The notes under the pieces: model-generated
Database searches by the model: none
The model's input: only the letters and a program-made list of their open reading frames with translations
What the model was told of the DNA's origin: nothing
In this document: positions 1-64,000 of the stretch, piece after piece
Layout of the letters: each line of letters opens with the position of its first letter
How positions within the stretch are numbered: position 1 is the stretch's first letter
Made by a program: the position numbers and the translations under genes
IMG/VR virus record: IMGVR_UViG_3300017991_000096
Span: 1 to 64,000 of that record
Origin: a virus
DNA: 64,000 nucleotides
Reading direction: 5' to 3' (one strand)

Positions 1-876
1 CTCTGCTCGACGTGCGGCGGACGTATCGTTGAGGTGTTGGATACCAAGGGGCCCTTCCCTCGCACTGTCAAGAAGTGCTTTCACATCGACCCCAACGACT
101 TTTCGTTCCTGACGCCTGATCAGGTGCGGATCAAATACATCCGCCAACACTCCTTCGGTCAGGAGCTACGCGAGGCCGAGTTCGGGCAGATCAAGCAAGA
201 GCACAAGCAGAAGTCTGCGAGCTACTGGGATCCGCAGCCCGAGGAGGCGCAGCAGGAGTACGAGGACAAGCGCCGCGCCGAGAAGGACGCCGTCCTAGAG
301 TCTCGTCAGCAACTCAAGGCAGAGGAAAAGAGGGGCGAGGAGACAGGCGAGTCCGCCGCTACCCGGCCCAAGGTCAAGACGCCCAGCATCGAGGCCCAGC
401 CCCCGAAGATGATGGGTGACATCGTCCTCCCGCCTGAGCCCGAGGAGGTCATGCTCTCGACCGTCTGGATCCACCCCACGACGGGCGAGCGCGTCAACGT
501 GGACAGGCAGCGCATGATGCTGGTCCCGATGGACTGCCCCAACCCGCAGTACCTCGACCCGTTCAGCACGAGGGTCGTCATGCGTGACGCCCTGCCACGC
601 GATCACTCCCTCGACTTCAACCTGTTCCGCGAGATGCTCAAGGAGGGCTTGGTGTCGAAGGCGTGGGTCCGTCGCAGGCTGCCCATCATCGACGAGAAGG
701 AGTACGAGCAGATCGAGCGGGAGATCCAAGAGGAGAAGGTGGACACTGCTCGACCCGGAGGCTCCGAGACTGAGGACAAGGCAGAGGCGGCTCCGCGTGA
801 GTCCGAACTTGACCGTGCGATGAACGGCGCGAGCGGCCACAACTCCAAGGAACCCAAGAAGGACAAAGAGGTCTGA
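1..876 (+). CDS. Portal protein, C-terminal part (5'-truncated), with a large insertion
   Basis: Frame is open from base 1 (LCSTCGGRIVEV...). C-terminal VVMRDALPRD...EGLVSKAWVRRRLPIIDEKEYEQIEREIQEE resembles the SPP1-type portal crown. Lies upstream of scaffold and capsid genes. Confidence 0.6.
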   Translation, partial: LCSTCGGRIVEVLDTKGPFPRTVKKCFHIDPNDFSFLTPDQVRIKYIRQHSFGQELREAEFGQIKQEHKQKSASYWDPQPEEAQQEYEDKRRAEKDAVLESRQQLKAEEKRGEETGESAATRPKVKTPSIEAQPPKMMGDIVLPPEPEEVMLSTVWIHPTTGERVNVDRQRMMLVPMDCPNPQYLDPFSTRVVMRDALPRDHSLDFNLFREMLKEGLVSKAWVRRRLPIIDEKEYEQIEREIQEEKVDTARPGGSETEDKAEAAPRESELDRAMNGASGHNSKEPKKDKEV

Positions 877-878
877 CG

Positions 879-1361
879 ATGGCGGGTCCGAACCACTGGC
901 AACCCTCGCTGCTCGCGGTCCCCTCGATGGGGACGCTCGACCCCGTGGACTCCCGCGTCACCGCGCTCAAGGAGTTCAACATCAGCCGGAAGTCAACGGG
1001 CAGCATCGACGGCGCCCAGCGCCTCTACGCCTCCGAGTCCGAGGACCCCAACGTGGTCGCTCCTTTTCTGGAGCGAAACATGCAGAATGACTACCAGAAT
1101 CGGTGGGTTCAGGACCGTCACTACCTTGTCATGCAAGGTGGTGATACCCTCTACCATACTCCGACCGACACGGCGCACCGGCAGAACCCCAGTCCTGCCC
1201 CTCGATTCCTCCCCGTATTCGACCGCCCTACTGAGGACCGCTCCGACGCGAGACGGGTCCGCAACCACGAGAGGGTTCCCTTCCCCGACCGAGCCACACA
1301 GCTTGGTCACTTCCCGAAGGGCGAGATCGACAACGTCAGGAACCGAGGAGGCTGGCCGTGA
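879..1361 (+). CDS. Hypothetical head-region protein
   Basis: Tightly packed ORF with GTGA overlap to the next gene; typical codon usage. Confidence 0.7.
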   Translation: MAGPNHWQPSLLAVPSMGTLDPVDSRVTALKEFNISRKSTGSIDGAQRLYASESEDPNVVAPFLERNMQNDYQNRWVQDRHYLVMQGGDTLYHTPTDTAHRQNPSPAPRFLPVFDRPTEDRSDARRVRNHERVPFPDRATQLGHFPKGEIDNVRNRGGWP

Positions 1362-1843
1362 GCACAAGCGAAAAGGTGAAGCGACTCGTGGCGGCTGCCG
1401 GCGTCTCGGGAGTCAACAAGCCGAAGCTCACTCCGAAGCACCCGACCAAGAAAGGGATCGTGGTCGCCAAGGAGGGGGACAAGGTCAAGACCATCCGCTT
1501 CGGCGCGCAAGGCTACGGGCACAACTACTCCAAGGGCGCCCGCTCCAACTTCAAGTCCCGGCACGGCAAGAACATCAAGAAGGGGAAGATGAGTGCTGCC
1601 TACTGGGCCGACAAGAAGTTGTGGGCCGGCAAGGGCAAGAGCACAAAGGCGCCCCCGAAGGGTCAGAAGCATGTCAAGGGCAAGGGCGACAACGACGTGA
1701 CCCATGCCGGCGGTCTGTGTCACCACCCCTCGCACCGTTGCGCCCCAGGGGCCAATGGTGTGGCTGGGCTCAAGCATACCGGCGTCGCTGTGGACCTCGT
1801 GCAGAACATCTCCGGTGTTCCCATGGCTAGGGGGCGACGATGA
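1358..1843 (+). CDS. Basic protein, DUF5754-like N-domain plus His-rich C-terminal module
   Basis: KTIRFGAQGY...RSNFKSRH...KMSAAYWADKKLW is a motif I recognise from phage and viral small proteins. GAGGAGG RBS upstream. Confidence 0.75.
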   Translation: MSTSEKVKRLVAAAGVSGVNKPKLTPKHPTKKGIVVAKEGDKVKTIRFGAQGYGHNYSKGARSNFKSRHGKNIKKGKMSAAYWADKKLWAGKGKSTKAPPKGQKHVKGKGDNDVTHAGGLCHHPSHRCAPGANGVAGLKHTGVAVDLVQNISGVPMARGRR

Positions 1844-2229
1844 GTTGGCAGAGCACACCCGCACAGGTGATCTCAGGCGCAGACACACGCAAGAAGAAGC
1901 GCGCCAGCGACAAGGTCGCCACCGTGATGCAGGAGTTCAAGGCGGGCACCCTCCGCTCGGGCAAGCCCGGTCGCGGCAAGGGGCCCGAGGTGACCGATCG
2001 CAAGCAAGCCATCGCCATCGCCTTGAGCGAGGCTGGTGTCGCCGCGGACAAGCGGCAGAAGCGACGCCGCAAGAACGAGTCGAGCCATCACGGCGGCCTC
2101 GTTCACGGGCCATCACACCGACTCGACTGCGTCAACCCGGTGTGCGGCATCAAACACAGTGGCGAGCCCCGAACCATGCTCGCCCAGAACTACGCGGGTG
2201 TACCAGTGACGGAGAAGCGACATGGCTAA
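1840..2229 (+). CDS. DUF6496-like basic protein plus His-rich C-terminal module
   Basis: KVATVMQEFKAGTLRSG...VTDRKQAIAIALSEA signature. Confidence 0.8.
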   Translation: MSWQSTPAQVISGADTRKKKRASDKVATVMQEFKAGTLRSGKPGRGKGPEVTDRKQAIAIALSEAGVAADKRQKRRRKNESSHHGGLVHGPSHRLDCVNPVCGIKHSGEPRTMLAQNYAGVPVTEKRHG

Positions 2230-3193
2230 AAGCAAGATGGGTAAGAAGGGTAAGGGCGGAGGCGTCGATGGCTGGGTGACGATCAACGGCGCTCGTGTCC
2301 CCATCACCGGGGGCCAGCTTGGAGGCAAGGTTGGCAAGAAGGTCGCTCGGACCTCCAAGGGCAAGAAAACCGCCAAGTCCAAGAGCGGCGCCACCGCTTC
2401 GAGCGGCGCTAGCAAGGCCAAGAAGTCCTCGAAAAACAGCGCGGCTGCGGCTGCCAAGAAGGTCGGCAAGAAGGCTCCGGCGAAGGAGCAGTCGAAGGCA
2501 GCCGCAAAGAAGTTCCGCAAGAACGTCACGGCGCAGCGCAAGGCCGAGCAGGCGGCCGAGGTCAAGAAGCATGGCGCCAAGACTGTCGCCCGTGAGCGAA
2601 AGTCTCTCGAAAAGGGCCGGAACCCCGAGAAGGGCAGCAACAAGAAGTCCTCAGCGTCGAAGGCTACCAAGGCCCACTACGAATCTTTGGTAGCCAAGGG
2701 CATGTCGAAGGACAAGGCCCGCGCACAGGCTGCTGCGAAGTACGCCGAGCTACAAGGCGGAGGCAGGAAGTCAGGGCAAAAGGCGTTCAAGGAGTACACC
2801 ACCCGCCAGCAGTGGCACGGGAAGGCGAAGGAGAAGCGCGCCGCAGGCGATGACAGAGGAGCCGCAGCCACTTCTCGCGTTTCGGTGCGGCCCTTCATGC
2901 GGAAGGAGCGGGACAGGTGGCGCAGCAAGAAGGGCAACGAGTCCTCCCACCACGGGGCACTCGTCCACGGTCCTGCCCACCGCGTCGGCGGGTCGAACCC
3001 CATCGCTGGCATCGTTCACTCGAACGAGCCACGCACGAACCTCGTGCAAGATCTCAGCGGTAACCCCACCACCGCTGGTAGAAGAACGGGCCCAGGACCG
3101 GAGGCCCACGTCCGACCGCTGATGCCGGGTGGCGTCAGAGTGGGCGGCGGACGAACCATGGGCACCCTGGCCCGTTACGGAGGAAAGAAGTGA
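2222..3193 (+). CDS. Histone H1-like Lys/Ala-rich protein plus His-rich module
   Basis: Very K/A/S/G-rich; N-terminal GWVTINGARVPI motif; shared module near the C-terminus. Confidence 0.8.
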   Translation: MAKSKMGKKGKGGGVDGWVTINGARVPITGGQLGGKVGKKVARTSKGKKTAKSKSGATASSGASKAKKSSKNSAAAAAKKVGKKAPAKEQSKAAAKKFRKNVTAQRKAEQAAEVKKHGAKTVARERKSLEKGRNPEKGSNKKSSASKATKAHYESLVAKGMSKDKARAQAAAKYAELQGGGRKSGQKAFKEYTTRQQWHGKAKEKRAAGDDRGAAATSRVSVRPFMRKERDRWRSKKGNESSHHGALVHGPAHRVGGSNPIAGIVHSNEPRTNLVQDLSGNPTTAGRRTGPGPEAHVRPLMPGGVRVGGGRTMGTLARYGGKK

Positions 3194-3567
3194 TGAAGCA
3201 CGGCAACATGAGTCACAAGGGCACGAAGTCTGGCGACAGCAACTACATGGGATCGAAGCAAGGACACATGGGTCCTGGCTCCTACCCGCGGCGCCCTGGG
3301 TCGGGCATGAACACGGGCGCCCGCGCGACGGGTGGGACCATGCAGCATGACGGCATCGCCAACTGCCGCGACTGCATGAAAACCAAGGCTCGTGGTCGCA
3401 TGATGGGCAACAAGGCCGCGGCCTCCATCCAGTCCCTCACCAGCCGCGAGATGGGGATGGCGGAGCGTCCGTCATCTGTGGGCGGTGTCCACGGGCACAA
3501 GACCCGCCTCGGTCAACCTCACAACCCCGCCATGGCGGGCTACGGCAAGAAGAAGTCGTCCTGCTAG
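3190..3567 (+). CDS. Small basic Gly/Met-rich protein
   Basis: Overlaps the previous stop; contains CRDC and a degenerate His-module copy. Confidence 0.7.
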   Translation: MMKHGNMSHKGTKSGDSNYMGSKQGHMGPGSYPRRPGSGMNTGARATGGTMQHDGIANCRDCMKTKARGRMMGNKAAASIQSLTSREMGMAERPSSVGGVHGHKTRLGQPHNPAMAGYGKKKSSC

Positions 3568-3810
3568 ATGGCACGGGGACGCACCAGTACGACTGAGCCG
3601 TGGCTTGCGGGCACCGGCTACCAAGGTCGAACCATCCTTGCCGTCACCGGAGCGGGGCGCGGTCGCGCTACTCGTGACGTGGCGCTCAAGGGCGGTGTCA
3701 AGCGCGTCCCCGTCCCCATCCTTCAAGACCTCATCCTGGTGGAGAAGGGCTATGAGCCCAAATACAGCGGGCTGACACTCGCAGAAGTAGAGAAGCTGAG
3801 AACGGGTTGA
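3568..3810 (+). CDS. Hypothetical protein
   Basis: ATG directly follows the previous stop and the ORF fills the gap. Confidence 0.6.
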   Translation: MARGRTSTTEPWLAGTGYQGRTILAVTGAGRGRATRDVALKGGVKRVPVPILQDLILVEKGYEPKYSGLTLAEVEKLRTG

Positions 3811-3847
3811 AACTCCGTCAAGGCTCAAGCTATACAGGGAGATACGC

Positions 3848-4186
3848 ATGGTCGATACGATGCAACCTCGCGGAGCCGGCAAGAAGGTCGGACACCAGTA
3901 TCCTCCCCTCTACGTCGAGGAGGAGGAGAAGGATGGGGTAGAGATGCTCTACCCTGCCGCCAAGCGCGGCATGGGCGGTGTGACAGGAGCGAACACCGCC
4001 AAATGCCCCTACGGCAACACAGTCCTCGCCGCTGCCGTCAAGACGGACAGCGGTATGGGAGAACCCCGTGGCGAAGCTCCGGGGCTCAACCTTGCCTACG
4101 GTAACGTAGGCATGGGAGACGCCAACGACATGGTACGGGATCGAACCCCGCGCCCCACCCTCAACCGCAGAAAGCAGAAAGGCTAG
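3848..4186 (+). CDS. Hypothetical protein
   Basis: GGGAG RBS; fills the gap. Confidence 0.65.
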   Translation: MVDTMQPRGAGKKVGHQYPPLYVEEEEKDGVEMLYPAAKRGMGGVTGANTAKCPYGNTVLAAAVKTDSGMGEPRGEAPGLNLAYGNVGMGDANDMVRDRTPRPTLNRRKQKG

Positions 4187-4192
4187 AAAGCC

Positions 4193-4471
4193 ATGATGAA
4201 GTCCAGCACCGGACAGGGCGCAGCGGCCCGTCCCACCGTCGATGTCACCCGTGAGGGCAAGTACCCCAACGACAACACCTCTGGCGAGCGCAGCCAGGGT
4301 GAGGTCGCGGGGGCCGGCAGCATCTACGCCGCCGTGCTCAACGAGCGCCCGAACATCAGCAACCCGCGCAACCAGGGCCCGGTTCGAGCGCACAGCCGCG
4401 TCGGCAAGTCCACCATCCCTATCGCCATGGTGCGAACTCGTCAGGATGGCAAGGTCGCCGGCTCGATGTAG
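4193..4471 (+). CDS. Hypothetical small basic protein
   Basis: Fills the gap; typical codon usage. Confidence 0.65.
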   Translation: MMKSSTGQGAAARPTVDVTREGKYPNDNTSGERSQGEVAGAGSIYAAVLNERPNISNPRNQGPVRAHSRVGKSTIPIAMVRTRQDGKVAGSM

Positions 4472-4501
4472 CCTACCGGGCCCCAACTAGGAGACGAACC
4501 A

Positions 4502-5788
4502 GTGAACCTCAACCGACTCAACTCGATGGGTGACCTCCTCGGCCTGTTCAACCAGGCCCCCGGTCAGCCCGTACCCGCCCCACAACAGGCCCCGCAACAG
4601 ACCACGTTCGACCCGAACGACCCCGCGGTCCAGGCCGCGATGCAGCTAGCCCGACAGCAAGAGCGGGACGCTCGCATCGCGGAGATCGAACGCCTCAAGT
4701 CAGAGAACTCGGGCCTCAAGACCCAGGTCACCGACGTGAACTCGCGTCTCGGTGCTCTGGAGAAGCAAGCTCAGCAAGCCGCCGAGCAAGCCAAGGCCGC
4801 CGAGATGGCGAAGATGAAACCCGACGAGAAGGTCCAGGCCCAACTACAGGCCCTACAGGACGAACTCAAGCGGTCCCGTGAGGAGCAACAGCGCACCGTC
4901 TCGGAGGCCAACAAGCGGGTGGAGGCGTGGCAGATCGAGAGCGAGAAGAACGCCATCATCGCCAAGCACAACGGTCAGGTCGATCCTCTCGCACTCGACA
5001 CCTCCAGCATTGAGGCGCTCCGCGCTTCGGAGGGTCGGGCTGTCCAGACCTACCAGGCAACCCGACAGCACTTCTTCTCGCAGTTCCAGCAGGAGATGCA
5101 GTTCCTCCAGCAGCAGGAGGCATCTCACAACCAGCAGCAGGTTGAGCAGCTTCCGAGCTACCCACCCGGCTACGGTATGCCTACTCCCAACAATGCCGGC
5201 TCACCCGCGCCGGCACAGGCCAACGGGGCACCTCCCCAGTTCACTCACCCCCAGATCGACGGCGGCCAGTCCTACGCTGCCGTGCGGCAGATGGCTCACG
5301 GTCGCGTCGTGCAACAGGCACCCGCGCCCAACGGCCAGCCGTTCTTCCAACCGCAGTACCCCCAACAGCAGCAGCCAGGGGCAGTCCAGCAACCGCAGGG
5401 CTCCCCCACCGGGCCGGTTCAGCCGGCTCACATGCAGCCACAGCAGCAACAGCCGCAGTGGCAGGGACAGCCGCAGCAGCCCCCACAAGGGCAGCAGCAG
5501 CCGTTGGTCGCGCCGCTACCGGATCCGAACCGGCAAGCCAGCGACCCCGCCCGCAACCTCACTCAGACTGAGGTCGCAGGTGCCATCGAGCACGCCAGAG
5601 CCATCGTGGAACAGCGACGAGGTTCTGGGGGGCTCTCGACTACCTCACGGGCTGCCACGGCAGCCCTACAGGCAGATCGTAAGGCTGGGGGTCATCAACC
5701 CAACGTCAACCTCCCCACGCCCACCACCGGGTTTGGGGGTAACCTGATGAATCACCCGATGGCGGCTCCCCGACCGGGGACCGTCTAA
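4502..5788 (+). CDS. Capsid scaffolding protein (coiled coil plus Q/P-rich tail)
   Basis: Long heptad coiled coil immediately upstream of the major capsid gene; AGGAG RBS. Confidence 0.7.
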   Translation: MNLNRLNSMGDLLGLFNQAPGQPVPAPQQAPQQTTFDPNDPAVQAAMQLARQQERDARIAEIERLKSENSGLKTQVTDVNSRLGALEKQAQQAAEQAKAAEMAKMKPDEKVQAQLQALQDELKRSREEQQRTVSEANKRVEAWQIESEKNAIIAKHNGQVDPLALDTSSIEALRASEGRAVQTYQATRQHFFSQFQQEMQFLQQQEASHNQQQVEQLPSYPPGYGMPTPNNAGSPAPAQANGAPPQFTHPQIDGGQSYAAVRQMAHGRVVQQAPAPNGQPFFQPQYPQQQQPGAVQQPQGSPTGPVQPAHMQPQQQQPQWQGQPQQPPQGQQQPLVAPLPDPNRQASDPARNLTQTEVAGAIEHARAIVEQRRGSGGLSTTSRAATAALQADRKAGGHQPNVNLPTPTTGFGGNLMNHPMAAPRPGTV

Positions 5789-5798
5789 CCTCACCACC

Positions 5799-5821
5799 GG
5801 CCAAGGGGTAGCCCCCTGGCC
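5799..5821 (+). promoter_or_regulatory. Hairpin just upstream of the capsid RBS (possible mRNA stabiliser)
   Basis: GGCCA-A-GGGG tagc CCCC-TGGCC followed by AAGGAG. Confidence 0.35.
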
Positions 5822-5835
5822 CAAGGAGTTCAAAG

Positions 5836-6819
5836 ATGCCAAGCGTTCTGAACACCGCAGCGGCCCAGGGGGCCGGTTTCAACCAGCTTCTCGCGGCAAC
5901 CCGAGACGTGTTCTCGGCCGAGATCTGGTTCGCTGCACTTCCCATCCTCAAGTTCGACCAGTTCACGACCAAGCGCACCGAGCTTGGTGTGCAGCCCGGC
6001 CGCACCATCCAGATCCCGCGCTACGGCAACATCAAGCGCGGCGGTCGTCTCACCGAGGGCAAGCGCCTCAAGACGCAGGCGATGAGTCTCTCGCAGCAGA
6101 GCATCACCGTCTACGAGTACGGCAACGCCATCGCGTTCTCGGAGTACCTGCTCCAGACCAGCTTCTACGACCAGCTTGCCGCTGCGTCCATGCTGCTGGG
6201 TCGTGACATGGCCGTCGTCCTCGACACGGTGCTGCGCGACGCGATCCTCAACGCCCAGAGCGTCGTGTTCGGCGGTCAGAAAACCGCGCGCAACCTCGTC
6301 GTCGCGGCCGACACCTTCGACACCATCGTCATCAAGGATGCGGTCGAGACGCTGGAGACGAACAACACCCCGAAGTGGGCCGGCGATCACTACATCTGCT
6401 TCATGCACCCGCACCAGGCGCGGTCCCTGCGTGACGACAACGACTGGATCAACGCCTCGCTCTACAGCGGTGCGACCCAGATCTACACGGGCGAGATCGG
6501 CCGCTACGAGGACGTGCGGTTCATCTCCACCACGGTGATGCCCAACGGGGCCAACCCCGCGATCGACCCCGACACGGGTGACTACGTGGACATCGGCTTC
6601 GACCCCGACCTCGAACTCGGGGCCGGTGGCAACCAGGTCACCATCTACCAGGCGGTGTTCTTCGGGGAGTACAGCCTCGGACACGCCACCGCGCTCCCCG
6701 TCGAGCTACGCGACAACGGGGTCGAGGACTTCGGGCGCGAGCACGGGCTCGCCTGGTACTCCATCTGGGGCCAGAACATCCTCGAAGATGTCAACATCGT
6801 GGTCGCGGAGACTGCGTAA
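5836..6819 (+). CDS. Major capsid protein (N4-gp56 / Bxz1-like family)
   Basis: FSAEIWFAALPILKFDQFTTKRTELGVQPG, EYGNAI, GEIGRYEDVRF, LPVELRDNGVEDFGREHGLAWYSIWG. Confidence 0.92.
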   Translation: MPSVLNTAAAQGAGFNQLLAATRDVFSAEIWFAALPILKFDQFTTKRTELGVQPGRTIQIPRYGNIKRGGRLTEGKRLKTQAMSLSQQSITVYEYGNAIAFSEYLLQTSFYDQLAAASMLLGRDMAVVLDTVLRDAILNAQSVVFGGQKTARNLVVAADTFDTIVIKDAVETLETNNTPKWAGDHYICFMHPHQARSLRDDNDWINASLYSGATQIYTGEIGRYEDVRFISTTVMPNGANPAIDPDTGDYVDIGFDPDLELGAGGNQVTIYQAVFFGEYSLGHATALPVELRDNGVEDFGREHGLAWYSIWGQNILEDVNIVVAETA

Positions 6820-6866
6820 CCCTCAACCAACCGGCATACCAAGCAAGGTAGAAAGGAAAAGCAGTC

Positions 6867-7583
6867 ATGGCAAACGCAACCAGCAACGCCCGAGTCGATG
6901 CTGCGGCCCGTACCCTCACTGACGAGAAGGAGCAGCGCTCCCGTGCAGTGATGGAGGCCGCGGTGATGGCCGACGCCGATACCCTGGAGTGGGTTCGGGA
7001 CGCTCTCGTCAGCGAGGCGGCCTATCCCCACATGGGCCTCGATGTCTACACCCACGACGGAGGTCTGGAGAACACCACTCCCGCCGCCACCTACGCGAAC
7101 ACCGATGGTGACACGATCACCTTCCAGTTCTTCGACCCCGACGCCGCCGACGACGACCGCGTCATCGGCAGTGCCGCGGATCTCGGCCAGCCCGACCGGC
7201 TGTTCACCGAAGTCGTTCACACCCTCGCGGGCGTGACCGCTGGAGCCGCTACGCCGGCCCAGATCGCGGCGTCTCTGAACGGGGACGCGGAGTTCTCCAA
7301 GTGGGCCTACGCGGCGGCCGGCGCCATCTCGGCAAACGGCGTCGCCGTGTTCCCTCGTGGGCTTCGCGGCCAGGCGAGGGTCACGGGCGTGTCGGCTGCG
7401 GCCGGCATCGTCTACCCCGGCACCACGGTCAAGAACGCGGAGCGCACCTTCACCCGCGTGGGGCCCCTCATGGGCGGATCGGGGTGGGACGTGTCCTACG
7501 CCGCTGCGACCAAGACGGTCGTCGTCACCAACAACACGGGCGGCCCGGTCAGCCGTGTCGCCGCGGTCATCCACAACCTCTGA
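6867..7583 (+). CDS. Putative capsid decoration or minor head protein
   Basis: Directly after the MCP; A/G/T/V-rich beta-type composition. Confidence 0.5.
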   Translation: MANATSNARVDAAARTLTDEKEQRSRAVMEAAVMADADTLEWVRDALVSEAAYPHMGLDVYTHDGGLENTTPAATYANTDGDTITFQFFDPDAADDDRVIGSAADLGQPDRLFTEVVHTLAGVTAGAATPAQIAASLNGDAEFSKWAYAAAGAISANGVAVFPRGLRGQARVTGVSAAAGIVYPGTTVKNAERTFTRVGPLMGGSGWDVSYAAATKTVVVTNNTGGPVSRVAAVIHNL

Positions 7584-7603
7584 TCGTGAACCTCTCGACC
7601 GCT

Positions 7604-7623
7604 GAGGGCCCTTCGGGGCCCTC
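7604..7623 (+). terminator. cUUCGg hairpin after the capsid/decoration genes (no U-tract)
   Basis: GAGGGCCC-TTCG-GGGCCCTC perfect stem. Confidence 0.5.
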
Positions 7624-7641
7624 GGTACATGGAGTCCCTAC

Positions 7642-7992
7642 GTGTCCAAGAACCGCAACAAGAAGTCCGGCGAGTTCACCCCGAAAACCTCCACGGAAGC
7701 CGAAGCCGCCGAAGCCGAAGCCCCGCCCGCGGAGTTCTCCACCGAGCGACCGCCGGAACCCGAACCCGTCACGGCCGAGATGGTCGTACCGGAGAGGGCT
7801 CAACCGCCCACTCCACCTGCTGTCCGAGTTCGTGCTGTCGCGGACCCCGACCAGATGGTGACCATTCGCCCACTCACCACCGTCAAGCGCATCCGCATCG
7901 GGACCAAGTGGTACTCCTTCCTCAAGGGGAAGGCGTGCATGGTTCCGGCCAACGCGGTCCCGCACTTGCGGCGTAAGAGCATCATCGGATGA
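7642..7992 (+). CDS. Conserved post-capsid small protein (Bxz1-like)
   Basis: C-terminal VTIRP...IGTKWYSFLKGKACMVPANAVPHLRRKSII resembles the small gene after the MCP in Bxz1-like myoviruses; GGAG RBS. Confidence 0.6.
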   Translation: MSKNRNKKSGEFTPKTSTEAEAAEAEAPPAEFSTERPPEPEPVTAEMVVPERAQPPTPPAVRVRAVADPDQMVTIRPLTTVKRIRIGTKWYSFLKGKACMVPANAVPHLRRKSIIG

Positions 7993-9470
7993 CCCAGAAC
8001 ACCTCCAGTGCCCGTGAACTGGTCCTCCTGCTGCGGAAGCGGCTGGGGGACGATCGGTTCATCCTGCCTGGCTTCTCGCTCCAACTGGACGACAAGTCAT
8101 GCACGGACGCGAGCGTGGAGGTGCGCCAAGGATACCTCCGCACGTTCACCGTCAATGGGGTTCGTGCGGAGGATCTCACCATCGACCTGTCAGACTACGA
8201 TACCAACACCCTTGGTAAGCTGGTCACGTTCATCAACGCGCAGCCTGGATACTGCGCCGTGCCGGATCGGTTGCTCGACACCGACCACCCGGCTATCGAC
8301 ATCGCATCCAAGCCGTTCGGTGACCTCAAGGCACCTGGCGGCGTCGAGTTCAAGCACCGTCGCTGGAGCGACGAGGAGCTTGAGGAGTTGCTGCGGCAGG
8401 GCATCGAGCGACACAACGTCAGCTACGAGCTATCCACAGTCCCTCGCAACGAGTTCCAGTTCGTCCTGAACCTCTCCCACGCGAACGCCCTGCGTGTGCT
8501 CGCCACGAACGCGGTGAAGCGGGCGGGGCTCAACGCCACCGTGTCCGACTTGATCGCGCTCGCGGAGTCCTACGAGACGGCGTACCGCGACGACCGCAAG
8601 AGGCAGGACCGCGCCATCCCAGTCCCCACCATCCGCGACGACGATGTGGGTGAGGGCGATGTCGTCCAGGGCGAGATGTACCGCCGTTCGGGCCGCACAG
8701 GTTTCGTCAGCCCCATGGCTGCCAACCTCCCGCCCGAGCCTCCAGTGCTCCTTGAGCCCTTCGATCAGGACGTGGGCGACACCGTGATCCGTGTCCGGTG
8801 GAAGCGCCCCCGTGACTACGACTTCTACGCGCTCGAAGTGTGGCGCGATACCAAGGAGGACGTGAGGCGTACCCGCACGGGTATCTTCGCTCGCAACCCC
8901 ACGGCGATCAGCCGAGGCGAGCAGTTCGCCCCGACCACGTCCAAGCTCGTGTTTCAGACCTTCGGTGCCAACTCCAACTTCGACACCGTGGGGTTCGCCA
9001 CGTTCTTGGAGGAGTTCGGCCAACTCATCACGTCGTTCATCGACGGAGGCGACAACGTGGACGTGGCAGCGACCGTTGGTGGCGGCCCGCTGGAGCCCGA
9101 GACGACCTACTACTACCGGGTCTACGTCGTGGATCTCAACTACGAGATCATCGACTCCAACACGGTGCGCGCCACTACCAAGCGGCTGCGAGCCCGCGCC
9201 GACCTACAGACCCCGGTGACCCCTGCGCTGGGGCCCCTCGCTGGTGGCACCCTGGTGACGCTCAAGGGCGAGCGCTTCCATGAGGGGATGCGCGTGAGGC
9301 TGGGCGACAAGTTCGTGACTGGACTTACCATCGTTAGTCCCACGGAAGCCACGTTCCTCACGCCACAGTTCCAGAACGACCGCCTCGTCAACCGCAGCCT
9401 CGATCTGGTCATCTTCTCGGACACCGGGCTCGAAGATGTCAACTCGCTCGTCTGGAAGGTGACGGCGTGA
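7989..9470 (+). CDS. Head-tail adaptor fused to FN3-like and IPT/TIG domains
   Basis: LRKRLGD...WSDEELEELL...ALRVLATNA adaptor pattern; LEPETTYYYRVYVVD (FN3); VTPALGPLAGGTLVTLKGERF (IPT/TIG). Confidence 0.65.
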   Translation: MTQNTSSARELVLLLRKRLGDDRFILPGFSLQLDDKSCTDASVEVRQGYLRTFTVNGVRAEDLTIDLSDYDTNTLGKLVTFINAQPGYCAVPDRLLDTDHPAIDIASKPFGDLKAPGGVEFKHRRWSDEELEELLRQGIERHNVSYELSTVPRNEFQFVLNLSHANALRVLATNAVKRAGLNATVSDLIALAESYETAYRDDRKRQDRAIPVPTIRDDDVGEGDVVQGEMYRRSGRTGFVSPMAANLPPEPPVLLEPFDQDVGDTVIRVRWKRPRDYDFYALEVWRDTKEDVRRTRTGIFARNPTAISRGEQFAPTTSKLVFQTFGANSNFDTVGFATFLEEFGQLITSFIDGGDNVDVAATVGGGPLEPETTYYYRVYVVDLNYEIIDSNTVRATTKRLRARADLQTPVTPALGPLAGGTLVTLKGERFHEGMRVRLGDKFVTGLTIVSPTEATFLTPQFQNDRLVNRSLDLVIFSDTGLEDVNSLVWKVTA

Positions 9471-9955
9471 TCGAGATTCGCATGGAGAACCCGGAGAAGT
9501 TCGACCGGGCCATCAGCACGCTCGACAGGGCGTCCAAGCAGTTCCTCGCCCAGATGAACACGGTCGTCGCCAAAAGCGTGGACGAGGCCCGCGACGCGCT
9601 CAAGGATGCCATCTACGGTCGAGGCGGGCAGATCCAGCTTCGGCTGCGCTCGCTCTCTCGCCAGTGGCTCGATACCAAGGCTGCGAAGGGCTGGCGCATG
9701 GAGACGTTGCGCCGGCTCGACCAGTACGTCGAGGCTATCGGCACCCGCCACCACGGCAGGAAGCACTACCTGGGTCTGCCGAAGCGGCGCTACCCTGGTA
9801 CGAAGATCACCTACGCCCAGCTTGCGCTGTTCCTCGAAAACGGTACGCGCTCGATGGACCCCATCCCCCACTGGCAACCTACGAAGAAGTGGCTCGTCCA
9901 ACGTGTCCGCACTGCCGCGGGGAAGGAGGTCGCTCGTGCCCTATCTTTCCGTTGA
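9467..9955 (+). CDS. Neck / tail-completion protein (HK97 gp10-like)
   Basis: LALFLENGTRSMDPIPHWQPT resembles the A..lE.GT..mp.rP motif; neck position. Confidence 0.55.
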   Translation: MIEIRMENPEKFDRAISTLDRASKQFLAQMNTVVAKSVDEARDALKDAIYGRGGQIQLRLRSLSRQWLDTKAAKGWRMETLRRLDQYVEAIGTRHHGRKHYLGLPKRRYPGTKITYAQLALFLENGTRSMDPIPHWQPTKKWLVQRVRTAAGKEVARALSFR

Positions 9956-10775
9956 TCGAGGCATCGCCACGCGCTTTGCCCGTGCTGCTGAGTTCATGCA
10001 CCGCAGGAAGTACCCCATTCTGCGGTTCCCTCAGATCGATCCCACCGATCCGCTTCCAAGCGAGACGCCCACGGATGCTTTCCTTGGTGGCTTCTACGCC
10101 AAGGATGCGACGAAGTCAGACCCGATCCGGCTGGAGACGCCGCTCGGTGGACGCTCGCGCCTCGTGAACGTCTACGAGTACGAAAAGAGCGGGCAGGATG
10201 CGGCGGACTGGCCCGCGATCACCTACAGGTTCGTGGATGAGCGGTTCCGTGCCGAGAACTACCACCCCATCGACCCGCTCGCGGACAACTGCCGCGACTG
10301 CGGGTTCACGACGGATGCCGTGACGGGCGAGGTCAAGAGCGGCCCCGACACCGTCACCATCCTCGACCACCCCGACCCCATCACCTTGGAGTACGAGATC
10401 AAGGTGTGGGCTCAGACCAAAGAGGAGGGCTACGCCCTGCTCTCGCTGGTCAAGCGACTGTTCCCCGCGCGCACCTTCCTTGAGGTGTGCCGGCGGGACC
10501 GTAGCGTTGTCACCTACGATGTCATCCGTACCCGCGGTCCCGTATGGGCTGGCGGACTCGACCCCACCCTGCCGGAAGGTGACCCCGGAGAACGCTTCTA
10601 CTCGTGGGCTATCACCTACGAGGTCGAGGCTTACGAAGATAACACCTTGGAGGCCGGTGAGGCCGGGGACATCCACCCGACCATCCTCCAGCGGTGCGTA
10701 ACCATCGAACCACGGGACACCGAAGGCGATCCGGCGCCGGATGGTGTACCCTTTGAAACACCAGGGAGGTGCTGA
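9936..10775 (+). CDS. Tail terminator-like protein
   Basis: GTG start at 9936 after AAGGAGGT; WPAITYRF...PDPITLEYEIKVWA pattern; lies before the sheath. Confidence 0.55.
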   Translation: MPYLSVDRGIATRFARAAEFMHRRKYPILRFPQIDPTDPLPSETPTDAFLGGFYAKDATKSDPIRLETPLGGRSRLVNVYEYEKSGQDAADWPAITYRFVDERFRAENYHPIDPLADNCRDCGFTTDAVTGEVKSGPDTVTILDHPDPITLEYEIKVWAQTKEEGYALLSLVKRLFPARTFLEVCRRDRSVVTYDVIRTRGPVWAGGLDPTLPEGDPGERFYSWAITYEVEAYEDNTLEAGEAGDIHPTILQRCVTIEPRDTEGDPAPDGVPFETPGRC

Positions 10776-10778
10776 CCC

Positions 10779-11117
10779 ATGTACGAAGTCAAGAACCTGC
10801 GCACCCGCCAAACGACCCTTGCCCTTCCTGGTAAGGGCATCGTCCTGACCCGCCGTGGTCGCAAGGGAGACAGCGCACTCATTCTCGACCGGGAGAAAGA
10901 CGACCCGGCAGTCCAGGCACTCGTGAAAGCGAAAGCCATCCGCATCTCGCGGACCAGTCACGGCGAGACGCCCGACACCCCCGTGGTGAAGGCCGAGCTT
11001 CAACGCATCGCCGCCACGAACAGCGCCCACGAGCGCGCCGCCATCCGAGCTCGCGGCGAGGTGCCGTCGAGCAACCCCGTCGCCAAGAAGCGCTCCAGCA
11101 AGCGCAAGGAGGACTAA
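10779..11117 (+). CDS. Small pre-sheath hypothetical protein
   Basis: GGGAGG RBS; packed between terminator and sheath genes. Confidence 0.7.
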   Translation: MYEVKNLRTRQTTLALPGKGIVLTRRGRKGDSALILDREKDDPAVQALVKAKAIRISRTSHGETPDTPVVKAELQRIAATNSAHERAAIRARGEVPSSNPVAKKRSSKRKED

Positions 11118-11120
11118 CCC

Positions 11121-13592
11121 ATGGTCGATTTCCTCAGCCCCGAAGTGATCGTTCGGGAGCAGCCGTCCAGCGCGGTTGCTCCTCCGAGCGTTCCATCGTC
11201 CATCCCCTACATGCTCGCCACTGCCGAGCGTGGCCCCATCAACCGCCCGCAACTGGTCATCGGGATCGAGGACTACGCTTCGATCTACGGGACCGACGAC
11301 GGCGGCGACGGCTTCCAGTCCGTCGTGGGGTTCTTCCTCAACGGCGGGCGTCGCATGTACGCCAACCGGGTGGCCCACTACCTCAACATCCTCGACCCCC
11401 TCACCCTGACTGCGGTTGCTGCCGCACTCACGGCGAACACGTCGGGGACGGCAGCCACGGCAGCGAGCACCACGGTCACCCCTGACGGGCCCTGGGACTT
11501 CTCGCTGGCGAACGGGGTCGTGCAGCCGCCGACCTTGATTGCCTCCATCGACGGCAACCCGGCCGACACCGCCACCATCCTCGGTACGCCGGCTGTGCTC
11601 ACGGCTCCTGGCGCCCCTGGTGGCGTCGGCACACCGGGCGACACGCTGACGTTCACCGTCAACGGCCAGACTCAGGTCTACACCGTGCCTGTCGCTCCGC
11701 CGACCACGGCGGCTGAGTGGGCCCTGGACATCGCTGCCCAGCTTCCCGGTGTCTTTGGCGCCGTGCTTGGCGGCGCTGTCGTGCTCACGACTGACCGCGA
11801 GGGCTCCAGCGCCCAGGTGGACTACGTCAGCGGCACGGGAACCGCGGGCGTGGACTCTGGCTTTGGTGCAGGGCCCGTGTTGGGCGTCAACGCTGGCCCC
11901 AACAACGTCGCGGACAAGAGCGTGGTCACCCCGACCGAACTCGCCGCGATCCTGCTCTCGGACTGGGCCTCTGGTGGTGGCGTCGCTACTGCCGTCGTGG
12001 GCGACACCGTGCAGGTGGACACGAACACCACCGGGTCTGCCGGCAGCATCGGCGCCGTCTCGGGCACCATCATCACGGCAGGCGTGGTGAGCTTCAACCC
12101 GTTGCCGCCCATCACGGGCGCCAACGCAGGGTCGCCCACCGTCCCGACGCTGGACTTCGCGGCGACCTCTGAGGGTGAGCACGGCAACTTCCTCGCCGTG
12201 ACCACTCGCCGCCGCGACCGGGTCATCTCTCTCATCACTGACGACATCACGGGCGGCGTGACCGAGATCCAGGTGGACGTGACCACGCAGTACCGCGTGG
12301 GGATGCAGATCTTGATCGAGGACCCCGTCACCCTGGGTGTCATGCGAGCCATCGTGCTCAAGGTCATCGGCAACCGTGTGCTGCTCGACACGACCTACAC
12401 CCCGAGCGCGAACATCCTCGTGGTGAACTCTCCCACGGTGACCAAGGAAACCTTCGACGTTACCTTCATCATCGACGGTGAGGCAGACGAGCCCTACGGG
12501 GACTTGTCCATGAGCCCCAGCGACGTGGGGTTCTACGTCGGAAACGTCATCGGCATCGACCCGACCCAGTTGGACCCGCGCCAACGGATCTACGTCGAGC
12601 AGGACTACGCGGTGGCGCTCGCCAACGACGTGGACCCGCGCCCGGTGGACATCACGGCGCAGCCCCTCACGGGCGGCATCAACTCCGACCCGCTCACGGA
12701 CAACGACTACGTGGGGTCCGACGTGACCAACACGGGCCTGTTCGCCCTCGACATCGTCAACGACTTCGACATGGGCACCGTGCCCGGCATCGAGACGGTG
12801 GCGGTCCACAACGCCATGCTGGACTACGCCTCGCGCCGCGAGGACCACGTCGCCATCATGGAGTCGCCGGAAAACCTCACCCCGACCCAGGTCAACACCT
12901 ACAAGAACGTCACTGCCAACCTGTTTGGCACCTACGGCATCATGTACGCGGGTCGCATCCAGGTTCTCCGCTCCTCGACGGGGCAGGCTGAGCCCTTCCC
13001 GGCTGCGATGTACGCCGCGGGTGCCTACGCCCGCACGGACCAGACGCGGAACATCAGCGAGGCACCGGCAGGGGTCGAGAAGGGGCAGCTTCGCGGCACC
13101 CTTGGTATGTCTGACGGCAACCTCTACGCGGACAAGGGGAACCGAGACACCATCTACCCCGAGGGCATCAACCCGATCTGGTCGAAGCCAGGCCAGGGCG
13201 TCGTGATGTGGGGTCAGAACACCCTCGACCCCGGATCCGACCGCGGCGCCATCGGTGTGCGCCGTGCGTTCATCTTCTTGCGCAAGGGTCTACAGGCGCT
13301 CTCCGAGTTCGTCCTGTTCGAGATCAACACCCCCTCCCTGCGAGGACGGTGGCGCAAGCTGGCGACCGGCTACCTCCGCGAGCAGCGGCGGGCCGGCATC
13401 ATCAAGGGTGCGTCGGACGATGAGGGGTTCTTCATCGTGTGCGACGAGAGCAACAACCCTCCGAGCGTTGTCAACGCGCGGAAGTTCTTTGCGCGCGTCG
13501 GCGTCAACGTGCTTCCTGGCATCGACTTCGCGGTCATCGACATCGAGCGCGACACTCGTGCTCTCGACGCAGAGTTGGCCTCCGCGGCCTAA
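11121..13592 (+). CDS. Contractile tail sheath protein
   Basis: SPEVIVRE, AERGPINRPQL, FFLNGG, AGAYARTD...APAG, GINPI, VMWGQNTL, IGVRR, FVLFEIN, FFIVCDESNN. Confidence 0.95.
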   Translation: MVDFLSPEVIVREQPSSAVAPPSVPSSIPYMLATAERGPINRPQLVIGIEDYASIYGTDDGGDGFQSVVGFFLNGGRRMYANRVAHYLNILDPLTLTAVAAALTANTSGTAATAASTTVTPDGPWDFSLANGVVQPPTLIASIDGNPADTATILGTPAVLTAPGAPGGVGTPGDTLTFTVNGQTQVYTVPVAPPTTAAEWALDIAAQLPGVFGAVLGGAVVLTTDREGSSAQVDYVSGTGTAGVDSGFGAGPVLGVNAGPNNVADKSVVTPTELAAILLSDWASGGGVATAVVGDTVQVDTNTTGSAGSIGAVSGTIITAGVVSFNPLPPITGANAGSPTVPTLDFAATSEGEHGNFLAVTTRRRDRVISLITDDITGGVTEIQVDVTTQYRVGMQILIEDPVTLGVMRAIVLKVIGNRVLLDTTYTPSANILVVNSPTVTKETFDVTFIIDGEADEPYGDLSMSPSDVGFYVGNVIGIDPTQLDPRQRIYVEQDYAVALANDVDPRPVDITAQPLTGGINSDPLTDNDYVGSDVTNTGLFALDIVNDFDMGTVPGIETVAVHNAMLDYASRREDHVAIMESPENLTPTQVNTYKNVTANLFGTYGIMYAGRIQVLRSSTGQAEPFPAAMYAAGAYARTDQTRNISEAPAGVEKGQLRGTLGMSDGNLYADKGNRDTIYPEGINPIWSKPGQGVVMWGQNTLDPGSDRGAIGVRRAFIFLRKGLQALSEFVLFEINTPSLRGRWRKLATGYLREQRRAGIIKGASDDEGFFIVCDESNNPPSVVNARKFFARVGVNVLPGIDFAVIDIERDTRALDAELASAA

Positions 13593-13610
13593 CCATCGAA
13601 GGAGTAAGCC

Positions 13611-14150
13611 ATGCCTGGACGTGCAAGCACTCAAGACCCGCTCAAGGTCTTCAACTACGCTGTCGAGATCGACGGCTTCAAACGACTCGGCTTTGCCGAG
13701 GTCACCGGCCTCAAGGCCAACACCGAGGTGGTGGAGTACCGCGAAGGCGGCATGAACGAGTCCGTCCGCAAGAGCGCGGGCCTCTCGTCCTACGACAACA
13801 TCACCTTCAAGCGGGGTCAGATCATCGACCCCAACGAGGAGGGGGAGGACGACTTCTACGACTGGTATCTCCAAGTCCAGTCCGTCCGTACCCAGGGCTA
13901 CAACGACCCCGACTACCGCCGAAACATCACCGTCGTCCAGTTCAACCGGGACGGCACTGTGGCTCGACGGTGGAACATCGTGAACGCCTGGCCTTGCGGA
14001 TACGTGCCGTTCTCCGACCTGAACGGCACCGAGTCGTCCGACTCGATGGAGGAGATCGAGGTCTGCCATGAGGGCTTCGAGTTGGAAGGCGGACGCCCGC
14101 CACCTGGGATCGGCCAGTCCATCTCTCCGTCGCTCGGCATCGGCTCGTAG
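13611..14150 (+). CDS. Tail tube protein (T4 gp19 / eCIS type)
   Basis: DPLKVFNYAVEIDG, GFAEVTGL, VEYREGG, NITFKRG, WNIVNAWP. Confidence 0.95.
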   Translation: MPGRASTQDPLKVFNYAVEIDGFKRLGFAEVTGLKANTEVVEYREGGMNESVRKSAGLSSYDNITFKRGQIIDPNEEGEDDFYDWYLQVQSVRTQGYNDPDYRRNITVVQFNRDGTVARRWNIVNAWPCGYVPFSDLNGTESSDSMEEIEVCHEGFELEGGRPPPGIGQSISPSLGIGS

Positions 14151-14338
14151 TCTGGCGGCTTAGGGGGCGGCCTGTACCGCCAGCAGGACGGGTTGGCCAT
14201 GCCCGTGGTAAAATCCCCGCCCCCTGGACCCTACAACTGAATATCTCGAACTCGCCCCTCCGGTCCTCATAGGGCCGACCTGCACTCACCCGACCGCCCG
14301 CGCCACGGGCACCACTCATCACCACACTGGAGTCAAGA

Positions 14339-15142
14339 ATGTCTCATCAAGCCACCACCACCACCGAGCTTCCCTGCGGGTACATGACCCCTGACGGGAG
14401 GCTCTTGAAGTTTGCCACCCTGCGCGAGATGGAGACGCGCGAGGAGAAGATCCTCGGGTCCTCCAACCCAGACATCATGCAGGTCGTCGCCAACTGCCTC
14501 GTCGGCGTTGGGACGGAGGACGAACCCTCGCTCATCAGTGACCGGGCGACCCTCAAGGACGAGGTCTGCCCCGAACTGCTCAAGGGCGACTACGACTGGT
14601 TGCTCGTCCAGCTTCGGATCCTCTCGCTGGGGCCCGAGTACGACTACACCGTTCTCTGCCCGAACACCCAGTGTAAGAAGGAGAGCAAGCATACCTACGA
14701 TCTCGACAACATCGAGGTCAAGGAGATGCCAGACCCGGAGGAGCGGATGATGACTTGGGAGGCGCGTTCGGGCTCGACGCTGGAGTTCCGCCACCTTCGG
14801 GGCGTGGACACCGAGATGCTGACGGAGATCAGCCAGTCGAACCAGGACGTGCTCGGTAAGCTGCTCGCGCTCCATCTCGTCAGCATCGACGGCAAGGGCG
14901 TCTCCGAGTTGGCGAAGCACCGCAAGGTCAAGACGGGAGCCCAGCATCTCAAGGCCGCGGTCAAGCTGCTCGACAAGGAGGTGCCATCCTACGGCGAGCG
15001 GACCAAGATTCGGGCCATGCTTCTCAAGGCCCGCGGTATGCCCGACGTGGATGTGATCTCAACCTGCCCCCACTGCGGGAGCGAGTGGACGCATAGGATG
15101 CCCATTGATCCGGGTTTTCTCATGCCCTCGGCGGCGGTCTAA
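14339..15142 (+). CDS. Tail assembly chaperone (T4 gp26-like, two CxxC-type motifs)
   Basis: LREMETREEKIL, LLKGDYDWLLVQLRILSLGPEY, CPNTQC, CPHC; between tube and tape measure. Confidence 0.8.
   Translation: MSHQATTTTELPCGYMTPDGRLLKFATLREMETREEKILGSSNPDIMQVVANCLVGVGTEDEPSLISDRATLKDEVCPELLKGDYDWLLVQLRILSLGPEYDYTVLCPNTQCKKESKHTYDLDNIEVKEMPDPEERMMTWEARSGSTLEFRHLRGVDTEMLTEISQSNQDVLGKLLALHLVSIDGKGVSELAKHRKVKTGAQHLKAAVKLLDKEVPSYGERTKIRAMLLKARGMPDVDVISTCPHCGSEWTHRMPIDPGFLMPSAAV
15112..15118 (+). other. Putative -1 programmed frameshift heptamer G-GGT-TTT
   Basis: X-XXY-YYZ in the correct phase. The -1 frame opens after TGA 15106-15108 and runs without a stop to 15360. Confidence 0.65.
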
Positions 15143-15174
15143 GGAACTCGTTTTGGTACCCCATCGCGCACTCC

Positions 15175-15360
15175 GTGACCGTGCCAGCCTGGCGGAACTT
15201 GGAACTGATGTGGCACGAGTTTCATCAAGCCCTACTCGCGGAGCGCTGGCACTGGGGACCAGACGCCATCGAGGGTATGCCCATCTCTGTTCGCAACCGG
15301 CTGGTGGACTCGGTCGTGGAGATCGTCTCTGCTGAGAAGCGCAAACTAACGCAGGACTAA
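15175..15360 (+). CDS. Tail chaperone extension (gpT-like), probably reached by frameshift
   Basis: WHWGPDAIEGMPISVRNRLV pattern; no clear RBS; in the -1 frame of the chaperone. Confidence 0.65.
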   Translation: MTVPAWRNLELMWHEFHQALLAERWHWGPDAIEGMPISVRNRLVDSVVEIVSAEKRKLTQD

Positions 15361-15363
15361 ACC

Positions 15364-17613
15364 ATGGACGAGACGGCCGAGTTCGGATTCATCTTCAACG
15401 TCAAGGGCAACGCCGAAAAGGCGTTCAAGCGGATGTCGGGCTACCTCAAGTCCATCACCGCAGAGTCCAGGGCGTCGGCGCGCTCCTATCGTGCGCCCCG
15501 AGACGAGTTCGGCCGTTTCGTCAGCCAGGGAACCAAGGGCGCTGTCGGTTTCGCGGGCAGCATCGGGCAGGTGTCCTCCGCCCTCTCCGACGCCACAGGT
15601 CAGATCACGGCGCTCACGAGTGCCGCCTCCAACTTCTTCGGCGGGTTCGTGCGGCAGGGCGTCCAGACAGCCGCAGCCATCGAGGAGAGCAACGCCCGAC
15701 TCGCGTTCGGTCTATCCAAGATGGGTATGCCGTTTGACGAGATCAACGACCGGATCGATGAGGTGTCCCTCAAGACCGTGCTTACTCGCGCGGACTTGCA
15801 GGACATGGTGTCCGAGCTAGCCATTCAGAGGATCAACGCTTTTGATACTGCCCTCGACAGCCTCCAGTACACGGCTACCGATGGTAGTAAGAAAACCATC
15901 TCTGCCGTGGAGTCCATCGCTGACGCCGTGGCGTTCTCAGGTAAGAACGTCAACCGCGTCATGTTCTCCATCAAGGAGACGGTGTCTGAGGGCAAGATCC
16001 GCCCTGGCCGCTTCCTGTCCGACGACTTGAACCTCGCCCGTGACGAGGTGAAGAAGTGGAACAAGGAACTCGACAAGGCCAAGAGCAACCAGGAGCGGTT
16101 CAACACCCTCATGGGCCTGATCACCGATCGCGTCGGCGGCACCACGGGCGCCCTCGGTGACACCCTCAACTTTACCCTCCAGCAGATTGACGACTGGGTG
16201 GACAAGATCAGCAGCGAGGCGTTCAAGGGCGTGCTGCCGGTCATCCGCGACCTTGTCCGCGAGATCGGGGAATGGTTCCTGACCGTTACCAAGGAAGGCT
16301 ACATGGACAAGGTGCGCGAGGCGTTTACCGACCTTGCGAAGCAAGCCGCAGCGGTCGCGCGCTTCATGTTCAACGTCGCCACTGCCGTTTTCGAGTTCGT
16401 GCGGATGAACCCGTGGGTCATCAAGCTCGTCTCCTACCTCATCGCGGCAGGCGTCGCGCTGGGGACCATCGTCGGCGCCATCGCCAGTGTTGCCGCTGTG
16501 GTCCTCGCGTTCCAGGCCCTCTGGGCTGCGCTGCCCGCCGTCATCGCTGCCGTCCAGGCTGCCGTGGTCGCGCTGTTCACCACCGTCCTCCCGTACACGC
16601 TGCTGCTCGGTCTGGTCGTCGGCGGGCTCGTCGTCGGCTTCATGGCGCTTGCCAAGGTCATGCTCGGCGGCAAGGACTGGGCCGACACATGGGAGCGCGT
16701 CAAGCTGGTCCTCTCCGCGATCTGGGAGGGCATCAAGGGTATGACGGGTGACTCCGCCACGCTCTCGAAAGAGACAGCCATGGCGCTACAGAAAGCCGGG
16801 TTGCTCGATTTCGTGTGGAACTTCCTGCGCGTCCTCAACCGGGTCAAGAAGATGGCGATCACCGTCTACCAGACCTTCATGGGGTATTGGCCGGCGATTC
16901 AGGAGGCGGGCGTGCGCATCTGGGGGTCCATCTCTCGCGCCGTCGAGTCCTTCGCCCGCATCTTCGGCATCAACACGAAGGGGATGCAGAAGGGTGCTGA
17001 CACGACCATGGACTCGTGGGTCGAGACGGGCATCGCCATTGGCGAGGTCTTCGCCCACATCATCCTGTTCATCGTCATGCTCGTGGAGTGGATCGCCAAG
17101 GCTATCGAAGGCATGGCGAACCTGTACGAAAAGGCGACGCAGGTGGGCGAGGGCATCGCAGACTGGGCGGCCGACTGGACAGGTGTAGGCGTACAGGAGG
17201 AGGAGAGAACGTCAGTTCGCGGCGCACCGGGCTTTATGGGCCAAGGTGCTATGGCTGCGGGAGCCCCTGCCCGTGGGGCTCCAGGCTTCCTCGGACAAGG
17301 TGCCGCTGCCAGCATCGTCACGCCGCGCGAAGCTCTCCAGCAGAAAAACCAGAAAGAGGCCGCCGACGCCCTGGCGAGTATGAGCGAACTCCAGCGCAGG
17401 CGCCTGGTCGAGCTACAGGACGAGAAGCGTGCAGCACTCGCAGGTGGCGACCGCAAGAGCGCGGCCGTCATCGACGACAAGGTAATGAAGGAGTTTGGAA
17501 AGACCATCGCCAACGCCGTCGCCAAGGCCCCGCTCAAGGTCAACATCGACGGGAAGAACGTGACTGACCTGATCGCAGAGCAGTCCCAGCAGAACAGAGA
17601 GGCAGGTGCCTGA
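15364..17613 (+). CDS. Tape measure protein
   Basis: 749 aa, helical, RDEFGRF motif, central hydrophobic segments, position after the chaperones. Confidence 0.9.
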   Translation: MDETAEFGFIFNVKGNAEKAFKRMSGYLKSITAESRASARSYRAPRDEFGRFVSQGTKGAVGFAGSIGQVSSALSDATGQITALTSAASNFFGGFVRQGVQTAAAIEESNARLAFGLSKMGMPFDEINDRIDEVSLKTVLTRADLQDMVSELAIQRINAFDTALDSLQYTATDGSKKTISAVESIADAVAFSGKNVNRVMFSIKETVSEGKIRPGRFLSDDLNLARDEVKKWNKELDKAKSNQERFNTLMGLITDRVGGTTGALGDTLNFTLQQIDDWVDKISSEAFKGVLPVIRDLVREIGEWFLTVTKEGYMDKVREAFTDLAKQAAAVARFMFNVATAVFEFVRMNPWVIKLVSYLIAAGVALGTIVGAIASVAAVVLAFQALWAALPAVIAAVQAAVVALFTTVLPYTLLLGLVVGGLVVGFMALAKVMLGGKDWADTWERVKLVLSAIWEGIKGMTGDSATLSKETAMALQKAGLLDFVWNFLRVLNRVKKMAITVYQTFMGYWPAIQEAGVRIWGSISRAVESFARIFGINTKGMQKGADTTMDSWVETGIAIGEVFAHIILFIVMLVEWIAKAIEGMANLYEKATQVGEGIADWAADWTGVGVQEEERTSVRGAPGFMGQGAMAAGAPARGAPGFLGQGAAASIVTPREALQQKNQKEAADALASMSELQRRRLVELQDEKRAALAGGDRKSAAVIDDKVMKEFGKTIANAVAKAPLKVNIDGKNVTDLIAEQSQQNREAGA

Positions 17614-18203
17614 TGGGATACAACCCCTCACGATTCACGAAGGGCCGGTTCGTCCAGGTCAGCACGGGCATCATCGTCCCCTTCATGTTCAACCCCACCA
17701 CCGTCGCGCGCGACCACGGATGGAGTTGGTCTGAGCAGGCTATCCCTGGCCGATCTCACCCGTTCTACCAGGGTGGCACTGGCATGGCCGAGAGCATCAG
17801 TTTCACCCTGTTCCTCGACGGCGACCGCGGGCGCTCCGACCGGCGGCGCTCGCTGGCTGAGGTCGGCTTTCAGGACGTGCCCATCGACCTGTCCCCGGAG
17901 ATCAACCAGCTACGCCAGTTGAAGCTGCCCCACGATGTCGAGTTCGATGGGGCCTATGGCGTGCCCGACCGCTTGCTCCTCAACCTCGGGACTTGGTTCT
18001 CTGGGCAGGTGCAACTGGACAGCGTCAACGACCGCGTCACCGAGTGGACCCCCAAGCTGGAGCCGCTGCGCGCTGAGGTGGACATCGAGGCGCATGTGAT
18101 CGTTGAATCCAACGAAACCGACTGGTTGTTCTTCTCCTCGGAGCCGAGCAACGCCCTGACGGAGCGGCCAGAGGTGCTGCCCAGACCGGAGAGTGACTCG
18201 TGA
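17613..18203 (+). CDS. Tube initiator / CIS tube-like baseplate protein
   Basis: FMFNPTTV...IPGRSHPFYQ...ISFTLFLDG...PLRAEVDI. Confidence 0.75.
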   Translation: MGYNPSRFTKGRFVQVSTGIIVPFMFNPTTVARDHGWSWSEQAIPGRSHPFYQGGTGMAESISFTLFLDGDRGRSDRRRSLAEVGFQDVPIDLSPEINQLRQLKLPHDVEFDGAYGVPDRLLLNLGTWFSGQVQLDSVNDRVTEWTPKLEPLRAEVDIEAHVIVESNETDWLFFSSEPSNALTERPEVLPRPESDS

Positions 18204-18559
18204 GCGTCGGACCAGACAGCCGCTACAACCGATCCGCGATCCTCGTCGTGCAGGACCAGTTCGGCCGCCCTCAGCGCAAGCCGTACCTCGACATCTTCGA
18301 GCCGTACAGTGAGATCAACGACCCGACCAACCGGCGCTACGTGGTCAATGATATCGACCGCCCGCACACCCTCGGCTATCGCTTCCTCGGCAACAGCCGC
18401 CACTGGTGGGCTGTCGCGGACTTCAACGAGGTCATCGACCCTTTCGAGGAGTTCCAGCCCACCGCGCAGATCCAGCTACCCAGCCGCGGGACGTTCCAGT
18501 TTGACGTGCTGGACTTCGACCTCGTGGCCGAGAGAGACATCGAGGACGGTGAGGCGTGA
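18200..18559 (+). CDS. LysM/gpX-like baseplate protein
   Basis: SRY...DRPHTLGYRFLGNSRHWWAVADFNEVIDP...IQLP. Confidence 0.8.
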   Translation: MSVGPDSRYNRSAILVVQDQFGRPQRKPYLDIFEPYSEINDPTNRRYVVNDIDRPHTLGYRFLGNSRHWWAVADFNEVIDPFEEFQPTAQIQLPSRGTFQFDVLDFDLVAERDIEDGEA

Positions 18560-20160
18560 CTCAGGCGATCTACACGGCGCGCGTCAAGCCTGTGGTGATG
18601 ATTCGCGTCAACGGGGAGCCACGCCCCGACCTGGAGGAGCGCCGCATCGTCTTTCAGTACAACGACCGTGTGGGCAAGCGGGACACCGCGGAGCTAGTGC
18701 TGGCCGATCCTGGGCGCGAGATCTCCAACGGCGACCTTTTACAGCCTGACGACATCTTCGAGGTGACGTGGGGCTACCCCGACAACATGAGCAAGGTTCG
18801 GACCCTTCGCTTGAAGGGCTGGACGCCGAACTATGACGAAGCCTTCCCCACGGTCAAAGCTAACCTCATGGTTACCAGCGCACGTCAGAAGCTCCAGGGC
18901 AAGCGTAGGGTCACGGAGCCCCACACGACGCAGAAACCGAAGAACTGGGGTAAGCGCGAGAGCAGCGACATCGCCAAGCGCATCGCTCGACGGCATGGGC
19001 TCAAGTTCAAGGGCGATGCCAGTGACGACATCGACGTTCCGTTCTACCAACCGGGCAACGTCAGCGACTACGAGTTCCTTCAACAGCTAGCCGACGACAT
19101 CGACTTCGAGTGCTTCATCGAGGGTGACACGCTCTACTACCGAGCGAAGCCCTACGATGAGCGGCCGAGGCGGGTGTTCTACTACTACCCACAAGGCGGC
19201 GGGCTCACCGATACCCTGCTGCTCAGCTTCACCCCCGAGGTGAAGGTCATCAAGGTAAGCGTCAAGCCTCGCGGCTCCAACACATCGACGGGCGACGCCA
19301 ACGTCAAGTTGGAGGCCACGCTTTCCGGCATCAACGCCGAGTTCTCCGAGCTAGCCGGCACGAACGCCGCCAACGCCCAGACCGCCAGTAACAACGCGCA
19401 GCAGAGCGCCGCCGCTGACCTCACCGCGTCGCTGGAGGCGAGTGCCAACTTCAAGCTGAACCCCAACGCATCGACCGCCCAGCAGGCAGCGCAGAGTCGG
19501 GCTGCGGTGGAGGATGGGCTCGCCGCGCTCAAGAACGCCCGCGCCGATCTGCGCTCCTCGAAAACGCAGACGGGTAAGGCCGCCTACGCCGAGCAGACGA
19601 CGCAGATCAACAGTCAAGCTCAGGGCGACAAGGGGTCCTGTGCGGGCTCGTCACCATCGAAGGCAGGCGACACGCCCACGGGCGAGCCCTCGACCCAGGA
19701 GGCGGTTGTGCTGGGTCTGGGAGACTCTCGGGACCTGACCTACCTGCCAGCCTCCAACGCCCAGTCCCTCGCCACCCCGTCCGTCTCCGAGCGCAAGCGG
19801 CAGCGCGAGGCGTGCGCCAGTTTCGCAAAGATGAAGGACCGGGCTGTGACCGCGTCCGCGGAGTTCGTTGGCGATCCGGCGCTCAGGAGCAAGGTGAACT
19901 ACGAAGTTCGTGGCGTTGGCCGCCGCTTCGAGGGCTCGTGGTATAGTAAAGACACGACACATACGGTAGGAGACAACTACCGAGTGCAGATGAAGCTCAA
20001 GAAAGGCACCATCCGCAAGATCAAGAAAGGCAAGGGGACCAGTGCGAACGCCATGGACCCCAACGCAGCCAACCAGCAGACGAGCGAGGTGCTCGTGCTC
20101 GGACTCGCCAACGAACGTGTCTCCCGCATCGAAACCCGGTCGGGAGTCCCCAACACATAG
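18556..20160 (+). CDS. Baseplate hub (P2 gpD / T4 gp27-like)
   Basis: VTWGY, SDIAKRIARRHGL, QPGNVSDYEFLQQLA, VGDPALR...GVGRRFEGSWY. Confidence 0.85.
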   Translation: MTQAIYTARVKPVVMIRVNGEPRPDLEERRIVFQYNDRVGKRDTAELVLADPGREISNGDLLQPDDIFEVTWGYPDNMSKVRTLRLKGWTPNYDEAFPTVKANLMVTSARQKLQGKRRVTEPHTTQKPKNWGKRESSDIAKRIARRHGLKFKGDASDDIDVPFYQPGNVSDYEFLQQLADDIDFECFIEGDTLYYRAKPYDERPRRVFYYYPQGGGLTDTLLLSFTPEVKVIKVSVKPRGSNTSTGDANVKLEATLSGINAEFSELAGTNAANAQTASNNAQQSAAADLTASLEASANFKLNPNASTAQQAAQSRAAVEDGLAALKNARADLRSSKTQTGKAAYAEQTTQINSQAQGDKGSCAGSSPSKAGDTPTGEPSTQEAVVLGLGDSRDLTYLPASNAQSLATPSVSERKRQREACASFAKMKDRAVTASAEFVGDPALRSKVNYEVRGVGRRFEGSWYSKDTTHTVGDNYRVQMKLKKGTIRKIKKGKGTSANAMDPNAANQQTSEVLVLGLANERVSRIETRSGVPNT

Positions 20161-20169
20161 GACCCCACT

Positions 20170-20898
20170 ATGCCAGCCAAGCCCCTACCCAAAAACGCGA
20201 AGATCCTCCAGGTCAGCAACTTCACCTTCGACGGCACCGATCAGGAGGCGACGGTCACCTACGACGTGGAGCTATCCAACGGAGCCAACGTCGAGTACAC
20301 GTCCACGCTCTGCCCCGAGCAGGACCGCGAGTTCGCGCTCGCGCTCACGCACGTCTGGGACGTGGTCCGCAAGCGGGCATACGAGCCCGTCAAGATCGAG
20401 CGGGAGTTGCTCTGCGACACCTGCACGTCGGCGTGCTGCTACAACTACCACCACGTTCAGGTCACTGAGCGTGACATCGACCGGCTCTGCGAGGCCACCA
20501 AGTCGAAGGACCTTGATGACCTTCGGCGCAAAGGCATCATCGGTGGCGACGGCTCGATGGGCGGCGTCGGCTGGCTCGGCAAGGTGGCGATCGACGAGGA
20601 GACGTGGGAGGAGGTTGGCGATGTCCTCAAGCATCGCCACGTCTGCATGTTCCTTGCTTGGTCTAAGGAGGGCTTGGGTCGCTGCACCATCTACAAGCAC
20701 CGACCGGACACCTGCCGCGGGTTTGAGGAGCAGAACTGCGAGGACTACACCCCGGCCGACGAGAGCCTGGTGCAGATCCGCCGCCTCAACCGCGACGCAA
20801 GGCGCAACCCCATCAATCCCAACTTCCCCAAGGTCGATATGGACCGACTGGCAGAGACGACTGGGGTCGAGATTCGGCCCATGAAAGGACGACGATGA
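20170..20898 (+). CDS. YkgJ-family (CxxCxxCC) cysteine-cluster protein
   Basis: CDTCTSACC...CMFL...RCTIYKHRPDTCRGF. Confidence 0.85.
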   Translation: MPAKPLPKNAKILQVSNFTFDGTDQEATVTYDVELSNGANVEYTSTLCPEQDREFALALTHVWDVVRKRAYEPVKIERELLCDTCTSACCYNYHHVQVTERDIDRLCEATKSKDLDDLRRKGIIGGDGSMGGVGWLGKVAIDEETWEEVGDVLKHRHVCMFLAWSKEGLGRCTIYKHRPDTCRGFEEQNCEDYTPADESLVQIRRLNRDARRNPINPNFPKVDMDRLAETTGVEIRPMKGRR

Positions 20899-21344
20899 GA
20901 CGAGCACTACTCGCCATGGTCGCGTGCCTCGCCCTCTCGGGCTGCGGTAGCGCGTACATCAACACCTACCGCGGAGCGGTCATCACGAAGGAACTCGTGA
21001 CGGAGGCTCACGAGAGCCAGTGGAGCGAGCCCCTGCGCGAGCGGGCCGCCGAGTGCGACACGGAGGCCAACGACACCGTCGCCAAGCTGGACGAGTGCAT
21101 GGCACCGTTCACGAAGGACAACAACGACAAGGTGGTCAAGGCCCTCGCCGCCTACAAGACCGCCGCGTCGGCGCTGAGTGCCATCCTCATCGCCGCCGAG
21201 AAGAACCCCGACGGGCTCGACAAAGACGCCCTCAAGCAAGCCATGAGTGACACCCTCGCCGCTGCCCGAGAGTTGATCTCCCTGTTCCCCGAGGCGGCCG
21301 AGTGGATGGAGCGCGTCGAGATGCTCTTGAAAGGACTGGTGTAG
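20895..21344 (+). CDS. Helical lipoprotein
   Basis: MRRALLAMVACLALSG/C signal peptide with lipobox. Confidence 0.8.
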   Translation: MRRALLAMVACLALSGCGSAYINTYRGAVITKELVTEAHESQWSEPLRERAAECDTEANDTVAKLDECMAPFTKDNNDKVVKALAAYKTAASALSAILIAAEKNPDGLDKDALKQAMSDTLAAARELISLFPEAAEWMERVEMLLKGLV

Positions 21345-21346
21345 CC

Positions 21347-21535
21347 ATGAACATCCTTGGATCCCTACTGGAGAGCGCCGCCAAGGTTCTCAAGCTCAGC
21401 CGCGAGGCGTTCGCCGCCAAGCTGGAGGAGGCCGCTGCTGAGGTCAGGGCGGGCAAGCTGATCCCCGACGCCGCTTTCGAGCGGTCCATCGAGGACAAGG
21501 AACTGCTGGACGAGATCTACGGTCGCCGTAGCTAG
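21347..21535 (+). CDS. Small amphipathic hypothetical protein
   Basis: ATG 2 nt after the lipoprotein stop (MNILGSLLESAAKVL...). Confidence 0.6.
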   Translation: MNILGSLLESAAKVLKLSREAFAAKLEEAAAEVRAGKLIPDAAFERSIEDKELLDEIYGRRS

Positions 21536-21540
21536 ACACC

Positions 21541-22842
21541 ATGCGACGCCCAGAAGAACAGGTCGGCCCCAAAGACGACCGCAAATACTGGGGCTCCTAC
21601 GTCGGGTTCGTCCGAGACACGAACGACCCCGAGCGGAGAGGACGTGTCCGCTTCCATGTACCCGAGGTCGCGGGTGACGAGGACAACACGGATACGTGGC
21701 TCGACTGGGCGTTGCCGAAGATGCCCCTCGCGGGTTTCGACACTGGGGCTCTCCTTGTCCCGCCGTCACCGGAAGAACAGTCCCGAGAGGACCAGGACGG
21801 TGACCGGGAGAGCCCCATCCGTCGCGTGGCGTACTGGATCGAGTTCCGGCACGGCGATCCACGCTTCCCCATCTACACCGGAGGCTTCTGGTACGGCGAG
21901 GGTGACATCCCCAACTACACGCCGCCCATTTCCGAGATCTCCAACAACGGCGATGAGTCGTTCCTGCCGCCCAACGGCAGCGCGGCGACCCGGCTCCTCG
22001 ACTTCAACTCTGACGGTGACCTGGCCGAGAGCGAGCCCGCAAGCGAGCCGCGCCCGAGTAACGAGGCGCTGTACCCTCGCAACAGGTTCTACAAGAGCCC
22101 TAGCGGGCACATCATCGAAGCCGACGACACCCCGAACCGCGAGCGCGTCAAGGTGTACCACCGGGGCGGCACCTACTGGGAGATGACCCCAGATGGTAGC
22201 CTCATCACCAAGGTTGTCGGCAAGCGCTACACCTACGTGAGCGATGACGATCTGCGGCACGTCGTGGGCACCTGCAAGGAGGTTCTCGACCGCGACTACC
22301 ACATCCAGGTTCGCGGCAACACGACCGAGGTCTACCTCCAGGCGCGGCGCATCCTAGAGGAGAGCGAGGTCACCCAGATCTCCAAGGCCAACGTCAGTCG
22401 GCAGATCAACGGCACCTACACCCTGAACGTCGCCTCGCTGCTGCTGGAGTCTCTGGCCGATGCGAACATCGCCGCCGCTGGCACGATGTCGATCGCTGGC
22501 CTGTCTACGACCGTGCTTGGTGCCACGAAGGCGGAGATCATCTCTCCGACAGGGGTGACCCTCGTGGGCTCGTCGTCTCCCGTCGCTGCCATCGAGCCCA
22601 TCATGGGTGGGCTCACCTTCAACGCTGGCCTGGCTACCTTCAACGGTACGTGGGGCGGGCTCGCTGCCACGCTCGCTACTGCGACGGCGGCCTACGCCGC
22701 CACGCGACCGCCCCCACCGGCCCCCGAAGGTGTGTGGCTCGCCGCCATCGCCACCTATCTCAGTGGCCTCGCCGTAGCTATCCCGATCTGGACGGCAGCC
22801 GCGGCAGCTTCCAACACCATCCACCGAGTGACCCCCCTCTAA
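21541..22842 (+). CDS. Baseplate central spike (gp5/gpV/VgrG OB-fold plus beta-helix)
   Basis: YVGFVRDTNDPERRGRVRFHVP, WIEFRHGDPRFPIYTG, KSPSGHIIEADDTPNRERV. Confidence 0.9.
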   Translation: MRRPEEQVGPKDDRKYWGSYVGFVRDTNDPERRGRVRFHVPEVAGDEDNTDTWLDWALPKMPLAGFDTGALLVPPSPEEQSREDQDGDRESPIRRVAYWIEFRHGDPRFPIYTGGFWYGEGDIPNYTPPISEISNNGDESFLPPNGSAATRLLDFNSDGDLAESEPASEPRPSNEALYPRNRFYKSPSGHIIEADDTPNRERVKVYHRGGTYWEMTPDGSLITKVVGKRYTYVSDDDLRHVVGTCKEVLDRDYHIQVRGNTTEVYLQARRILEESEVTQISKANVSRQINGTYTLNVASLLLESLADANIAAAGTMSIAGLSTTVLGATKAEIISPTGVTLVGSSSPVAAIEPIMGGLTFNAGLATFNGTWGGLAATLATATAAYAATRPPPPAPEGVWLAAIATYLSGLAVAIPIWTAAAAASNTIHRVTPL

Positions 22843-24038
22843 TGGCTACCTGGCTTACCATCGACGGTGACGACCTTCCGCTGATCCCTCTGCTGGAGCA
22901 GATCTTCGGTACGCTCGACCCGTTGCTGAACGCTGCGGCTGCGGCTGCTCAGACTGCCGCCACGGCACTGGAGGTCATCGAGACGCTCATCGGTGTCGTG
23001 GGCGACCCGAACGAACTGGTGCGCCAAGCTATCAATGCCCTCATCCAAGACCTGATCACGAATCAGGTCAACGTGCTGCTCATCAAGCCCACGTTCCTGA
23101 CGGACCAGGGTAACCGGGGGCTCGCAGGGTTCGGGCGTATCATCCAAGACGCGCTCACTGACCAGGGTGACATCAACCGCCCCAACTTCGGAGCCAACGA
23201 CACCAGCGGGGGCGTGGTCATCGCTGTTTTTGCCCCCAGCTTTCAGGACTTGGTGCCACTGGCACAGGCGTTCCAGTCCCTCTTTGGCGACGGCTGGCGC
23301 GAGTTCATCGACTACGTCAACAGCCTCCCCGGAGAGCGCCCGCCCTTCAACCTGGTCGGGGCTACTGGCACCGTCACGTCGCTGGTGGAGGGGGCCGATC
23401 CCTCCTCGACCTTCATCGACGCCGACCTGGCCGACTTGCAGAACAACACCGGCAGCCAGTGGAACGGATACCGCATCGACGGCTTCAACGGCCGCAACGC
23501 AGGGCAGTCCGCTATCGTCAACTTTTTCAACCCCTTCGACGGTCGCTTCTTCCTCGATCCCGGCTTCTCCAACGACCTGGAGGTGGGCGATGCCTACGTC
23601 CTCAACTACATCCCGCAGAGCAAGCCTCCCGACTGGTACACGAAGCGGGTCATCGACGTGTTCCCTCCGCTCGCGCTCGCCGTCGATGCGCTCGCACGAG
23701 TCCGCGACCAGATCCCCAACGCTGGCGGTCCTCTCCAAGACGCGCTCAACGTCTTGTCTCGGCTGATCAACCTGCTCCAAGCCAAGGTCGCCCTCATCCA
23801 GAACATCATTGGTCAGATCCAAACCATCGTGGCTCTGCTCCAGCAGCTTGGTAACGTCACGAACTTGAACGTGCTTCCCATCCCACCGCAGAACTTCGGT
23901 GACGTGGGCTTCATCACCGAGTTCTTCCGCGCCCAGAACCCGCCGCCCGTGGCAGCGGACTCGGTCGCACTGGGCCTCGTGCTCTACGGCGGCAGTGGCA
24001 TCTACGGCACCCTTCAACAGATCCTACCCATCCCATGA
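22842..24038 (+). CDS. Baseplate-associated protein with amphipathic helices
   Basis: TAATG overlap with the spike stop; lies between spike and gp25. Confidence 0.7.
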   Translation: MATWLTIDGDDLPLIPLLEQIFGTLDPLLNAAAAAAQTAATALEVIETLIGVVGDPNELVRQAINALIQDLITNQVNVLLIKPTFLTDQGNRGLAGFGRIIQDALTDQGDINRPNFGANDTSGGVVIAVFAPSFQDLVPLAQAFQSLFGDGWREFIDYVNSLPGERPPFNLVGATGTVTSLVEGADPSSTFIDADLADLQNNTGSQWNGYRIDGFNGRNAGQSAIVNFFNPFDGRFFLDPGFSNDLEVGDAYVLNYIPQSKPPDWYTKRVIDVFPPLALAVDALARVRDQIPNAGGPLQDALNVLSRLINLLQAKVALIQNIIGQIQTIVALLQQLGNVTNLNVLPIPPQNFGDVGFITEFFRAQNPPPVAADSVALGLVLYGGSGIYGTLQQILPIP

Positions 24039-24493
24039 CTGACGAGTTCCAGCCCCTCATCCCCGACTTCGACCCTGGCGAGCCTGGTGCTGCGCTCGGC
24101 AAGGGCATGGCGTGGCCGCCCCGCGAGGACCCGACGACGGGTGACTTCAAGCGCGCTGAGGGCGAGGAGTCCATCTCGTCCTGTATCCTCAACCTCATCA
24201 CGACGGTCTACGAGGAGATCCCGCTGCTGGAACTCATGGGCACCCGCATCGAGAGGTTGCTGTTCTCGAACGACCTCGACGGCTTGCTTGAGCTTTTCCG
24301 TCTGGAGGTGGGCGAGGCGCTCAAGCGGCACGAGAAGCGGGTGTTCTACCTGGGCACGACCTTCGAGGTGAGCGGCACAGACCGCAACACGCTGTCGGTC
24401 AAGGCCCGTATCCGCTACCGCGTTCGGGCGACTGGACAGCCCGACACGTTGGTGTTCCCCTTTTCTCTGAACGGAACCCCGGAGGGCGTCTGA
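24035..24493 (+). CDS. Baseplate wedge protein gp25/gpW
   Basis: LGKGMAWP, ESISSCILNLITT..EIPL...GTRIERLLF, ALKRHEKRV. Confidence 0.85.
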   Translation: MTDEFQPLIPDFDPGEPGAALGKGMAWPPREDPTTGDFKRAEGEESISSCILNLITTVYEEIPLLELMGTRIERLLFSNDLDGLLELFRLEVGEALKRHEKRVFYLGTTFEVSGTDRNTLSVKARIRYRVRATGQPDTLVFPFSLNGTPEGV

Positions 24494-24494
24494 C

Positions 24495-26543
24495 ATGGCT
24501 ATCGGAGCAGGTATTGATCTCATCAAGGACAACTCGGTTGTCATCGACTACACGAGCCTTGACGCCCCTGCGGTGGAAGCTGATCTGCGGACCTACGCGC
24601 AGACGCAGTTCCATGACCGCTGGACGAACTTCAACGACAGCGAGTTCGCCGTCGTGTTCCTCAAGATCCTGGCCTACCTCACCGATCTGATCACGTACCA
24701 GTTCAACGTGACCATCGGTGAGACGCAGCCTGCGACGGCGCGGCGTCGAAAGAACTTCATCAACATCGCCAAGGGGTACGACTACGAGTTGCCGGGGCCT
24801 GTGGCGTCGAGCGTCGATATGGAGGTCATCTCCAACGTCGCCCAGATCCCCTACCCCCTCGACGCGGAGAGCTTCAAGGTGGGCGCCGCGAACGGGTCCG
24901 TGTTCATGCCCTCCGCTGACGTGCTCATCACCGCGAGCCCCCAGACGGTGCCCTTCACGAACGGCGACCTACAGGACCAGGAGTTGCTCGGCACGTCGGA
25001 CGGCAGCCCCGCCCAGGAGTACGAGCTTGCCCAGGCCCCTGTGATCTGGAGTGCTGGGGCTCCTGTGCTCACCGTGACCGTAGCTGGGGTGCCTTGGAGC
25101 CGAGAGCGGGCCCGCGTCAACGCGCAGAGCACCAGCGAGGTCTACTTTGTCGAGACGGACGAGGCCGACACCACGCGCATCGTCTTTGGTGACGGCATCA
25201 ACGGCAAGATCCCATCGTTCGGCGCGGAGATCCGAGCCACCTACAAGGTCGGCGGCGGTACAGCGTCGAACATCAACCCTCGCACCATCTCCACCATCCT
25301 GACGCCTGTGCCTGGTGTGCTCTCGGTCCAGAACCCGGCGCGGGCTACGGGCGGCAAGCCGCGGCAGAGCCTCCGCGAAGCCAAGAGTGCCCTGCCCGCC
25401 TCGATCAAGACCAACGACCGGGCGGTGACTGCGGATGACTACGCCGACATCCTGTTCGCTCCCGATGCGCCTTCGGGTACGGCGAAGGCGGGGGCGGCTG
25501 CCGGATTCACGAACGTGGTGTTCGTGTGGGCTGTGCCTGCCGGGGGTCCGCCCTTGTCGAACACGCTGCGAAACGAGATCGCGGCCTACCTCGACATCAA
25601 GAAGGTTGTAGGTAAGCAACCTATCGTCCTCGACGGCGTACCGATCAACATCCGCATGACCCTTGGTGTGTACGTCAAGCCCAACTTCCGCGAGGACGAC
25701 GTTGTGGCGAAGGTCCGCTCCCTGTTCGTGACGGAGGACCCGGCGCAGACCGTGCAGCAGGGTGTGTACGACTTCAACAACGTGGGCATGGGTGCGCGCG
25801 ACGACGAGAACGAACCTCAGATCACGCAGAACCGCATCCACACGCTCGCGCGGTCGCTGCTGGAGTTCGGCCTCCAGCGCATCGTCATCGAGGAGCTACG
25901 CACGACCCCGGTGACCAAACAGCCTCGCCAGCGCGTCAACGCTGGCAACGGCGGCATCTCCAACGTGGTGTACCTGACGCCCCTGCTCGTCCCCAGACGC
26001 GAGTTCAGGATCCTCTGGACCTCCGCCACTGACTTCGAGGTCTACCGCCGCATCGTGGGCGCCTCGACGCTCATCACTGACGACTCGCTGGTGGACAACC
26101 GGCTCAACCTGGACAACGCGCCAGACTTCACCCTACCGCTCCCCGCTGGCTCTCAGTTGAACCCCAACCGGGACCAGACGCTCGCGTTCGACATCGACAC
26201 GGCAGCGACAGTGGGTAACACCATCGTCAAGGATGTCTTGGTGGCCGGCTCCCTGTTCGGCAACGCAGCACCCGGAGACAACTACTACTTGGAGGTTTTC
26301 GACGGCGTGGGATCTGTCGGCGCCCCGACCAACGCGACGGTCACCTACCAGGCTGCGGCAGGCGACCTGGAGTTCAACGTGTCCTCTGGCACCACGGCGT
26401 TCACCTCTGGTGACGAGATCCTGTTCGACGTGTTCCCTCTCGTCGGTGACATCATCTTGCGCGAGGACGAGTATCCGAACTTCCAACGCGACGCCAACGG
26501 CATCGCCATCGACCTCCTGACGCCGGTTCGGGACGCGGAGTAG
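24495..26543 (+). CDS. Baseplate J / gp6-like wedge protein
   Basis: IDYTSLD, WTNFNDSE, LGTSDGSPAQ, IVFGDGINGKIP, ATGG...RAVTADDY. Confidence 0.92.
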   Translation: MAIGAGIDLIKDNSVVIDYTSLDAPAVEADLRTYAQTQFHDRWTNFNDSEFAVVFLKILAYLTDLITYQFNVTIGETQPATARRRKNFINIAKGYDYELPGPVASSVDMEVISNVAQIPYPLDAESFKVGAANGSVFMPSADVLITASPQTVPFTNGDLQDQELLGTSDGSPAQEYELAQAPVIWSAGAPVLTVTVAGVPWSRERARVNAQSTSEVYFVETDEADTTRIVFGDGINGKIPSFGAEIRATYKVGGGTASNINPRTISTILTPVPGVLSVQNPARATGGKPRQSLREAKSALPASIKTNDRAVTADDYADILFAPDAPSGTAKAGAAAGFTNVVFVWAVPAGGPPLSNTLRNEIAAYLDIKKVVGKQPIVLDGVPINIRMTLGVYVKPNFREDDVVAKVRSLFVTEDPAQTVQQGVYDFNNVGMGARDDENEPQITQNRIHTLARSLLEFGLQRIVIEELRTTPVTKQPRQRVNAGNGGISNVVYLTPLLVPRREFRILWTSATDFEVYRRIVGASTLITDDSLVDNRLNLDNAPDFTLPLPAGSQLNPNRDQTLAFDIDTAATVGNTIVKDVLVAGSLFGNAAPGDNYYLEVFDGVGSVGAPTNATVTYQAAAGDLEFNVSSGTTAFTSGDEILFDVFPLVGDIILREDEYPNFQRDANGIAIDLLTPVRDAE

Positions 26544-26546
26544 TCC

Positions 26547-29500
26547 ATGCCCTTCGACAACACCCTGATCCCCACCGTAAACACCGGGCGCGTGCGTGCC
26601 TGGGGTTCCTTGTGGCGCGGCAGCGACGACCAGCAGGACCCAGGCGTCGGGGTGAACTCGCTCATCTCTGCCGTACAGCTAGGGTTCATGCCTCGCGCCT
26701 CCCCTGACTACCAGCGCTCAGGTGACGCGACCTACCTGCACGCCTCGACCCCGCTGGGGCCCGTGCTTGTGCTCGCCCGAGAGAGTCTGCTCGACAGCGC
26801 CGTGCTCGACCCGGCCATGCCTACCGCGCTCCCTCACGCTGAGTCTGCGCTCTACAGCTTCGGGTTCAGCACTCTGCCCTTCGATGAGTTGGCTCGCGCA
26901 TCCGCCATCTTCGGCGGCATTGATGGAGGCACGTTTAGTATCTACGTCCGACCCGTCAACCTCCTCGCGGCGTCGGACTACGGGGTCTACTGGAACAACG
27001 AACTCGGAGTTACCAACGATGATCTTCGCATGGTGTTCACGCCGGTCGGGCCGTTCCTCGTCATCCGGGGGCCCTCGACCTTCCGGCCAGGCACGGAGGC
27101 TATCTATCTCAAGTATCTTTGGGACGGTAGTCCTGCTGCACCAGCTTCGGAGATTCGTATTGACTGGCAACCCTCCGAGCCGTTGCTGGTGGACTTCACA
27201 CGACTCCACGTCGTAGCCCTGAACGACGGGCGTCTCAACTTCTACTACCGGGTGTTCAACTCCAACCTCGACTTCGAGGGTACAGCCGTCGTCGGCTACA
27301 ACGCGGTAGCTGGCTACGGGCTCACTGGATCGCCTCCCTCACCGTTCGCGTTCGCAGGTGCGAACCTCATCACGTCCCCGCGTCTGGTGCTCCAAGGCGT
27401 TGTGCCCACCGTGAGCTACAACGGAGGCCGGCGGCACCCGGTGACCAACCAGATCCTCCTCGCCATGGAGCCCGCAGGCTCTACGCCAGGCAAGCAGGTT
27501 CACTGGTATTTCGGGGCCGGCGCTGGGCTCCGTCTCGATTCGTCCCCTCTCGTCTGGGACGCCGACACGCACCCCAACCTGTTCGGTGGTCGGCTCGCTC
27601 AGGCTCAACCGGACAGCACCGTCAACGTGGTGAACGTGGGCTGGGCCGGCAACAGGGCAGGCACCCCGTTCAAGGTCATGGCGGGCAACGTGCTCGGTGA
27701 GACTGTCACGAGCTTCAAGGAGTTCGTGAACACCTACGACACCGCCATCGACAACGGGGCCACGGCGGTTCGACCCTGCATCGGGGAGATCGGAGTCGAG
27801 GACATTCGTGGCGAGCCCAACCTCGGCGGGCGGCACAAGCTGGTGGACATCCTGTCGGCGCCCATCTCCAACGACCCTACCGACATCGGAGGGTACAACC
27901 CTACCTTCGACTTCTTGAACGCTCGCCTAGTGTCCAGGCTCGATGAGGTGGAGGGCTCCGACGTGTTCTCGGAGCTAGGCCCCAACGGCACGCTGAACGA
28001 CGTGGTGCCTGGCCTCGGCGTCGTGCAGAGCGGTCAGACATTCGCCCAAGACACCAGCGTCATCACCTACGGTCCCGACCCTGTGCTGGACGTGACCGAG
28101 TTCGTGTTCTCGGCTTGGATGTCGTTCAACGCGAACCAGCCGGCTGTGACCCGGTCCATCGCTACCAAGGATGGCGGGGCGGGCCCCAGCTTCCAGCTAC
28201 AGTGGGACAACGCTGCCGCCGTGCTGCGTCTGACCTTCACCACCGTTCTGGATGGTGTGCTTTCGTTCGCCTCCAGCGTCACCCTGGAGCGTGGTGTCCC
28301 CTACTACGTCACCGCGACCTACGACGGCACGCAAGCCGCCATCTACGTCAACGGGTGGCTGGTGGGGGCTCTCGTCGCCCCTGTCGGGGGTGCCCTCGAC
28401 GTGCAGCCGACGCCCCTCCTCCTCGGAGACTCGACCGGCACCACGAACCCGCTGCTGTCCTGGTACGGCTTCATTGACGATGTCGTGTGGGGCTCTGGGG
28501 TCGGCGTCGATCACTACACCGTCTTGAAGAACTACCAGTTGGGCCTCTACATCCGAACGGACTCGGGCAAGCCTGGCGGTCCTGTGCGGACCAGCCGCGG
28601 CGCTGGAGCGAGCGACTCGGATGGCGTGGTGGCGACGGCTACGGCTACCCGACTTGGCGATCCAGCGGTGCGTGTCTACACGGCAGCCCTGCGCTACCAG
28701 AACGTCTCGGTGGACCCAAACTATGAGCAGGGCGGCGTGCTCGACATCTGGCAAGCACGCGAGGATGGTGTGGCTGACCCTCGCGGGCCGATTCCTCTCC
28801 CCGCCCCCGTGTTCGACTACACCCCAGGTCCGCCAGCACCCGGAGCGACAGGGGTCGAACTCAAGGATCGTCGGGTTAGCTTCGATATGACCATGCTCGA
28901 CGCGGGCAACTCGACGGACCTAGTCCTCGTGATCGGCTTCCGCGTACCGGGCGATGTCTTTCAAGTCTGGGCCTTGCGCTTCGACCCCGACAGTGTGGAC
29001 GCCGTCACTCAGGCGGACTGGCGCATCGTGACGGTCATGGACTTGGCAGCGTCCGACGAGTACCCCACCGCTCTGGGGGCCACGCTCTACGCGAACGATG
29101 CCTACCCGATGGTCATGCTGTACGTGGACGAGCCAGTCGCGGCGGCGGATCGTCGGCTGTACTTCATACGAGAGGCAGACTACAGCAGCGGCGATCCTGG
29201 GTCCTCCACGGCGCCCTACGTGCCCATCGCGGATCTCATCATCAACGCTGCGGTGACCGGCTCCTTCGGCTTTGAGAACTTCGCACCACCAGGGCGCGAC
29301 CCGGTCATCACCGGCATCGTGGCGCGCGAGATCATCGTCGGGCAAGGCTGGCACCCTCAGTGGGCCAACAGTTACCTCATCATCTTCTCGTTCGGGAGCC
29401 TGCCGCTGGCGCCTGCATCGTTCGACGCCGTCGAGAACACGGTCGCCACCGTAGCCTACGAGGTGAGCCGTTCGAGCCTCGACGCTGGTGACCAGCCCAT

Positions 29501-30200
29501 CGTCCCGCTCACCGGAGCGATTCGATCCGTCAACTCGAAGCAGATCGACCAGTTCATCCTCGGAGCGCTGGAGCCGTTTCTTCCGGTGAGTATCTACTCC
29601 CTGGGTGGCGCCACGGCGGACTTCTTGGTGCTGGGGCGGCGGGGGCCTCGGCCTTGGTACGGGGAGCAGGACACCGGCAAAGAGGCCGCGCTACAGGGAT
29701 CGAACGGCTACGAGGTCTACCGCTTCAAACGCGAGGGCTCGTGGTCATGCAAGCCTGTGCTCTCCGTCCCCATGACCTACCAGGGGCGGGAGGCGACGCG
29801 CACAGGGGTCAGCTTCACGTCGCCTCGGACTGCCCCCAACCTCGACCGCGCCGAGGTCGTCATCGCCCGACCGTTCCCCTCTGGACAGGATCAGGTGTCG
29901 CCCATCTACCTGTCGTCTGAGGAGGTATCGTTGGGGTCTTGGAACCTACCAACCCCGACGACGATCAACCCCTTGCTACGCCGCAACGATGACATGACCT
30001 CTGTGGTCTGGACTCGCCACGAGCTATCCACGAAAGCCCTGCCTGGTGAATCCACCAGCGTTCCCCCAAACAAGGGCGCACGAGAGCAGGCCACGGTCAT
30101 CCTTCGCTACGACATCGACAACTTCGACGGACCCGGTGGACCCGGCGGACCCGAGGAGCCTGGTGGTCCTGGCGAGGGGCCTGGAGACGAACTGCCATGA
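26547..30200 (+). CDS. Large tail appendage protein with LamG/concanavalin-like domain
   Basis: FVFSAW...YYVTATYDGTQAAIYVNG...LLLG...GFIDDV is the LamG pattern. Confidence 0.75.
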   Translation: MPFDNTLIPTVNTGRVRAWGSLWRGSDDQQDPGVGVNSLISAVQLGFMPRASPDYQRSGDATYLHASTPLGPVLVLARESLLDSAVLDPAMPTALPHAESALYSFGFSTLPFDELARASAIFGGIDGGTFSIYVRPVNLLAASDYGVYWNNELGVTNDDLRMVFTPVGPFLVIRGPSTFRPGTEAIYLKYLWDGSPAAPASEIRIDWQPSEPLLVDFTRLHVVALNDGRLNFYYRVFNSNLDFEGTAVVGYNAVAGYGLTGSPPSPFAFAGANLITSPRLVLQGVVPTVSYNGGRRHPVTNQILLAMEPAGSTPGKQVHWYFGAGAGLRLDSSPLVWDADTHPNLFGGRLAQAQPDSTVNVVNVGWAGNRAGTPFKVMAGNVLGETVTSFKEFVNTYDTAIDNGATAVRPCIGEIGVEDIRGEPNLGGRHKLVDILSAPISNDPTDIGGYNPTFDFLNARLVSRLDEVEGSDVFSELGPNGTLNDVVPGLGVVQSGQTFAQDTSVITYGPDPVLDVTEFVFSAWMSFNANQPAVTRSIATKDGGAGPSFQLQWDNAAAVLRLTFTTVLDGVLSFASSVTLERGVPYYVTATYDGTQAAIYVNGWLVGALVAPVGGALDVQPTPLLLGDSTGTTNPLLSWYGFIDDVVWGSGVGVDHYTVLKNYQLGLYIRTDSGKPGGPVRTSRGAGASDSDGVVATATATRLGDPAVRVYTAALRYQNVSVDPNYEQGGVLDIWQAREDGVADPRGPIPLPAPVFDYTPGPPAPGATGVELKDRRVSFDMTMLDAGNSTDLVLVIGFRVPGDVFQVWALRFDPDSVDAVTQADWRIVTVMDLAASDEYPTALGATLYANDAYPMVMLYVDEPVAAADRRLYFIREADYSSGDPGSSTAPYVPIADLIINAAVTGSFGFENFAPPGRDPVITGIVAREIIVGQGWHPQWANSYLIIFSFGSLPLAPASFDAVENTVATVAYEVSRSSLDAGDQPIVPLTGAIRSVNSKQIDQFILGALEPFLPVSIYSLGGATADFLVLGRRGPRPWYGEQDTGKEAALQGSNGYEVYRFKREGSWSCKPVLSVPMTYQGREATRTGVSFTSPRTAPNLDRAEVVIARPFPSGQDQVSPIYLSSEEVSLGSWNLPTPTTINPLLRRNDDMTSVVWTRHELSTKALPGESTSVPPNKGAREQATVILRYDIDNFDGPGGPGGPEEPGGPGEGPGDELP

Positions 30201-30259
30201 AAATCACACCCGAAGATGCAACCCCCGAGGAGTCGGGCAACACCACGGAGCACTAGCAG

Positions 30260-31999
30260 ATGTCCACCTTCCCCCTACTTCAAGGCGGTGTTTTCGACCG
30301 CACGCTCCAGCTAGGCGCCATCTGGTCGTCTGCCGAGTTTTTCGGATCGCAGTTCTTGACGATGCGTTTCGTGAGCAAGAACGGGCGTGAGGTGGGGCAG
30401 GCTACCGGGCCCGATGCGCTGTTCGGCCCCATCCAGATCGGGTTCCTCTACGACATCAGCGAGTCGGTCCTATTCCCCCCAGCACCCGATGCTTACGTCC
30501 CCATCGGCATCATCTCGGATGAGTCCATTGGCGTCCTTAGAGGCATCTATGGTATCTACCGAGACACACAGAGCAACGGGGAGCGGGAGCTTGTCGAGAT
30601 CCGCGAGGTGGCCCTGTTCCAGCAGACGCCCTTCGCCATCCCCGACCTGCTGGTGTGGGACATCCCCATCCCGTTGCCTCGGGGCGTAGAGCACTCGATG
30701 CGGGTGGTCACGCTCGCTCAGCTTAGTCAAGACCTCCTCGACAATCTATTCACGGGCATCAACGACCCGCTGCCCGTGCTGGGGTTCATCTACTACGTGC
30801 TGTCGAGCGGTGACTCGTCGCGGCTCTACGTCGTGCCGATCAGCCCGCCGTCAGGGTTCATCTTTCCTGACAACTACCAGCGGGATCAGCCGCCACAGCT
30901 TGTGGCCGAGTTCGACTTCAAGATCGAAGATCGCATCTACGTGGTGCGCTCTACCGAGAACTGGGACCGGGTCATCATCTACCTCGGGGATGGCGACTCC
31001 TCGCCGCTGCGGCGCACCACGGTCCTCGTCCACGAGCCCCTGACCAACACCGTGGTCAGGCCGCCGAAGGTGCTCATCGACGGCGCTTCACCGTTCCCTC
31101 GCAGCTACGCCGCAGCGGCCGGCAGATCCGAGTGGAACCTGCCCATGACCTCTGTGCTGCTGGAGACGGAGAACAGCCGCGACGGCGGAGGTGCTGTGGA
31201 CCTGGCAAGCCGCCTCGACTCTCCGCACCGCATCAGCTACAAGTGGTTCCCTTCGGGCTCGGAGTGGCTGCTCTGCTCGTTCGTGACGGACGGGTACAAC
31301 CTGCTCGACCAGCAGACCGTCGATCACACCAAGGTCGGCCCCTACCTTGGGGGAGGACACGCCGTCAACTCTGGATCGTGGAACCGGGTGCGGGCATGGC
31401 CCACGTTCCTCGGCCGCCTCGACCTCCCGCTCGACCGCAGGTTCTTCACGAGCTTCGAGCCTGGCGACACGATCCCTGACCAGTTCTTTCGTCCAGACGT
31501 GAGCAGTGACTACATGCTCCACTGCTCCTACGGGCTCGACACGCCTGGTGATGAAGCGTCCAGCCAGTTCGTGTTCCGCAAAGCCCCTTTTCTCAGCGCT
31601 CCCAGACCTATCTTTGGTGCCAACTATAGTGAGACGCAGCTAACGGCTAACTCGACCGGGCTTCCCATGTACGTTGCGGGGTCGATCCAGCTTGCCCACG
31701 TTGGCGGGGTGAACACGGACGAGACGTACTACAACCCCATCGGGTTGGCATCGAACCGCCGCGACTCGTGGCGCCTGGACGACGACACGAACCCCTACGG
31801 GTGGCCTGGGCCTGTGCTCTCCCCCTTCGGGTCACCGCTCGATCAAAGCCTCTTCATCTACGAGGGCAACCGTAGGGACGCGGAGCACGACTGGGTGAAC
31901 GGCTGCAAGGCGGCTGTTTTCGAGCCCGACCGCGTTTTCATGGTGGCTTGGTATACTCACCCGATCTCCTTTGGCGGCGGACCCGGAGGTGGCGCATGA
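30260..31999 (+). CDS. Putative tail/baseplate appendage protein
   Basis: 579-aa beta-rich ORF within the baseplate module; GGAG RBS. Confidence 0.65.
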   Translation: MSTFPLLQGGVFDRTLQLGAIWSSAEFFGSQFLTMRFVSKNGREVGQATGPDALFGPIQIGFLYDISESVLFPPAPDAYVPIGIISDESIGVLRGIYGIYRDTQSNGERELVEIREVALFQQTPFAIPDLLVWDIPIPLPRGVEHSMRVVTLAQLSQDLLDNLFTGINDPLPVLGFIYYVLSSGDSSRLYVVPISPPSGFIFPDNYQRDQPPQLVAEFDFKIEDRIYVVRSTENWDRVIIYLGDGDSSPLRRTTVLVHEPLTNTVVRPPKVLIDGASPFPRSYAAAAGRSEWNLPMTSVLLETENSRDGGGAVDLASRLDSPHRISYKWFPSGSEWLLCSFVTDGYNLLDQQTVDHTKVGPYLGGGHAVNSGSWNRVRAWPTFLGRLDLPLDRRFFTSFEPGDTIPDQFFRPDVSSDYMLHCSYGLDTPGDEASSQFVFRKAPFLSAPRPIFGANYSETQLTANSTGLPMYVAGSIQLAHVGGVNTDETYYNPIGLASNRRDSWRLDDDTNPYGWPGPVLSPFGSPLDQSLFIYEGNRRDAEHDWVNGCKAAVFEPDRVFMVAWYTHPISFGGGPGGGA

Positions 32000-33195
32000 C
32001 CCAGGAACAAAAACCAGTCAACACATCGCGCTACTGGCCGGGGACGGGGATCTGGGTGTCTCAGCTTGACGGCTACGGGCAGACGCCGACCATGCTTGGT
32101 CGATACACCATCCGAGATCCCGATACCCTCGACGGGGCCGATCTCGGATTGCCCTTGTACCAGTTCAACCTCGTCCAAGCCCCGGTCGCCAACCTGGAGG
32201 ACTACTGGGCCATCATCCACGGCGTTGACGTGCTCAAGTTCGTGGCGAAGCCGCTCCAGTATGGCGTATCCCCGAACCTCACCCCGCCCCCTTTCACCAT
32301 GGTCGATCAGATCGGCGCTGTCGGGCTCGGGACGGCGGCGGCGGCTGTGCTCCACACGCCCACCGATCAGGTGTGCCTCATCTGGAATGAGCCCGACCTG
32401 TTCGGGTCTGGAGATGCGCTCACGCTCCAGTTCTTCCTCTACACCGGAGTCCCCTACGTCTCGGGCGCTCCCATCGTCACCGGGCTCGACCTCGGGTTCA
32501 CGCCGCAGCAGATCCAGACGAACCAATGGCTGACGTGGGTGGCCACGCTCCTTGAGGACGGCAACATCGCAGTCCTCGGCGCGACCTGGGACTACCAGCC
32601 GCAGCAGATCGGAGAGGAGCTACAAGGTCCGCTCACCTTCCAGCCCCGCTTCCGCATGTGGCGGTTCGTGATCGACCCAACCGTGGGCGCTGGCGGAGCG
32701 GCGTCCGTCGTGGAGCAGGCTGTCGAGGTGGAGGCACCCGTGCCGTTCATGCCTCACCAGATCGCCTTTGGTAAGGATCAGCCCTTGAATGGTCAGCCTC
32801 GTCGGAACCTTGCGTTCTGCTCGGGCGTGGTGGACACCGCTTACTTCTACTACCAGACCATCTTGGTGGGCGGCTCCATCGGGGAGTACAGCGTCACCGC
32901 TCGGCAGACGCTCGCGCCGGCTATCTGGGTCAGCGACGACCCCGTCAACCTGACCAACTGGAAGCTGGTGTGGCAGAGCAGCGCCGGCCGCCCCGACAAC
33001 CCAGCCTACTCCTCACCCGGAGTCTTCGGCGGGTTCCTTGGCGATCTCCCCATCTCTCCGACTGGTGACTTCGGCCTTACCTTCGATGAGGCATGGCAAA
33101 GGCTCACCATGCACGGTGTGGACGATGACCCCTCGCAGGACCCCATGCAGGACCGCTACGGCGGCGCTGGTGGTGGGGGGCCGGAACTGGGCTAA
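31996..33195 (+). CDS. Putative tail/baseplate appendage protein
   Basis: ATGA overlap, GGAGGT RBS; beta-rich. Confidence 0.65.
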   Translation: MTQEQKPVNTSRYWPGTGIWVSQLDGYGQTPTMLGRYTIRDPDTLDGADLGLPLYQFNLVQAPVANLEDYWAIIHGVDVLKFVAKPLQYGVSPNLTPPPFTMVDQIGAVGLGTAAAAVLHTPTDQVCLIWNEPDLFGSGDALTLQFFLYTGVPYVSGAPIVTGLDLGFTPQQIQTNQWLTWVATLLEDGNIAVLGATWDYQPQQIGEELQGPLTFQPRFRMWRFVIDPTVGAGGAASVVEQAVEVEAPVPFMPHQIAFGKDQPLNGQPRRNLAFCSGVVDTAYFYYQTILVGGSIGEYSVTARQTLAPAIWVSDDPVNLTNWKLVWQSSAGRPDNPAYSSPGVFGGFLGDLPISPTGDFGLTFDEAWQRLTMHGVDDDPSQDPMQDRYGGAGGGGPELG

Positions 33196-33198
33196 GGC

Positions 33199-35169
33199 AT
33201 GGGAAGCAGTCACAACCCCACTGGAGCTAACGTCCACTCGCAGCAGTTGGCGGCCAACGTCGTCGCTGCGCAGGTTCAGACGAACTACCCCAACCAGGGC
33301 GACCCCGGCAACGGCCGGTGCCCCATCGACCTGCGCGCCGTGACCTGGCCCGAAGGCAAGAGGGTGGACCTGTTCTGGACGAACCCTCCCGGCGTGACCC
33401 GCATCGTGATCAAGCGGTCGCGGACCTTTCACTCCGCGTTCCTGATCGACGAGGCTGAGGTCATCTACAACGGCCCTGCGGTGGAGCACTTCATCGACGG
33501 CGTGCCTGTGCCCGAGACTGTCGGGCGCCCCGGCGACCTGTTCCAGAGCCCGCCCGACCTTGAGGTTGGCGTGCCCAACACGGGTGTCGATCTGCTGGAG
33601 GACACGTTCTACTACTACACGGTCTACGTGACCGTGGCGCCGGATCCCATCGGTATCCTCGACTTCGGCCTTGAGGCCAAGGGGCGGTGCCAGGTGACCG
33701 GGCTGTCGATCACGGACTACCTACGGACGGACCCAGACCGGCGGGGTCGAGGCGAGTACCTGTACCACCTGTTCTCGCAGGCCACGCGGGACCGTGACGC
33801 CGCGAACGCAGCCGCGGAGGGTCGGACCACCGGATACCTTCAAGACTACGCTCGGTTCGTCCAGGGCGGCATCTCGCTCATGCGGGGCTACACGAAGGCA
33901 CTGGAGCAGGTTGGCGACGCGAGCAGGGCCCCTGCTGGGCTCGTGGGGTCGGCGTTCGACCAGGCCACGATCCTCGCCAACTGGGCTCGACGGTTCGGCA
34001 TCATCCCCGAGCGCCGCATCCTCGACGTGTCGATCCTCCGACGCATCGCGGAGTCCATGATCTTCATCTACAAGGAGAAGGGTACGTGCCCTTCCATCGT
34101 GGACTTCACCAAGTTGCTGACGCTCTGGGACTCGACGTGCGCTGAGTTTGAGGGCCTGCTCTGCAACCCGTTCTACCTCGCCACCTGGGACGGGATGAGC
34201 GAGAAGGACACCTACAGTTGGCCCTCATCCCTGGTGACCATCCAGCCTGGGAGCATCGCGCTCCCCGGCGCCGTGCTCGTGCAGGATAAGTACGCGAACA
34301 GCCTGTTCAAGAGCGCGATGGGTGACGTGTTCCAGATCGCCGGCAACACGACCAGCGTGGTCACCTTTGCGGACCCTGCTGCTGTCCCCAACGTCGAGGA
34401 CTTGCTTACCATTGGCGCAGTCGTGCCTGTCGCTGGCACGATCTACGACCTCACGGTGACCCGAACCCAGGGCGGACCCGTTGACCTGAACGACCAGGAG
34501 TACGATGGCTACCAACTCGTTGACTCGGCAAACTCCATCGGTGATGTCGTGGCTACTACGGGCGGGCCGCCGTCTGTCGTTCGCGTTGACTCGCCAGTTC
34601 TTCCTGTCGTTGGAGCCGCGGCCGTTGCCCCGAGCTACCTTCTCGGTGCCGCCTTTGTTGACCGGAATCCGCAGTTCACGTTCGACCTCCGCACCAAGTG
34701 CCCGACGTTCCTGTACGAACCCCTCAAAGACCTCGACCTCAAGGGTGCAGACTTCGATCCGTTCGATGTGCTGTTTGGTGGCGGCTCACTCCTTGGTACT
34801 CCATTCCTTCCCGGCGATATCATCCTCACCATCGCGGCTGGTGTGGCTGACGCTGTCGGCACTTCTACCTCTATCGTTGGTAATACCCTTACTGACACGA
34901 CCGCGAACTTCGGGCCGATCAACAGCCTCTCGCAGTTCGGCCTGAACCCGAACCGGAACCAGACCGCTCTGTTCAGGGTCGTCGCCAACACGGCAACCAC
35001 CCTCACGGTCAGCAGCCCTGCCCCTGGCGTCACACTGGAGAGCGTCGCCAAGGCCGGTTCCCGCTACTTTCTCCTCAACCTTCCCAACAGCCGGAAGTAC
35101 GAGATCTTGGTGCGCCTCATCAAGCTCATGCTCCCGAGCAACACCCGGATCTTCATCTTCTTCCTGTAG
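33199..35169 (+). CDS. Baseplate wedge protein, P2 gpI / gp7-like
   Basis: LANWARRFG...LRRIAESMIFIYKEKGT motif; N-terminal FN3-like segment. Confidence 0.75.
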   Translation: MGSSHNPTGANVHSQQLAANVVAAQVQTNYPNQGDPGNGRCPIDLRAVTWPEGKRVDLFWTNPPGVTRIVIKRSRTFHSAFLIDEAEVIYNGPAVEHFIDGVPVPETVGRPGDLFQSPPDLEVGVPNTGVDLLEDTFYYYTVYVTVAPDPIGILDFGLEAKGRCQVTGLSITDYLRTDPDRRGRGEYLYHLFSQATRDRDAANAAAEGRTTGYLQDYARFVQGGISLMRGYTKALEQVGDASRAPAGLVGSAFDQATILANWARRFGIIPERRILDVSILRRIAESMIFIYKEKGTCPSIVDFTKLLTLWDSTCAEFEGLLCNPFYLATWDGMSEKDTYSWPSSLVTIQPGSIALPGAVLVQDKYANSLFKSAMGDVFQIAGNTTSVVTFADPAAVPNVEDLLTIGAVVPVAGTIYDLTVTRTQGGPVDLNDQEYDGYQLVDSANSIGDVVATTGGPPSVVRVDSPVLPVVGAAAVAPSYLLGAAFVDRNPQFTFDLRTKCPTFLYEPLKDLDLKGADFDPFDVLFGGGSLLGTPFLPGDIILTIAAGVADAVGTSTSIVGNTLTDTTANFGPINSLSQFGLNPNRNQTALFRVVANTATTLTVSSPAPGVTLESVAKAGSRYFLLNLPNSRKYEILVRLIKLMLPSNTRIFIFFL

Positions 35170-35177
35170 GAGTCGTC

Positions 35178-37394
35178 ATGGCCGAACTCAGTGTGGACTT
35201 CACCAACGACCTGTCTCGCTACGAGCAGGTTCTCTTTCAACGCGACAAGGACGTGCTCGACGGCGAGTTGAACGAGATCGGTCGGCTCATCCGCGTCCGT
35301 CGCAAGCGCAGCAACGTCATTCAGGACAGCGACAGTGCTGCTCTCGCGGGGCGCGAGGGCTACCCTCGGTGCTCTGGCCTCCAGCTTGTCCCGAACGGCG
35401 CAGCCAACGACGAGGTGCTCCTCCAGCCCGTACCAGGACGGCGGGCGTTCGTCGAGTTCCGTGGCTACACCTTCGAGATCGCCGGTCCCATCACCTTTAC
35501 GTGCGACACGACGGGTGTTGACCGCTTCCAGCAGATCTACATGACGGTGACCGAGACGGAGATCTCGGCGGCGGGCGACCCCTCGATCGCGGTGTCCCAG
35601 CTTGGCGAGACGGCGCGGAGGATCCGGCTCACCGTCAACTTCGGCATCGGTGCCATCAACACCAACACCGCTGGCGCCCTCAACACGGTGCAGGAGCCGT
35701 GGGAGGCCGGTGGCGTCAAGGCTGGGGTGTTCGGGCTCGTGAAGCGTGTGGCTGCGGTCACGACTGCGGTCGTCAACGACTTCGAGATCTTCACGACCTT
35801 CCGAGCCCAGCGCGAGTACGCCGACTTCATGGCGCTCTCGCAGAAGAAAACGATCCTGCGCACCGGCAACTTCGGCGCCGAGGTGGGCAGCGTTTTGGTG
35901 AAGCAGGCGGCGCCCAACGACCTCGTTTTCGATAACGTCGGTGTCATCCTCCCGCCTGGGTTCTACGACAACGCCTCGGGCGCCATCATGCACTACGTGC
36001 TCAACGGGGTGTTCACGCTCGCCAACCCAGGCGACGTGCTCATCATCCGCGGTATGGCGTCCTCGCGTCCTGGCCCCGGCTCATCGTTTGGTACGGACAT
36101 CCAGGCTGTCGTAGGACCGGGCCCCAACGAGGTTGAGGCCGATGTCGTCTCCTGGGAGCAGTACGTCCACGGCGTCGCACAGGGCAGCGTTGACGGCTTC
36201 GAGCAGGTGTTGCCCATCGCCGTGCGCTTGAACGCCGGCCCCAACTGGTTGCTCGCTGACGGCCGCACCATCGGTCATCTCCAGGGCTCGGTGGGCACGA
36301 ACGTGGACACTGACGGCGTCCTATACTTCGATGCTGGTAACCAACTCATCGACCACCACGACGGTCTGTTCACGCTGGGATTCGACCGCTACAAAACGCC
36401 GCGCGTCCGAGATCGCCGTCTGCCGGCCACCGGGTTCATGCAGTTGCTCACGGAGGAGATCGTGCTGCCTGCGAACTACCTCGGCGCAGGCAACCAGCCG
36501 GTCTTTCGGCGTGTCTACTCGGCCAACGCCCTAGACCGTATCGCCGATAGTGACGGGAGCCTCCGCCGCTTCACTGGGCGCGTCGAGACGGTCAACGCTC
36601 GCTACGTCGGCAACATCGGCAACGAGTGGGAGGCCGACGCGAACGGCAACGGGTTCACTGCACACGCCATCTACCACGGCATCGAGCAGAACTTCGGCAT
36701 CGGTCCCATCTTCCTCCCCGTCCGCGTCGAGCGGATGCACTTCCCGTTCTCCTATGGTGACCCGTGGGGCGAGAGCGACTGGCAGATCGACGGCTCGGGT
36801 CACGGCGAGATCGAGCACTTCAACACCAACGGCACTCGCATCAACACGCTCCGCGGTTCCGTCAACGGCTTCGAGCAGTACAGCTACTTCGGCTTCTCTG
36901 GCTTCGGCGACCCTGGCATCGGTCCTTCCCAGACCCCCAACCAGATGACAGCGAAGCACATGGCGAAGGCATGGTGCTTCGCCACCATCGACGCCGCCGT
37001 CTCACCTGTCGTGGTGACCCCTCACTTTGGCGTCGGCTTCTCAGGCGTGGCGTCCTATACGAGCGCTGCTGGTAACTCTCTGCTCAGTTTCTCGCTGGCG
37101 CCTGGCCTCGCATGGGCGACATCGGGCGAGTACACCGTCCACACCAGCTTCGGATCGGTGATCCCCTTCGGCGGCAACGGCAACCCGACCCGCGTGGGCA
37201 CCTTCCCAGGTTCCATCGGCAACGGCTGTTTCATCAGCCGCGATGGGCTCCAGGTGACAGGGAACATCCGTCTGCGTGTGATCGACACGGTCAACTCGGA
37301 CAACAACCCGATCTTCCCTGCGAGCCTCGGTGGCGGCGGCCTGTCCTTCGGCCTCTTTATCCACTGCTACGGTGCGATGACCTCGCCGCCGTGA
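35178..37394 (+). CDS. Tail fibre (DUF6519/DUF4815-like N-terminus)
   Basis: RYEQVLFQRDKDVLDGELNE and ETARR motifs; Gly-rich C-terminal domain beginning AKAWC. Confidence 0.7.
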   Translation: MAELSVDFTNDLSRYEQVLFQRDKDVLDGELNEIGRLIRVRRKRSNVIQDSDSAALAGREGYPRCSGLQLVPNGAANDEVLLQPVPGRRAFVEFRGYTFEIAGPITFTCDTTGVDRFQQIYMTVTETEISAAGDPSIAVSQLGETARRIRLTVNFGIGAINTNTAGALNTVQEPWEAGGVKAGVFGLVKRVAAVTTAVVNDFEIFTTFRAQREYADFMALSQKKTILRTGNFGAEVGSVLVKQAAPNDLVFDNVGVILPPGFYDNASGAIMHYVLNGVFTLANPGDVLIIRGMASSRPGPGSSFGTDIQAVVGPGPNEVEADVVSWEQYVHGVAQGSVDGFEQVLPIAVRLNAGPNWLLADGRTIGHLQGSVGTNVDTDGVLYFDAGNQLIDHHDGLFTLGFDRYKTPRVRDRRLPATGFMQLLTEEIVLPANYLGAGNQPVFRRVYSANALDRIADSDGSLRRFTGRVETVNARYVGNIGNEWEADANGNGFTAHAIYHGIEQNFGIGPIFLPVRVERMHFPFSYGDPWGESDWQIDGSGHGEIEHFNTNGTRINTLRGSVNGFEQYSYFGFSGFGDPGIGPSQTPNQMTAKHMAKAWCFATIDAAVSPVVVTPHFGVGFSGVASYTSAAGNSLLSFSLAPGLAWATSGEYTVHTSFGSVIPFGGNGNPTRVGTFPGSIGNGCFISRDGLQVTGNIRLRVIDTVNSDNNPIFPASLGGGGLSFGLFIHCYGAMTSPP

Positions 37395-37408
37395 GCTAAG
37401 CTAGTCCC

Positions 37409-37501
37409 ATGCCTGCACCGCGACCTGTCCAGAACTTCGACCGTGAGGGGCCTAGCAAGGTCCCCGCGCCTGTCCAGAACCCCGAAAGAACGGAGACGTA
37501 G
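37409..37501 (+). CDS. Possible 30-aa mini-ORF with duplicated PxPVQN
   Basis: MPAPRPVQNFDREGPSKVPAPVQNPERTET fills the gap between two genes. Confidence 0.35.
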   Translation: MPAPRPVQNFDREGPSKVPAPVQNPERTET

Positions 37502-37503
37502 TC

Positions 37504-38193
37504 ATGCCTGCACGCTACACATGGGACTGCACACCGGCCAGCGACGCGGTGATCGACTTCGACATCCAGAAGTCCACCGACAACGGCAACACCTTTGCCA
37601 CGGTTGCCACCATCCTTGCCGACACGACGGACCCGCTCGTCTACGATGCGGACGCCGACAAGTTCTTCTGGGTGGACGCCACGCCTGTCGCCAAGGAGAT
37701 CGTGCGCATCGCTGCCCGCAACGCGGTGGGGCTCTCGACCTACCGCTACCTCTACCCGCCGCCCGTGCAGCCCTCGCTGGTCAACGTCTTTGGCGCCGTG
37801 CTCAACCCGCACAACGGGCGCCCCATGAAGGAGGTCGAGGTCATCATCTACGCCATGCAGGGCCAGGCCAGCGCGTACCAAGAGAACGACGGGGTGGCCT
37901 CCCTGAACGCCGAGAGCGTCACCGTGGCGGCTCGACGCTACAGGGTGTTCACGGACGCAGAGGGGCGCTGGTCTGTGGACCTCATGCGTGACGTGCCCAT
38001 GGACATCGAGATCCCTTTCGTCGGGGTCACCCGCACCTTCCGGCTGCCGAAGGACGAGACGATCCAGGCGGTGAACTTCCGCGACCTTGTCAAGTACCGC
38101 ATCGCTGGGCCCATCTTTCAGGGCCCCGGCACGAAGGGTCAGCGCGCTGGCGTGGCCGATGGTCCGCTCGGCGTGGGCGCTCATTTGCCGTAG
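37504..38193 (+). CDS. FN3-like plus prealbumin/carboxypeptidase-regulatory-like virion protein
   Basis: FDIQKSTDNG...RIAARNAVGLS; VFGAVLNPHNGRP...TDAEGRW. Confidence 0.6.
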   Translation: MPARYTWDCTPASDAVIDFDIQKSTDNGNTFATVATILADTTDPLVYDADADKFFWVDATPVAKEIVRIAARNAVGLSTYRYLYPPPVQPSLVNVFGAVLNPHNGRPMKEVEVIIYAMQGQASAYQENDGVASLNAESVTVAARRYRVFTDAEGRWSVDLMRDVPMDIEIPFVGVTRTFRLPKDETIQAVNFRDLVKYRIAGPIFQGPGTKGQRAGVADGPLGVGAHLP

Positions 38194-38207
38194 CCTGGCA
38201 TACCTGA

Positions 38208-38237
38208 TTGACGGAGTGAGCCCTTCGGGGCTAGGCT
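38208..38237 (+). promoter_or_regulatory. Candidate sigma70-type promoter with a cUUCGg hairpin in its spacer
   Basis: TTGACG-N18-TAGGCT at the structural/replication boundary. Confidence 0.4.
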
Positions 38238-38246
38238 GGATTCACC

Positions 38247-39695
38247 ATGACTCCAGCCATCCACATCGACAACGTGGTGCGCGTGCCTCTGGAGCTACTG
38301 CCGGATCCGGTGGGGCTCGTCCACGCGCTCACGCTCGAAAGCCCTACAGGCTCGGGGTCCGATCGCTTCCACCCGCTCGCGCGCATTGACGAGAGATGGG
38401 GGGAGGTGATCGTCCCTCGCGCGTTCAACCTCCTGCCCTGGCTCAAGCCGAAGAAGCAGTATGTCATACACGACAACGTGGCGTTCTGGCCTTGGCGCCG
38501 GGTGACCCTCGGGGACCGGACCCCAGAGCTCGGCCCCAACAAGTTCATCGCCTACGACCAAGGTCCAGCCTGGGAGGCGATCAGCCGCACGCCTCACCGC
38601 CCCTACGGTCAGATCCTCGCGCTCGGCTGCGGCAAGGGCAAGACGGTCCTCGCCCTCTCGCTCGCCCGCAAGCGTGGCGTGCCGACCCTCGTGGTCTGCC
38701 ACACGATCAACATGATGAATACGTGGGCGCAGACGGCAGTGGACCTGTTCGGCGTGGACCCCTCCCGCATCGGGTTCATCGGAGGCGGCAAGAAAACCTG
38801 GCCTGGCAAAGACTTGGTGTTCACCACCATGCCTGGCGTCCTTTCCGGCTCGCTGCCCCCACAGTTCTTCTCGACGTGGGGGCTCGTGATCTTCGATGAG
38901 GGTGACCTTCTCGGAGCAAAGCACCTGTCGAAGATCCTCCCCCTGTTCATGGGTGAGCGCCTGCTCGTGACCGCTACCGTTACCCGTAGCGATGGTATGG
39001 AGGCCCTGTACTTCCACCACGTCGGCAAGGTGGTGTATGAGGACACGCGCCCTGATCTGGAGCCTCGATGCTACGTCCTCGACTCTCCGGTGCCGCCGTT
39101 CGTCTGGGTGGAGGAAGGCACGCGCAAGAAGAAGCGCAAGAAGCAAACCACGGAGCGCTACGCATGGAACAGGTTTGTGAACCGTCCAGCGCCCCACGTC
39201 CCCCGCACCGTTTCGTTCCTGGTGGATCACGTCCCCGAGCGCTTCGCCTGGGAGATGGAGGTGGTGGGCGAGCTACTGGGCGAGGGCCGCAAGGTGCTGT
39301 TCCTGGGCGAGCGTGTCGAGGATCTCAAGCGCCACCACGACGCTGCGGTCAAGCTGGACTGGGAGAGCGGGCTCGCGCTGGGCTCCTCGCACATGACCGA
39401 CGATGAGGTGAAGGCTGTACTCCGCGACTGTCGAGTGATCTGGGGCATCCAGCAGATCGCCAAGCGGGGTCTGAACCAGCCCGACATCGACACCATCGTC
39501 ATCCAGTTCGCCAGCTTCAAGGACGAGAACAGGCTACAGCAGACGGTTGGCCGCGCCCTCCGCTTCACGGACGGAGGCAAGGACCCGTTGGTGGTCGTGC
39601 TCAACGACTCCAATGTCGGGTGTCTCAACAACAACGCCGTCGAGATCGTGGCGTGGCTCCAACGCCAGGGCTACGCCGTGGAGTGGTACGAATGA
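38247..39695 (+). CDS. Superfamily 2 helicase (UvsW/ResIII-like)
   Basis: LGCGKGKT, VIFDEGD, TAT, RGLNQPDID, QTVGRALR. Confidence 0.9.
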   Translation: MTPAIHIDNVVRVPLELLPDPVGLVHALTLESPTGSGSDRFHPLARIDERWGEVIVPRAFNLLPWLKPKKQYVIHDNVAFWPWRRVTLGDRTPELGPNKFIAYDQGPAWEAISRTPHRPYGQILALGCGKGKTVLALSLARKRGVPTLVVCHTINMMNTWAQTAVDLFGVDPSRIGFIGGGKKTWPGKDLVFTTMPGVLSGSLPPQFFSTWGLVIFDEGDLLGAKHLSKILPLFMGERLLVTATVTRSDGMEALYFHHVGKVVYEDTRPDLEPRCYVLDSPVPPFVWVEEGTRKKKRKKQTTERYAWNRFVNRPAPHVPRTVSFLVDHVPERFAWEMEVVGELLGEGRKVLFLGERVEDLKRHHDAAVKLDWESGLALGSSHMTDDEVKAVLRDCRVIWGIQQIAKRGLNQPDIDTIVIQFASFKDENRLQQTVGRALRFTDGGKDPLVVVLNDSNVGCLNNNAVEIVAWLQRQGYAVEWYE

Positions 39696-40102
39696 AGGAG
39701 AAGCAACTAACTAAGAAAGTGACCTTCGATGTCTACATCAAGGAGTTGGACGTGTGGGCCCCCCAGACCTTCACGGCTCGCATCTTTGAACTCGAACCCG
39801 GCCGGTTCATCCGGCTATTCCCCATCGGCACCCTCGCAAGGGTGCTGTGCCGCACCCCTCAGATGGTGACGTTCTGGGAGCGAGACGGGAAGTTCCCCGC
39901 CCCGCTGTTCGCCATCGACGGGGACAAGCGAAAGACAAGGCGCTGGTACAGCGAGGCCCAGATTCTCATGGTGTCCAAGCACCAGCGCAACATCCTCGGC
40001 GACAAGCCAACCTCAACCAACAACCAACACTCAGACCATGACCAGTTCTTTGCCGCTGTGCGGCGCGACTGGACAATCGAACTACGCGAGGAGACAGTAT
40101 GA
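39692..40102 (+). CDS. MerR-like HTH DNA-binding protein
   Basis: FPIGTLARVLCRTPQMVTFWERDGKFPAP...RWYSEAQI. Confidence 0.75.
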   Translation: MKEKQLTKKVTFDVYIKELDVWAPQTFTARIFELEPGRFIRLFPIGTLARVLCRTPQMVTFWERDGKFPAPLFAIDGDKRKTRRWYSEAQILMVSKHQRNILGDKPTSTNNQHSDHDQFFAAVRRDWTIELREETV

Positions 40103-40752
40103 ATCACGACGACCTTACCAAGAAGTTGAAGGCCCAAGAGGCCGCCCGCATCGAGCACGAGCAACGCCGCAAGGCCGAAGCCGAGTCCATCTGGAGAAAC
40201 ATCGGGGGCCCATCTTCGCTGTCCTCAGCCCCGAAGGCTGTGAAGCTGATGCGGTCGCTCCTCGACTACATCGTCTCTGGCTGGTACGGCATCGACGCTC
40301 GCGTCAGCGGCCTCAAGCAGATCGGTGAGCGCGCTGCGGCGCTCGCCAACATGACCTGGAACACCATGAACAGCCAGTTGCGGCTCGACCAGGAGCGGTC
40401 GGCCGCCATCTACCTCAAGCTGGACGCTCTGCGGGGGCGCGTCGAGGTGCTGCTGAACGGGGAGGACGGTCGGGGCGGCGTGCTCGACCCCGAGAGCGAC
40501 GCCTACAAGCTGGCCGAAGTCCTGGCCGATCTGTGCGACCCCGACCTGTTCGGGTTCATCGACAAGGACGACTACGAGAGGATGCTCCTCCACTGGGGTG
40601 AGGTCATGTTCCACGAGGCCAAGAGCGAGGGGACTATCAGGTCCAACCCGGCCGAAGCCCTCTCCAAGCACGTCAACAAGTTGATCCACGAGCACAAGGA
40701 CGAGATCCAAGCCAACCTCGCGGACGCCTTGGTGAAGAAGGGGGACAACTGA
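40099..40752 (+). CDS. Hypothetical protein
   Basis: GAGGAG RBS, ATGA overlap. Confidence 0.75.
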   Translation: MNHDDLTKKLKAQEAARIEHEQRRKAEAESIWRNIGGPSSLSSAPKAVKLMRSLLDYIVSGWYGIDARVSGLKQIGERAAALANMTWNTMNSQLRLDQERSAAIYLKLDALRGRVEVLLNGEDGRGGVLDPESDAYKLAEVLADLCDPDLFGFIDKDDYERMLLHWGEVMFHEAKSEGTIRSNPAEALSKHVNKLIHEHKDEIQANLADALVKKGDN

Positions 40753-40753
40753 C

Positions 40754-41095
40754 ATGCCTACGATCAAGGTCAAGGGAAAGACCAAGCAAGCTAAGGCTCG
40801 CATCAAGGTCAAGGCTGCGCACACCGGCAACCGCAAAGACGAGCCGGCCGTCGAGAAGGAGCGGGAGGTGGTGCTCGCTCACGAGGGAATGGAGCCGTGC
40901 TCGATGGTGGGCGTGTCTCTGGGCTACCGCATCAGTGAGAACTACCAGAGCGTCCACATGGACGTTCACGTTTCAGTGCCCGTTGCACCTGGGCAGGAAA
41001 GGCAAGGGCTGGAGTATGCACGACGAGAAGCCGACCGATTCCTCGCAGAGTCAGGAGACGACATCCGCGAAGCTCTCGAAGGACTCGCAGAGTAG
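40754..41095 (+). CDS. Hypothetical phage protein (VSLG...NYQS motif)
   Basis: Basic N-terminus; the motif is common in phage replication regions. Confidence 0.7.
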   Translation: MPTIKVKGKTKQAKARIKVKAAHTGNRKDEPAVEKEREVVLAHEGMEPCSMVGVSLGYRISENYQSVHMDVHVSVPVAPGQERQGLEYARREADRFLAESGDDIREALEGLAE

Positions 41096-41246
41096 CGGCG
41101 CCGTTACCATAGTTGAGATCAAGCAAGCTATAGCGCTATTGCAAGATCCGCACTTCCATGAGACAATGCGGGCTCTCGCCGTGTTGGCCGGATGGAAGGT
41201 TGACTCCATCCGCTGTCCGCACTGCGGAAAACCGATAGGAGGGTAA
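41016..41246 (+). CDS. Small hypothetical protein with CxxC (start uncertain)
   Basis: Fills the gap and ends CPHCGKPIGG; overlaps the previous gene. Confidence 0.4.
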   Translation: MHDEKPTDSSQSQETTSAKLSKDSQSSGAVTIVEIKQAIALLQDPHFHETMRALAVLAGWKVDSIRCPHCGKPIGG

Positions 41247-41248
41247 CG

Positions 41249-41701
41249 ATGCAGACGTTCCTACCGCTGCCGGATTTCCGGCAGTCGTTGGAGTGCCTCG
41301 ACATGGCAAGGCTTGGGAAGCAGCGTGTCGAGGCTTGGCAGTGTCTCAACGGGCTCGCGCTCGGGGAGGCATACGGATGGTGGCACCATCCATGCACGCA
41401 GATGTGGGTCGGATACGACGACGCCCTGGCCCACTACTACAACCTCTCGCTCCAGGTGTTTGAGGAGCACGGAGGGCGCAACGACAAGCTCTGGTACATG
41501 CCTACCGGAGACATCATCCTCCCCGACTGGTTCGGGGACGAGCGGCTGCACTCGCGGCACCGCTCGCAACTACTGGGCAAGGCGCGCGACCACTACAGTC
41601 AGTTCGGCTGGGACGAAGATCCGGGGCTCGACTACTGGTGGCCGGGACGCGGCTACTACGACAGGGAGACACAGAGTTACTATGGCAACGATCAAACTTA
41701 G
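41249..41701 (+). CDS. Pyrimidine-dimer DNA glycosylase family (MSMEG_6728-like)
   Basis: MQTFLP..DF....CLD..RLGKQRVEA.Q, HHPCTQMWVGY, HRSQLL.K, YWWP. Confidence 0.88.
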   Translation: MQTFLPLPDFRQSLECLDMARLGKQRVEAWQCLNGLALGEAYGWWHHPCTQMWVGYDDALAHYYNLSLQVFEEHGGRNDKLWYMPTGDIILPDWFGDERLHSRHRSQLLGKARDHYSQFGWDEDPGLDYWWPGRGYYDRETQSYYGNDQT

Positions 41702-42185
41702 GCGCGGTGGCACGGACGCCGCTACGCCCTCACGGCATACCTACTCGACGGATGCAGAGTCTCCCACTACACTGCCCCCTAAAGGGGGCTTGTGTAGGGG
41801 AGGGATGGAGAGAAACACTCCCCAACCACAACCACAACCGCCAACCAGCCACGCCACGAGCCCCTGCCCCGAGGACGAGGTGATCGAATCCTGGCGGCAC
41901 CACTACGAGAAGCAGATGGGTCACCCTTGCCCGGCAGTAGGGCGATCTGTTGCTGAGCGGGTGGTGGAGATCTACGGCGCTGACGCTGCCCGAGCAGTCA
42001 AGGCGTTCTGGACTTCCGAGAAGCTGGCGTGGGTGAACTACCTGCGCCTGGAGTGGCTGGCGAACGACGAGAACCAGCCCTACGTGTTGGCGGTCATCAA
42101 GCCCCGCCAGCAGGGCGGACGTGCCGAGTACACGAAACCCCGATCGTCAACCCCAACCGTCACACGAAAGCGAAAAGGTCTATGA
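41682..42185 (+). CDS. Putative replication-initiator-like protein
   Basis: Directly upstream of the DnaC-like gene; Pro/Gln linker followed by a helical domain. The function is a positional inference. Confidence 0.4.
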   Translation: MATIKLRRGGTDAATPSRHTYSTDAESPTTLPPKGGLCRGGMERNTPQPQPQPPTSHATSPCPEDEVIESWRHHYEKQMGHPCPAVGRSVAERVVEIYGADAARAVKAFWTSEKLAWVNYLRLEWLANDENQPYVLAVIKPRQQGGRAEYTKPRSSTPTVTRKRKGL

Positions 42186-42706
42186 GGCTAACTCCTCCCG
42201 AACGATACCAGGGATACATGCTCGACACTTTGGATGGTACGTTGCATGATGTCGTCAGCGAGATCGTCAGCGACCCCCGCAAGGCGATGGCAGGCTCCAA
42301 GGTCGTGCTGTACGGGCCGGAAGGTGCCGGCAAGACGACCGCGATGGCGACCCTGCACAACGAACTCGTGGCCCGCAGGTGGATGGCATGGTGGGTGGAC
42401 TGCTTCACCTTCCCCAACGACTTCACTGTTGCGGACGAGTGGCACCGCATTCTGGTCCCCTCGCCCGTCCTGCTGCTGGACGATCTCGGCAAGGAGCCCG
42501 ACCGCATGGCCGAGAAGATGGGTCGCTTGCTCGCAGCGCGGATGCAGGTCCGCGGGCTCACCTTCATCACAACCAACCTCGCGGTGGACGAGGAGGACCC
42601 CGACGCTTGCGCCCTGTCGCAACGGTACGGGCGAAGCCTCCGAAGCCGCATCCTGGGCAACGGCGAGGTCGTCCTCGTAGACGGGCCCGACTTCCGAACC
42701 TCTTAG
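42182..42706 (+). CDS. DnaC/IstB-like AAA+ helicase loader
   Basis: YGPEGAGKT, LLLDDLGKE, TFITTNL, YGRSLRSRI, GPDFR. Confidence 0.88.
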   Translation: MRLTPPERYQGYMLDTLDGTLHDVVSEIVSDPRKAMAGSKVVLYGPEGAGKTTAMATLHNELVARRWMAWWVDCFTFPNDFTVADEWHRILVPSPVLLLDDLGKEPDRMAEKMGRLLAARMQVRGLTFITTNLAVDEEDPDACALSQRYGRSLRSRILGNGEVVLVDGPDFRTS

Positions 42707-42814
42707 CTTAGTCACTACGCCCTTCACTCGACACGCAGATAGCCCACGGTCGCCCGATGCCGGAATAGTCCTTCATCGGGGGCAGGGCGCTAGCAACACA
42801 AGGAAACAGCAACC

Positions 42815-43993
42815 ATGGTAATGATTCACCACAGCAACCAGGACTACAACGTCGCTGCCAGTGAGGCGGCCAAGCACGCCCGTACCAAGTTCGAGGCGAT
42901 GATCGCCAAGGGCACCGCGTCCGCGAGCAGCACGGTCAACCACATCCTCGACACGGTGCCGGCAGACACCGTCGTCAAGGCGGCTGGCCTGGAGTTCCGG
43001 CCCTACCACCGCATCGGGGAATGGGAGCCCGAGGAGGGCCCGGGGCGCGTGTACGTTGCACGGGCACCAGACGAGGGTGGCATCCGCGCCTTCCGCCCGC
43101 TGCACCCCAACGGGCTCGCTCAAGCCGCGACGCGGTTGGGCATGAGCACGAACTACGTCAACTCGCTACTCAAGGTGGATGACCCCATGGACATCCCGTG
43201 GAAGCACGAACTGCTCACCCACAACCTCAACGAGTTGGCGCAGCACGACGACCGGCGGTTCCTCATCCGCTCCGTGAAGCCCCGGAACCACACGCTCCAC
43301 GAGGTGCGTGCCGTCCTCTCGGACAAGTACCGTCGCCTCGACTCGCGCCCGATCCTCGATGCGTTCCTGGGATCGGTCAACAACTACGGCGGCCTTCCCT
43401 GTGAGGGCACCGTGACGGACACCAAGGTGTTCCTCAAGATCGTGCTGCCGCACATCTTCGAGCCGGTGCCGAACGAACCTACGTGCTTCGGCATCCAGTT
43501 CTCCAACTCGGACTACGGCAACGGCAAGCTGTCCATCCGAGGGTTCATGCTGCGGCTCGCCTGTACCAACAAGGCGATCACCGAGGAGTCGCTGTCCCAG
43601 GTTCACCTTGGGCGGCGGCTGGATGAGAACATCCAGTTCTCCCAGCAGACCTACGAACTGGACACGGCTGCGATGGCGTCCGCGGTGGGCGACATCGTGA
43701 CGCAGGTGCTTGCGCCTGGCGCCGTCAACAACCGCATGGAGCAGTTGCGTCTGGCAAACGAGAAGGGCATCGCCAGCTTCAACACGCTGGGCTCGCTCAA
43801 GAAGTCGCTGACCAAGGGCGAATGGGAAGCGGTGAAGGGCGCCTTCGAGGGCCCCGACGAGCACAACTTGCCCCCCGGCAAGACGCAGTACCGGCTCTCC
43901 AACGCGATCTCGTGGATCGCTCACACCGTCGAGGACGGTGACCGGCGACACGAGTTGGAACAGCTTGCTGGCAGCTACCTCGTGGCTGCCTGA
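42815..43993 (+). CDS. DUF932-family protein
   Basis: RAVLSDKYRRLD, FSNSDYGNG, LRLACTN, HLGRRL, SNAIS. Confidence 0.75.
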   Translation: MVMIHHSNQDYNVAASEAAKHARTKFEAMIAKGTASASSTVNHILDTVPADTVVKAAGLEFRPYHRIGEWEPEEGPGRVYVARAPDEGGIRAFRPLHPNGLAQAATRLGMSTNYVNSLLKVDDPMDIPWKHELLTHNLNELAQHDDRRFLIRSVKPRNHTLHEVRAVLSDKYRRLDSRPILDAFLGSVNNYGGLPCEGTVTDTKVFLKIVLPHIFEPVPNEPTCFGIQFSNSDYGNGKLSIRGFMLRLACTNKAITEESLSQVHLGRRLDENIQFSQQTYELDTAAMASAVGDIVTQVLAPGAVNNRMEQLRLANEKGIASFNTLGSLKKSLTKGEWEAVKGAFEGPDEHNLPPGKTQYRLSNAISWIAHTVEDGDRRHELEQLAGSYLVAA

Positions 43994-44004
43994 CCACACC
44001 CCGC

Positions 44005-44038
44005 GGGTGGGGGCGCTTCGGCGCCCCTGCCCTTTTTT
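44005..44038 (+). terminator. Intrinsic terminator
   Basis: GGGTGGGGGCGC-TTCG-GCGCCCCTGCCC followed by TTTTTT. Confidence 0.85.
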
Positions 44039-44052
44039 CGTTTGGAGGCCAC

Positions 44053-45345
44053 ATGCCCGAGAATCCCGAGCGTGGTTTGATTACCACCATCATCGACAAC
44101 GAAGCGGCCGACGAGGTCACTGCCTACGTCAAGACTCAATGGTTTTTCGATCCCGAGTGCCGGCAGGCGTGGAACATCATCGCCGCCCACTACCAGGATC
44201 ACCGCGAGACGATCAGCCGCGCGCTCCTACGCGAGCAGTTGCCTGGCTTCACCTTCGAGCACTGGAGTGACAGCCACGAGGCGATGCTCAAGACCGTGCA
44301 GGAGAGGTACATCCGCAACCGAGCCATCGACATCGCGGAGGAGGCTGCGATCGAGCTAGAGGGTGACCCTCGCGCTGCGCTGAGCGAACTCGTGGCCGAC
44401 CTGACTCGGTTGCAGGCAAGCATCGTCCGAGACGCAGGGGCGGACATCGCCGCGACGGTCCACGACGCCAAGGACCGCTACCACTACCGCAAGGACAACA
44501 AGGGTTCTCTCGGCCTCCCCTGGCCCTGGCCCCCGCTCCAGCGGACCACGAACGGCGCCCACAACGGTAGCTACAACCTCATCTACGCCCGCGCTAAGCA
44601 GATGAAATCGTGGGTCGCCATGGTCATCCTCAAGCACTGGATCTACCACCACCATCGACGGGTCATCGCCGTCAGCCGGGAGATGGGCAAGGATCAGATC
44701 CAAGATCGGTGGCTCTGCCTTTGGGCGGGCGTGGACTACAACCGCTTTCGCAGCGGTGACCTGGAGCCCACGGAGGAGGAGATGATGTCCGACGCCGCGG
44801 ACGCCATCGAGGAGGTGGGATCGTTCTACGTCGAGAGCATCGAGGGCTACGGTGCTGCGGCGGCGGCCGAACTCGACGCGCTCTGCGAGCAGTATGAGCT
44901 AGAGGAGGGCGACGTTGTCTGGGTGGACGGCGCCTACTTCTTCGCTGAGGACTCCAACTGGCAGTCCTTCCGTTCGTTCTCGCAGGGCTTCAAGCAGGTG
45001 CTCCTGCGCCGCAACCTTGTCGGGCTCATCACGAGCCAAGGCAACCGACAGGTGAGTAGCAAGCTAGACAGCGACGCAGGCGCCGAGATGGGGCTAGGTG
45101 ACGCCCCGATCCAAGACTGCGACCTTGCCATGAAGCTCAAGTTGTTCCCCGAGGAGAAGCACCTACTGGTGCTCGTCAATACGCTCCGAGAGGGCGTCCC
45201 CTGCCAGTTCACCATCCACGCCCGACCGTGCGTAGACTTTGGCTTGAAGTTCAGCGAGGCCCCTGACCTTGACGATCAACCAAAACGGAAAGGACGGGTT
45301 GTCGGGGCACCCGTCGTCGGAAAGAAGCGCAACGAAGATGAGTGA
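44053..45345 (+). CDS. DnaB-like replicative helicase
   Basis: N-terminal DnaB domain; variant Walker A ARAKQMKS; SREM, VWVDG, TSQGNR, IQDCD. Confidence 0.85.
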   Translation: MPENPERGLITTIIDNEAADEVTAYVKTQWFFDPECRQAWNIIAAHYQDHRETISRALLREQLPGFTFEHWSDSHEAMLKTVQERYIRNRAIDIAEEAAIELEGDPRAALSELVADLTRLQASIVRDAGADIAATVHDAKDRYHYRKDNKGSLGLPWPWPPLQRTTNGAHNGSYNLIYARAKQMKSWVAMVILKHWIYHHHRRVIAVSREMGKDQIQDRWLCLWAGVDYNRFRSGDLEPTEEEMMSDAADAIEEVGSFYVESIEGYGAAAAAELDALCEQYELEEGDVVWVDGAYFFAEDSNWQSFRSFSQGFKQVLLRRNLVGLITSQGNRQVSSKLDSDAGAEMGLGDAPIQDCDLAMKLKLFPEEKHLLVLVNTLREGVPCQFTIHARPCVDFGLKFSEAPDLDDQPKRKGRVVGAPVVGKKRNEDE

Positions 45346-46378
45346 CATCGTACTCGCAACCTCCAAGGACATCGCTCTGCTCAACCAGTCGCAGGCGGTG
45401 ACATCGTCCACGTCGAACCATCTCGCCATGCTGGCGATGGATTTCCACGACGCTGGTGTCCAGCAGCACATCAACTACCTCGCCTCACTTCTCTTTGAGG
45501 AGTCGTGCCATCTGCGATCCATCGCGGAGGGCAAGTTGCTGACCCTCAAGGAGCAGCAGGACAAGGAGAGCGGCGAGTCGGAGGACGCCTCGCATGACTT
45601 CCTGTTCGCCCACTACGACCAGCGCGAGGTGCAGGACCGCGGCGCCGACAACATCAAGTGGTACAACCCCCACACTGAGATCGGAGACACGACCGGATCG
45701 ACCAGGCTTACCAAGAAGCGTGGTATCTGCTTCCACCACACCGCCGTCAAGGGTGGCTTCGGCACGCACTCCAGCCGCCGAGACTACTGGGCGAATCAAG
45801 GGCTGTCCTGGTCACCGGCTGTGCCCCAGCCCAACGGCAAGACGGCTCCAGGCATCTGGCGGTCGCAGCCCTCTGGGAACATGAACGGGGTCCGCTGGCA
45901 GGACTTGAACGAACAGCAGCAGACCGACGCATGGGTGCGGGCGATGGCGCTGGCCGACCGCTACCGCGGGTACGTTCCGCAGGACTACAACAACGGCGTC
46001 CCGTATCAAGTCATCAGCGGCCCGAACTCGGTGCTGTACTACAACCTGCCCTTCGACTGGGTCACCTACCATGGCAACGGGGCGAACACGCACTACCTCG
46101 GGTACGCCTGGGACGCCAAGAGCACGGTGGACACGTTCAACCCCGACGATCTCCTCCGCGACATCAAGCAAACCATCCATGATGGTAAGGAGGAGGGGCA
46201 CTTTCAAGACGGGCTGGAGTTCACCATGCACTGCGTCTACACGAACAAACCGGACGACGTGGGCAAGGTCTTTGCCGAGTTCCTCGTGGACATCGCTGAG
46301 GAGTGCGACGCCACGATCCGCATGGACTACAAGGCCCACCCCTCCTACAAGTCCTTCAACGAGGTGCTGGCGGCGTGA
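45338..46378 (+). CDS. N-acetylmuramoyl-L-alanine amidase (endolysin-like)
   Basis: ICFHHTA, VPYQ, VTYHGNGAN..LG, TMH....KPDDVG fit the Amidase_2 Zn-binding pattern. Confidence 0.7.
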   Translation: MSDIVLATSKDIALLNQSQAVTSSTSNHLAMLAMDFHDAGVQQHINYLASLLFEESCHLRSIAEGKLLTLKEQQDKESGESEDASHDFLFAHYDQREVQDRGADNIKWYNPHTEIGDTTGSTRLTKKRGICFHHTAVKGGFGTHSSRRDYWANQGLSWSPAVPQPNGKTAPGIWRSQPSGNMNGVRWQDLNEQQQTDAWVRAMALADRYRGYVPQDYNNGVPYQVISGPNSVLYYNLPFDWVTYHGNGANTHYLGYAWDAKSTVDTFNPDDLLRDIKQTIHDGKEEGHFQDGLEFTMHCVYTNKPDDVGKVFAEFLVDIAEECDATIRMDYKAHPSYKSFNEVLAA

Positions 46379-46713
46379 GGACTTCACCTGGAGAGCTACT
46401 CCGCCAAGACAAGGCCGAGTACATGGAGCTACTGGATCGCCTCGCCAGCCTGGACGAGCGCGAGGTGGCTCGCTACACCATCTTGGAGTATCTGCGCCTC
46501 GTGGCGCAGAGCATCGAGCAGGGTGCCAAGGCCACGGGCGGCCACACTGACCGCTCCAGGGCGACCATCTCAGTCATCCTCGCGCTCTGTTCCCAACTGA
46601 ACCAGCCCAGCGACGCCGAGAGGAGCATGGTCATCACCGCCATCCTCCGTGGTAAGCAAGGGGCTTACCATGACGCCCTCAACGCACTAGGAGTGCCAAC
46701 GGACGACACATGA
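46375..46713 (+). CDS. Hypothetical protein
   Basis: GTGA and ATGA overlaps at both ends; start uncertain. Confidence 0.6.
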   Translation: MRTSPGELLRQDKAEYMELLDRLASLDEREVARYTILEYLRLVAQSIEQGAKATGGHTDRSRATISVILALCSQLNQPSDAERSMVITAILRGKQGAYHDALNALGVPTDDT

Positions 46714-47603
46714 ACCCCATCGAATCGACCCTCACTCGCCTGGGTGCGAAGGACCTTCGCCCCACACCCGAGGGATTCGAGTCGCGCTGCCCCGTTTGCA
46801 AGAGCAAGCGGCGCAGCTTCCGAGTAGCCCACGTCGGCAAGAACGGTCGCGTGGGCGCTTTCTTCTGTCACCGCTGTGGAGTGACAGGCGATCTCGTGTC
46901 CCTGCTCATGCAAGCCTACAGGATGAGTCGGAGCGAAGCGGAGAGCACCGCTACCGACACCGCCGGATGGGTCAAGCACCATCGACCTGACATCCCTGAC
47001 GACCCCATGGGCCCGTGGGAGATCGAGCCGTACCGTGAGGTGCTGTCCGACTACCTCGTGGGCCGCGGCTTCGACCCCGAGTGGATCTGGCACTACCGGA
47101 TCGGGATGGACCTGTTCACGAACGAGGTGGTCATCCCCAACTACGATGCGGAGGGCAAGCTGGTGGGCATCACCCGCCGCGTTGCCGAGGACGGGGCGCT
47201 CTACGTCCACTCGAAGTTCTCCAAGAGTGACCACGTCTGGGGCCTCGACCTTGTGCCCAAGGATGCGAAGATGGTTGCTATCGTAGAGGGCCAGCTTGAC
47301 TGCCTCGGTCTGGCCCCTCACATGGACATCCCCGTGTGCTCAACCAACGGTTCGTGGATGAGCAAGGCGCAGGCCAAGCTACTCTCCAACTACCTCGTGG
47401 TGCTCGCCTACGACAACGACCGCGAGGGCATCAAAGGTACGCAGCGAGCGATCCGCTTACTTCGGGATGCTGGCTCGACCGAAACCAGGGTCCTATCTTA
47501 TCCTACAGACGATCCGGGCGATCTCGCCCAGAACCCCAACCCCAACCTAAGCCTAGTCACTTCGATACGGTGGCTAGCTACCCGGAACAGGAACACGGAA
47601 TGA
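46710..47603 (+). CDS. DNA primase (Zn finger plus TOPRIM)
   Basis: CPVC...CHRC, YLVGRG, IVEGQLDC, LAYDNDREG. Confidence 0.9.
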   Translation: MNPIESTLTRLGAKDLRPTPEGFESRCPVCKSKRRSFRVAHVGKNGRVGAFFCHRCGVTGDLVSLLMQAYRMSRSEAESTATDTAGWVKHHRPDIPDDPMGPWEIEPYREVLSDYLVGRGFDPEWIWHYRIGMDLFTNEVVIPNYDAEGKLVGITRRVAEDGALYVHSKFSKSDHVWGLDLVPKDAKMVAIVEGQLDCLGLAPHMDIPVCSTNGSWMSKAQAKLLSNYLVVLAYDNDREGIKGTQRAIRLLRDAGSTETRVLSYPTDDPGDLAQNPNPNLSLVTSIRWLATRNRNTE

Positions 47604-48886
47604 CACTCAGAGGAGTAAAGACTGCCAAGGCCGCCAAGGCTGCGGCGAAGGACCGCGGCTCTCGCGGTGGACGCTTCAACCGCCGAATCCAGGCCAAGAC
47701 CGACGAGCCGTTCATCGGTCGCTTTCGCGGGCTGACCGAGCCCCCGACGCGCGTCTGGGAGGAGGGCGAGTTGAACAAGCTCGACACTGACGACTTGGTG
47801 GAGATCTGTAGCGAGATCCAGGCGGTGTTCAAGGAGGACATGGAGAAGTCCGAACTCGTTGACGCCATCCTCGACCGCTACAAGAGTCTGGAGCCGGCGT
47901 TGAACGCACGCCACTACGTCGATCGCAACAAGGGTCGCAAGGGCGCCTTCACCTACATGAACTGCGGAGACTCCGAGGCGGCTGTGCTTGGTGACATCCG
48001 TACCAAGACGGACTGCGAGATCTGCAAGGCCAGGCTCAGCGGTGACAAGGGCGTCGGCTGGCCGCAGACGACCAACTGGTTCTCGTTCTATGACTACCGC
48101 AAGGTCCACCGCATCCCGAGCGGCGACGAGGAGAAGGACGAGTACGTGCCCTGCACGATGGAGGAGAAGGGCCACTGCAAGCAGTGCTCTCGCAACAAGA
48201 AGATCCTCGACCGCGAAGGCATGGACGAGGGCGACTTGAAGTTCGAGGACAACGACGCCTTCAACGAGTGGTGTGCCAAGACCGGCTATGCGCGGACCTA
48301 CGCCAACGGTATGCGCATGTTCAACCTTGCCAACAAGTTCGCTGATCTCGTGCTGGACCTCTCGGCTCGCATCAGCCGACACTGCCGATCCTGCGGCACC
48401 GGCAAGGTGAAGCCCACGGGCGCGTGCTGCCCCCACTGCGGGGAGGAGTACGACTGGGACGAACTCATCGAGGCAGGGTGGAATCCCGAGGAGATGCAGA
48501 ACGTCGAATGTCCAGAGTGCGGCGAGGAGGGCGTGCCCGAGCCCATGTACGAGTGCTCCAACTGCGACGACGCCAAGCCGGCGCGGCTGTGCGACGTGGA
48601 CGTGCGGTGCGTGATGACGGGCGAGGGCACGAGCAAGAACTGGACGTTCACGGAGCAGTTGCCTGTGCGACCCCTCGACTACACGGACGAGGAGGACGCG
48701 GTGATCCTGAGCACGCCCCTCCCCGACTACGACCGCGAACTGGCGCCCCCGAGTGTGGAGGAGCAACTCAAGTTCATTGGCAAGGCACCCGCTCGCGGCC
48801 CGACCCCTTCCGCCCCCGTCGTCGGCGGCAAGAAAAAGAAGAAGGGTGGCAAGGGCGGGAAGGGCATGTTCTCGAAACGAGGCTGA
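47600..48886 (+). CDS. Putative ssDNA-binding protein (gp32-like) with HeH insert and six CxxC
   Basis: Between primase and polymerase; RHYV...MNC...CEIC and MTGEGTSKNWTF resemble the gp32-like core. Confidence 0.5.
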   Translation: MTLRGVKTAKAAKAAAKDRGSRGGRFNRRIQAKTDEPFIGRFRGLTEPPTRVWEEGELNKLDTDDLVEICSEIQAVFKEDMEKSELVDAILDRYKSLEPALNARHYVDRNKGRKGAFTYMNCGDSEAAVLGDIRTKTDCEICKARLSGDKGVGWPQTTNWFSFYDYRKVHRIPSGDEEKDEYVPCTMEEKGHCKQCSRNKKILDREGMDEGDLKFEDNDAFNEWCAKTGYARTYANGMRMFNLANKFADLVLDLSARISRHCRSCGTGKVKPTGACCPHCGEEYDWDELIEAGWNPEEMQNVECPECGEEGVPEPMYECSNCDDAKPARLCDVDVRCVMTGEGTSKNWTFTEQLPVRPLDYTDEEDAVILSTPLPDYDRELAPPSVEEQLKFIGKAPARGPTPSAPVVGGKKKKKGGKGGKGMFSKRG

Positions 48887-48889
48887 GTC

Positions 48890-51100
48890 ATGCTCCCTGC
48901 GCTCTACAGAGAGGGGCAGTACCCCTACGACGTAGACGCCGAGGTCGCAGCCATCTGGACCGTGGAGACGCCCTCCGAGCTAGCCGAAGTGCTGGACTAC
49001 TTGGAGGGCGTCTCGTCCGTGGTGGCCGTTGATACCGAGGCGGACGACATCGACCCGAGCAGCGAGAGCGCGGCCGGGAAGGGTCGGCTCGTGACCACGC
49101 AGCTAGCGTGGATCGAGGACATCGAGCAGTACGCCGACGTGGACGCCATCGTCGCCGCCATCCGCCGCGACGAGGTCACCATCGAGCGTGTGTGGATCGA
49201 CTGCCGCGACCCCGAGATGGTGCGCCTCCTCAAGCCCTGGCTTGAAGATGACCACCCCAAGGTTCTGCACAACGTCGATTTCGATAAGCACATCTTCCGC
49301 AACCACGGTATCTGCCTCGATGGTATCGTTGGGGATACGCTATACATGAGCCGTCTGGAGTACCCAGAGCGGATCAGCCACGCGCTCGACGGTGGCATGG
49401 GGCTCGTGTCCAAGCTGCTGGGTGAGAAGCGGCTCACAACCAAGCAAGCGCTCGCCGTCAACAAGTTCAAGAAGGACGGCTCGCTGGGCAAGGCTGTCGA
49501 GTGGTACGGGATGCTCAACTGCGTCGAGGACGAGGAGATGCGCCCGTTCCAGCAGGTGTACTCGACCTTCGACGTGCTCGACACCGTGCGGCTCTACTAC
49601 GTGCTGGTGAGCAAGCTGGGCGACTGGGAGTGGGCTGGGGACTCTCGTGGCCTCCTCGGATACTGGGAGGACACGGGGTGCTCCTACGCCGTCAACACTC
49701 TGCACGACATGGAGCGCCAAGGGGTCTGCGTTGACCCTGGCATCGTGGAGATGCTCATCGAGGAGTACGAGGCGTACCGCGACTCTCTCGACGCAAGGCT
49801 GTGGCGCTGGGCTGGGTGCCAGATCAACTGGAACAGCCCGAAGCAGAAGTCCTACCTGCTGTTCGGGCCAGAGGGCGAGGCACGAGAGTTCAAGGACACA
49901 AAGCGACGCACTGACATCGTCATCGTCGGCAAGGAGTTGCCGTTCAACGAGGACCCGCCCGAGGACGGCGATGTCGAGTTCTTCCCGAGCACGGACCAGA
50001 GCGCCCTACAGTACATCCTTCGATGCTATGTCGAGGAGGACGGCTGGGTGTCGGAGGAGGACGCGACGGCGATCAAGCTGCTACAGGAACGGCAGAAGGT
50101 CGAGAAGCTGATCAGCGGCACCCTCTACCCGCTCCAGCGGAACATGCGGTCACGCCACGCTTCGGGCCTCCGCGACCAGGGTCCGTACACCTACGTCCAC
50201 TCCAACTTCTCGGTGGGCACGAGGACAGGTCGCCTCGCATCGAACAGCCCCAACCTCCAGAACATCCCCGCACGGTCCCGCATGGGCCGGCGTATCCGCC
50301 ACGCATTCATCTGCGAGAAGGGTGAGGTCATGCTCGTCTGCGACTACTCGCAGCTAGAGCTACGCATCCTCGCCTACTACGCGATGGTGCTGTTCAACGA
50401 CCCGTCGTTCTGGAACGTGCTCAAGTCTGGCGACGTTCACCAGGCGACGGCGGACAGCCTTGGTATCAAGCGCTCCGCAGCCAAGGCGATCAACTTCGGT
50501 CTGGCTTACGGCATGTCGGCCTTCAAGCTAGCCAACGACCTGGGTATCACCGAAGCCGAAGCCAACGACATCCTCGACAGGTTCTTCCGCCTCTACCCTG
50601 GCGTGAAGCGGTACATGGACTGGGCCAAGGCATACGCCCACGAGAACGGGGCAGCGCGCACCATCCTGGGTCGCTACCGCCAACTGCCCGACATCAACAG
50701 CCGCAACCGCAAGTACCGGAGCGCCGCAGAGCGCCGCGCCATGAACACCCCGATCCAGGGTAGCGCCCAGGACATCGTCGGCACGGCGATGGTGGCGTTG
50801 GAGAACGACCTAGAGCTTGCCAGGTACGGCTTCATCATGCGGCTCCAGGTTCACGACGAGATCGTGGCGACCTGCAAGCTGGAGCACCGCGAGGCCGCGC
50901 TGGCCCGCATGATTGAGGTGATGGAGAACGCCATGCCCGCAGAAACCATGGCAGGGGTTCACTTCCGCGTTGACGGCCACTGGGGCCACTCATGGGCGGA
51001 AGCCAAAGAAGGTGGCATGTTTACGTGCCCCAAGTGTCGCGGCAAGGGCTGCGACTTCTGCGAAGATGGAGAACTGCACGACTGGAAGGTAGCAGCATGA
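48890..51100 (+). CDS. polA: DNA polymerase family A (3'-5' exonuclease plus polymerase)
   Basis: AVDTE, HNVDFD, TGRLASNSPNLQNIP, DYSQLELRILA, AKAINFGLAYG, NTPIQGSA, LQVHDE. Confidence 0.97.
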   Translation: MLPALYREGQYPYDVDAEVAAIWTVETPSELAEVLDYLEGVSSVVAVDTEADDIDPSSESAAGKGRLVTTQLAWIEDIEQYADVDAIVAAIRRDEVTIERVWIDCRDPEMVRLLKPWLEDDHPKVLHNVDFDKHIFRNHGICLDGIVGDTLYMSRLEYPERISHALDGGMGLVSKLLGEKRLTTKQALAVNKFKKDGSLGKAVEWYGMLNCVEDEEMRPFQQVYSTFDVLDTVRLYYVLVSKLGDWEWAGDSRGLLGYWEDTGCSYAVNTLHDMERQGVCVDPGIVEMLIEEYEAYRDSLDARLWRWAGCQINWNSPKQKSYLLFGPEGEAREFKDTKRRTDIVIVGKELPFNEDPPEDGDVEFFPSTDQSALQYILRCYVEEDGWVSEEDATAIKLLQERQKVEKLISGTLYPLQRNMRSRHASGLRDQGPYTYVHSNFSVGTRTGRLASNSPNLQNIPARSRMGRRIRHAFICEKGEVMLVCDYSQLELRILAYYAMVLFNDPSFWNVLKSGDVHQATADSLGIKRSAAKAINFGLAYGMSAFKLANDLGITEAEANDILDRFFRLYPGVKRYMDWAKAYAHENGAARTILGRYRQLPDINSRNRKYRSAAERRAMNTPIQGSAQDIVGTAMVALENDLELARYGFIMRLQVHDEIVATCKLEHREAALARMIEVMENAMPAETMAGVHFRVDGHWGHSWAEAKEGGMFTCPKCRGKGCDFCEDGELHDWKVAA

Positions 51101-51312
51101 CTGACGACAAGGAACAGAGACTCAAGAGTCTGCGCCGACGGGCGCACAACATCGAGACGAGCCGGCTCGACGGGGTGATCGACAGCGTCGTGAAGTCCAA
51201 AGGCCACGAACTGTGGAGCAGCGAGCAGGAGTGGCAGGAGTGGCTCGACGTGCTCAAGGCCGAGAAGCAGCGCCGAGAGGAGGGGACCAATGGGGTGGAA
51301 GCGGACAGCTAA
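51097..51312 (+). CDS. Hypothetical protein
   Basis: ATGA overlap with the polA stop. Confidence 0.6.
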   Translation: MTDDKEQRLKSLRRRAHNIETSRLDGVIDSVVKSKGHELWSSEQEWQEWLDVLKAEKQRREEGTNGVEADS

Positions 51313-51523
51313 GCGCATCATCATCGCCCTGTACTGGGAGTTCTGCCAGGACGAGGATGACTTCATGCAGTCTGTCGCCGTGGCGCACTTCGACGGCAAC
51401 ACCGCTGACGACGTTGTGGTCGCCCTCCTCGACCAGACCTTCGAGGGCACCGGCAAGAAGGCAGTCCGCATCCAGCGGACCCGGATCGGAAGGGGGCGGC
51501 CCCATGCCACGCAAGTCCGATAA
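51290..51523 (+). CDS. Hypothetical protein
   Basis: GAGGAGG RBS; fills the gap. Confidence 0.55.
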   Translation: MGWKRTAKRIIIALYWEFCQDEDDFMQSVAVAHFDGNTADDVVVALLDQTFEGTGKKAVRIQRTRIGRGRPHATQVR

Positions 51524-52793
51524 GCCGAAGCTGAAAGGCGGCAAGCAGAAAGGTAAGGCTAAGGCCAAGCCTGACGCGAAGCTGGCGAAGGTCCGCGACA
51601 TCGCCAACACCATCAACAAGAAGCTGGGTGGGAAGGGCACCGTGCTCGTGGGCGCGGACATCGAGGAGCTAGAGTTCCAGAAGGTCCGTACCAACAACCC
51701 AGCCATCGACTACGTGACGAACGGCGGCATCATCCGTGGTCGCATCACGCAGTTCTGGGGCCCAGAGGGCTGCGCCAAGACGACGAGCCTAGCCGCGGTG
51801 ATTCGACACTTCCAGAGCCTTGGACTCGTCTGCGGCTTCGCTCCCGTCGAGGGCTTCGACAAGGGGTGGTGGCGCAACGTCGGCGTGTTCATCCCCTACG
51901 GCTCCAAGGAGTTGGAGCGCATGGACAAGGCCAAGCGGAGGCAGGCAGAGCGGTACAACCTGTTCTACCAGGACGCAGGGTACTCGCCCCTCGTGCTCGT
52001 CCAGCACCGGGCAGGCGACGAGGTGCTCCAGATGATCTACGACCTGACGAAGTCCAACGCCTTCGACTTCCTGGGGCTCGACTCGCTCGGTGCCATCACG
52101 TCGTCCCGCATCCTAGACGACAAGGACGTGAGCGACCCGTCCGAGTATGGCGGTGAGGCCAAGCTGTTCAACACCTTCCAGCGCTTCATGCAGTCGGCGT
52201 TCAACACCTACTACGACGACGATGGCAACGCCGACGCCAGTGGCCGCAACCTGAATCAAACCATGGTTGTCGCCATCAATCAGGCTCGTGTGGCGATCGG
52301 TGTACGAGCCATGCGCCGCGAAAAGCAGTTCTACCCGACCGGCGGGCAGGGGCTCAAACACTTCTGGTCCCAGAGCGTGTTCTTCGACCACATCGCGTCC
52401 GACGAGCAGAGCGACACGGTGTCCTACGACGGGCACCAGCGGCGGGACGTGTACGCCAAGACTTTCAGGGTCTTCGGCCACAAGATGCGCGGCGGGCCTC
52501 CCGACCGCGACGCCAGGTTCACCCTTCATGTCAAGAACCACACGCACGACGGACAGTCGTGGCGTGCAGGGCAGATCGACACCGTCAGCACGGTGCGAGC
52601 GCTGGGCGTCATGCTCGGCGTCATCGACAGATCGGGCGCTCACTACAGCTACGGTGGCACCCGCATTCACGGCAAGGCGAACTTTGACGCAGCCCTTTGG
52701 AACGACCCCAGCCTCTACCAAGAGGTCTACGACGCAGTCATCGACAAGGCGATCGAACAGAGCGGTGCGCACAGCGTACCGGGCACGGAGTAA
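51504..52793 (+). CDS. recA: RecA/UvsX-like recombinase
   Basis: IDYVTNGGIIRGRITQFWGPEGCAKTT, LDSLGA, AINQAR, PTGGQGLKHF, IDRSGAHYSY...HGK. Confidence 0.92.
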   Translation: MPRKSDKPKLKGGKQKGKAKAKPDAKLAKVRDIANTINKKLGGKGTVLVGADIEELEFQKVRTNNPAIDYVTNGGIIRGRITQFWGPEGCAKTTSLAAVIRHFQSLGLVCGFAPVEGFDKGWWRNVGVFIPYGSKELERMDKAKRRQAERYNLFYQDAGYSPLVLVQHRAGDEVLQMIYDLTKSNAFDFLGLDSLGAITSSRILDDKDVSDPSEYGGEAKLFNTFQRFMQSAFNTYYDDDGNADASGRNLNQTMVVAINQARVAIGVRAMRREKQFYPTGGQGLKHFWSQSVFFDHIASDEQSDTVSYDGHQRRDVYAKTFRVFGHKMRGGPPDRDARFTLHVKNHTHDGQSWRAGQIDTVSTVRALGVMLGVIDRSGAHYSYGGTRIHGKANFDAALWNDPSLYQEVYDAVIDKAIEQSGAHSVPGTE

Positions 52794-52797
52794 GGAA

Positions 52798-53304
52798 ATG
52801 ACCAAGCAAGAGATCAAAGAAGCCATCGAGGATATCAAAGAGTCAATCTCGGCCGCAGCCTCAGACGCAGCATCCGCCGTGTCTGAGGCACAGGACGCCG
52901 AGAACAACGCTGACAGGGCGTACAGGTATCTGGAGTCGCTGGAGAAGGAGTTGCAGGAGATGACGGAGGACATGCCGCTGCACGACAGCGTGGTGCTCCT
53001 TCTCCACGCGCTGCTGCCCTTGAACGACGACCTGGCCGAGATGACGCAGGAAGATCTGGAGTGCGAGGGCTCCGAGTTCGTCCCCAGGATCGGCGTAGCG
53101 CAGCGCAGGGCCCGTGAGGTGCTCAAGGAGATTCACGAGCAACCAGGCTCGCCCTCTATCGTGTCTGCCGGCTCTGAGCAGGCGCGGATCATGGTGAAGG
53201 TCGTGAAGGAGGAGTGCGAGGATGCGCTTCCTGATCACGTCGTGGCGCTACTCAAGAGTCTGTTTCACGCCACCTACATCGCGGGGACGAGTCACCGTGG
53301 ATAG
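52798..53304 (+). CDS. Hypothetical coiled-coil protein
   Basis: ATG 4 nt after the recA stop. Confidence 0.65.
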   Translation: MTKQEIKEAIEDIKESISAAASDAASAVSEAQDAENNADRAYRYLESLEKELQEMTEDMPLHDSVVLLLHALLPLNDDLAEMTQEDLECEGSEFVPRIGVAQRRAREVLKEIHEQPGSPSIVSAGSEQARIMVKVVKEECEDALPDHVVALLKSLFHATYIAGTSHRG

Positions 53305-53494
53305 CACCGAACCCATCGAGGTTTTCTTCGAGAAGGAGATCAGCACCTCGGACAAGTCCGTGCTGTTCCGCTTCACATGCGGCACGGAGGCATGGATCCC
53401 GCGCTCGCAGATCAAGCGGCAGGTGATGTACGACGACGGCAGCGGGGCGATCTCCATCCCTGAGTGGCTCGCCCTGGACAGGGGCGTTAGTTGA
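53297..53494 (+). CDS. Small conserved phage protein (WIPRSQI...IPEWLA)
   Basis: The motif is common in small phage beta-proteins. Confidence 0.65.
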   Translation: MDSTEPIEVFFEKEISTSDKSVLFRFTCGTEAWIPRSQIKRQVMYDDGSGAISIPEWLALDRGVS

Positions 53495-53808
53495 AGCGTC
53501 GCAAGCGCTGGAAAGTGCAGGAGGCTCGCTTGGGCCGGGAGGGCGCACGTCGTGTTCCCGGTTCAGGCGCAGGCTTTCTCAAGGGCGACAACAAGGGTGA
53601 GACTTTCCTCATCCAAGCCAAGACCACGGGCAAGAAGCAGTACACGCTGACCATCAAGGATCTTCGCAAGATGGTGGACGATGCCAACGTGGAGGATCGC
53701 ATCCCTGTTATGCAAATAGAGTTCCATACCAACGATGGGGAGCAGTATGCTGTGCTTCGCTGGGCGGACTTCACTGCTATACTGGAGGACTCGGATCTGG
53801 ACCTATGA
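53491..53808 (+). CDS. Holliday-junction resolvase-like PD-(D/E)xK nuclease
   Basis: QEARL...RVPGSGA...KGD....FLIQAKTT. Confidence 0.75.
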   Translation: MKRRKRWKVQEARLGREGARRVPGSGAGFLKGDNKGETFLIQAKTTGKKQYTLTIKDLRKMVDDANVEDRIPVMQIEFHTNDGEQYAVLRWADFTAILEDSDLDL

Positions 53809-54293
53809 AAGCAGTAACTACACTCCTGGTCATCCTTTCCCTAGCTCTACCCATCCAGGTGCCCCCTCGGATGGCGGCTCACATCGTGACCGCGGCTGTT
53901 GGTCGTCCTGACCTTGCCGACGATCTCATCGCCATCTGCCGCCGCGAGTCTCGATGCCAAGCCATCGGAGCGCACAGCGGTGACGCCCACATCTCTCCCC
54001 GTGAATACTGGGGGCAGGTGAGGCTCGGGCACTTGAACCGAACCTGTCAGCCCTACGTGCCGAACGGGTGGGCTACTCGCGGCGCGTTCGGGCTCTCCGC
54101 TGGCGCGCACTGGAAGTACATGCCCCTCTGCTACCGCCCCGAGTGGTTCGACTATCCACTCGTCTCCGCAGCCATCTCGCTCAAGAAGTACCTCGGCTGC
54201 GAGGCCCGCCGCCACCACCGTGGATGGTGCAGAACCCCCACTGCGGTGCGTAAAAACAACATCAGACGCCGAACTAGACGCCAGGCAAGCTAG
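53805..54293 (+). CDS. Secreted lysozyme/transglycosylase-like protein
   Basis: N-terminal signal or TM segment; LIAICRRES catalytic-Glu motif; RGAFGL. Confidence 0.5.
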   Translation: MKAVTTLLVILSLALPIQVPPRMAAHIVTAAVGRPDLADDLIAICRRESRCQAIGAHSGDAHISPREYWGQVRLGHLNRTCQPYVPNGWATRGAFGLSAGAHWKYMPLCYRPEWFDYPLVSAAISLKKYLGCEARRHHRGWCRTPTAVRKNNIRRRTRRQAS

Positions 54294-54349
54294 CCGGTAA
54301 CCTTGACCCACTCACCATTCGCCCGGTGCTCCGCACCACACCCGACCCC

Positions 54350-55189
54350 ATGAAGCTGACCAAGATCAAAGTCAAGAAGCCGTCGCACCGTCGCGTCCCG
54401 TTCGACTACGCCAAGGCTCGCAACTACGAGGTCATCGACCCGCCCGACGAGCCTCCGCCTTTCATCGCGCTGGAGTCCGAGATCGGCCCCGCCCTTGCCA
54501 AGTGCATGTACGAAGGGTGGAAGCCGTTTCGGACCCAGCCGCGACCGCAAGAGCCCCGAGCAAAGTTCGTCATCCACCCCTCGTCAGCCGGGGGCTGCCC
54601 ACGTCGTGCGGTGTTCTCGACCGTCGAGGCTCCCGACGATGGTGGGGCTCCAGACTCGAAGCTACAGCGCATCTTCGACGTGGGCCATTTCGGCCACGAG
54701 CGCATCCAGGGTTACCTGTTTGAGTGCTGGAGGCAGGGCCGCTTCCATCAGGTCTGGGAGGACGTGCGGCTCACCATCCCAGGGCTCCACGTCAGCGGTG
54801 AGCTAGACGCCATCGTCGCCACGAACCCGCACCACCGCTATCTGGTGGAGATCAAGACCGCCAGCCGCAAGAGCTTCGATGGTTTGGCAGGCCCCAAGGA
54901 TGAGTGGCTCGTTCAGAGCTACCTCTACATGGCCGCGACCAACCTACGCGCTGCGATCATCCTCGTGGAGTGCAAGGACTCTCAGCGCTTCAAGGAGTTC
55001 TACCTGCCCTGGGATCCGCTCATCTGGGCGGACATCGAGCAGCGGTTGCAGAACATCATCTACGCGATCGAGTGGGAGGAGCTACCCCAGGGTGACACCG
55101 ACCACTGCTACTTCTGTCCCTACCACAACGTCTGCGAAGATGAGTCGTTGCTGGACTGGGATACTATCCATGATGCCATGGGTTTCTAA
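54350..55189 (+). CDS. Cas4-like PD-(D/E)xK exonuclease (4Fe-4S)
   Basis: HPSSAGGCPR, GHFGH, SGELD, VEIKT, QSYLY, CYFCPYHNVC. Start could be 54326. Confidence 0.88.
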   Translation: MKLTKIKVKKPSHRRVPFDYAKARNYEVIDPPDEPPPFIALESEIGPALAKCMYEGWKPFRTQPRPQEPRAKFVIHPSSAGGCPRRAVFSTVEAPDDGGAPDSKLQRIFDVGHFGHERIQGYLFECWRQGRFHQVWEDVRLTIPGLHVSGELDAIVATNPHHRYLVEIKTASRKSFDGLAGPKDEWLVQSYLYMAATNLRAAIILVECKDSQRFKEFYLPWDPLIWADIEQRLQNIIYAIEWEELPQGDTDHCYFCPYHNVCEDESLLDWDTIHDAMGF

Positions 55190-55215
55190 CGACCCCACTA
55201 CGCCCCCACACGACC

Positions 55216-55743
55216 ATGCCGAGAATCAAAGTCAAGACCAAGGCCAAGAGTGAGAAACCCTCCCCTCACTCCCTCGCCCAACGGGTGCTGGAACACCAGC
55301 GCAAGAAGTTACGGCTATCCGACCCCAAACGTCCTCTCGACTCAGACGGCCAAGAGTTCATCCCTGCCCTGCCTCCCGACATCACCGAGCTAGACGACTC
55401 CTACCTGGGTCGCCTGCACGGACAGTTCGTCGCGTTCGCCAACTACGTGGAGCACTGCCTCGCGGTGGCCGACGTGGACGAACTGGAAGCCGAGGAGGAC
55501 GAGAAGGTCACCGCAGCAGAGGAGATTCTGCGGGTGTCCGACGAGGGACCGAACGCAGCATGGAGGAACGCGAGTGCGTTCCTTGAACCACGGGCCAAAG
55601 CCACGCGCAAAACCAAGCGGGAGCGCAAGGCGATGGTGAAGCTGTTGCAGGCACGACTGCACGGGTGTGAGCGCGCCATCAAGGTGCTCTCGCGCGAGCA
55701 GACGCGGAGGGAGACTGAGCGAGAGTGGAGAGATGCCGACTGA
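55216..55743 (+). CDS. UvsY-like recombination mediator (coiled coil)
   Basis: Helical with C-terminal LSREQTRR; near recA and the exonuclease. Confidence 0.45.
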   Translation: MPRIKVKTKAKSEKPSPHSLAQRVLEHQRKKLRLSDPKRPLDSDGQEFIPALPPDITELDDSYLGRLHGQFVAFANYVEHCLAVADVDELEAEEDEKVTAAEEILRVSDEGPNAAWRNASAFLEPRAKATRKTKRERKAMVKLLQARLHGCERAIKVLSREQTRRETEREWRDAD

Positions 55744-56047
55744 CACAATGGAAATACCCGTTTCGGGGAGCACAAACGCGAAACAACTAGCGGGTGCCAT
55801 CAGGGCTCGCTACAAGGAGAACCGCGACCTGTCCATCCATCTGGTAGCGATGGGGATCTCGGCCGTGAGCGCCTGCGTCAAGGGCGTGGTCGAGCTCAAC
55901 AAGCTGATGTCCAGCATGGGGTACTACGTCACGACGTTGCCAGCCATGGAGGACCGCATGGTGTCCGACCGCCGCAACCCTGACGGGGCCAGGGTGGAGC
56001 GCACCGTCACGATCCTCTACCTCACCTTGAACCGGCTCGGAGGTTGA
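55733..56047 (+). CDS. SpoVS-family (Alba-fold) protein
   Basis: VSGSTNAKQLAGAI...AMGISAVSACVKGV...LPAMED...ERT aligns with SpoVS VSAKS.PNSVAGAL...AIGAGALNQAVKA...IPAF.D...ERT. Confidence 0.8.
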   Translation: MPTDTMEIPVSGSTNAKQLAGAIRARYKENRDLSIHLVAMGISAVSACVKGVVELNKLMSSMGYYVTTLPAMEDRMVSDRRNPDGARVERTVTILYLTLNRLGG

Positions 56048-56048
56048 C

Positions 56049-56462
56049 GTGAGCGCGAGCGCACGAGGCCGCAACTCTCAACGCAAGGGCAAGCAGTTGC
56101 AGCACATCGTTGCGCGGATGCTTGGCTACGTCACAGGTCTGCCTGACGACTTCCTATCCAACCACGGCGGCAAGCAAGGTGAGGAGGACATCCGCCAGAG
56201 CACTGAGGCTCGGAAGCGGTGGCCGTTCCGCACCGAAACCAAGAACGCCAAGACACTAGGGTTACCAGCATGGATACGCAAACTCGACCAAGACGCAAAG
56301 GAAGCTGGGTCCTCCGAACCTGGCGTCATCATCTACAAGCTGTTTGGAACGAGTCGGCTCCGCGTGGACTTGGACTTCGAGGTCTTTCTCGACCTCATGT
56401 ACGGTCCACTCTCATCAAAACAGAAAGACAGGTTGAAGGACCTTGCGAGAGGAAAGAAGTGA
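56049..56462 (+). CDS. Second resolvase-like nuclease (T5 D14-like)
   Basis: RNSQRKGKQLQ...GEEDI...PFRTETKN. Confidence 0.7.
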   Translation: MSASARGRNSQRKGKQLQHIVARMLGYVTGLPDDFLSNHGGKQGEEDIRQSTEARKRWPFRTETKNAKTLGLPAWIRKLDQDAKEAGSSEPGVIIYKLFGTSRLRVDLDFEVFLDLMYGPLSSKQKDRLKDLARGKK

Positions 56463-57130
56463 TGACCAAAGACACACGTAGCGAAATCATGGAGAAGGTG
56501 GGATCCCAGGGTGACCTGACCAACCTGTCCGACCCCGAGGTGCGCAAGCTGTTCGACCCGGACGAGAAGCTGTCCGATGAGGAGGTGCGCGAGCGGGCCG
56601 ACAGGTTCCAGCAGGAGCGCAACAAGCAATCCATGGACACCCCGTTGACGGTGAGCGCACGCATGGGCATGGACGGTGGGGACATGCGCACCATCGGCCC
56701 CGGCGAGGGCCTGGACGACAAGGGTCAGATCATCCTGCTCGACCCCGCCAAGGCCGAGGCAGCAGCCGAGCGGTTCACCAACGCCGACCCACGCACTGCC
56801 AAGCAGTCCATGCGTCGCAGCGCCGCGCTACAGGACTTGGTGAACCATCTGTTCATCCGCGAGGAGCCTGGCCCCTCCGTCGTCCATCTGCCGCTGGAGA
56901 AGTGCCGCCAGCTTCACGAGGAGTACCAGCAAGCCAAGGCGGAAGGTTACCAAGACAACCAACTCGACTTCATCCCGCTGTCGGTCTACGCCGCCAAGCT
57001 CCAGCCCGAAGGCAAGAAGCCGATCCGCCACCTGATGCGCCACGAGTTCGGGGTCTTTCAGATGGCGTCGAACCCTGGCAGCCCCCTCGCCGGTCGCATC
57101 GTCTGCGTCTCGGATAAGGATCTCGGCTGA
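56462..57130 (+). CDS. Hypothetical protein
   Basis: TGATG overlaps at both ends. Confidence 0.7.
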   Translation: MTKDTRSEIMEKVGSQGDLTNLSDPEVRKLFDPDEKLSDEEVRERADRFQQERNKQSMDTPLTVSARMGMDGGDMRTIGPGEGLDDKGQIILLDPAKAEAAAERFTNADPRTAKQSMRRSAALQDLVNHLFIREEPGPSVVHLPLEKCRQLHEEYQQAKAEGYQDNQLDFIPLSVYAAKLQPEGKKPIRHLMRHEFGVFQMASNPGSPLAGRIVCVSDKDLG

Positions 57131-57525
57131 TGGCTCGACCGAAGCGCAGGAGTCGCCACGACTACGAACGCCAGCACTTCACGCACCGTCGAGGTCCGTT
57201 GGTGCTGGATGACAACTTCATCCGCCTCGAAACCATGATGGACGCCTTGCAGCAGTTCCTCGTGGAAGCTGGCGATGAGAAGTCTGTTTTCAACCTCGCC
57301 ACCCCCATCGACAACATCGAGGTACACTTCGCGCCCGACCCTCGGCAGGTGACCCTTGTGGTCAAATGTGAGCGTGGGCGCGGACAGCGGTTCGTTCACA
57401 ATGCCCCAGAGATCGAAGATGACGCCGACGAAGTGGATCTTGGAGAAGATGAACGGGAGTTCCCTGACGCTGGAGCCGAGTCAGGACAAGCTGTTCAGCC
57501 TGACCCTGACGGCGACGACCGCTGA
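57130..57525 (+). CDS. Hypothetical protein with acidic tail
   Basis: Overlap start; typical codon usage. Confidence 0.65.
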   Translation: MARPKRRSRHDYERQHFTHRRGPLVLDDNFIRLETMMDALQQFLVEAGDEKSVFNLATPIDNIEVHFAPDPRQVTLVVKCERGRGQRFVHNAPEIEDDADEVDLGEDEREFPDAGAESGQAVQPDPDGDDR

Positions 57526-57604
57526 TGGGGTAAGCGTTACCATCGAGTTGAGCGAGGCGCAGAGGGAGCTACTGCGCCTCGCCTTGAAGGAGGTTCAGCC
57601 ATGA
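57449..57604 (+). CDS. Small hypothetical protein coupled to queD
   Basis: GGAG RBS; ATGA overlap with queD. Confidence 0.4.
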   Translation: MNGSSLTLEPSQDKLFSLTLTATTADGVSVTIELSEAQRELLRLALKEVQP

Positions 57605-58149
57605 CGGATGCGAACTACACCCTGATCTTCACCCGCCGGTTTGAGGCGGCGCATCGGTTTCTCATGGCCGACGCCCCGCGCTGCCGCAGCATCCACGGGC
57701 ACACATGGTCGATCACTGCCAGGATCCACCACCGTCTCGAAGTGCAGCCGCCCCTGTACCCGTCCTCCATGGTGGCCGAGTTCTCCAAGACGAAGAAGGC
57801 ATGGCACCGTTGGGTGGATCAACACCTCGACCACACGCTCATGCTCAACGAATCGGACCCGCTCATCTGGTGGTTCCAATCCAACGCGCCCTACCAGCGC
57901 CTCGTGACCTGCCCAGGTGACCCGACGACTGAGCTACTGGCTGCGCTGCTGCTCTGCAAGGTCAACGCCTTCCTGAGAGCCAGCGACGAGGACGGTCTGA
58001 TGTGCCACGAGCTCCAGATCCAAGAGACGCCCACGAACGCGGTGAGCATCATCTGCCCCTGGGTTCCTGCGGGCCTCGACAAGACCGACGCCGTCTGGTG
58101 GAACCGCGCCGACGACAGCACGCACGATCTCGCCAAGTCTGATGACTGA
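57601..58149 (+). CDS. queD: 6-carboxy-5,6,7,8-tetrahydropterin synthase
   Basis: [35 protein letters not shown]. Confidence 0.92.
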
Positions 58150-58891
58150 CCTACGCATCGTCAAAGACGGTCTGTTTGAGACTGTCCAGGGAGAGGGGTT
58201 CCTCGCTGGCACCCCCTCCCTGTTCCTTCGCACTGCCGGCTGCAACCTTCGATGCGCGTGGTGTGACACGCCCGAGAGCCTGCCCGACTACGATCTGCGG
58301 CTCCGGGTCTTTCAGCCCAAGCCCACGTTCAACGCCATCGAGGTGGATACTGAGATGCTGAGCCTCGCCATCGAGGCATCCATCGGCAGGGGTTTCCACC
58401 ACGTCGTCGTGACCGGCGGAGAGCCGACACTACAGCAGGGTGCTCTGCTGCGTCTGTTCGGGCCCCTGCGGAAGCACGGGCACATGCACGTCACCATGGA
58501 GACGAACTGCGAGGTGCCTCCGAGCCCCGAGCTACGTCAGGTCGTGGACCTTGCCAGCCTCAGCCCGAAGCTGCATCGGTGGAAAACCACACAAGGAGCC
58601 GAGCGCATCGTCAGCGCCTACGAGGAGTGGGCTGCCATCCAGCACGTACAACTCAAGGTCGTCGCCGGCAGCATCGAGGAGGTTCGCAACGCCGTCGAAC
58701 TGATCCGCGCACTCCGTAAGGTTGGGCGTATCAAGCCCATCTGGGCCGCTGTCCAGCTAGAGGACTCATGGGTCGAGAAGGGCGCGTTCTTCGACGCGGA
58801 CGAAGAGGTCGTGCGCAGCATATCCAGCTACCTCGGACGGCACAACATCCGTCTGGTCGTCCAACAGCACAAGGTGATGAGGATTCTCTGA
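58142..58891 (+). CDS. queE: 7-carboxy-7-deazaguanine synthase (radical SAM)
   Basis: [39 protein letters not shown]. Confidence 0.93.
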
Positions 58892-59535
58892 TGGCACGTA
58901 CAGGTAGACCACCCATCCCGCCCGAGGAGAAGGCGCAGCGCAAGATCGAGGAGTACATGGGCAAGGTCATCGACCTGCTCATGGAACTGGGCAACGTGAG
59001 CGAGGAGGAGCGCGAGTTCCTCGACCTGACCGAGACGCCTCGCCGCGTGGCGAAGATGTGGGTCCGAGAGACGCTCAGCTACCCGGATCAGCCAGAGGTC
59101 CACCTGACCGAGATGGACAAGGAAGGCGACGTGGTGTGCCTTGGCCCCATCGGCTTCGCCTCGACGTGCGCGCACCATCTCATGCCCTTCACGGGTCACG
59201 TCTGGATCGCCTACCTGGCCGACACGAAGTTGCTCGGGCTATCGAAGTTCACTCGCATCGTCAAGGCCCATAGCAAGCGGCTGCACCTGCAAGAGAAGTT
59301 GACCAGAGACGTTCTGGACACGCTGGTGGAGCATCTGGAGCCTCGCGCCATGCTCGTGGTCATGCGGGCTGGGCACGGCTGCGTGGCTTGTCGGGGCGTA
59401 GAGGATGCGACCCAGCGCACGGTGACGGCTGCCGTCCACCTGCCCGACAGTGATATAGTGAACAACGGCCGCCTGACCGAAGAACTGTACCGAGTCGTGG
59501 GCATGGCGGGCGGCCCGTCTGTCGCTTCTTACTAA
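58891..59535 (+). CDS. folE: GTP cyclohydrolase I
   Basis: ETPRRVAK, STCAHHLMPF, LGLSK, RLHLQEKLT, HGCVACRGV. Confidence 0.93.
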   Translation: MARTGRPPIPPEEKAQRKIEEYMGKVIDLLMELGNVSEEEREFLDLTETPRRVAKMWVRETLSYPDQPEVHLTEMDKEGDVVCLGPIGFASTCAHHLMPFTGHVWIAYLADTKLLGLSKFTRIVKAHSKRLHLQEKLTRDVLDTLVEHLEPRAMLVVMRAGHGCVACRGVEDATQRTVTAAVHLPDSDIVNNGRLTEELYRVVGMAGGPSVASY

Positions 59536-59546
59536 CCCATACTGGC

Positions 59547-59575
59547 TTGATGGTCCTACGGGACCGTGAGAGAAT
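59547..59575 (+). promoter_or_regulatory. Candidate promoter with a cUACGg hairpin overlapping the spacer
   Basis: TTGATG-N17-GAGAAT with TGn extension; GGTCC-TACG-GGACC inside. Confidence 0.4.
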
Positions 59576-59618
59576 GGCTATCCACGAGGAGCGCCGCGCT
59601 CTCGCCCCACCTTCAACC

Positions 59619-59654
59619 AGGGGTCCTCAGCGAAAGTGCTGAGGGCCTCTTTTT
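59619..59654 (+). terminator. Intrinsic terminator
   Basis: AGGGGTCCTCAGC-GAAAGT-GCTGAGGGCCTCT followed by TTTT. Confidence 0.85.
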
Positions 59655-59672
59655 CGTCCCCAGGAGAACACA

Positions 59673-60206
59673 GTGGCAAAGAACGACCAAATCAACATCA
59701 CCCTGTCCAAGTCCGCCCTTCTCGCCCGAGCCAAGGAGTTGCGCCAGCAAGCCAACGACGCCATCGGGCTCGCCGTCAGGCTGGAGGAGTGGGCCCAGAA
59801 GGGCAAGGCAGCCGAGCCCGAGGCTAAGGCCAAGGGTAAGAAAACCAAGGGCTCGAAGGGCAAGCCGGCCAAGGCACCCGAGCCGGAAGTGACCACCCCC
59901 GAAGGTGGCTACAGCCCCGACGATCTCAAGGGCATGGCCCGCAAGGAGTTGGCCGCCGTCTACAAGGCTCTCGGTGGCGACCCGAAGGGCCTGCTCATGC
60001 CCGACCTTCGCACCCGCATCATGGAGGCCCAGGAGAGCGGTGGCTACGAGCGCTCCGACGCCGAGGAGTGCGACATCACTGGCGAGGAAGGCCCTACGTG
60101 GTCTGTCGAGCACGACGGTGAGACGTGGAGCGTGGGCGCCGACATCATCGAAGCACTCAAGGATGGTCACGCCATGGCGGACCTGATCGAGAACGGCGGC
60201 GTCTAG
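59673..60206 (+). CDS. Lys-rich protein with HeH (Rho-N/SAP-like) domain
   Basis: AGGAG RBS; LKGMARKELAAVYKALG...MPDLRTRIMEAQ. Confidence 0.7.
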   Translation: MAKNDQINITLSKSALLARAKELRQQANDAIGLAVRLEEWAQKGKAAEPEAKAKGKKTKGSKGKPAKAPEPEVTTPEGGYSPDDLKGMARKELAAVYKALGGDPKGLLMPDLRTRIMEAQESGGYERSDAEECDITGEEGPTWSVEHDGETWSVGADIIEALKDGHAMADLIENGGV

Positions 60207-60268
60207 CTGCGCAGAGCCCAGAACGCCAGATCGGCCCTACGCCGTCAATATCGGCCATTTACGGGCAC

Positions 60269-60297
60269 TTGACAGGGCCGGCATACTATGATAGTAT
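60269..60297 (+). promoter_or_regulatory. Near-consensus sigma70 promoter
   Basis: TTGACA-N17-TAGTAT with extended TGn, in an AT-richer intergenic gap. Confidence 0.8.
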
Positions 60298-60353
60298 GTT
60301 GCCCCTCTCGAAAAACGCCCCAAACGGGGCTAGGAAGGCAAAAGAGTAGAACA

Positions 60354-61202
60354 ATGAGTCAAGCAGCACAGCTACGCGACGCCATCAGGGAAGGCAATCA
60401 GCCCTTGGTGTCCGCCATTCACGATCTGATCGCCCACATGAAGAACGGGGTCAACGGCAAGGCGCACAGCACTGTCGAGCGCCCCGCCTGGAAGCCCAAC
60501 GAGTGCGACGCCGAGTGCGAACTCACCGGCTGGCCTGTCCCCTCCGCGTCCCTGGAGGACGTGGACGGGTGGCAGCTTCACCCCGGAGCGGCGCGCTACC
60601 TCCGAGAGCACGGGCACAAGCCCGAGGAGGAGCCCGAGGTCCCCGAGAAGTACAACAGCATCCCGCGGATCCTCGTCCCCGCGGCCAAGGCCAAGAAGGG
60701 TGCCAAGCTGCGCTGGGAGTTGGAGGATCTCCCGCACATGACCCGGCCCGAGCTATACATGGCGGCGGCCGACGTGTCCCTCAACAAGCAGGCCAAGGCG
60801 GTCGGCATCGACTACCGCATGGAGAAGTCGGAATGGCTCGTCGCTGCCATCGCCAGCGTCCACCAGGGCAACGGGGTGCCTGCGCCCGCGGATGAGCGGA
60901 ACATCGGCCGGTACAAGCCCGACGACGCGCTGCCTGCCGAGCCGAAGGCCGAGGAGGTCGCCAAGCCGAAGAAGGGCAAGCCGAAGAAGGCGGCCAAGAA
61001 GTCGAAGCCGGCTCTGTCGCCCAAGGCAGAGAAGGCCAAGGCCAACATCGAGGGTCTGCCTGACGGGCAGTTCAGGGCCCTGCAAGCCATCAACGCTGGC
61101 GAGAGTGCCCGCAAGCGCGATGTCGAGCGGCTCATGGAGAAGGGTCTGCTCACCAGCACTGGCAAGGTGCCGAAGCACGTTGCGGAGGCGTTGGGGGCGT
61201 AG
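60354..61202 (+). CDS. Early-type protein with HeH-like domain, Lys-rich linker and wHTH-like end
   Basis: ATG 60354 lies downstream of the promoter; LPHMTRPEL...WLVAAIA. Confidence 0.7.
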   Translation: MSQAAQLRDAIREGNQPLVSAIHDLIAHMKNGVNGKAHSTVERPAWKPNECDAECELTGWPVPSASLEDVDGWQLHPGAARYLREHGHKPEEEPEVPEKYNSIPRILVPAAKAKKGAKLRWELEDLPHMTRPELYMAAADVSLNKQAKAVGIDYRMEKSEWLVAAIASVHQGNGVPAPADERNIGRYKPDDALPAEPKAEEVAKPKKGKPKKAAKKSKPALSPKAEKAKANIEGLPDGQFRALQAINAGESARKRDVERLMEKGLLTSTGKVPKHVAEALGA

Positions 61203-61205
61203 ATA

Positions 61206-61535
61206 GTGGCGCTCAAAGGGAAGCCGAAGCCAGGCAAGCGTCCTGGTATGAAGGGTAAGCCCAAGCCGAAGCGCAAGGGCAACCCCAAAGGCAAGTCCAA
61301 GCCACCTACACCGAAGCGGGCCGAGCCCGTGGATAAGCCTTGGCACGACAACGCGGACGAGTACATCAAGTCCCTTCTCGCCAAGGCGACACTAGAGGAG
61401 CTATCCGCCCTGGAGTACGTGATTCAGGACCGGAGCGCTCTGGACCCTCGCAGGGGTCGCAACCGCATCACATGGCACATCGTCACAACGCAGATCGCAA
61501 GGGAGCAAGTCAAGCGTGACCCCTTCCAAACGTGA
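61206..61535 (+). CDS. Basic K/P/G-rich hypothetical protein
   Basis: KGKPKP repeats; GGAGG upstream. Confidence 0.65.
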   Translation: MALKGKPKPGKRPGMKGKPKPKRKGNPKGKSKPPTPKRAEPVDKPWHDNADEYIKSLLAKATLEELSALEYVIQDRSALDPRRGRNRITWHIVTTQIAREQVKRDPFQT

Positions 61536-61836
61536 GCGTCTGCACCTGGCCGAAGTCAACGACAACGGGGGCCCATGGTTCCTCTGCGTCAGCGCCCGCT
61601 ACCAAGTGCATCATCTGAACGCCATGTTTTCCCGTGGAGAAATGCCGCGGGCGCTCGTGGACACCGTAGGAGGCATCCTTGGTGACACCACGATCTACCG
61701 AGGAGCGAGGCGCCTGTATATGCAGGTCCACCTCGCCCTGTCACACCACAAACTCTGGCAGGTCGAAGCGGCTCTGTCAGATCTTCACATCACAACGATC
61801 GAGTGTCTCTACACTCGCCCAACCCGGAACATCTGA
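61516..61836 (+). CDS. Hypothetical protein
   Basis: GGGAG RBS; fills the gap. Confidence 0.5.
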   Translation: MTPSKRERLHLAEVNDNGGPWFLCVSARYQVHHLNAMFSRGEMPRALVDTVGGILGDTTIYRGARRLYMQVHLALSHHKLWQVEAALSDLHITTIECLYTRPTRNI

Positions 61837-61848
61837 ACGGAAAAGTAC

Positions 61849-62307
61849 ATGGCAAAGACCAAGGGAAGCCCCAAGCAGGGCAAGTTGAAGAAGGCGCTCG
61901 CGCGCTACGAGGCAGCCTCCGCTGCGCTCACGGAGTTCAAGGCCAAGCACAAGAAGGTGCTCGCTGCGCTCCGCGAACTGGAGGCCGAACAGGGCGACGC
62001 TCTCGATGAGGTCAAGACGGAGGCCCAGGCAGCTAGCTCTCTCAAGAAGTTGGGCGAGCAGTCGCTCATCACGGGGGAGCGCTTCCTCGTGACCAACATC
62101 ATCACCCGCCCGCGGGAGGTGGATTTCAAGGCCCTCACCGAAGCCTGCCCCGAGGTCATCACCTGGCCCGACATCGCCAGGGTGAACCTCAAGCACTTCG
62201 ATGCTGCTGTCTCTGCCGGCATCGTCGATCCCGACACGGCAGGCCAGGTCGTCACGCCTGGCAAGCCCCGTCACAAGGTCGTCCTCAAGCCCCTCGCAGA
62301 CGCATGA
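61849..62307 (+). CDS. Hypothetical coiled-coil phage protein
   Basis: Strong codon bias; ATGA overlap with the next gene. Confidence 0.75.
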   Translation: MAKTKGSPKQGKLKKALARYEAASAALTEFKAKHKKVLAALRELEAEQGDALDEVKTEAQAASSLKKLGEQSLITGERFLVTNIITRPREVDFKALTEACPEVITWPDIARVNLKHFDAAVSAGIVDPDTAGQVVTPGKPRHKVVLKPLADA

Positions 62308-62819
62308 AAACGGCACTCACGGTTTTCGGCGTCGCCCGTGACATCTACGGGCGCGAGTGGGAGGAGCATCGCCTGTTCTTCTATGACGACCAGGCGCTTG
62401 GTCCCAACCCCATCACCCGCTATTCCCCCATCCGGGGGATGATGCGGATCGCCAAGCGAGGTACTGACCTTGCTATGCCCTACGTCCGCCTCGTGGCAGC
62501 ACTGGGTCCGAAGGGCAAGGACATTCCCGTTCGCAAGTTGTATAGCTTTGTGAACGCCTACGGCGACAGCGTCGATGTCTACAAGGTGGACGGCTACGAG
62601 GTCCACGACGTTGGCAACGGCCACAACCGCCAAATGTTCATTCACGACCGCGATGGTGGCGTCGCGGGCTACTACTACTCCGCCGATCACCAGGCGGTCT
62701 ACGAAGCACTCGACCGGGCTTGCAGCGCCCTGGTTCGCGTAGAAGATGATCTGATCGCTGCGTTCCTGGCCCATGCGGCCGAAGTCATCAACCTCAACAC
62801 CAACAGCAACAACGAGTAG
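62304..62819 (+). CDS. Hypothetical protein
   Basis: ATGA overlap. Confidence 0.7.
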   Translation: MKTALTVFGVARDIYGREWEEHRLFFYDDQALGPNPITRYSPIRGMMRIAKRGTDLAMPYVRLVAALGPKGKDIPVRKLYSFVNAYGDSVDVYKVDGYEVHDVGNGHNRQMFIHDRDGGVAGYYYSADHQAVYEALDRACSALVRVEDDLIAAFLAHAAEVINLNTNSNNE

Positions 62820-62829
62820 GAAACACATC

Positions 62830-63807
62830 ATGGCAAATCTGAGTGAGAAGAAGATCAAGGGGATGTCCGCTGCCGAAGTGCGCCAGGCGTGCAAGAAGGC
62901 CGGTATCGAAACCAAGGGCAAGAAGCTGCCGCAGTTGCGCGAGGCGCTGATCGCTGCACAGGGCGAGGGCGAGAAGTCGAGCAAGAAGCCCGGCAAGAAG
63001 AAGGCCCCGCCGAAGGCCGAGGCAGCCGCCAAGGGTGGGGGCAAGGGCAAGAAGTCGAAGGGCAAGAGCAAGGCCGAGCCCGAGCCCGAGCCCGAGCCCG
63101 AGGAGCAGACCGAGTCCGTCGATCTGGAGGCTCTGGAGAAGTCCGTGTTCGACAAGATCATCGCCGTGCTGACCCCGAAGATGCGCGACATCGAGAAGCG
63201 GGTGAAGGCGCTGGAGGAGTCCTCGACCGATGCGCCCGACGACGACGCCGACGACGGGGGCGATGATGCACCCGCCGAGATCCCCGAGAGCCTGAGCGAG
63301 TTCGTGGACGAGGACGGCGATCTCAACCTCGACCCCGACGACGTGGACGGCATGAAGGGTAAGACCCTCAACGACCTGGCCGCCGTGCTGGGCGTCGAGT
63401 TCCCCGACGACGCCAAGAACGTCCGCGCCAAGCGGTCGTTCCTCAAGGAGACGCTGGAGGAGCGCAACGGGGGCGATGACGAGGACGAAGGTGGGGAGGA
63501 TGAGGATGAGGATGAGGATGAGGATGAGGAGGACATCGAACTGATCGAAGGTCCTGACGGGGAGACGGCGCAGAAGTGCAACGACTACTCCGACGTGTCC
63601 GTCGAGGACGAGGTCTACATCGCCACTGACGGCGAGTGGTTCCGCGGCACCGTCGTGAGCAGGGACAAGGACGACGACGGCGACGAGTACATCCACGTCA
63701 AGTGCGACGACGGCGACGACGCCCACGTCTACGCTCCCGAGGTCAACGACGACCCCGTGATCGTGGGCTGGACCTACGACGAGGAGGACGAGGACGAGGA
63801 CGAGTAG
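62830..63807 (+). CDS. Bipolar protein: two HeH domains, basic linker, acidic tracts, Tudor/SH3-like C-domain
   Basis: IKGMSAAEVRQACKKAGI...LREALI; VDGMKGKTLNDLAAVLGV; DEVYIATDGEWFRGTVVS...IHVKCDDG. Confidence 0.75.
   Translation: MANLSEKKIKGMSAAEVRQACKKAGIETKGKKLPQLREALIAAQGEGEKSSKKPGKKKAPPKAEAAAKGGGKGKKSKGKSKAEPEPEPEPEEQTESVDLEALEKSVFDKIIAVLTPKMRDIEKRVKALEESSTDAPDDDADDGGDDAPAEIPESLSEFVDEDGDLNLDPDDVDGMKGKTLNDLAAVLGVEFPDDAKNVRAKRSFLKETLEERNGGDDEDEGGEDEDEDEDEDEEDIELIEGPDGETAQKCNDYSDVSVEDEVYIATDGEWFRGTVVSRDKDDDGDEYIHVKCDDGDDAHVYAPEVNDDPVIVGWTYDEEDEDEDE
63076..63099 (+). repeat. (GAGCCC)x4 coding EP repeat
   Basis: Read directly from the sequence. Confidence 0.9.
63496..63525 (+). repeat. (GAGGAT)x5 coding ED repeat
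   Basis: Read directly from the sequence. Confidence 0.9.
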
Positions 63808-63833
63808 TAGCTCCCTCGACCATCTAGCCACTG

Positions 63834-63871
63834 GAAAGGGCGGCTCCGTTGACGCGGGGTCGCCCTTTCTT
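63834..63871 (+). terminator. Strong hairpin / terminator
   Basis: GAAAGGGCGGCTCCG-TTGACG-CGGGGTCGCCCTTTC followed by TT. Confidence 0.75.
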
Positions 63872-63895
63872 CATGCTGTACCTACAGGAGATCCA

Positions 63896-64000
63896 GTGAA
63901 CGACAACAAGCCCAACCTATTCGACACGGACAAGCAAGCCGCGAAGTCCCCACTCGTCCCCACGCGCCACCTGTCCCGCTACGCCGGCAAGAGGTTCCGC
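63896..64000 (+). CDS. Hypothetical protein (3'-truncated)
   Basis: AGGAG RBS then GTG; the frame is open to the window end. Confidence 0.6.
   Translation, partial: MNDNKPNLFDTDKQAAKSPLVPTRHLSRYAGKRFR

Follow-up and report, generated by a model that had tools for sequence, protein, structure and literature searches.

A conserved four-histidine module at the C-terminal end of unrelated basic proteins encoded in the head gene region of a phage

Cargo proteins of encapsulins are otherwise unrelated, but carry loading peptides at the C-terminus, and their genes adjoin that of the HK97-fold shell. The peptides are short motifs of Gly/Ser/Leu type without histidine, which bind the interior of the shell. 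To our knowledge, the targeting peptides described so far are short and loosely conserved. In phages, a precedent is the targeting peptide (CTS) of T4, which is common to the diverse internal proteins IPI-III and Alt (PMC3012670, PMC7411985). The T4 CTS stands at the N-terminus, has 10-20 residues and is removed by the prohead protease gp21. The N-terminal packaging signal of P1 DarB is likewise a precedent for a targeting signal on head proteins (PMC9024508), and a passage in PMC7411985, citing Duda et al. 2013, has the C-terminal region of the HK97 gp4 and SPN3US gp245 proteases as thought to direct the protein into the prohead.

The window analysed here is a stretch of 64,000 nucleotides from a 79-kb viral record (~90% complete); the phage is uncultured and marine, and the sequencing runs in which its DNA occurs are labelled as sediment and seawater metagenomes, with no RNA run among those listed. 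The window opens within the gene of an SPP1-Gp6-like portal protein, which has 700 aa at full length in L006, and the scaffold and capsid genes follow (Table 1). The major capsid protein is 52% identical to the major head protein of Bacillus phage BCD7, and 43% identical to that of the Streptomyces phage BRock group. A preliminary description of this DNA had reported that three consecutive ORFs between portal and scaffold, here ORFs A, B and C, have unrelated N-terminal parts but share a four-histidine module of ~50 aa at or near the C-terminus. Both the location and the module are confirmed, at the positions first given, with BLASTP E values of 1e-9 (A/B), 4e-10 (A/C) and 6e-20 (B/C); outside the module BLASTP found no further significant similarity between the three proteins. 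An HMM built from six copies scores 98-111 bits for those of the window, against 8.6 bits for the runner-up among 1313 six-frame window ORFs, and the whole 79-kb record holds these three copies only. The module-bearing ORFs have Shine-Dalgarno sites and overlapping stop/start codons, and lie within the portal-scaffold-capsid gene string.

Table 1. Features of the window from the portal gene to the major capsid gene
Feature	Coordinates	Strand	Details
Portal protein, C-terminal 291 aa	1..876	+	phrog_64; Pfam SPP1_portal E 8e-24 on L006:1315-3414
160-aa ORF, function not assigned	879..1361	+	many relatives
ORF A, 161 aa, pI 10.7	1358..1843	+	N-domain 1358-1660 of phrog_7595 type
ORF B, 129 aa, pI 10.5	1840..2229	+	DUF6496 at ~1894-2052
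ORF C, 323 aa, pI 11.3	2222..3193	+	Lys/Ala-rich N-terminal part, WVTING leader
Module copy, ORF A	1691-1840	+	
Module copy, ORF B	2074-2226	+	
Module copy, ORF C	2936-3085	+	
ORF D, 125 aa, basic, His/Gly/Met-rich	3190..3567	+	without module; ends YGKKKSSC
Two small ORFs (3568-3810 and 3848-4186)	3568..4186	+	partly conserved; matches in L075, L078
Conserved 92-aa gene directly upstream of scaffold gene	4193..4471	+	not a module copy
Scaffolding protein, Gln/Pro-rich	4502..5788	+	phrog_172 E 1e-4, position, relatives
Major capsid protein	5836..6819	+	homology to phage head proteins

The invariant core of the module spans 28 residues, N-x3-H-x-G-x-L-x-H-x3-H-x5-7-N-x3-G-x2-H, and is followed by a short tail, EPRT-x-L-x-Q-N-x2-G-x-P; in ORF C a further 35 aa come after the module, ending in YGGKK. 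Nine positions, including the four histidines, are invariant over six copies (41-59% identical to the ORF C copy). Two residues of the consensus first proposed, P24 and R27, vary once the wider family is considered. The DNA copies are only 53-58% identical, with pS of 0.57-0.70 and dN/dS of 0.22-0.46, and the conservation is therefore at the protein level, as had been supposed. Silent sites are saturated, which together with the dN/dS indicates that the copies are old and maintained. The module is real, under purifying selection, portable between N-terminal domains and located in the head region. It matches no characterised domain, in agreement with the preliminary description, and is a previously undescribed, unclassified domain family. 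Degenerate half-copies had also been suggested in ORF D and in the gene at 4193-4471. Both were rejected: ORF D scores -3.2 bits with the HMM, and the other gene gives no HMM signal and belongs to a separate small family, 35-62% identical in the 16 relatives with a locus that covers this place.

We propose, tentatively and with a probability of about 0.35, that this is a small metal-stabilised His4 module through which basic proteins of the head interior dock or co-assemble, in a phage for which no prohead protease was detected. ORFs A-C are most likely candidate internal head proteins. They are very basic and translationally coupled, and would be late proteins produced along with those of portal, scaffold and capsid, each combining an independent basic N-terminal domain with the portable C-terminal module. 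The module core most likely folds with a metal ion at its centre, for which the four invariant histidines are the predicted ligands, and the module would give unrelated proteins one common contact, candidates for which are the scaffold core, the C-terminal extension of the portal, the inner capsid surface or other module-bearing proteins. Proteins bearing it would enter the procapsid before DNA packaging; metal binding, docking and presence in the virion are here what we infer from sequence. The module would also stay on the protein, unlike the cleaved T4 targeting peptide, because no prohead protease was detected: the 79-kb record has no match to Peptidase_S78, S78_2 or S77, the S77 search being a weak one whose control search gave no match anywhere.

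With the T4 CTS the module has in common a single element on diverse basic proteins that accompany DNA, and a variable locus (PMC3012670, PMC7411985). However, it is C-terminal, ~50 residues long and His-rich, and neither a short N-terminal propeptide nor its removal by a prohead protease was found in this record. Like the encapsulin peptides it is C-terminal on unrelated proteins that are encoded near an HK97-fold shell gene, but the Gly/Ser/Leu-type motif is absent from the module alignment and no sequence relation was found. The P1 DarB signal and the MuF/SPP1 gp7 domain resemble the proposed docking module in that they, too, carry accessory proteins into the head ahead of DNA packaging (PMC9024508), although the DarB signal is N-terminal and the 79-kb record has no Phage_Mu_F (PF04233) domain.

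The N-terminal domains had been labelled DUF5754-like (ORF A), DUF6496-like (ORF B) and histone-H1-like (ORF C), and only the second label stands, with 52.9 bits against a Pfam gathering cut-off of 24 (E 4.7e-14). The ORF A domain matches phrog_7595 (E 6e-25) and part of phrog_220, but no Pfam family at E<=1, DUF5754 included. The N-terminal part of ORF C has no Pfam match, the globular winged-helix domain of linker histone H1 included, and resembles H1 tails in its Lys/Ala-rich composition only; its leader found no match by tblastn against phage records. In ICP1, the last ~60 aa of the capsid protease belong to the same family as the N-domain of ORF A, which places this family inside a procapsid in at least one phage. 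This homology concerns the N-domain of ORF A and not the His module, which sets the module apart from the C-terminal regions of prohead proteases.

Other carriers are few. A search of 1.84 billion cluster representatives with the profile yielded three only (P0003, P0004 and P0005), and scans of the relatives' loci added a first-half copy in L070 and a degenerate copy in L060. In all, the family has ~eight members in roughly 15 billion proteins. Searches by word in 5.8 billion proteins gave the window's own proteins, P0003 and P0005 only, IMG/VR scans with the module, P0003 and P0004 gave two identical fragments only or none, and a scan of GTDB genomes found none. P0003 is an orthologue of ORF C with the same leader, module and tail, whereas the N-domain is DUF5872 in P0005, Cys/His zinc-finger-like in P0004, and yet another new domain in the L070 ORF. 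As an optional C-terminal addition, the module is joined to N-terminal regions of six kinds or more; three N-domain families are known both with and without it, and it is appended cleanly past the natural end of complete domains. The L060 homologue of ORF A lacks it and stops at PPKGQK, DUF5872 homologues in IMG/VR end at ~residue 137, and L078 has the P0004-type domain without the module. The prediction that profile hits would be fused to diverse N-domains and lie between portal and scaffold is borne out in a very small sample, the second part for the loci that can be read: in every one of these the carrier is directly downstream of the portal, before the conserved gene upstream of the scaffold.

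Adjacency of ORFs A, B and C might suggest that the module is a functionless relic of local gene duplication, the N-terminal parts having then been replaced, and the degenerate and truncated copies in L060 and L070 would fit this. Nine positions have nevertheless stayed invariant despite silent saturation, with the dN/dS given above, and the N-domains also exist without the module, which indicates gain by fusion rather than a leftover. We regard a relic as highly improbable.

Searches of Pfam, NCBIfam, PDB sequences and the ESM Atlas gave no usable match to the module; the PDB sequence matches were conotoxins only (E 0.8-0.9), and the three module pieces matched no Pfam family at E<=10, zinc-finger and HNH families included. 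AlphaFold2, run with a six-row alignment, returned an uninformative, low-confidence model (pLDDT 59.7) that is coil for the most part and has a small hairpin at 47-57. HH-x14-N spacing is an HNH-like pattern, and an HNH-like reading of the module was dropped, as no profile backs this spacing. The module could instead be a metal knuckle which binds nucleic acid and tunes DNA binding or condensation by basic proteins, with no capsid addressing, a role comparable to that of retroviral nucleocapsid zinc knuckles. It is similar to zinc knuckles and HNH fingers in size, in its invariant metal-ligand-like residues and in its place on basic nucleic-acid-binding proteins, but differs from them in that the candidate ligands are all His (H-x5-H-x3-H-x12-14-H) and in that no Pfam or PDB hit was accepted as a match. 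All carriers are strongly basic (pI 10.4-11.3), the four histidines are invariant, and in L060, whose two modules are truncated or degenerate, first-half-only forms retain the His core. The DUF5872 protein of Roseobacter phage CRP-9 has a different C-terminal metal motif of two CxxCxGxG units, so small metal motifs recur without sign of a shared tag. A well-conserved, His-rich domain of 50 residues also looks more like a metal- or nucleic-acid-binding domain than like known targeting peptides. However, a knuckle leaves unexplained why a single phage should need the same one on three different DNA-binding proteins and why the module is restricted to genes of the portal-scaffold interval; it also has to contend with the absence of any known zinc-finger or HNH match, and with a module that is itself not especially basic. 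On balance we consider it rather unlikely.

The stretch from portal to scaffold is hypervariable: relatives differ in what it contains and in its length (1.1-5 kb), and very basic proteins are frequent among its products (K+R up to 0.29). The 160-aa ORF at its start is 31-36% identical to same-position ORFs of L065-L069, L071 and L076. Compared with L060, the window has 75% identity in the N-domain of ORF A but only 43% in the flanking portal end, which suggests cassette exchange. The module family does not extend beyond one small clade of phages and is absent from relatives with an 81% identical capsid protein and similar scaffolds, which would not be expected of a tag that docks on a conserved component of the head. 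Its presence is not matched by that of any partner gene, and shows no link to the type of portal or scaffold C-terminal end. Across 12 relative loci spanning the interval, no other module shared among interval proteins was found at BLASTP E<1e-4, a search that short tags would escape. In Siovirus, CRP-9 and S-CRES2, the same N-domain families adjoin endolysin and spanin genes and not head genes. Rarity, the missing and degenerate modules in L060, the N-domain families beside lysis genes, the lack of a co-varying partner and the low-confidence coil from AlphaFold2 were counted against docking.

This variability, the unequal identity of ORF A and the portal end, and the neighbouring lysis genes in other phages would also be expected if ORFs A-C were late accessory, non-virion proteins in a 'moron-like' slot, the module binding a host factor or sequestering metal. 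Against this, tight coupling ties the genes into the string of head genes, one of the N-domain families is fused to the ICP1 capsid protease, and scans with Pfam, PHROGs and NCBIfam matched no defence or counter-defence family; such a role seems improbable.

The docking module that we favour could be narrowed to a metal-dependent, uncleaved C-terminal cargo-loading domain for a protease-less, scaffolded HK97-fold procapsid, a cassette-swapped counterpart of the encapsulin peptide, although this narrower form is doubtful. If it were true, phages would have a cargo signal of a new type, which is C-terminal, as large as a domain, uncleaved and probably dependent on metal, and which would also serve as a compact tag for loading foreign proteins into shells derived from phages. 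The portal-to-scaffold interval would then be a swappable cargo locus, comparable to the internal-protein loci of T4. A DNA-binding His4 knuckle would instead be a new small metal-binding domain. The value of the finding is limited, as the module is rare and neither the phage nor its host is in culture. Contigs from four sequencing runs are nearly clonal, with few differences between them.

ORFs A, B and C, three consecutive small basic-protein genes between portal and scaffold, are present as the preliminary description claimed. Their stops and starts overlap, each is preceded by a Shine-Dalgarno site, GC3 is 0.78-0.82 and the pI of the products is 10.5-11.3. The claim that these otherwise unrelated proteins share a segment of ~50 aa at or near the C-terminus (the module) also holds, as this is their only significant mutual similarity (BLASTP E values of 4e-10, 6e-20 and 1e-9). 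With a six-copy HMM the three copies reach 98-111 bits and no other ORF of the window exceeds 8.6 bits; there is no fourth copy in the whole record. Degenerate half copies had been proposed in two further genes, and neither stands: ORF D scores -3.2 bits, and the conserved gene 5' of scaffold belongs to a different family.

The copies have only 53-58% DNA identity and a dN/dS of 0.22-0.46, in agreement with the proposal that conservation is at the protein level. Silent sites are near saturation (pS 0.57-0.70), which together with the dN/dS values indicates that the copies are old and have been kept by selection on the protein. These selection data speak against the weaker rival that the module is a functionless relic of duplication, which we consider highly improbable. 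Across six copies nine positions are invariant (N, H, G, L, H, H, N, G, H), with the His residues spaced H-x5-H-x3-H-x12-14-H.

Coordinates of the features discussed
Sequence	Feature	Positions
Window	Hypervariable portal-to-scaffold interval	879-4471
Window	Semi-conserved ORF after portal	879-1361
Window	ORF A	1358-1843
Window	ORF A N-domain	1358-1660
Window	Segment of raised depth	1541-1694
Window	ORF B	1840-2229
Window	ORF C	2222-3193
Window	ORF C leader	2222-2300
Window	ORF C tail	3086-3190
Window	ORF D	3190-3567
Window	ORF D tail	3520-3567
Window	Second semi-conserved ORF	3848-4186
Window	Conserved gene 5' of scaffold	4193-4471
Window	Scaffold	4502-5788
Window	Capsid protein	5836-6819
L060 (contig of related phage)	Region with first module copy	1512-2024
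L060	Region with second module copy	2338-2721
L061 (Celeribacter P12053L)	ORF A-type gene	
L062 (ICP1)	ORF A-type domain of gp125	5001-5174
L063 (S-CRES2)	ORF A-type and DUF5872 genes	
L064 (CRP-9)	gp66, DUF5872	3566-4048

The module is rare. A HMMER search with the three-copy profile against 1.84 billion cluster representatives (E<=0.001) matched seven proteins, two of them the window's own; two others were long repeat proteins, judged spurious after their sequences were read. The remaining three are real carriers, two with other N-domains, as would be expected of a module fused to diverse proteins: in P0004 (162 aa) the N-domain is Cys/His zinc-finger-like, and in P0005 (170 aa) it is DUF5872, followed by the four-His core only. 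The third, P0003 (478 aa), is an ORF C orthologue with the WVTING leader, the module and the YGGKK tail in common. The leader, G-x-WVTINGARV-x-I, had no tblastn match in phage records, and similar tails end ORF C, P0003 and ORF D (ARYGGKK, ARYGGKKR and AGYGKKKSSC).

Word-based searches and scans of IMG/VR, JGI metagenomes and GTDB genomes added just one locus, a 2.7-kb contig of a related phage (L060), which encodes three proteins after its portal gene. The first is an ORF A homologue ending exactly where the linker and module start in the window, the second is P0005, and the third is P0004-type with a degenerate module cut off where the module of P0005 also ends. Both copies terminate immediately behind the four-His core (GLRHSKD and GLKR, then stop), and the second has lost three of its four His. 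Among 22 IMG/VR relatives gathered via the capsid protein (46-81% identity), a single one (L070) has a module-related segment, NEESH-GGGLVHHPSH, which clearly matches the first half of the core; it is on yet another protein, between portal and the conserved gene 5' of scaffold.

In these sequences the module is a neat C-terminal appendage, and the domains in front of it are found by themselves as well. ORF A-type proteins without it end in YWADKVxW (Siovirus, CRP-9, S-CRES2) or PPKGQK (L060), DUF5872 proteins lack it in 52 IMG/VR loci (the two translated end near residue 137), and the P0004-type domain lacks it in another relative (L078). Hence at least six kinds of N-terminal region carry the module, and three of these kinds are seen in module-free form too. 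Window and L060 have 75% identity in the ORF A N-domain but only 43% in the adjoining portal end, which suggests movement of the cassette between phages.

Regarding the N-domains, DUF6496 was correctly assigned to ORF B, whereas Pfam gave no match for ORF A, described as DUF5754-like, and the histone-H1 likeness of ORF C is in composition only. In PHROGs, ORF A matched phrog_7595 and part of phrog_220 ('minor head protein and DNA pilot'); its N-domain is of phrog_7595 type and ends YWADK..W. Many marine phages have this domain as a small gene of its own, and in sediment and seawater metagenome contigs depth is up to 25-fold higher over part of ORF A, which shows that the segment is common to many other organisms in those samples. 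In ICP1 the domain makes up the last ~60 residues of the capsid protease, after Peptidase_S78_2, and this fusion is the only direct tie of these N-domain families to the procapsid interior. Outside the clade, marine podoviruses and cyanophages have small ORF A-type, DUF6496 and DUF5872 genes side by side, usually adjoining endolysin and spanin-like genes. ORF A-type and DUF5872 genes are adjacent there in CRP-9 and S-CRES2; P12053L has its ORF A-type gene in the same setting, and a Siovirus record of the same length (38,889 b) has a DUF6496-like tblastn match beside that gene. These genes appear to form a recurrent set coding for small basic proteins. The CRP-9 DUF5872 protein is divided over two ORFs, the second with a C-terminal extension of two CxxCxGxG units (a DnaJ-like zinc motif).

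In T4, P22 and T7, proteins inside the head are present in the procapsid before packaging (PMC3012670, PMC7411985, PMC8402733); they must enter beforehand because DNA threads through the portal. The late, coupled and strongly basic proteins of the portal-scaffold interval are good candidates for head cargo. The simplest reading of the module, tentative and at a probability of about 35%, is a common contact of these candidates, with an assembly partner or with one another. The four invariant His suggest a metal ion, predicted to hold the core together. AlphaFold2, run on six aligned rows only, gave the module a pLDDT of 59.7, with an unstructured His core and a small tail hairpin (pLDDT 72-74); this low-confidence model fits a metal- or partner-dependent fold, and equally a shallow alignment. 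The strongest points against a capsid-loading or co-assembly signal are the rarity of the family, its absence from relatives whose capsid and scaffold are almost the same, the decay of the L060 copies, and the lack of an identifiable partner in the comparison with relatives. The main rival, rather unlikely in our view, is a nucleic-acid-binding metal knuckle that addresses nothing; the two CxxCxGxG units of CRP-9 show that such proteins do carry other metal motifs. A non-virion accessory role is a weaker rival and improbable.

T4 CTS, the P1 DarB signal, MuF-type anchors, prohead-protease C-terminal regions and encapsulin cargo peptides are the functionally closest known systems. The module belongs to none of them, being C-terminal, domain-sized, His-rich, apparently uncleaved and without a profile match, and is new as a sequence family. 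It is real and portable yet narrowly distributed, and its role is still putative.

The window makes up the opening 64 kb of an IMG/VR virus record of 79,245 bases (~90% complete), and all large ORFs are on the + strand. At least eight public sequencing runs, with sediment or seawater metagenome as their label, contain near-identical DNA. For the capsid protein, identity is 52% with Bacillus phage BCD7 and 43% with the Streptomyces phage BRock group. These are tailed phages that have sheath genes; their portal, scaffold and capsid genes follow one another directly or almost directly, and their examined records carry no protease annotation. Domain searches of our record found no S78, S78_2, S77 or MuF domain. 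The window starts inside an SPP1-Gp6-like portal gene (700 aa, from an identical fragment). In the clade, portal is followed by a semi-conserved ORF of ~130-160 aa, a variable block, a second semi-conserved ORF, the conserved gene, scaffold and capsid. The interval is hypervariable (1.1-5 kb in total), its proteins often very basic (K+R up to 0.29) or His-rich with 250-300 aa, and BLASTP (E<1e-4) found no second shared module among the block proteins of the 12 relative loci that cover it. The conserved gene lies directly 5' of scaffold in each of the 16 relatives with a locus that covers the position (35-62% identity); its 92-aa product, without a family match, has the motif LNERPN-x-SNPRN-x-GP. 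Throughout the clade the scaffold is a long protein of 370-456 aa with a high content of Gln and Pro (16-30%); its C-terminal end comes in at least two forms, F-x-Q/E-RF...PPI and ...HPM....
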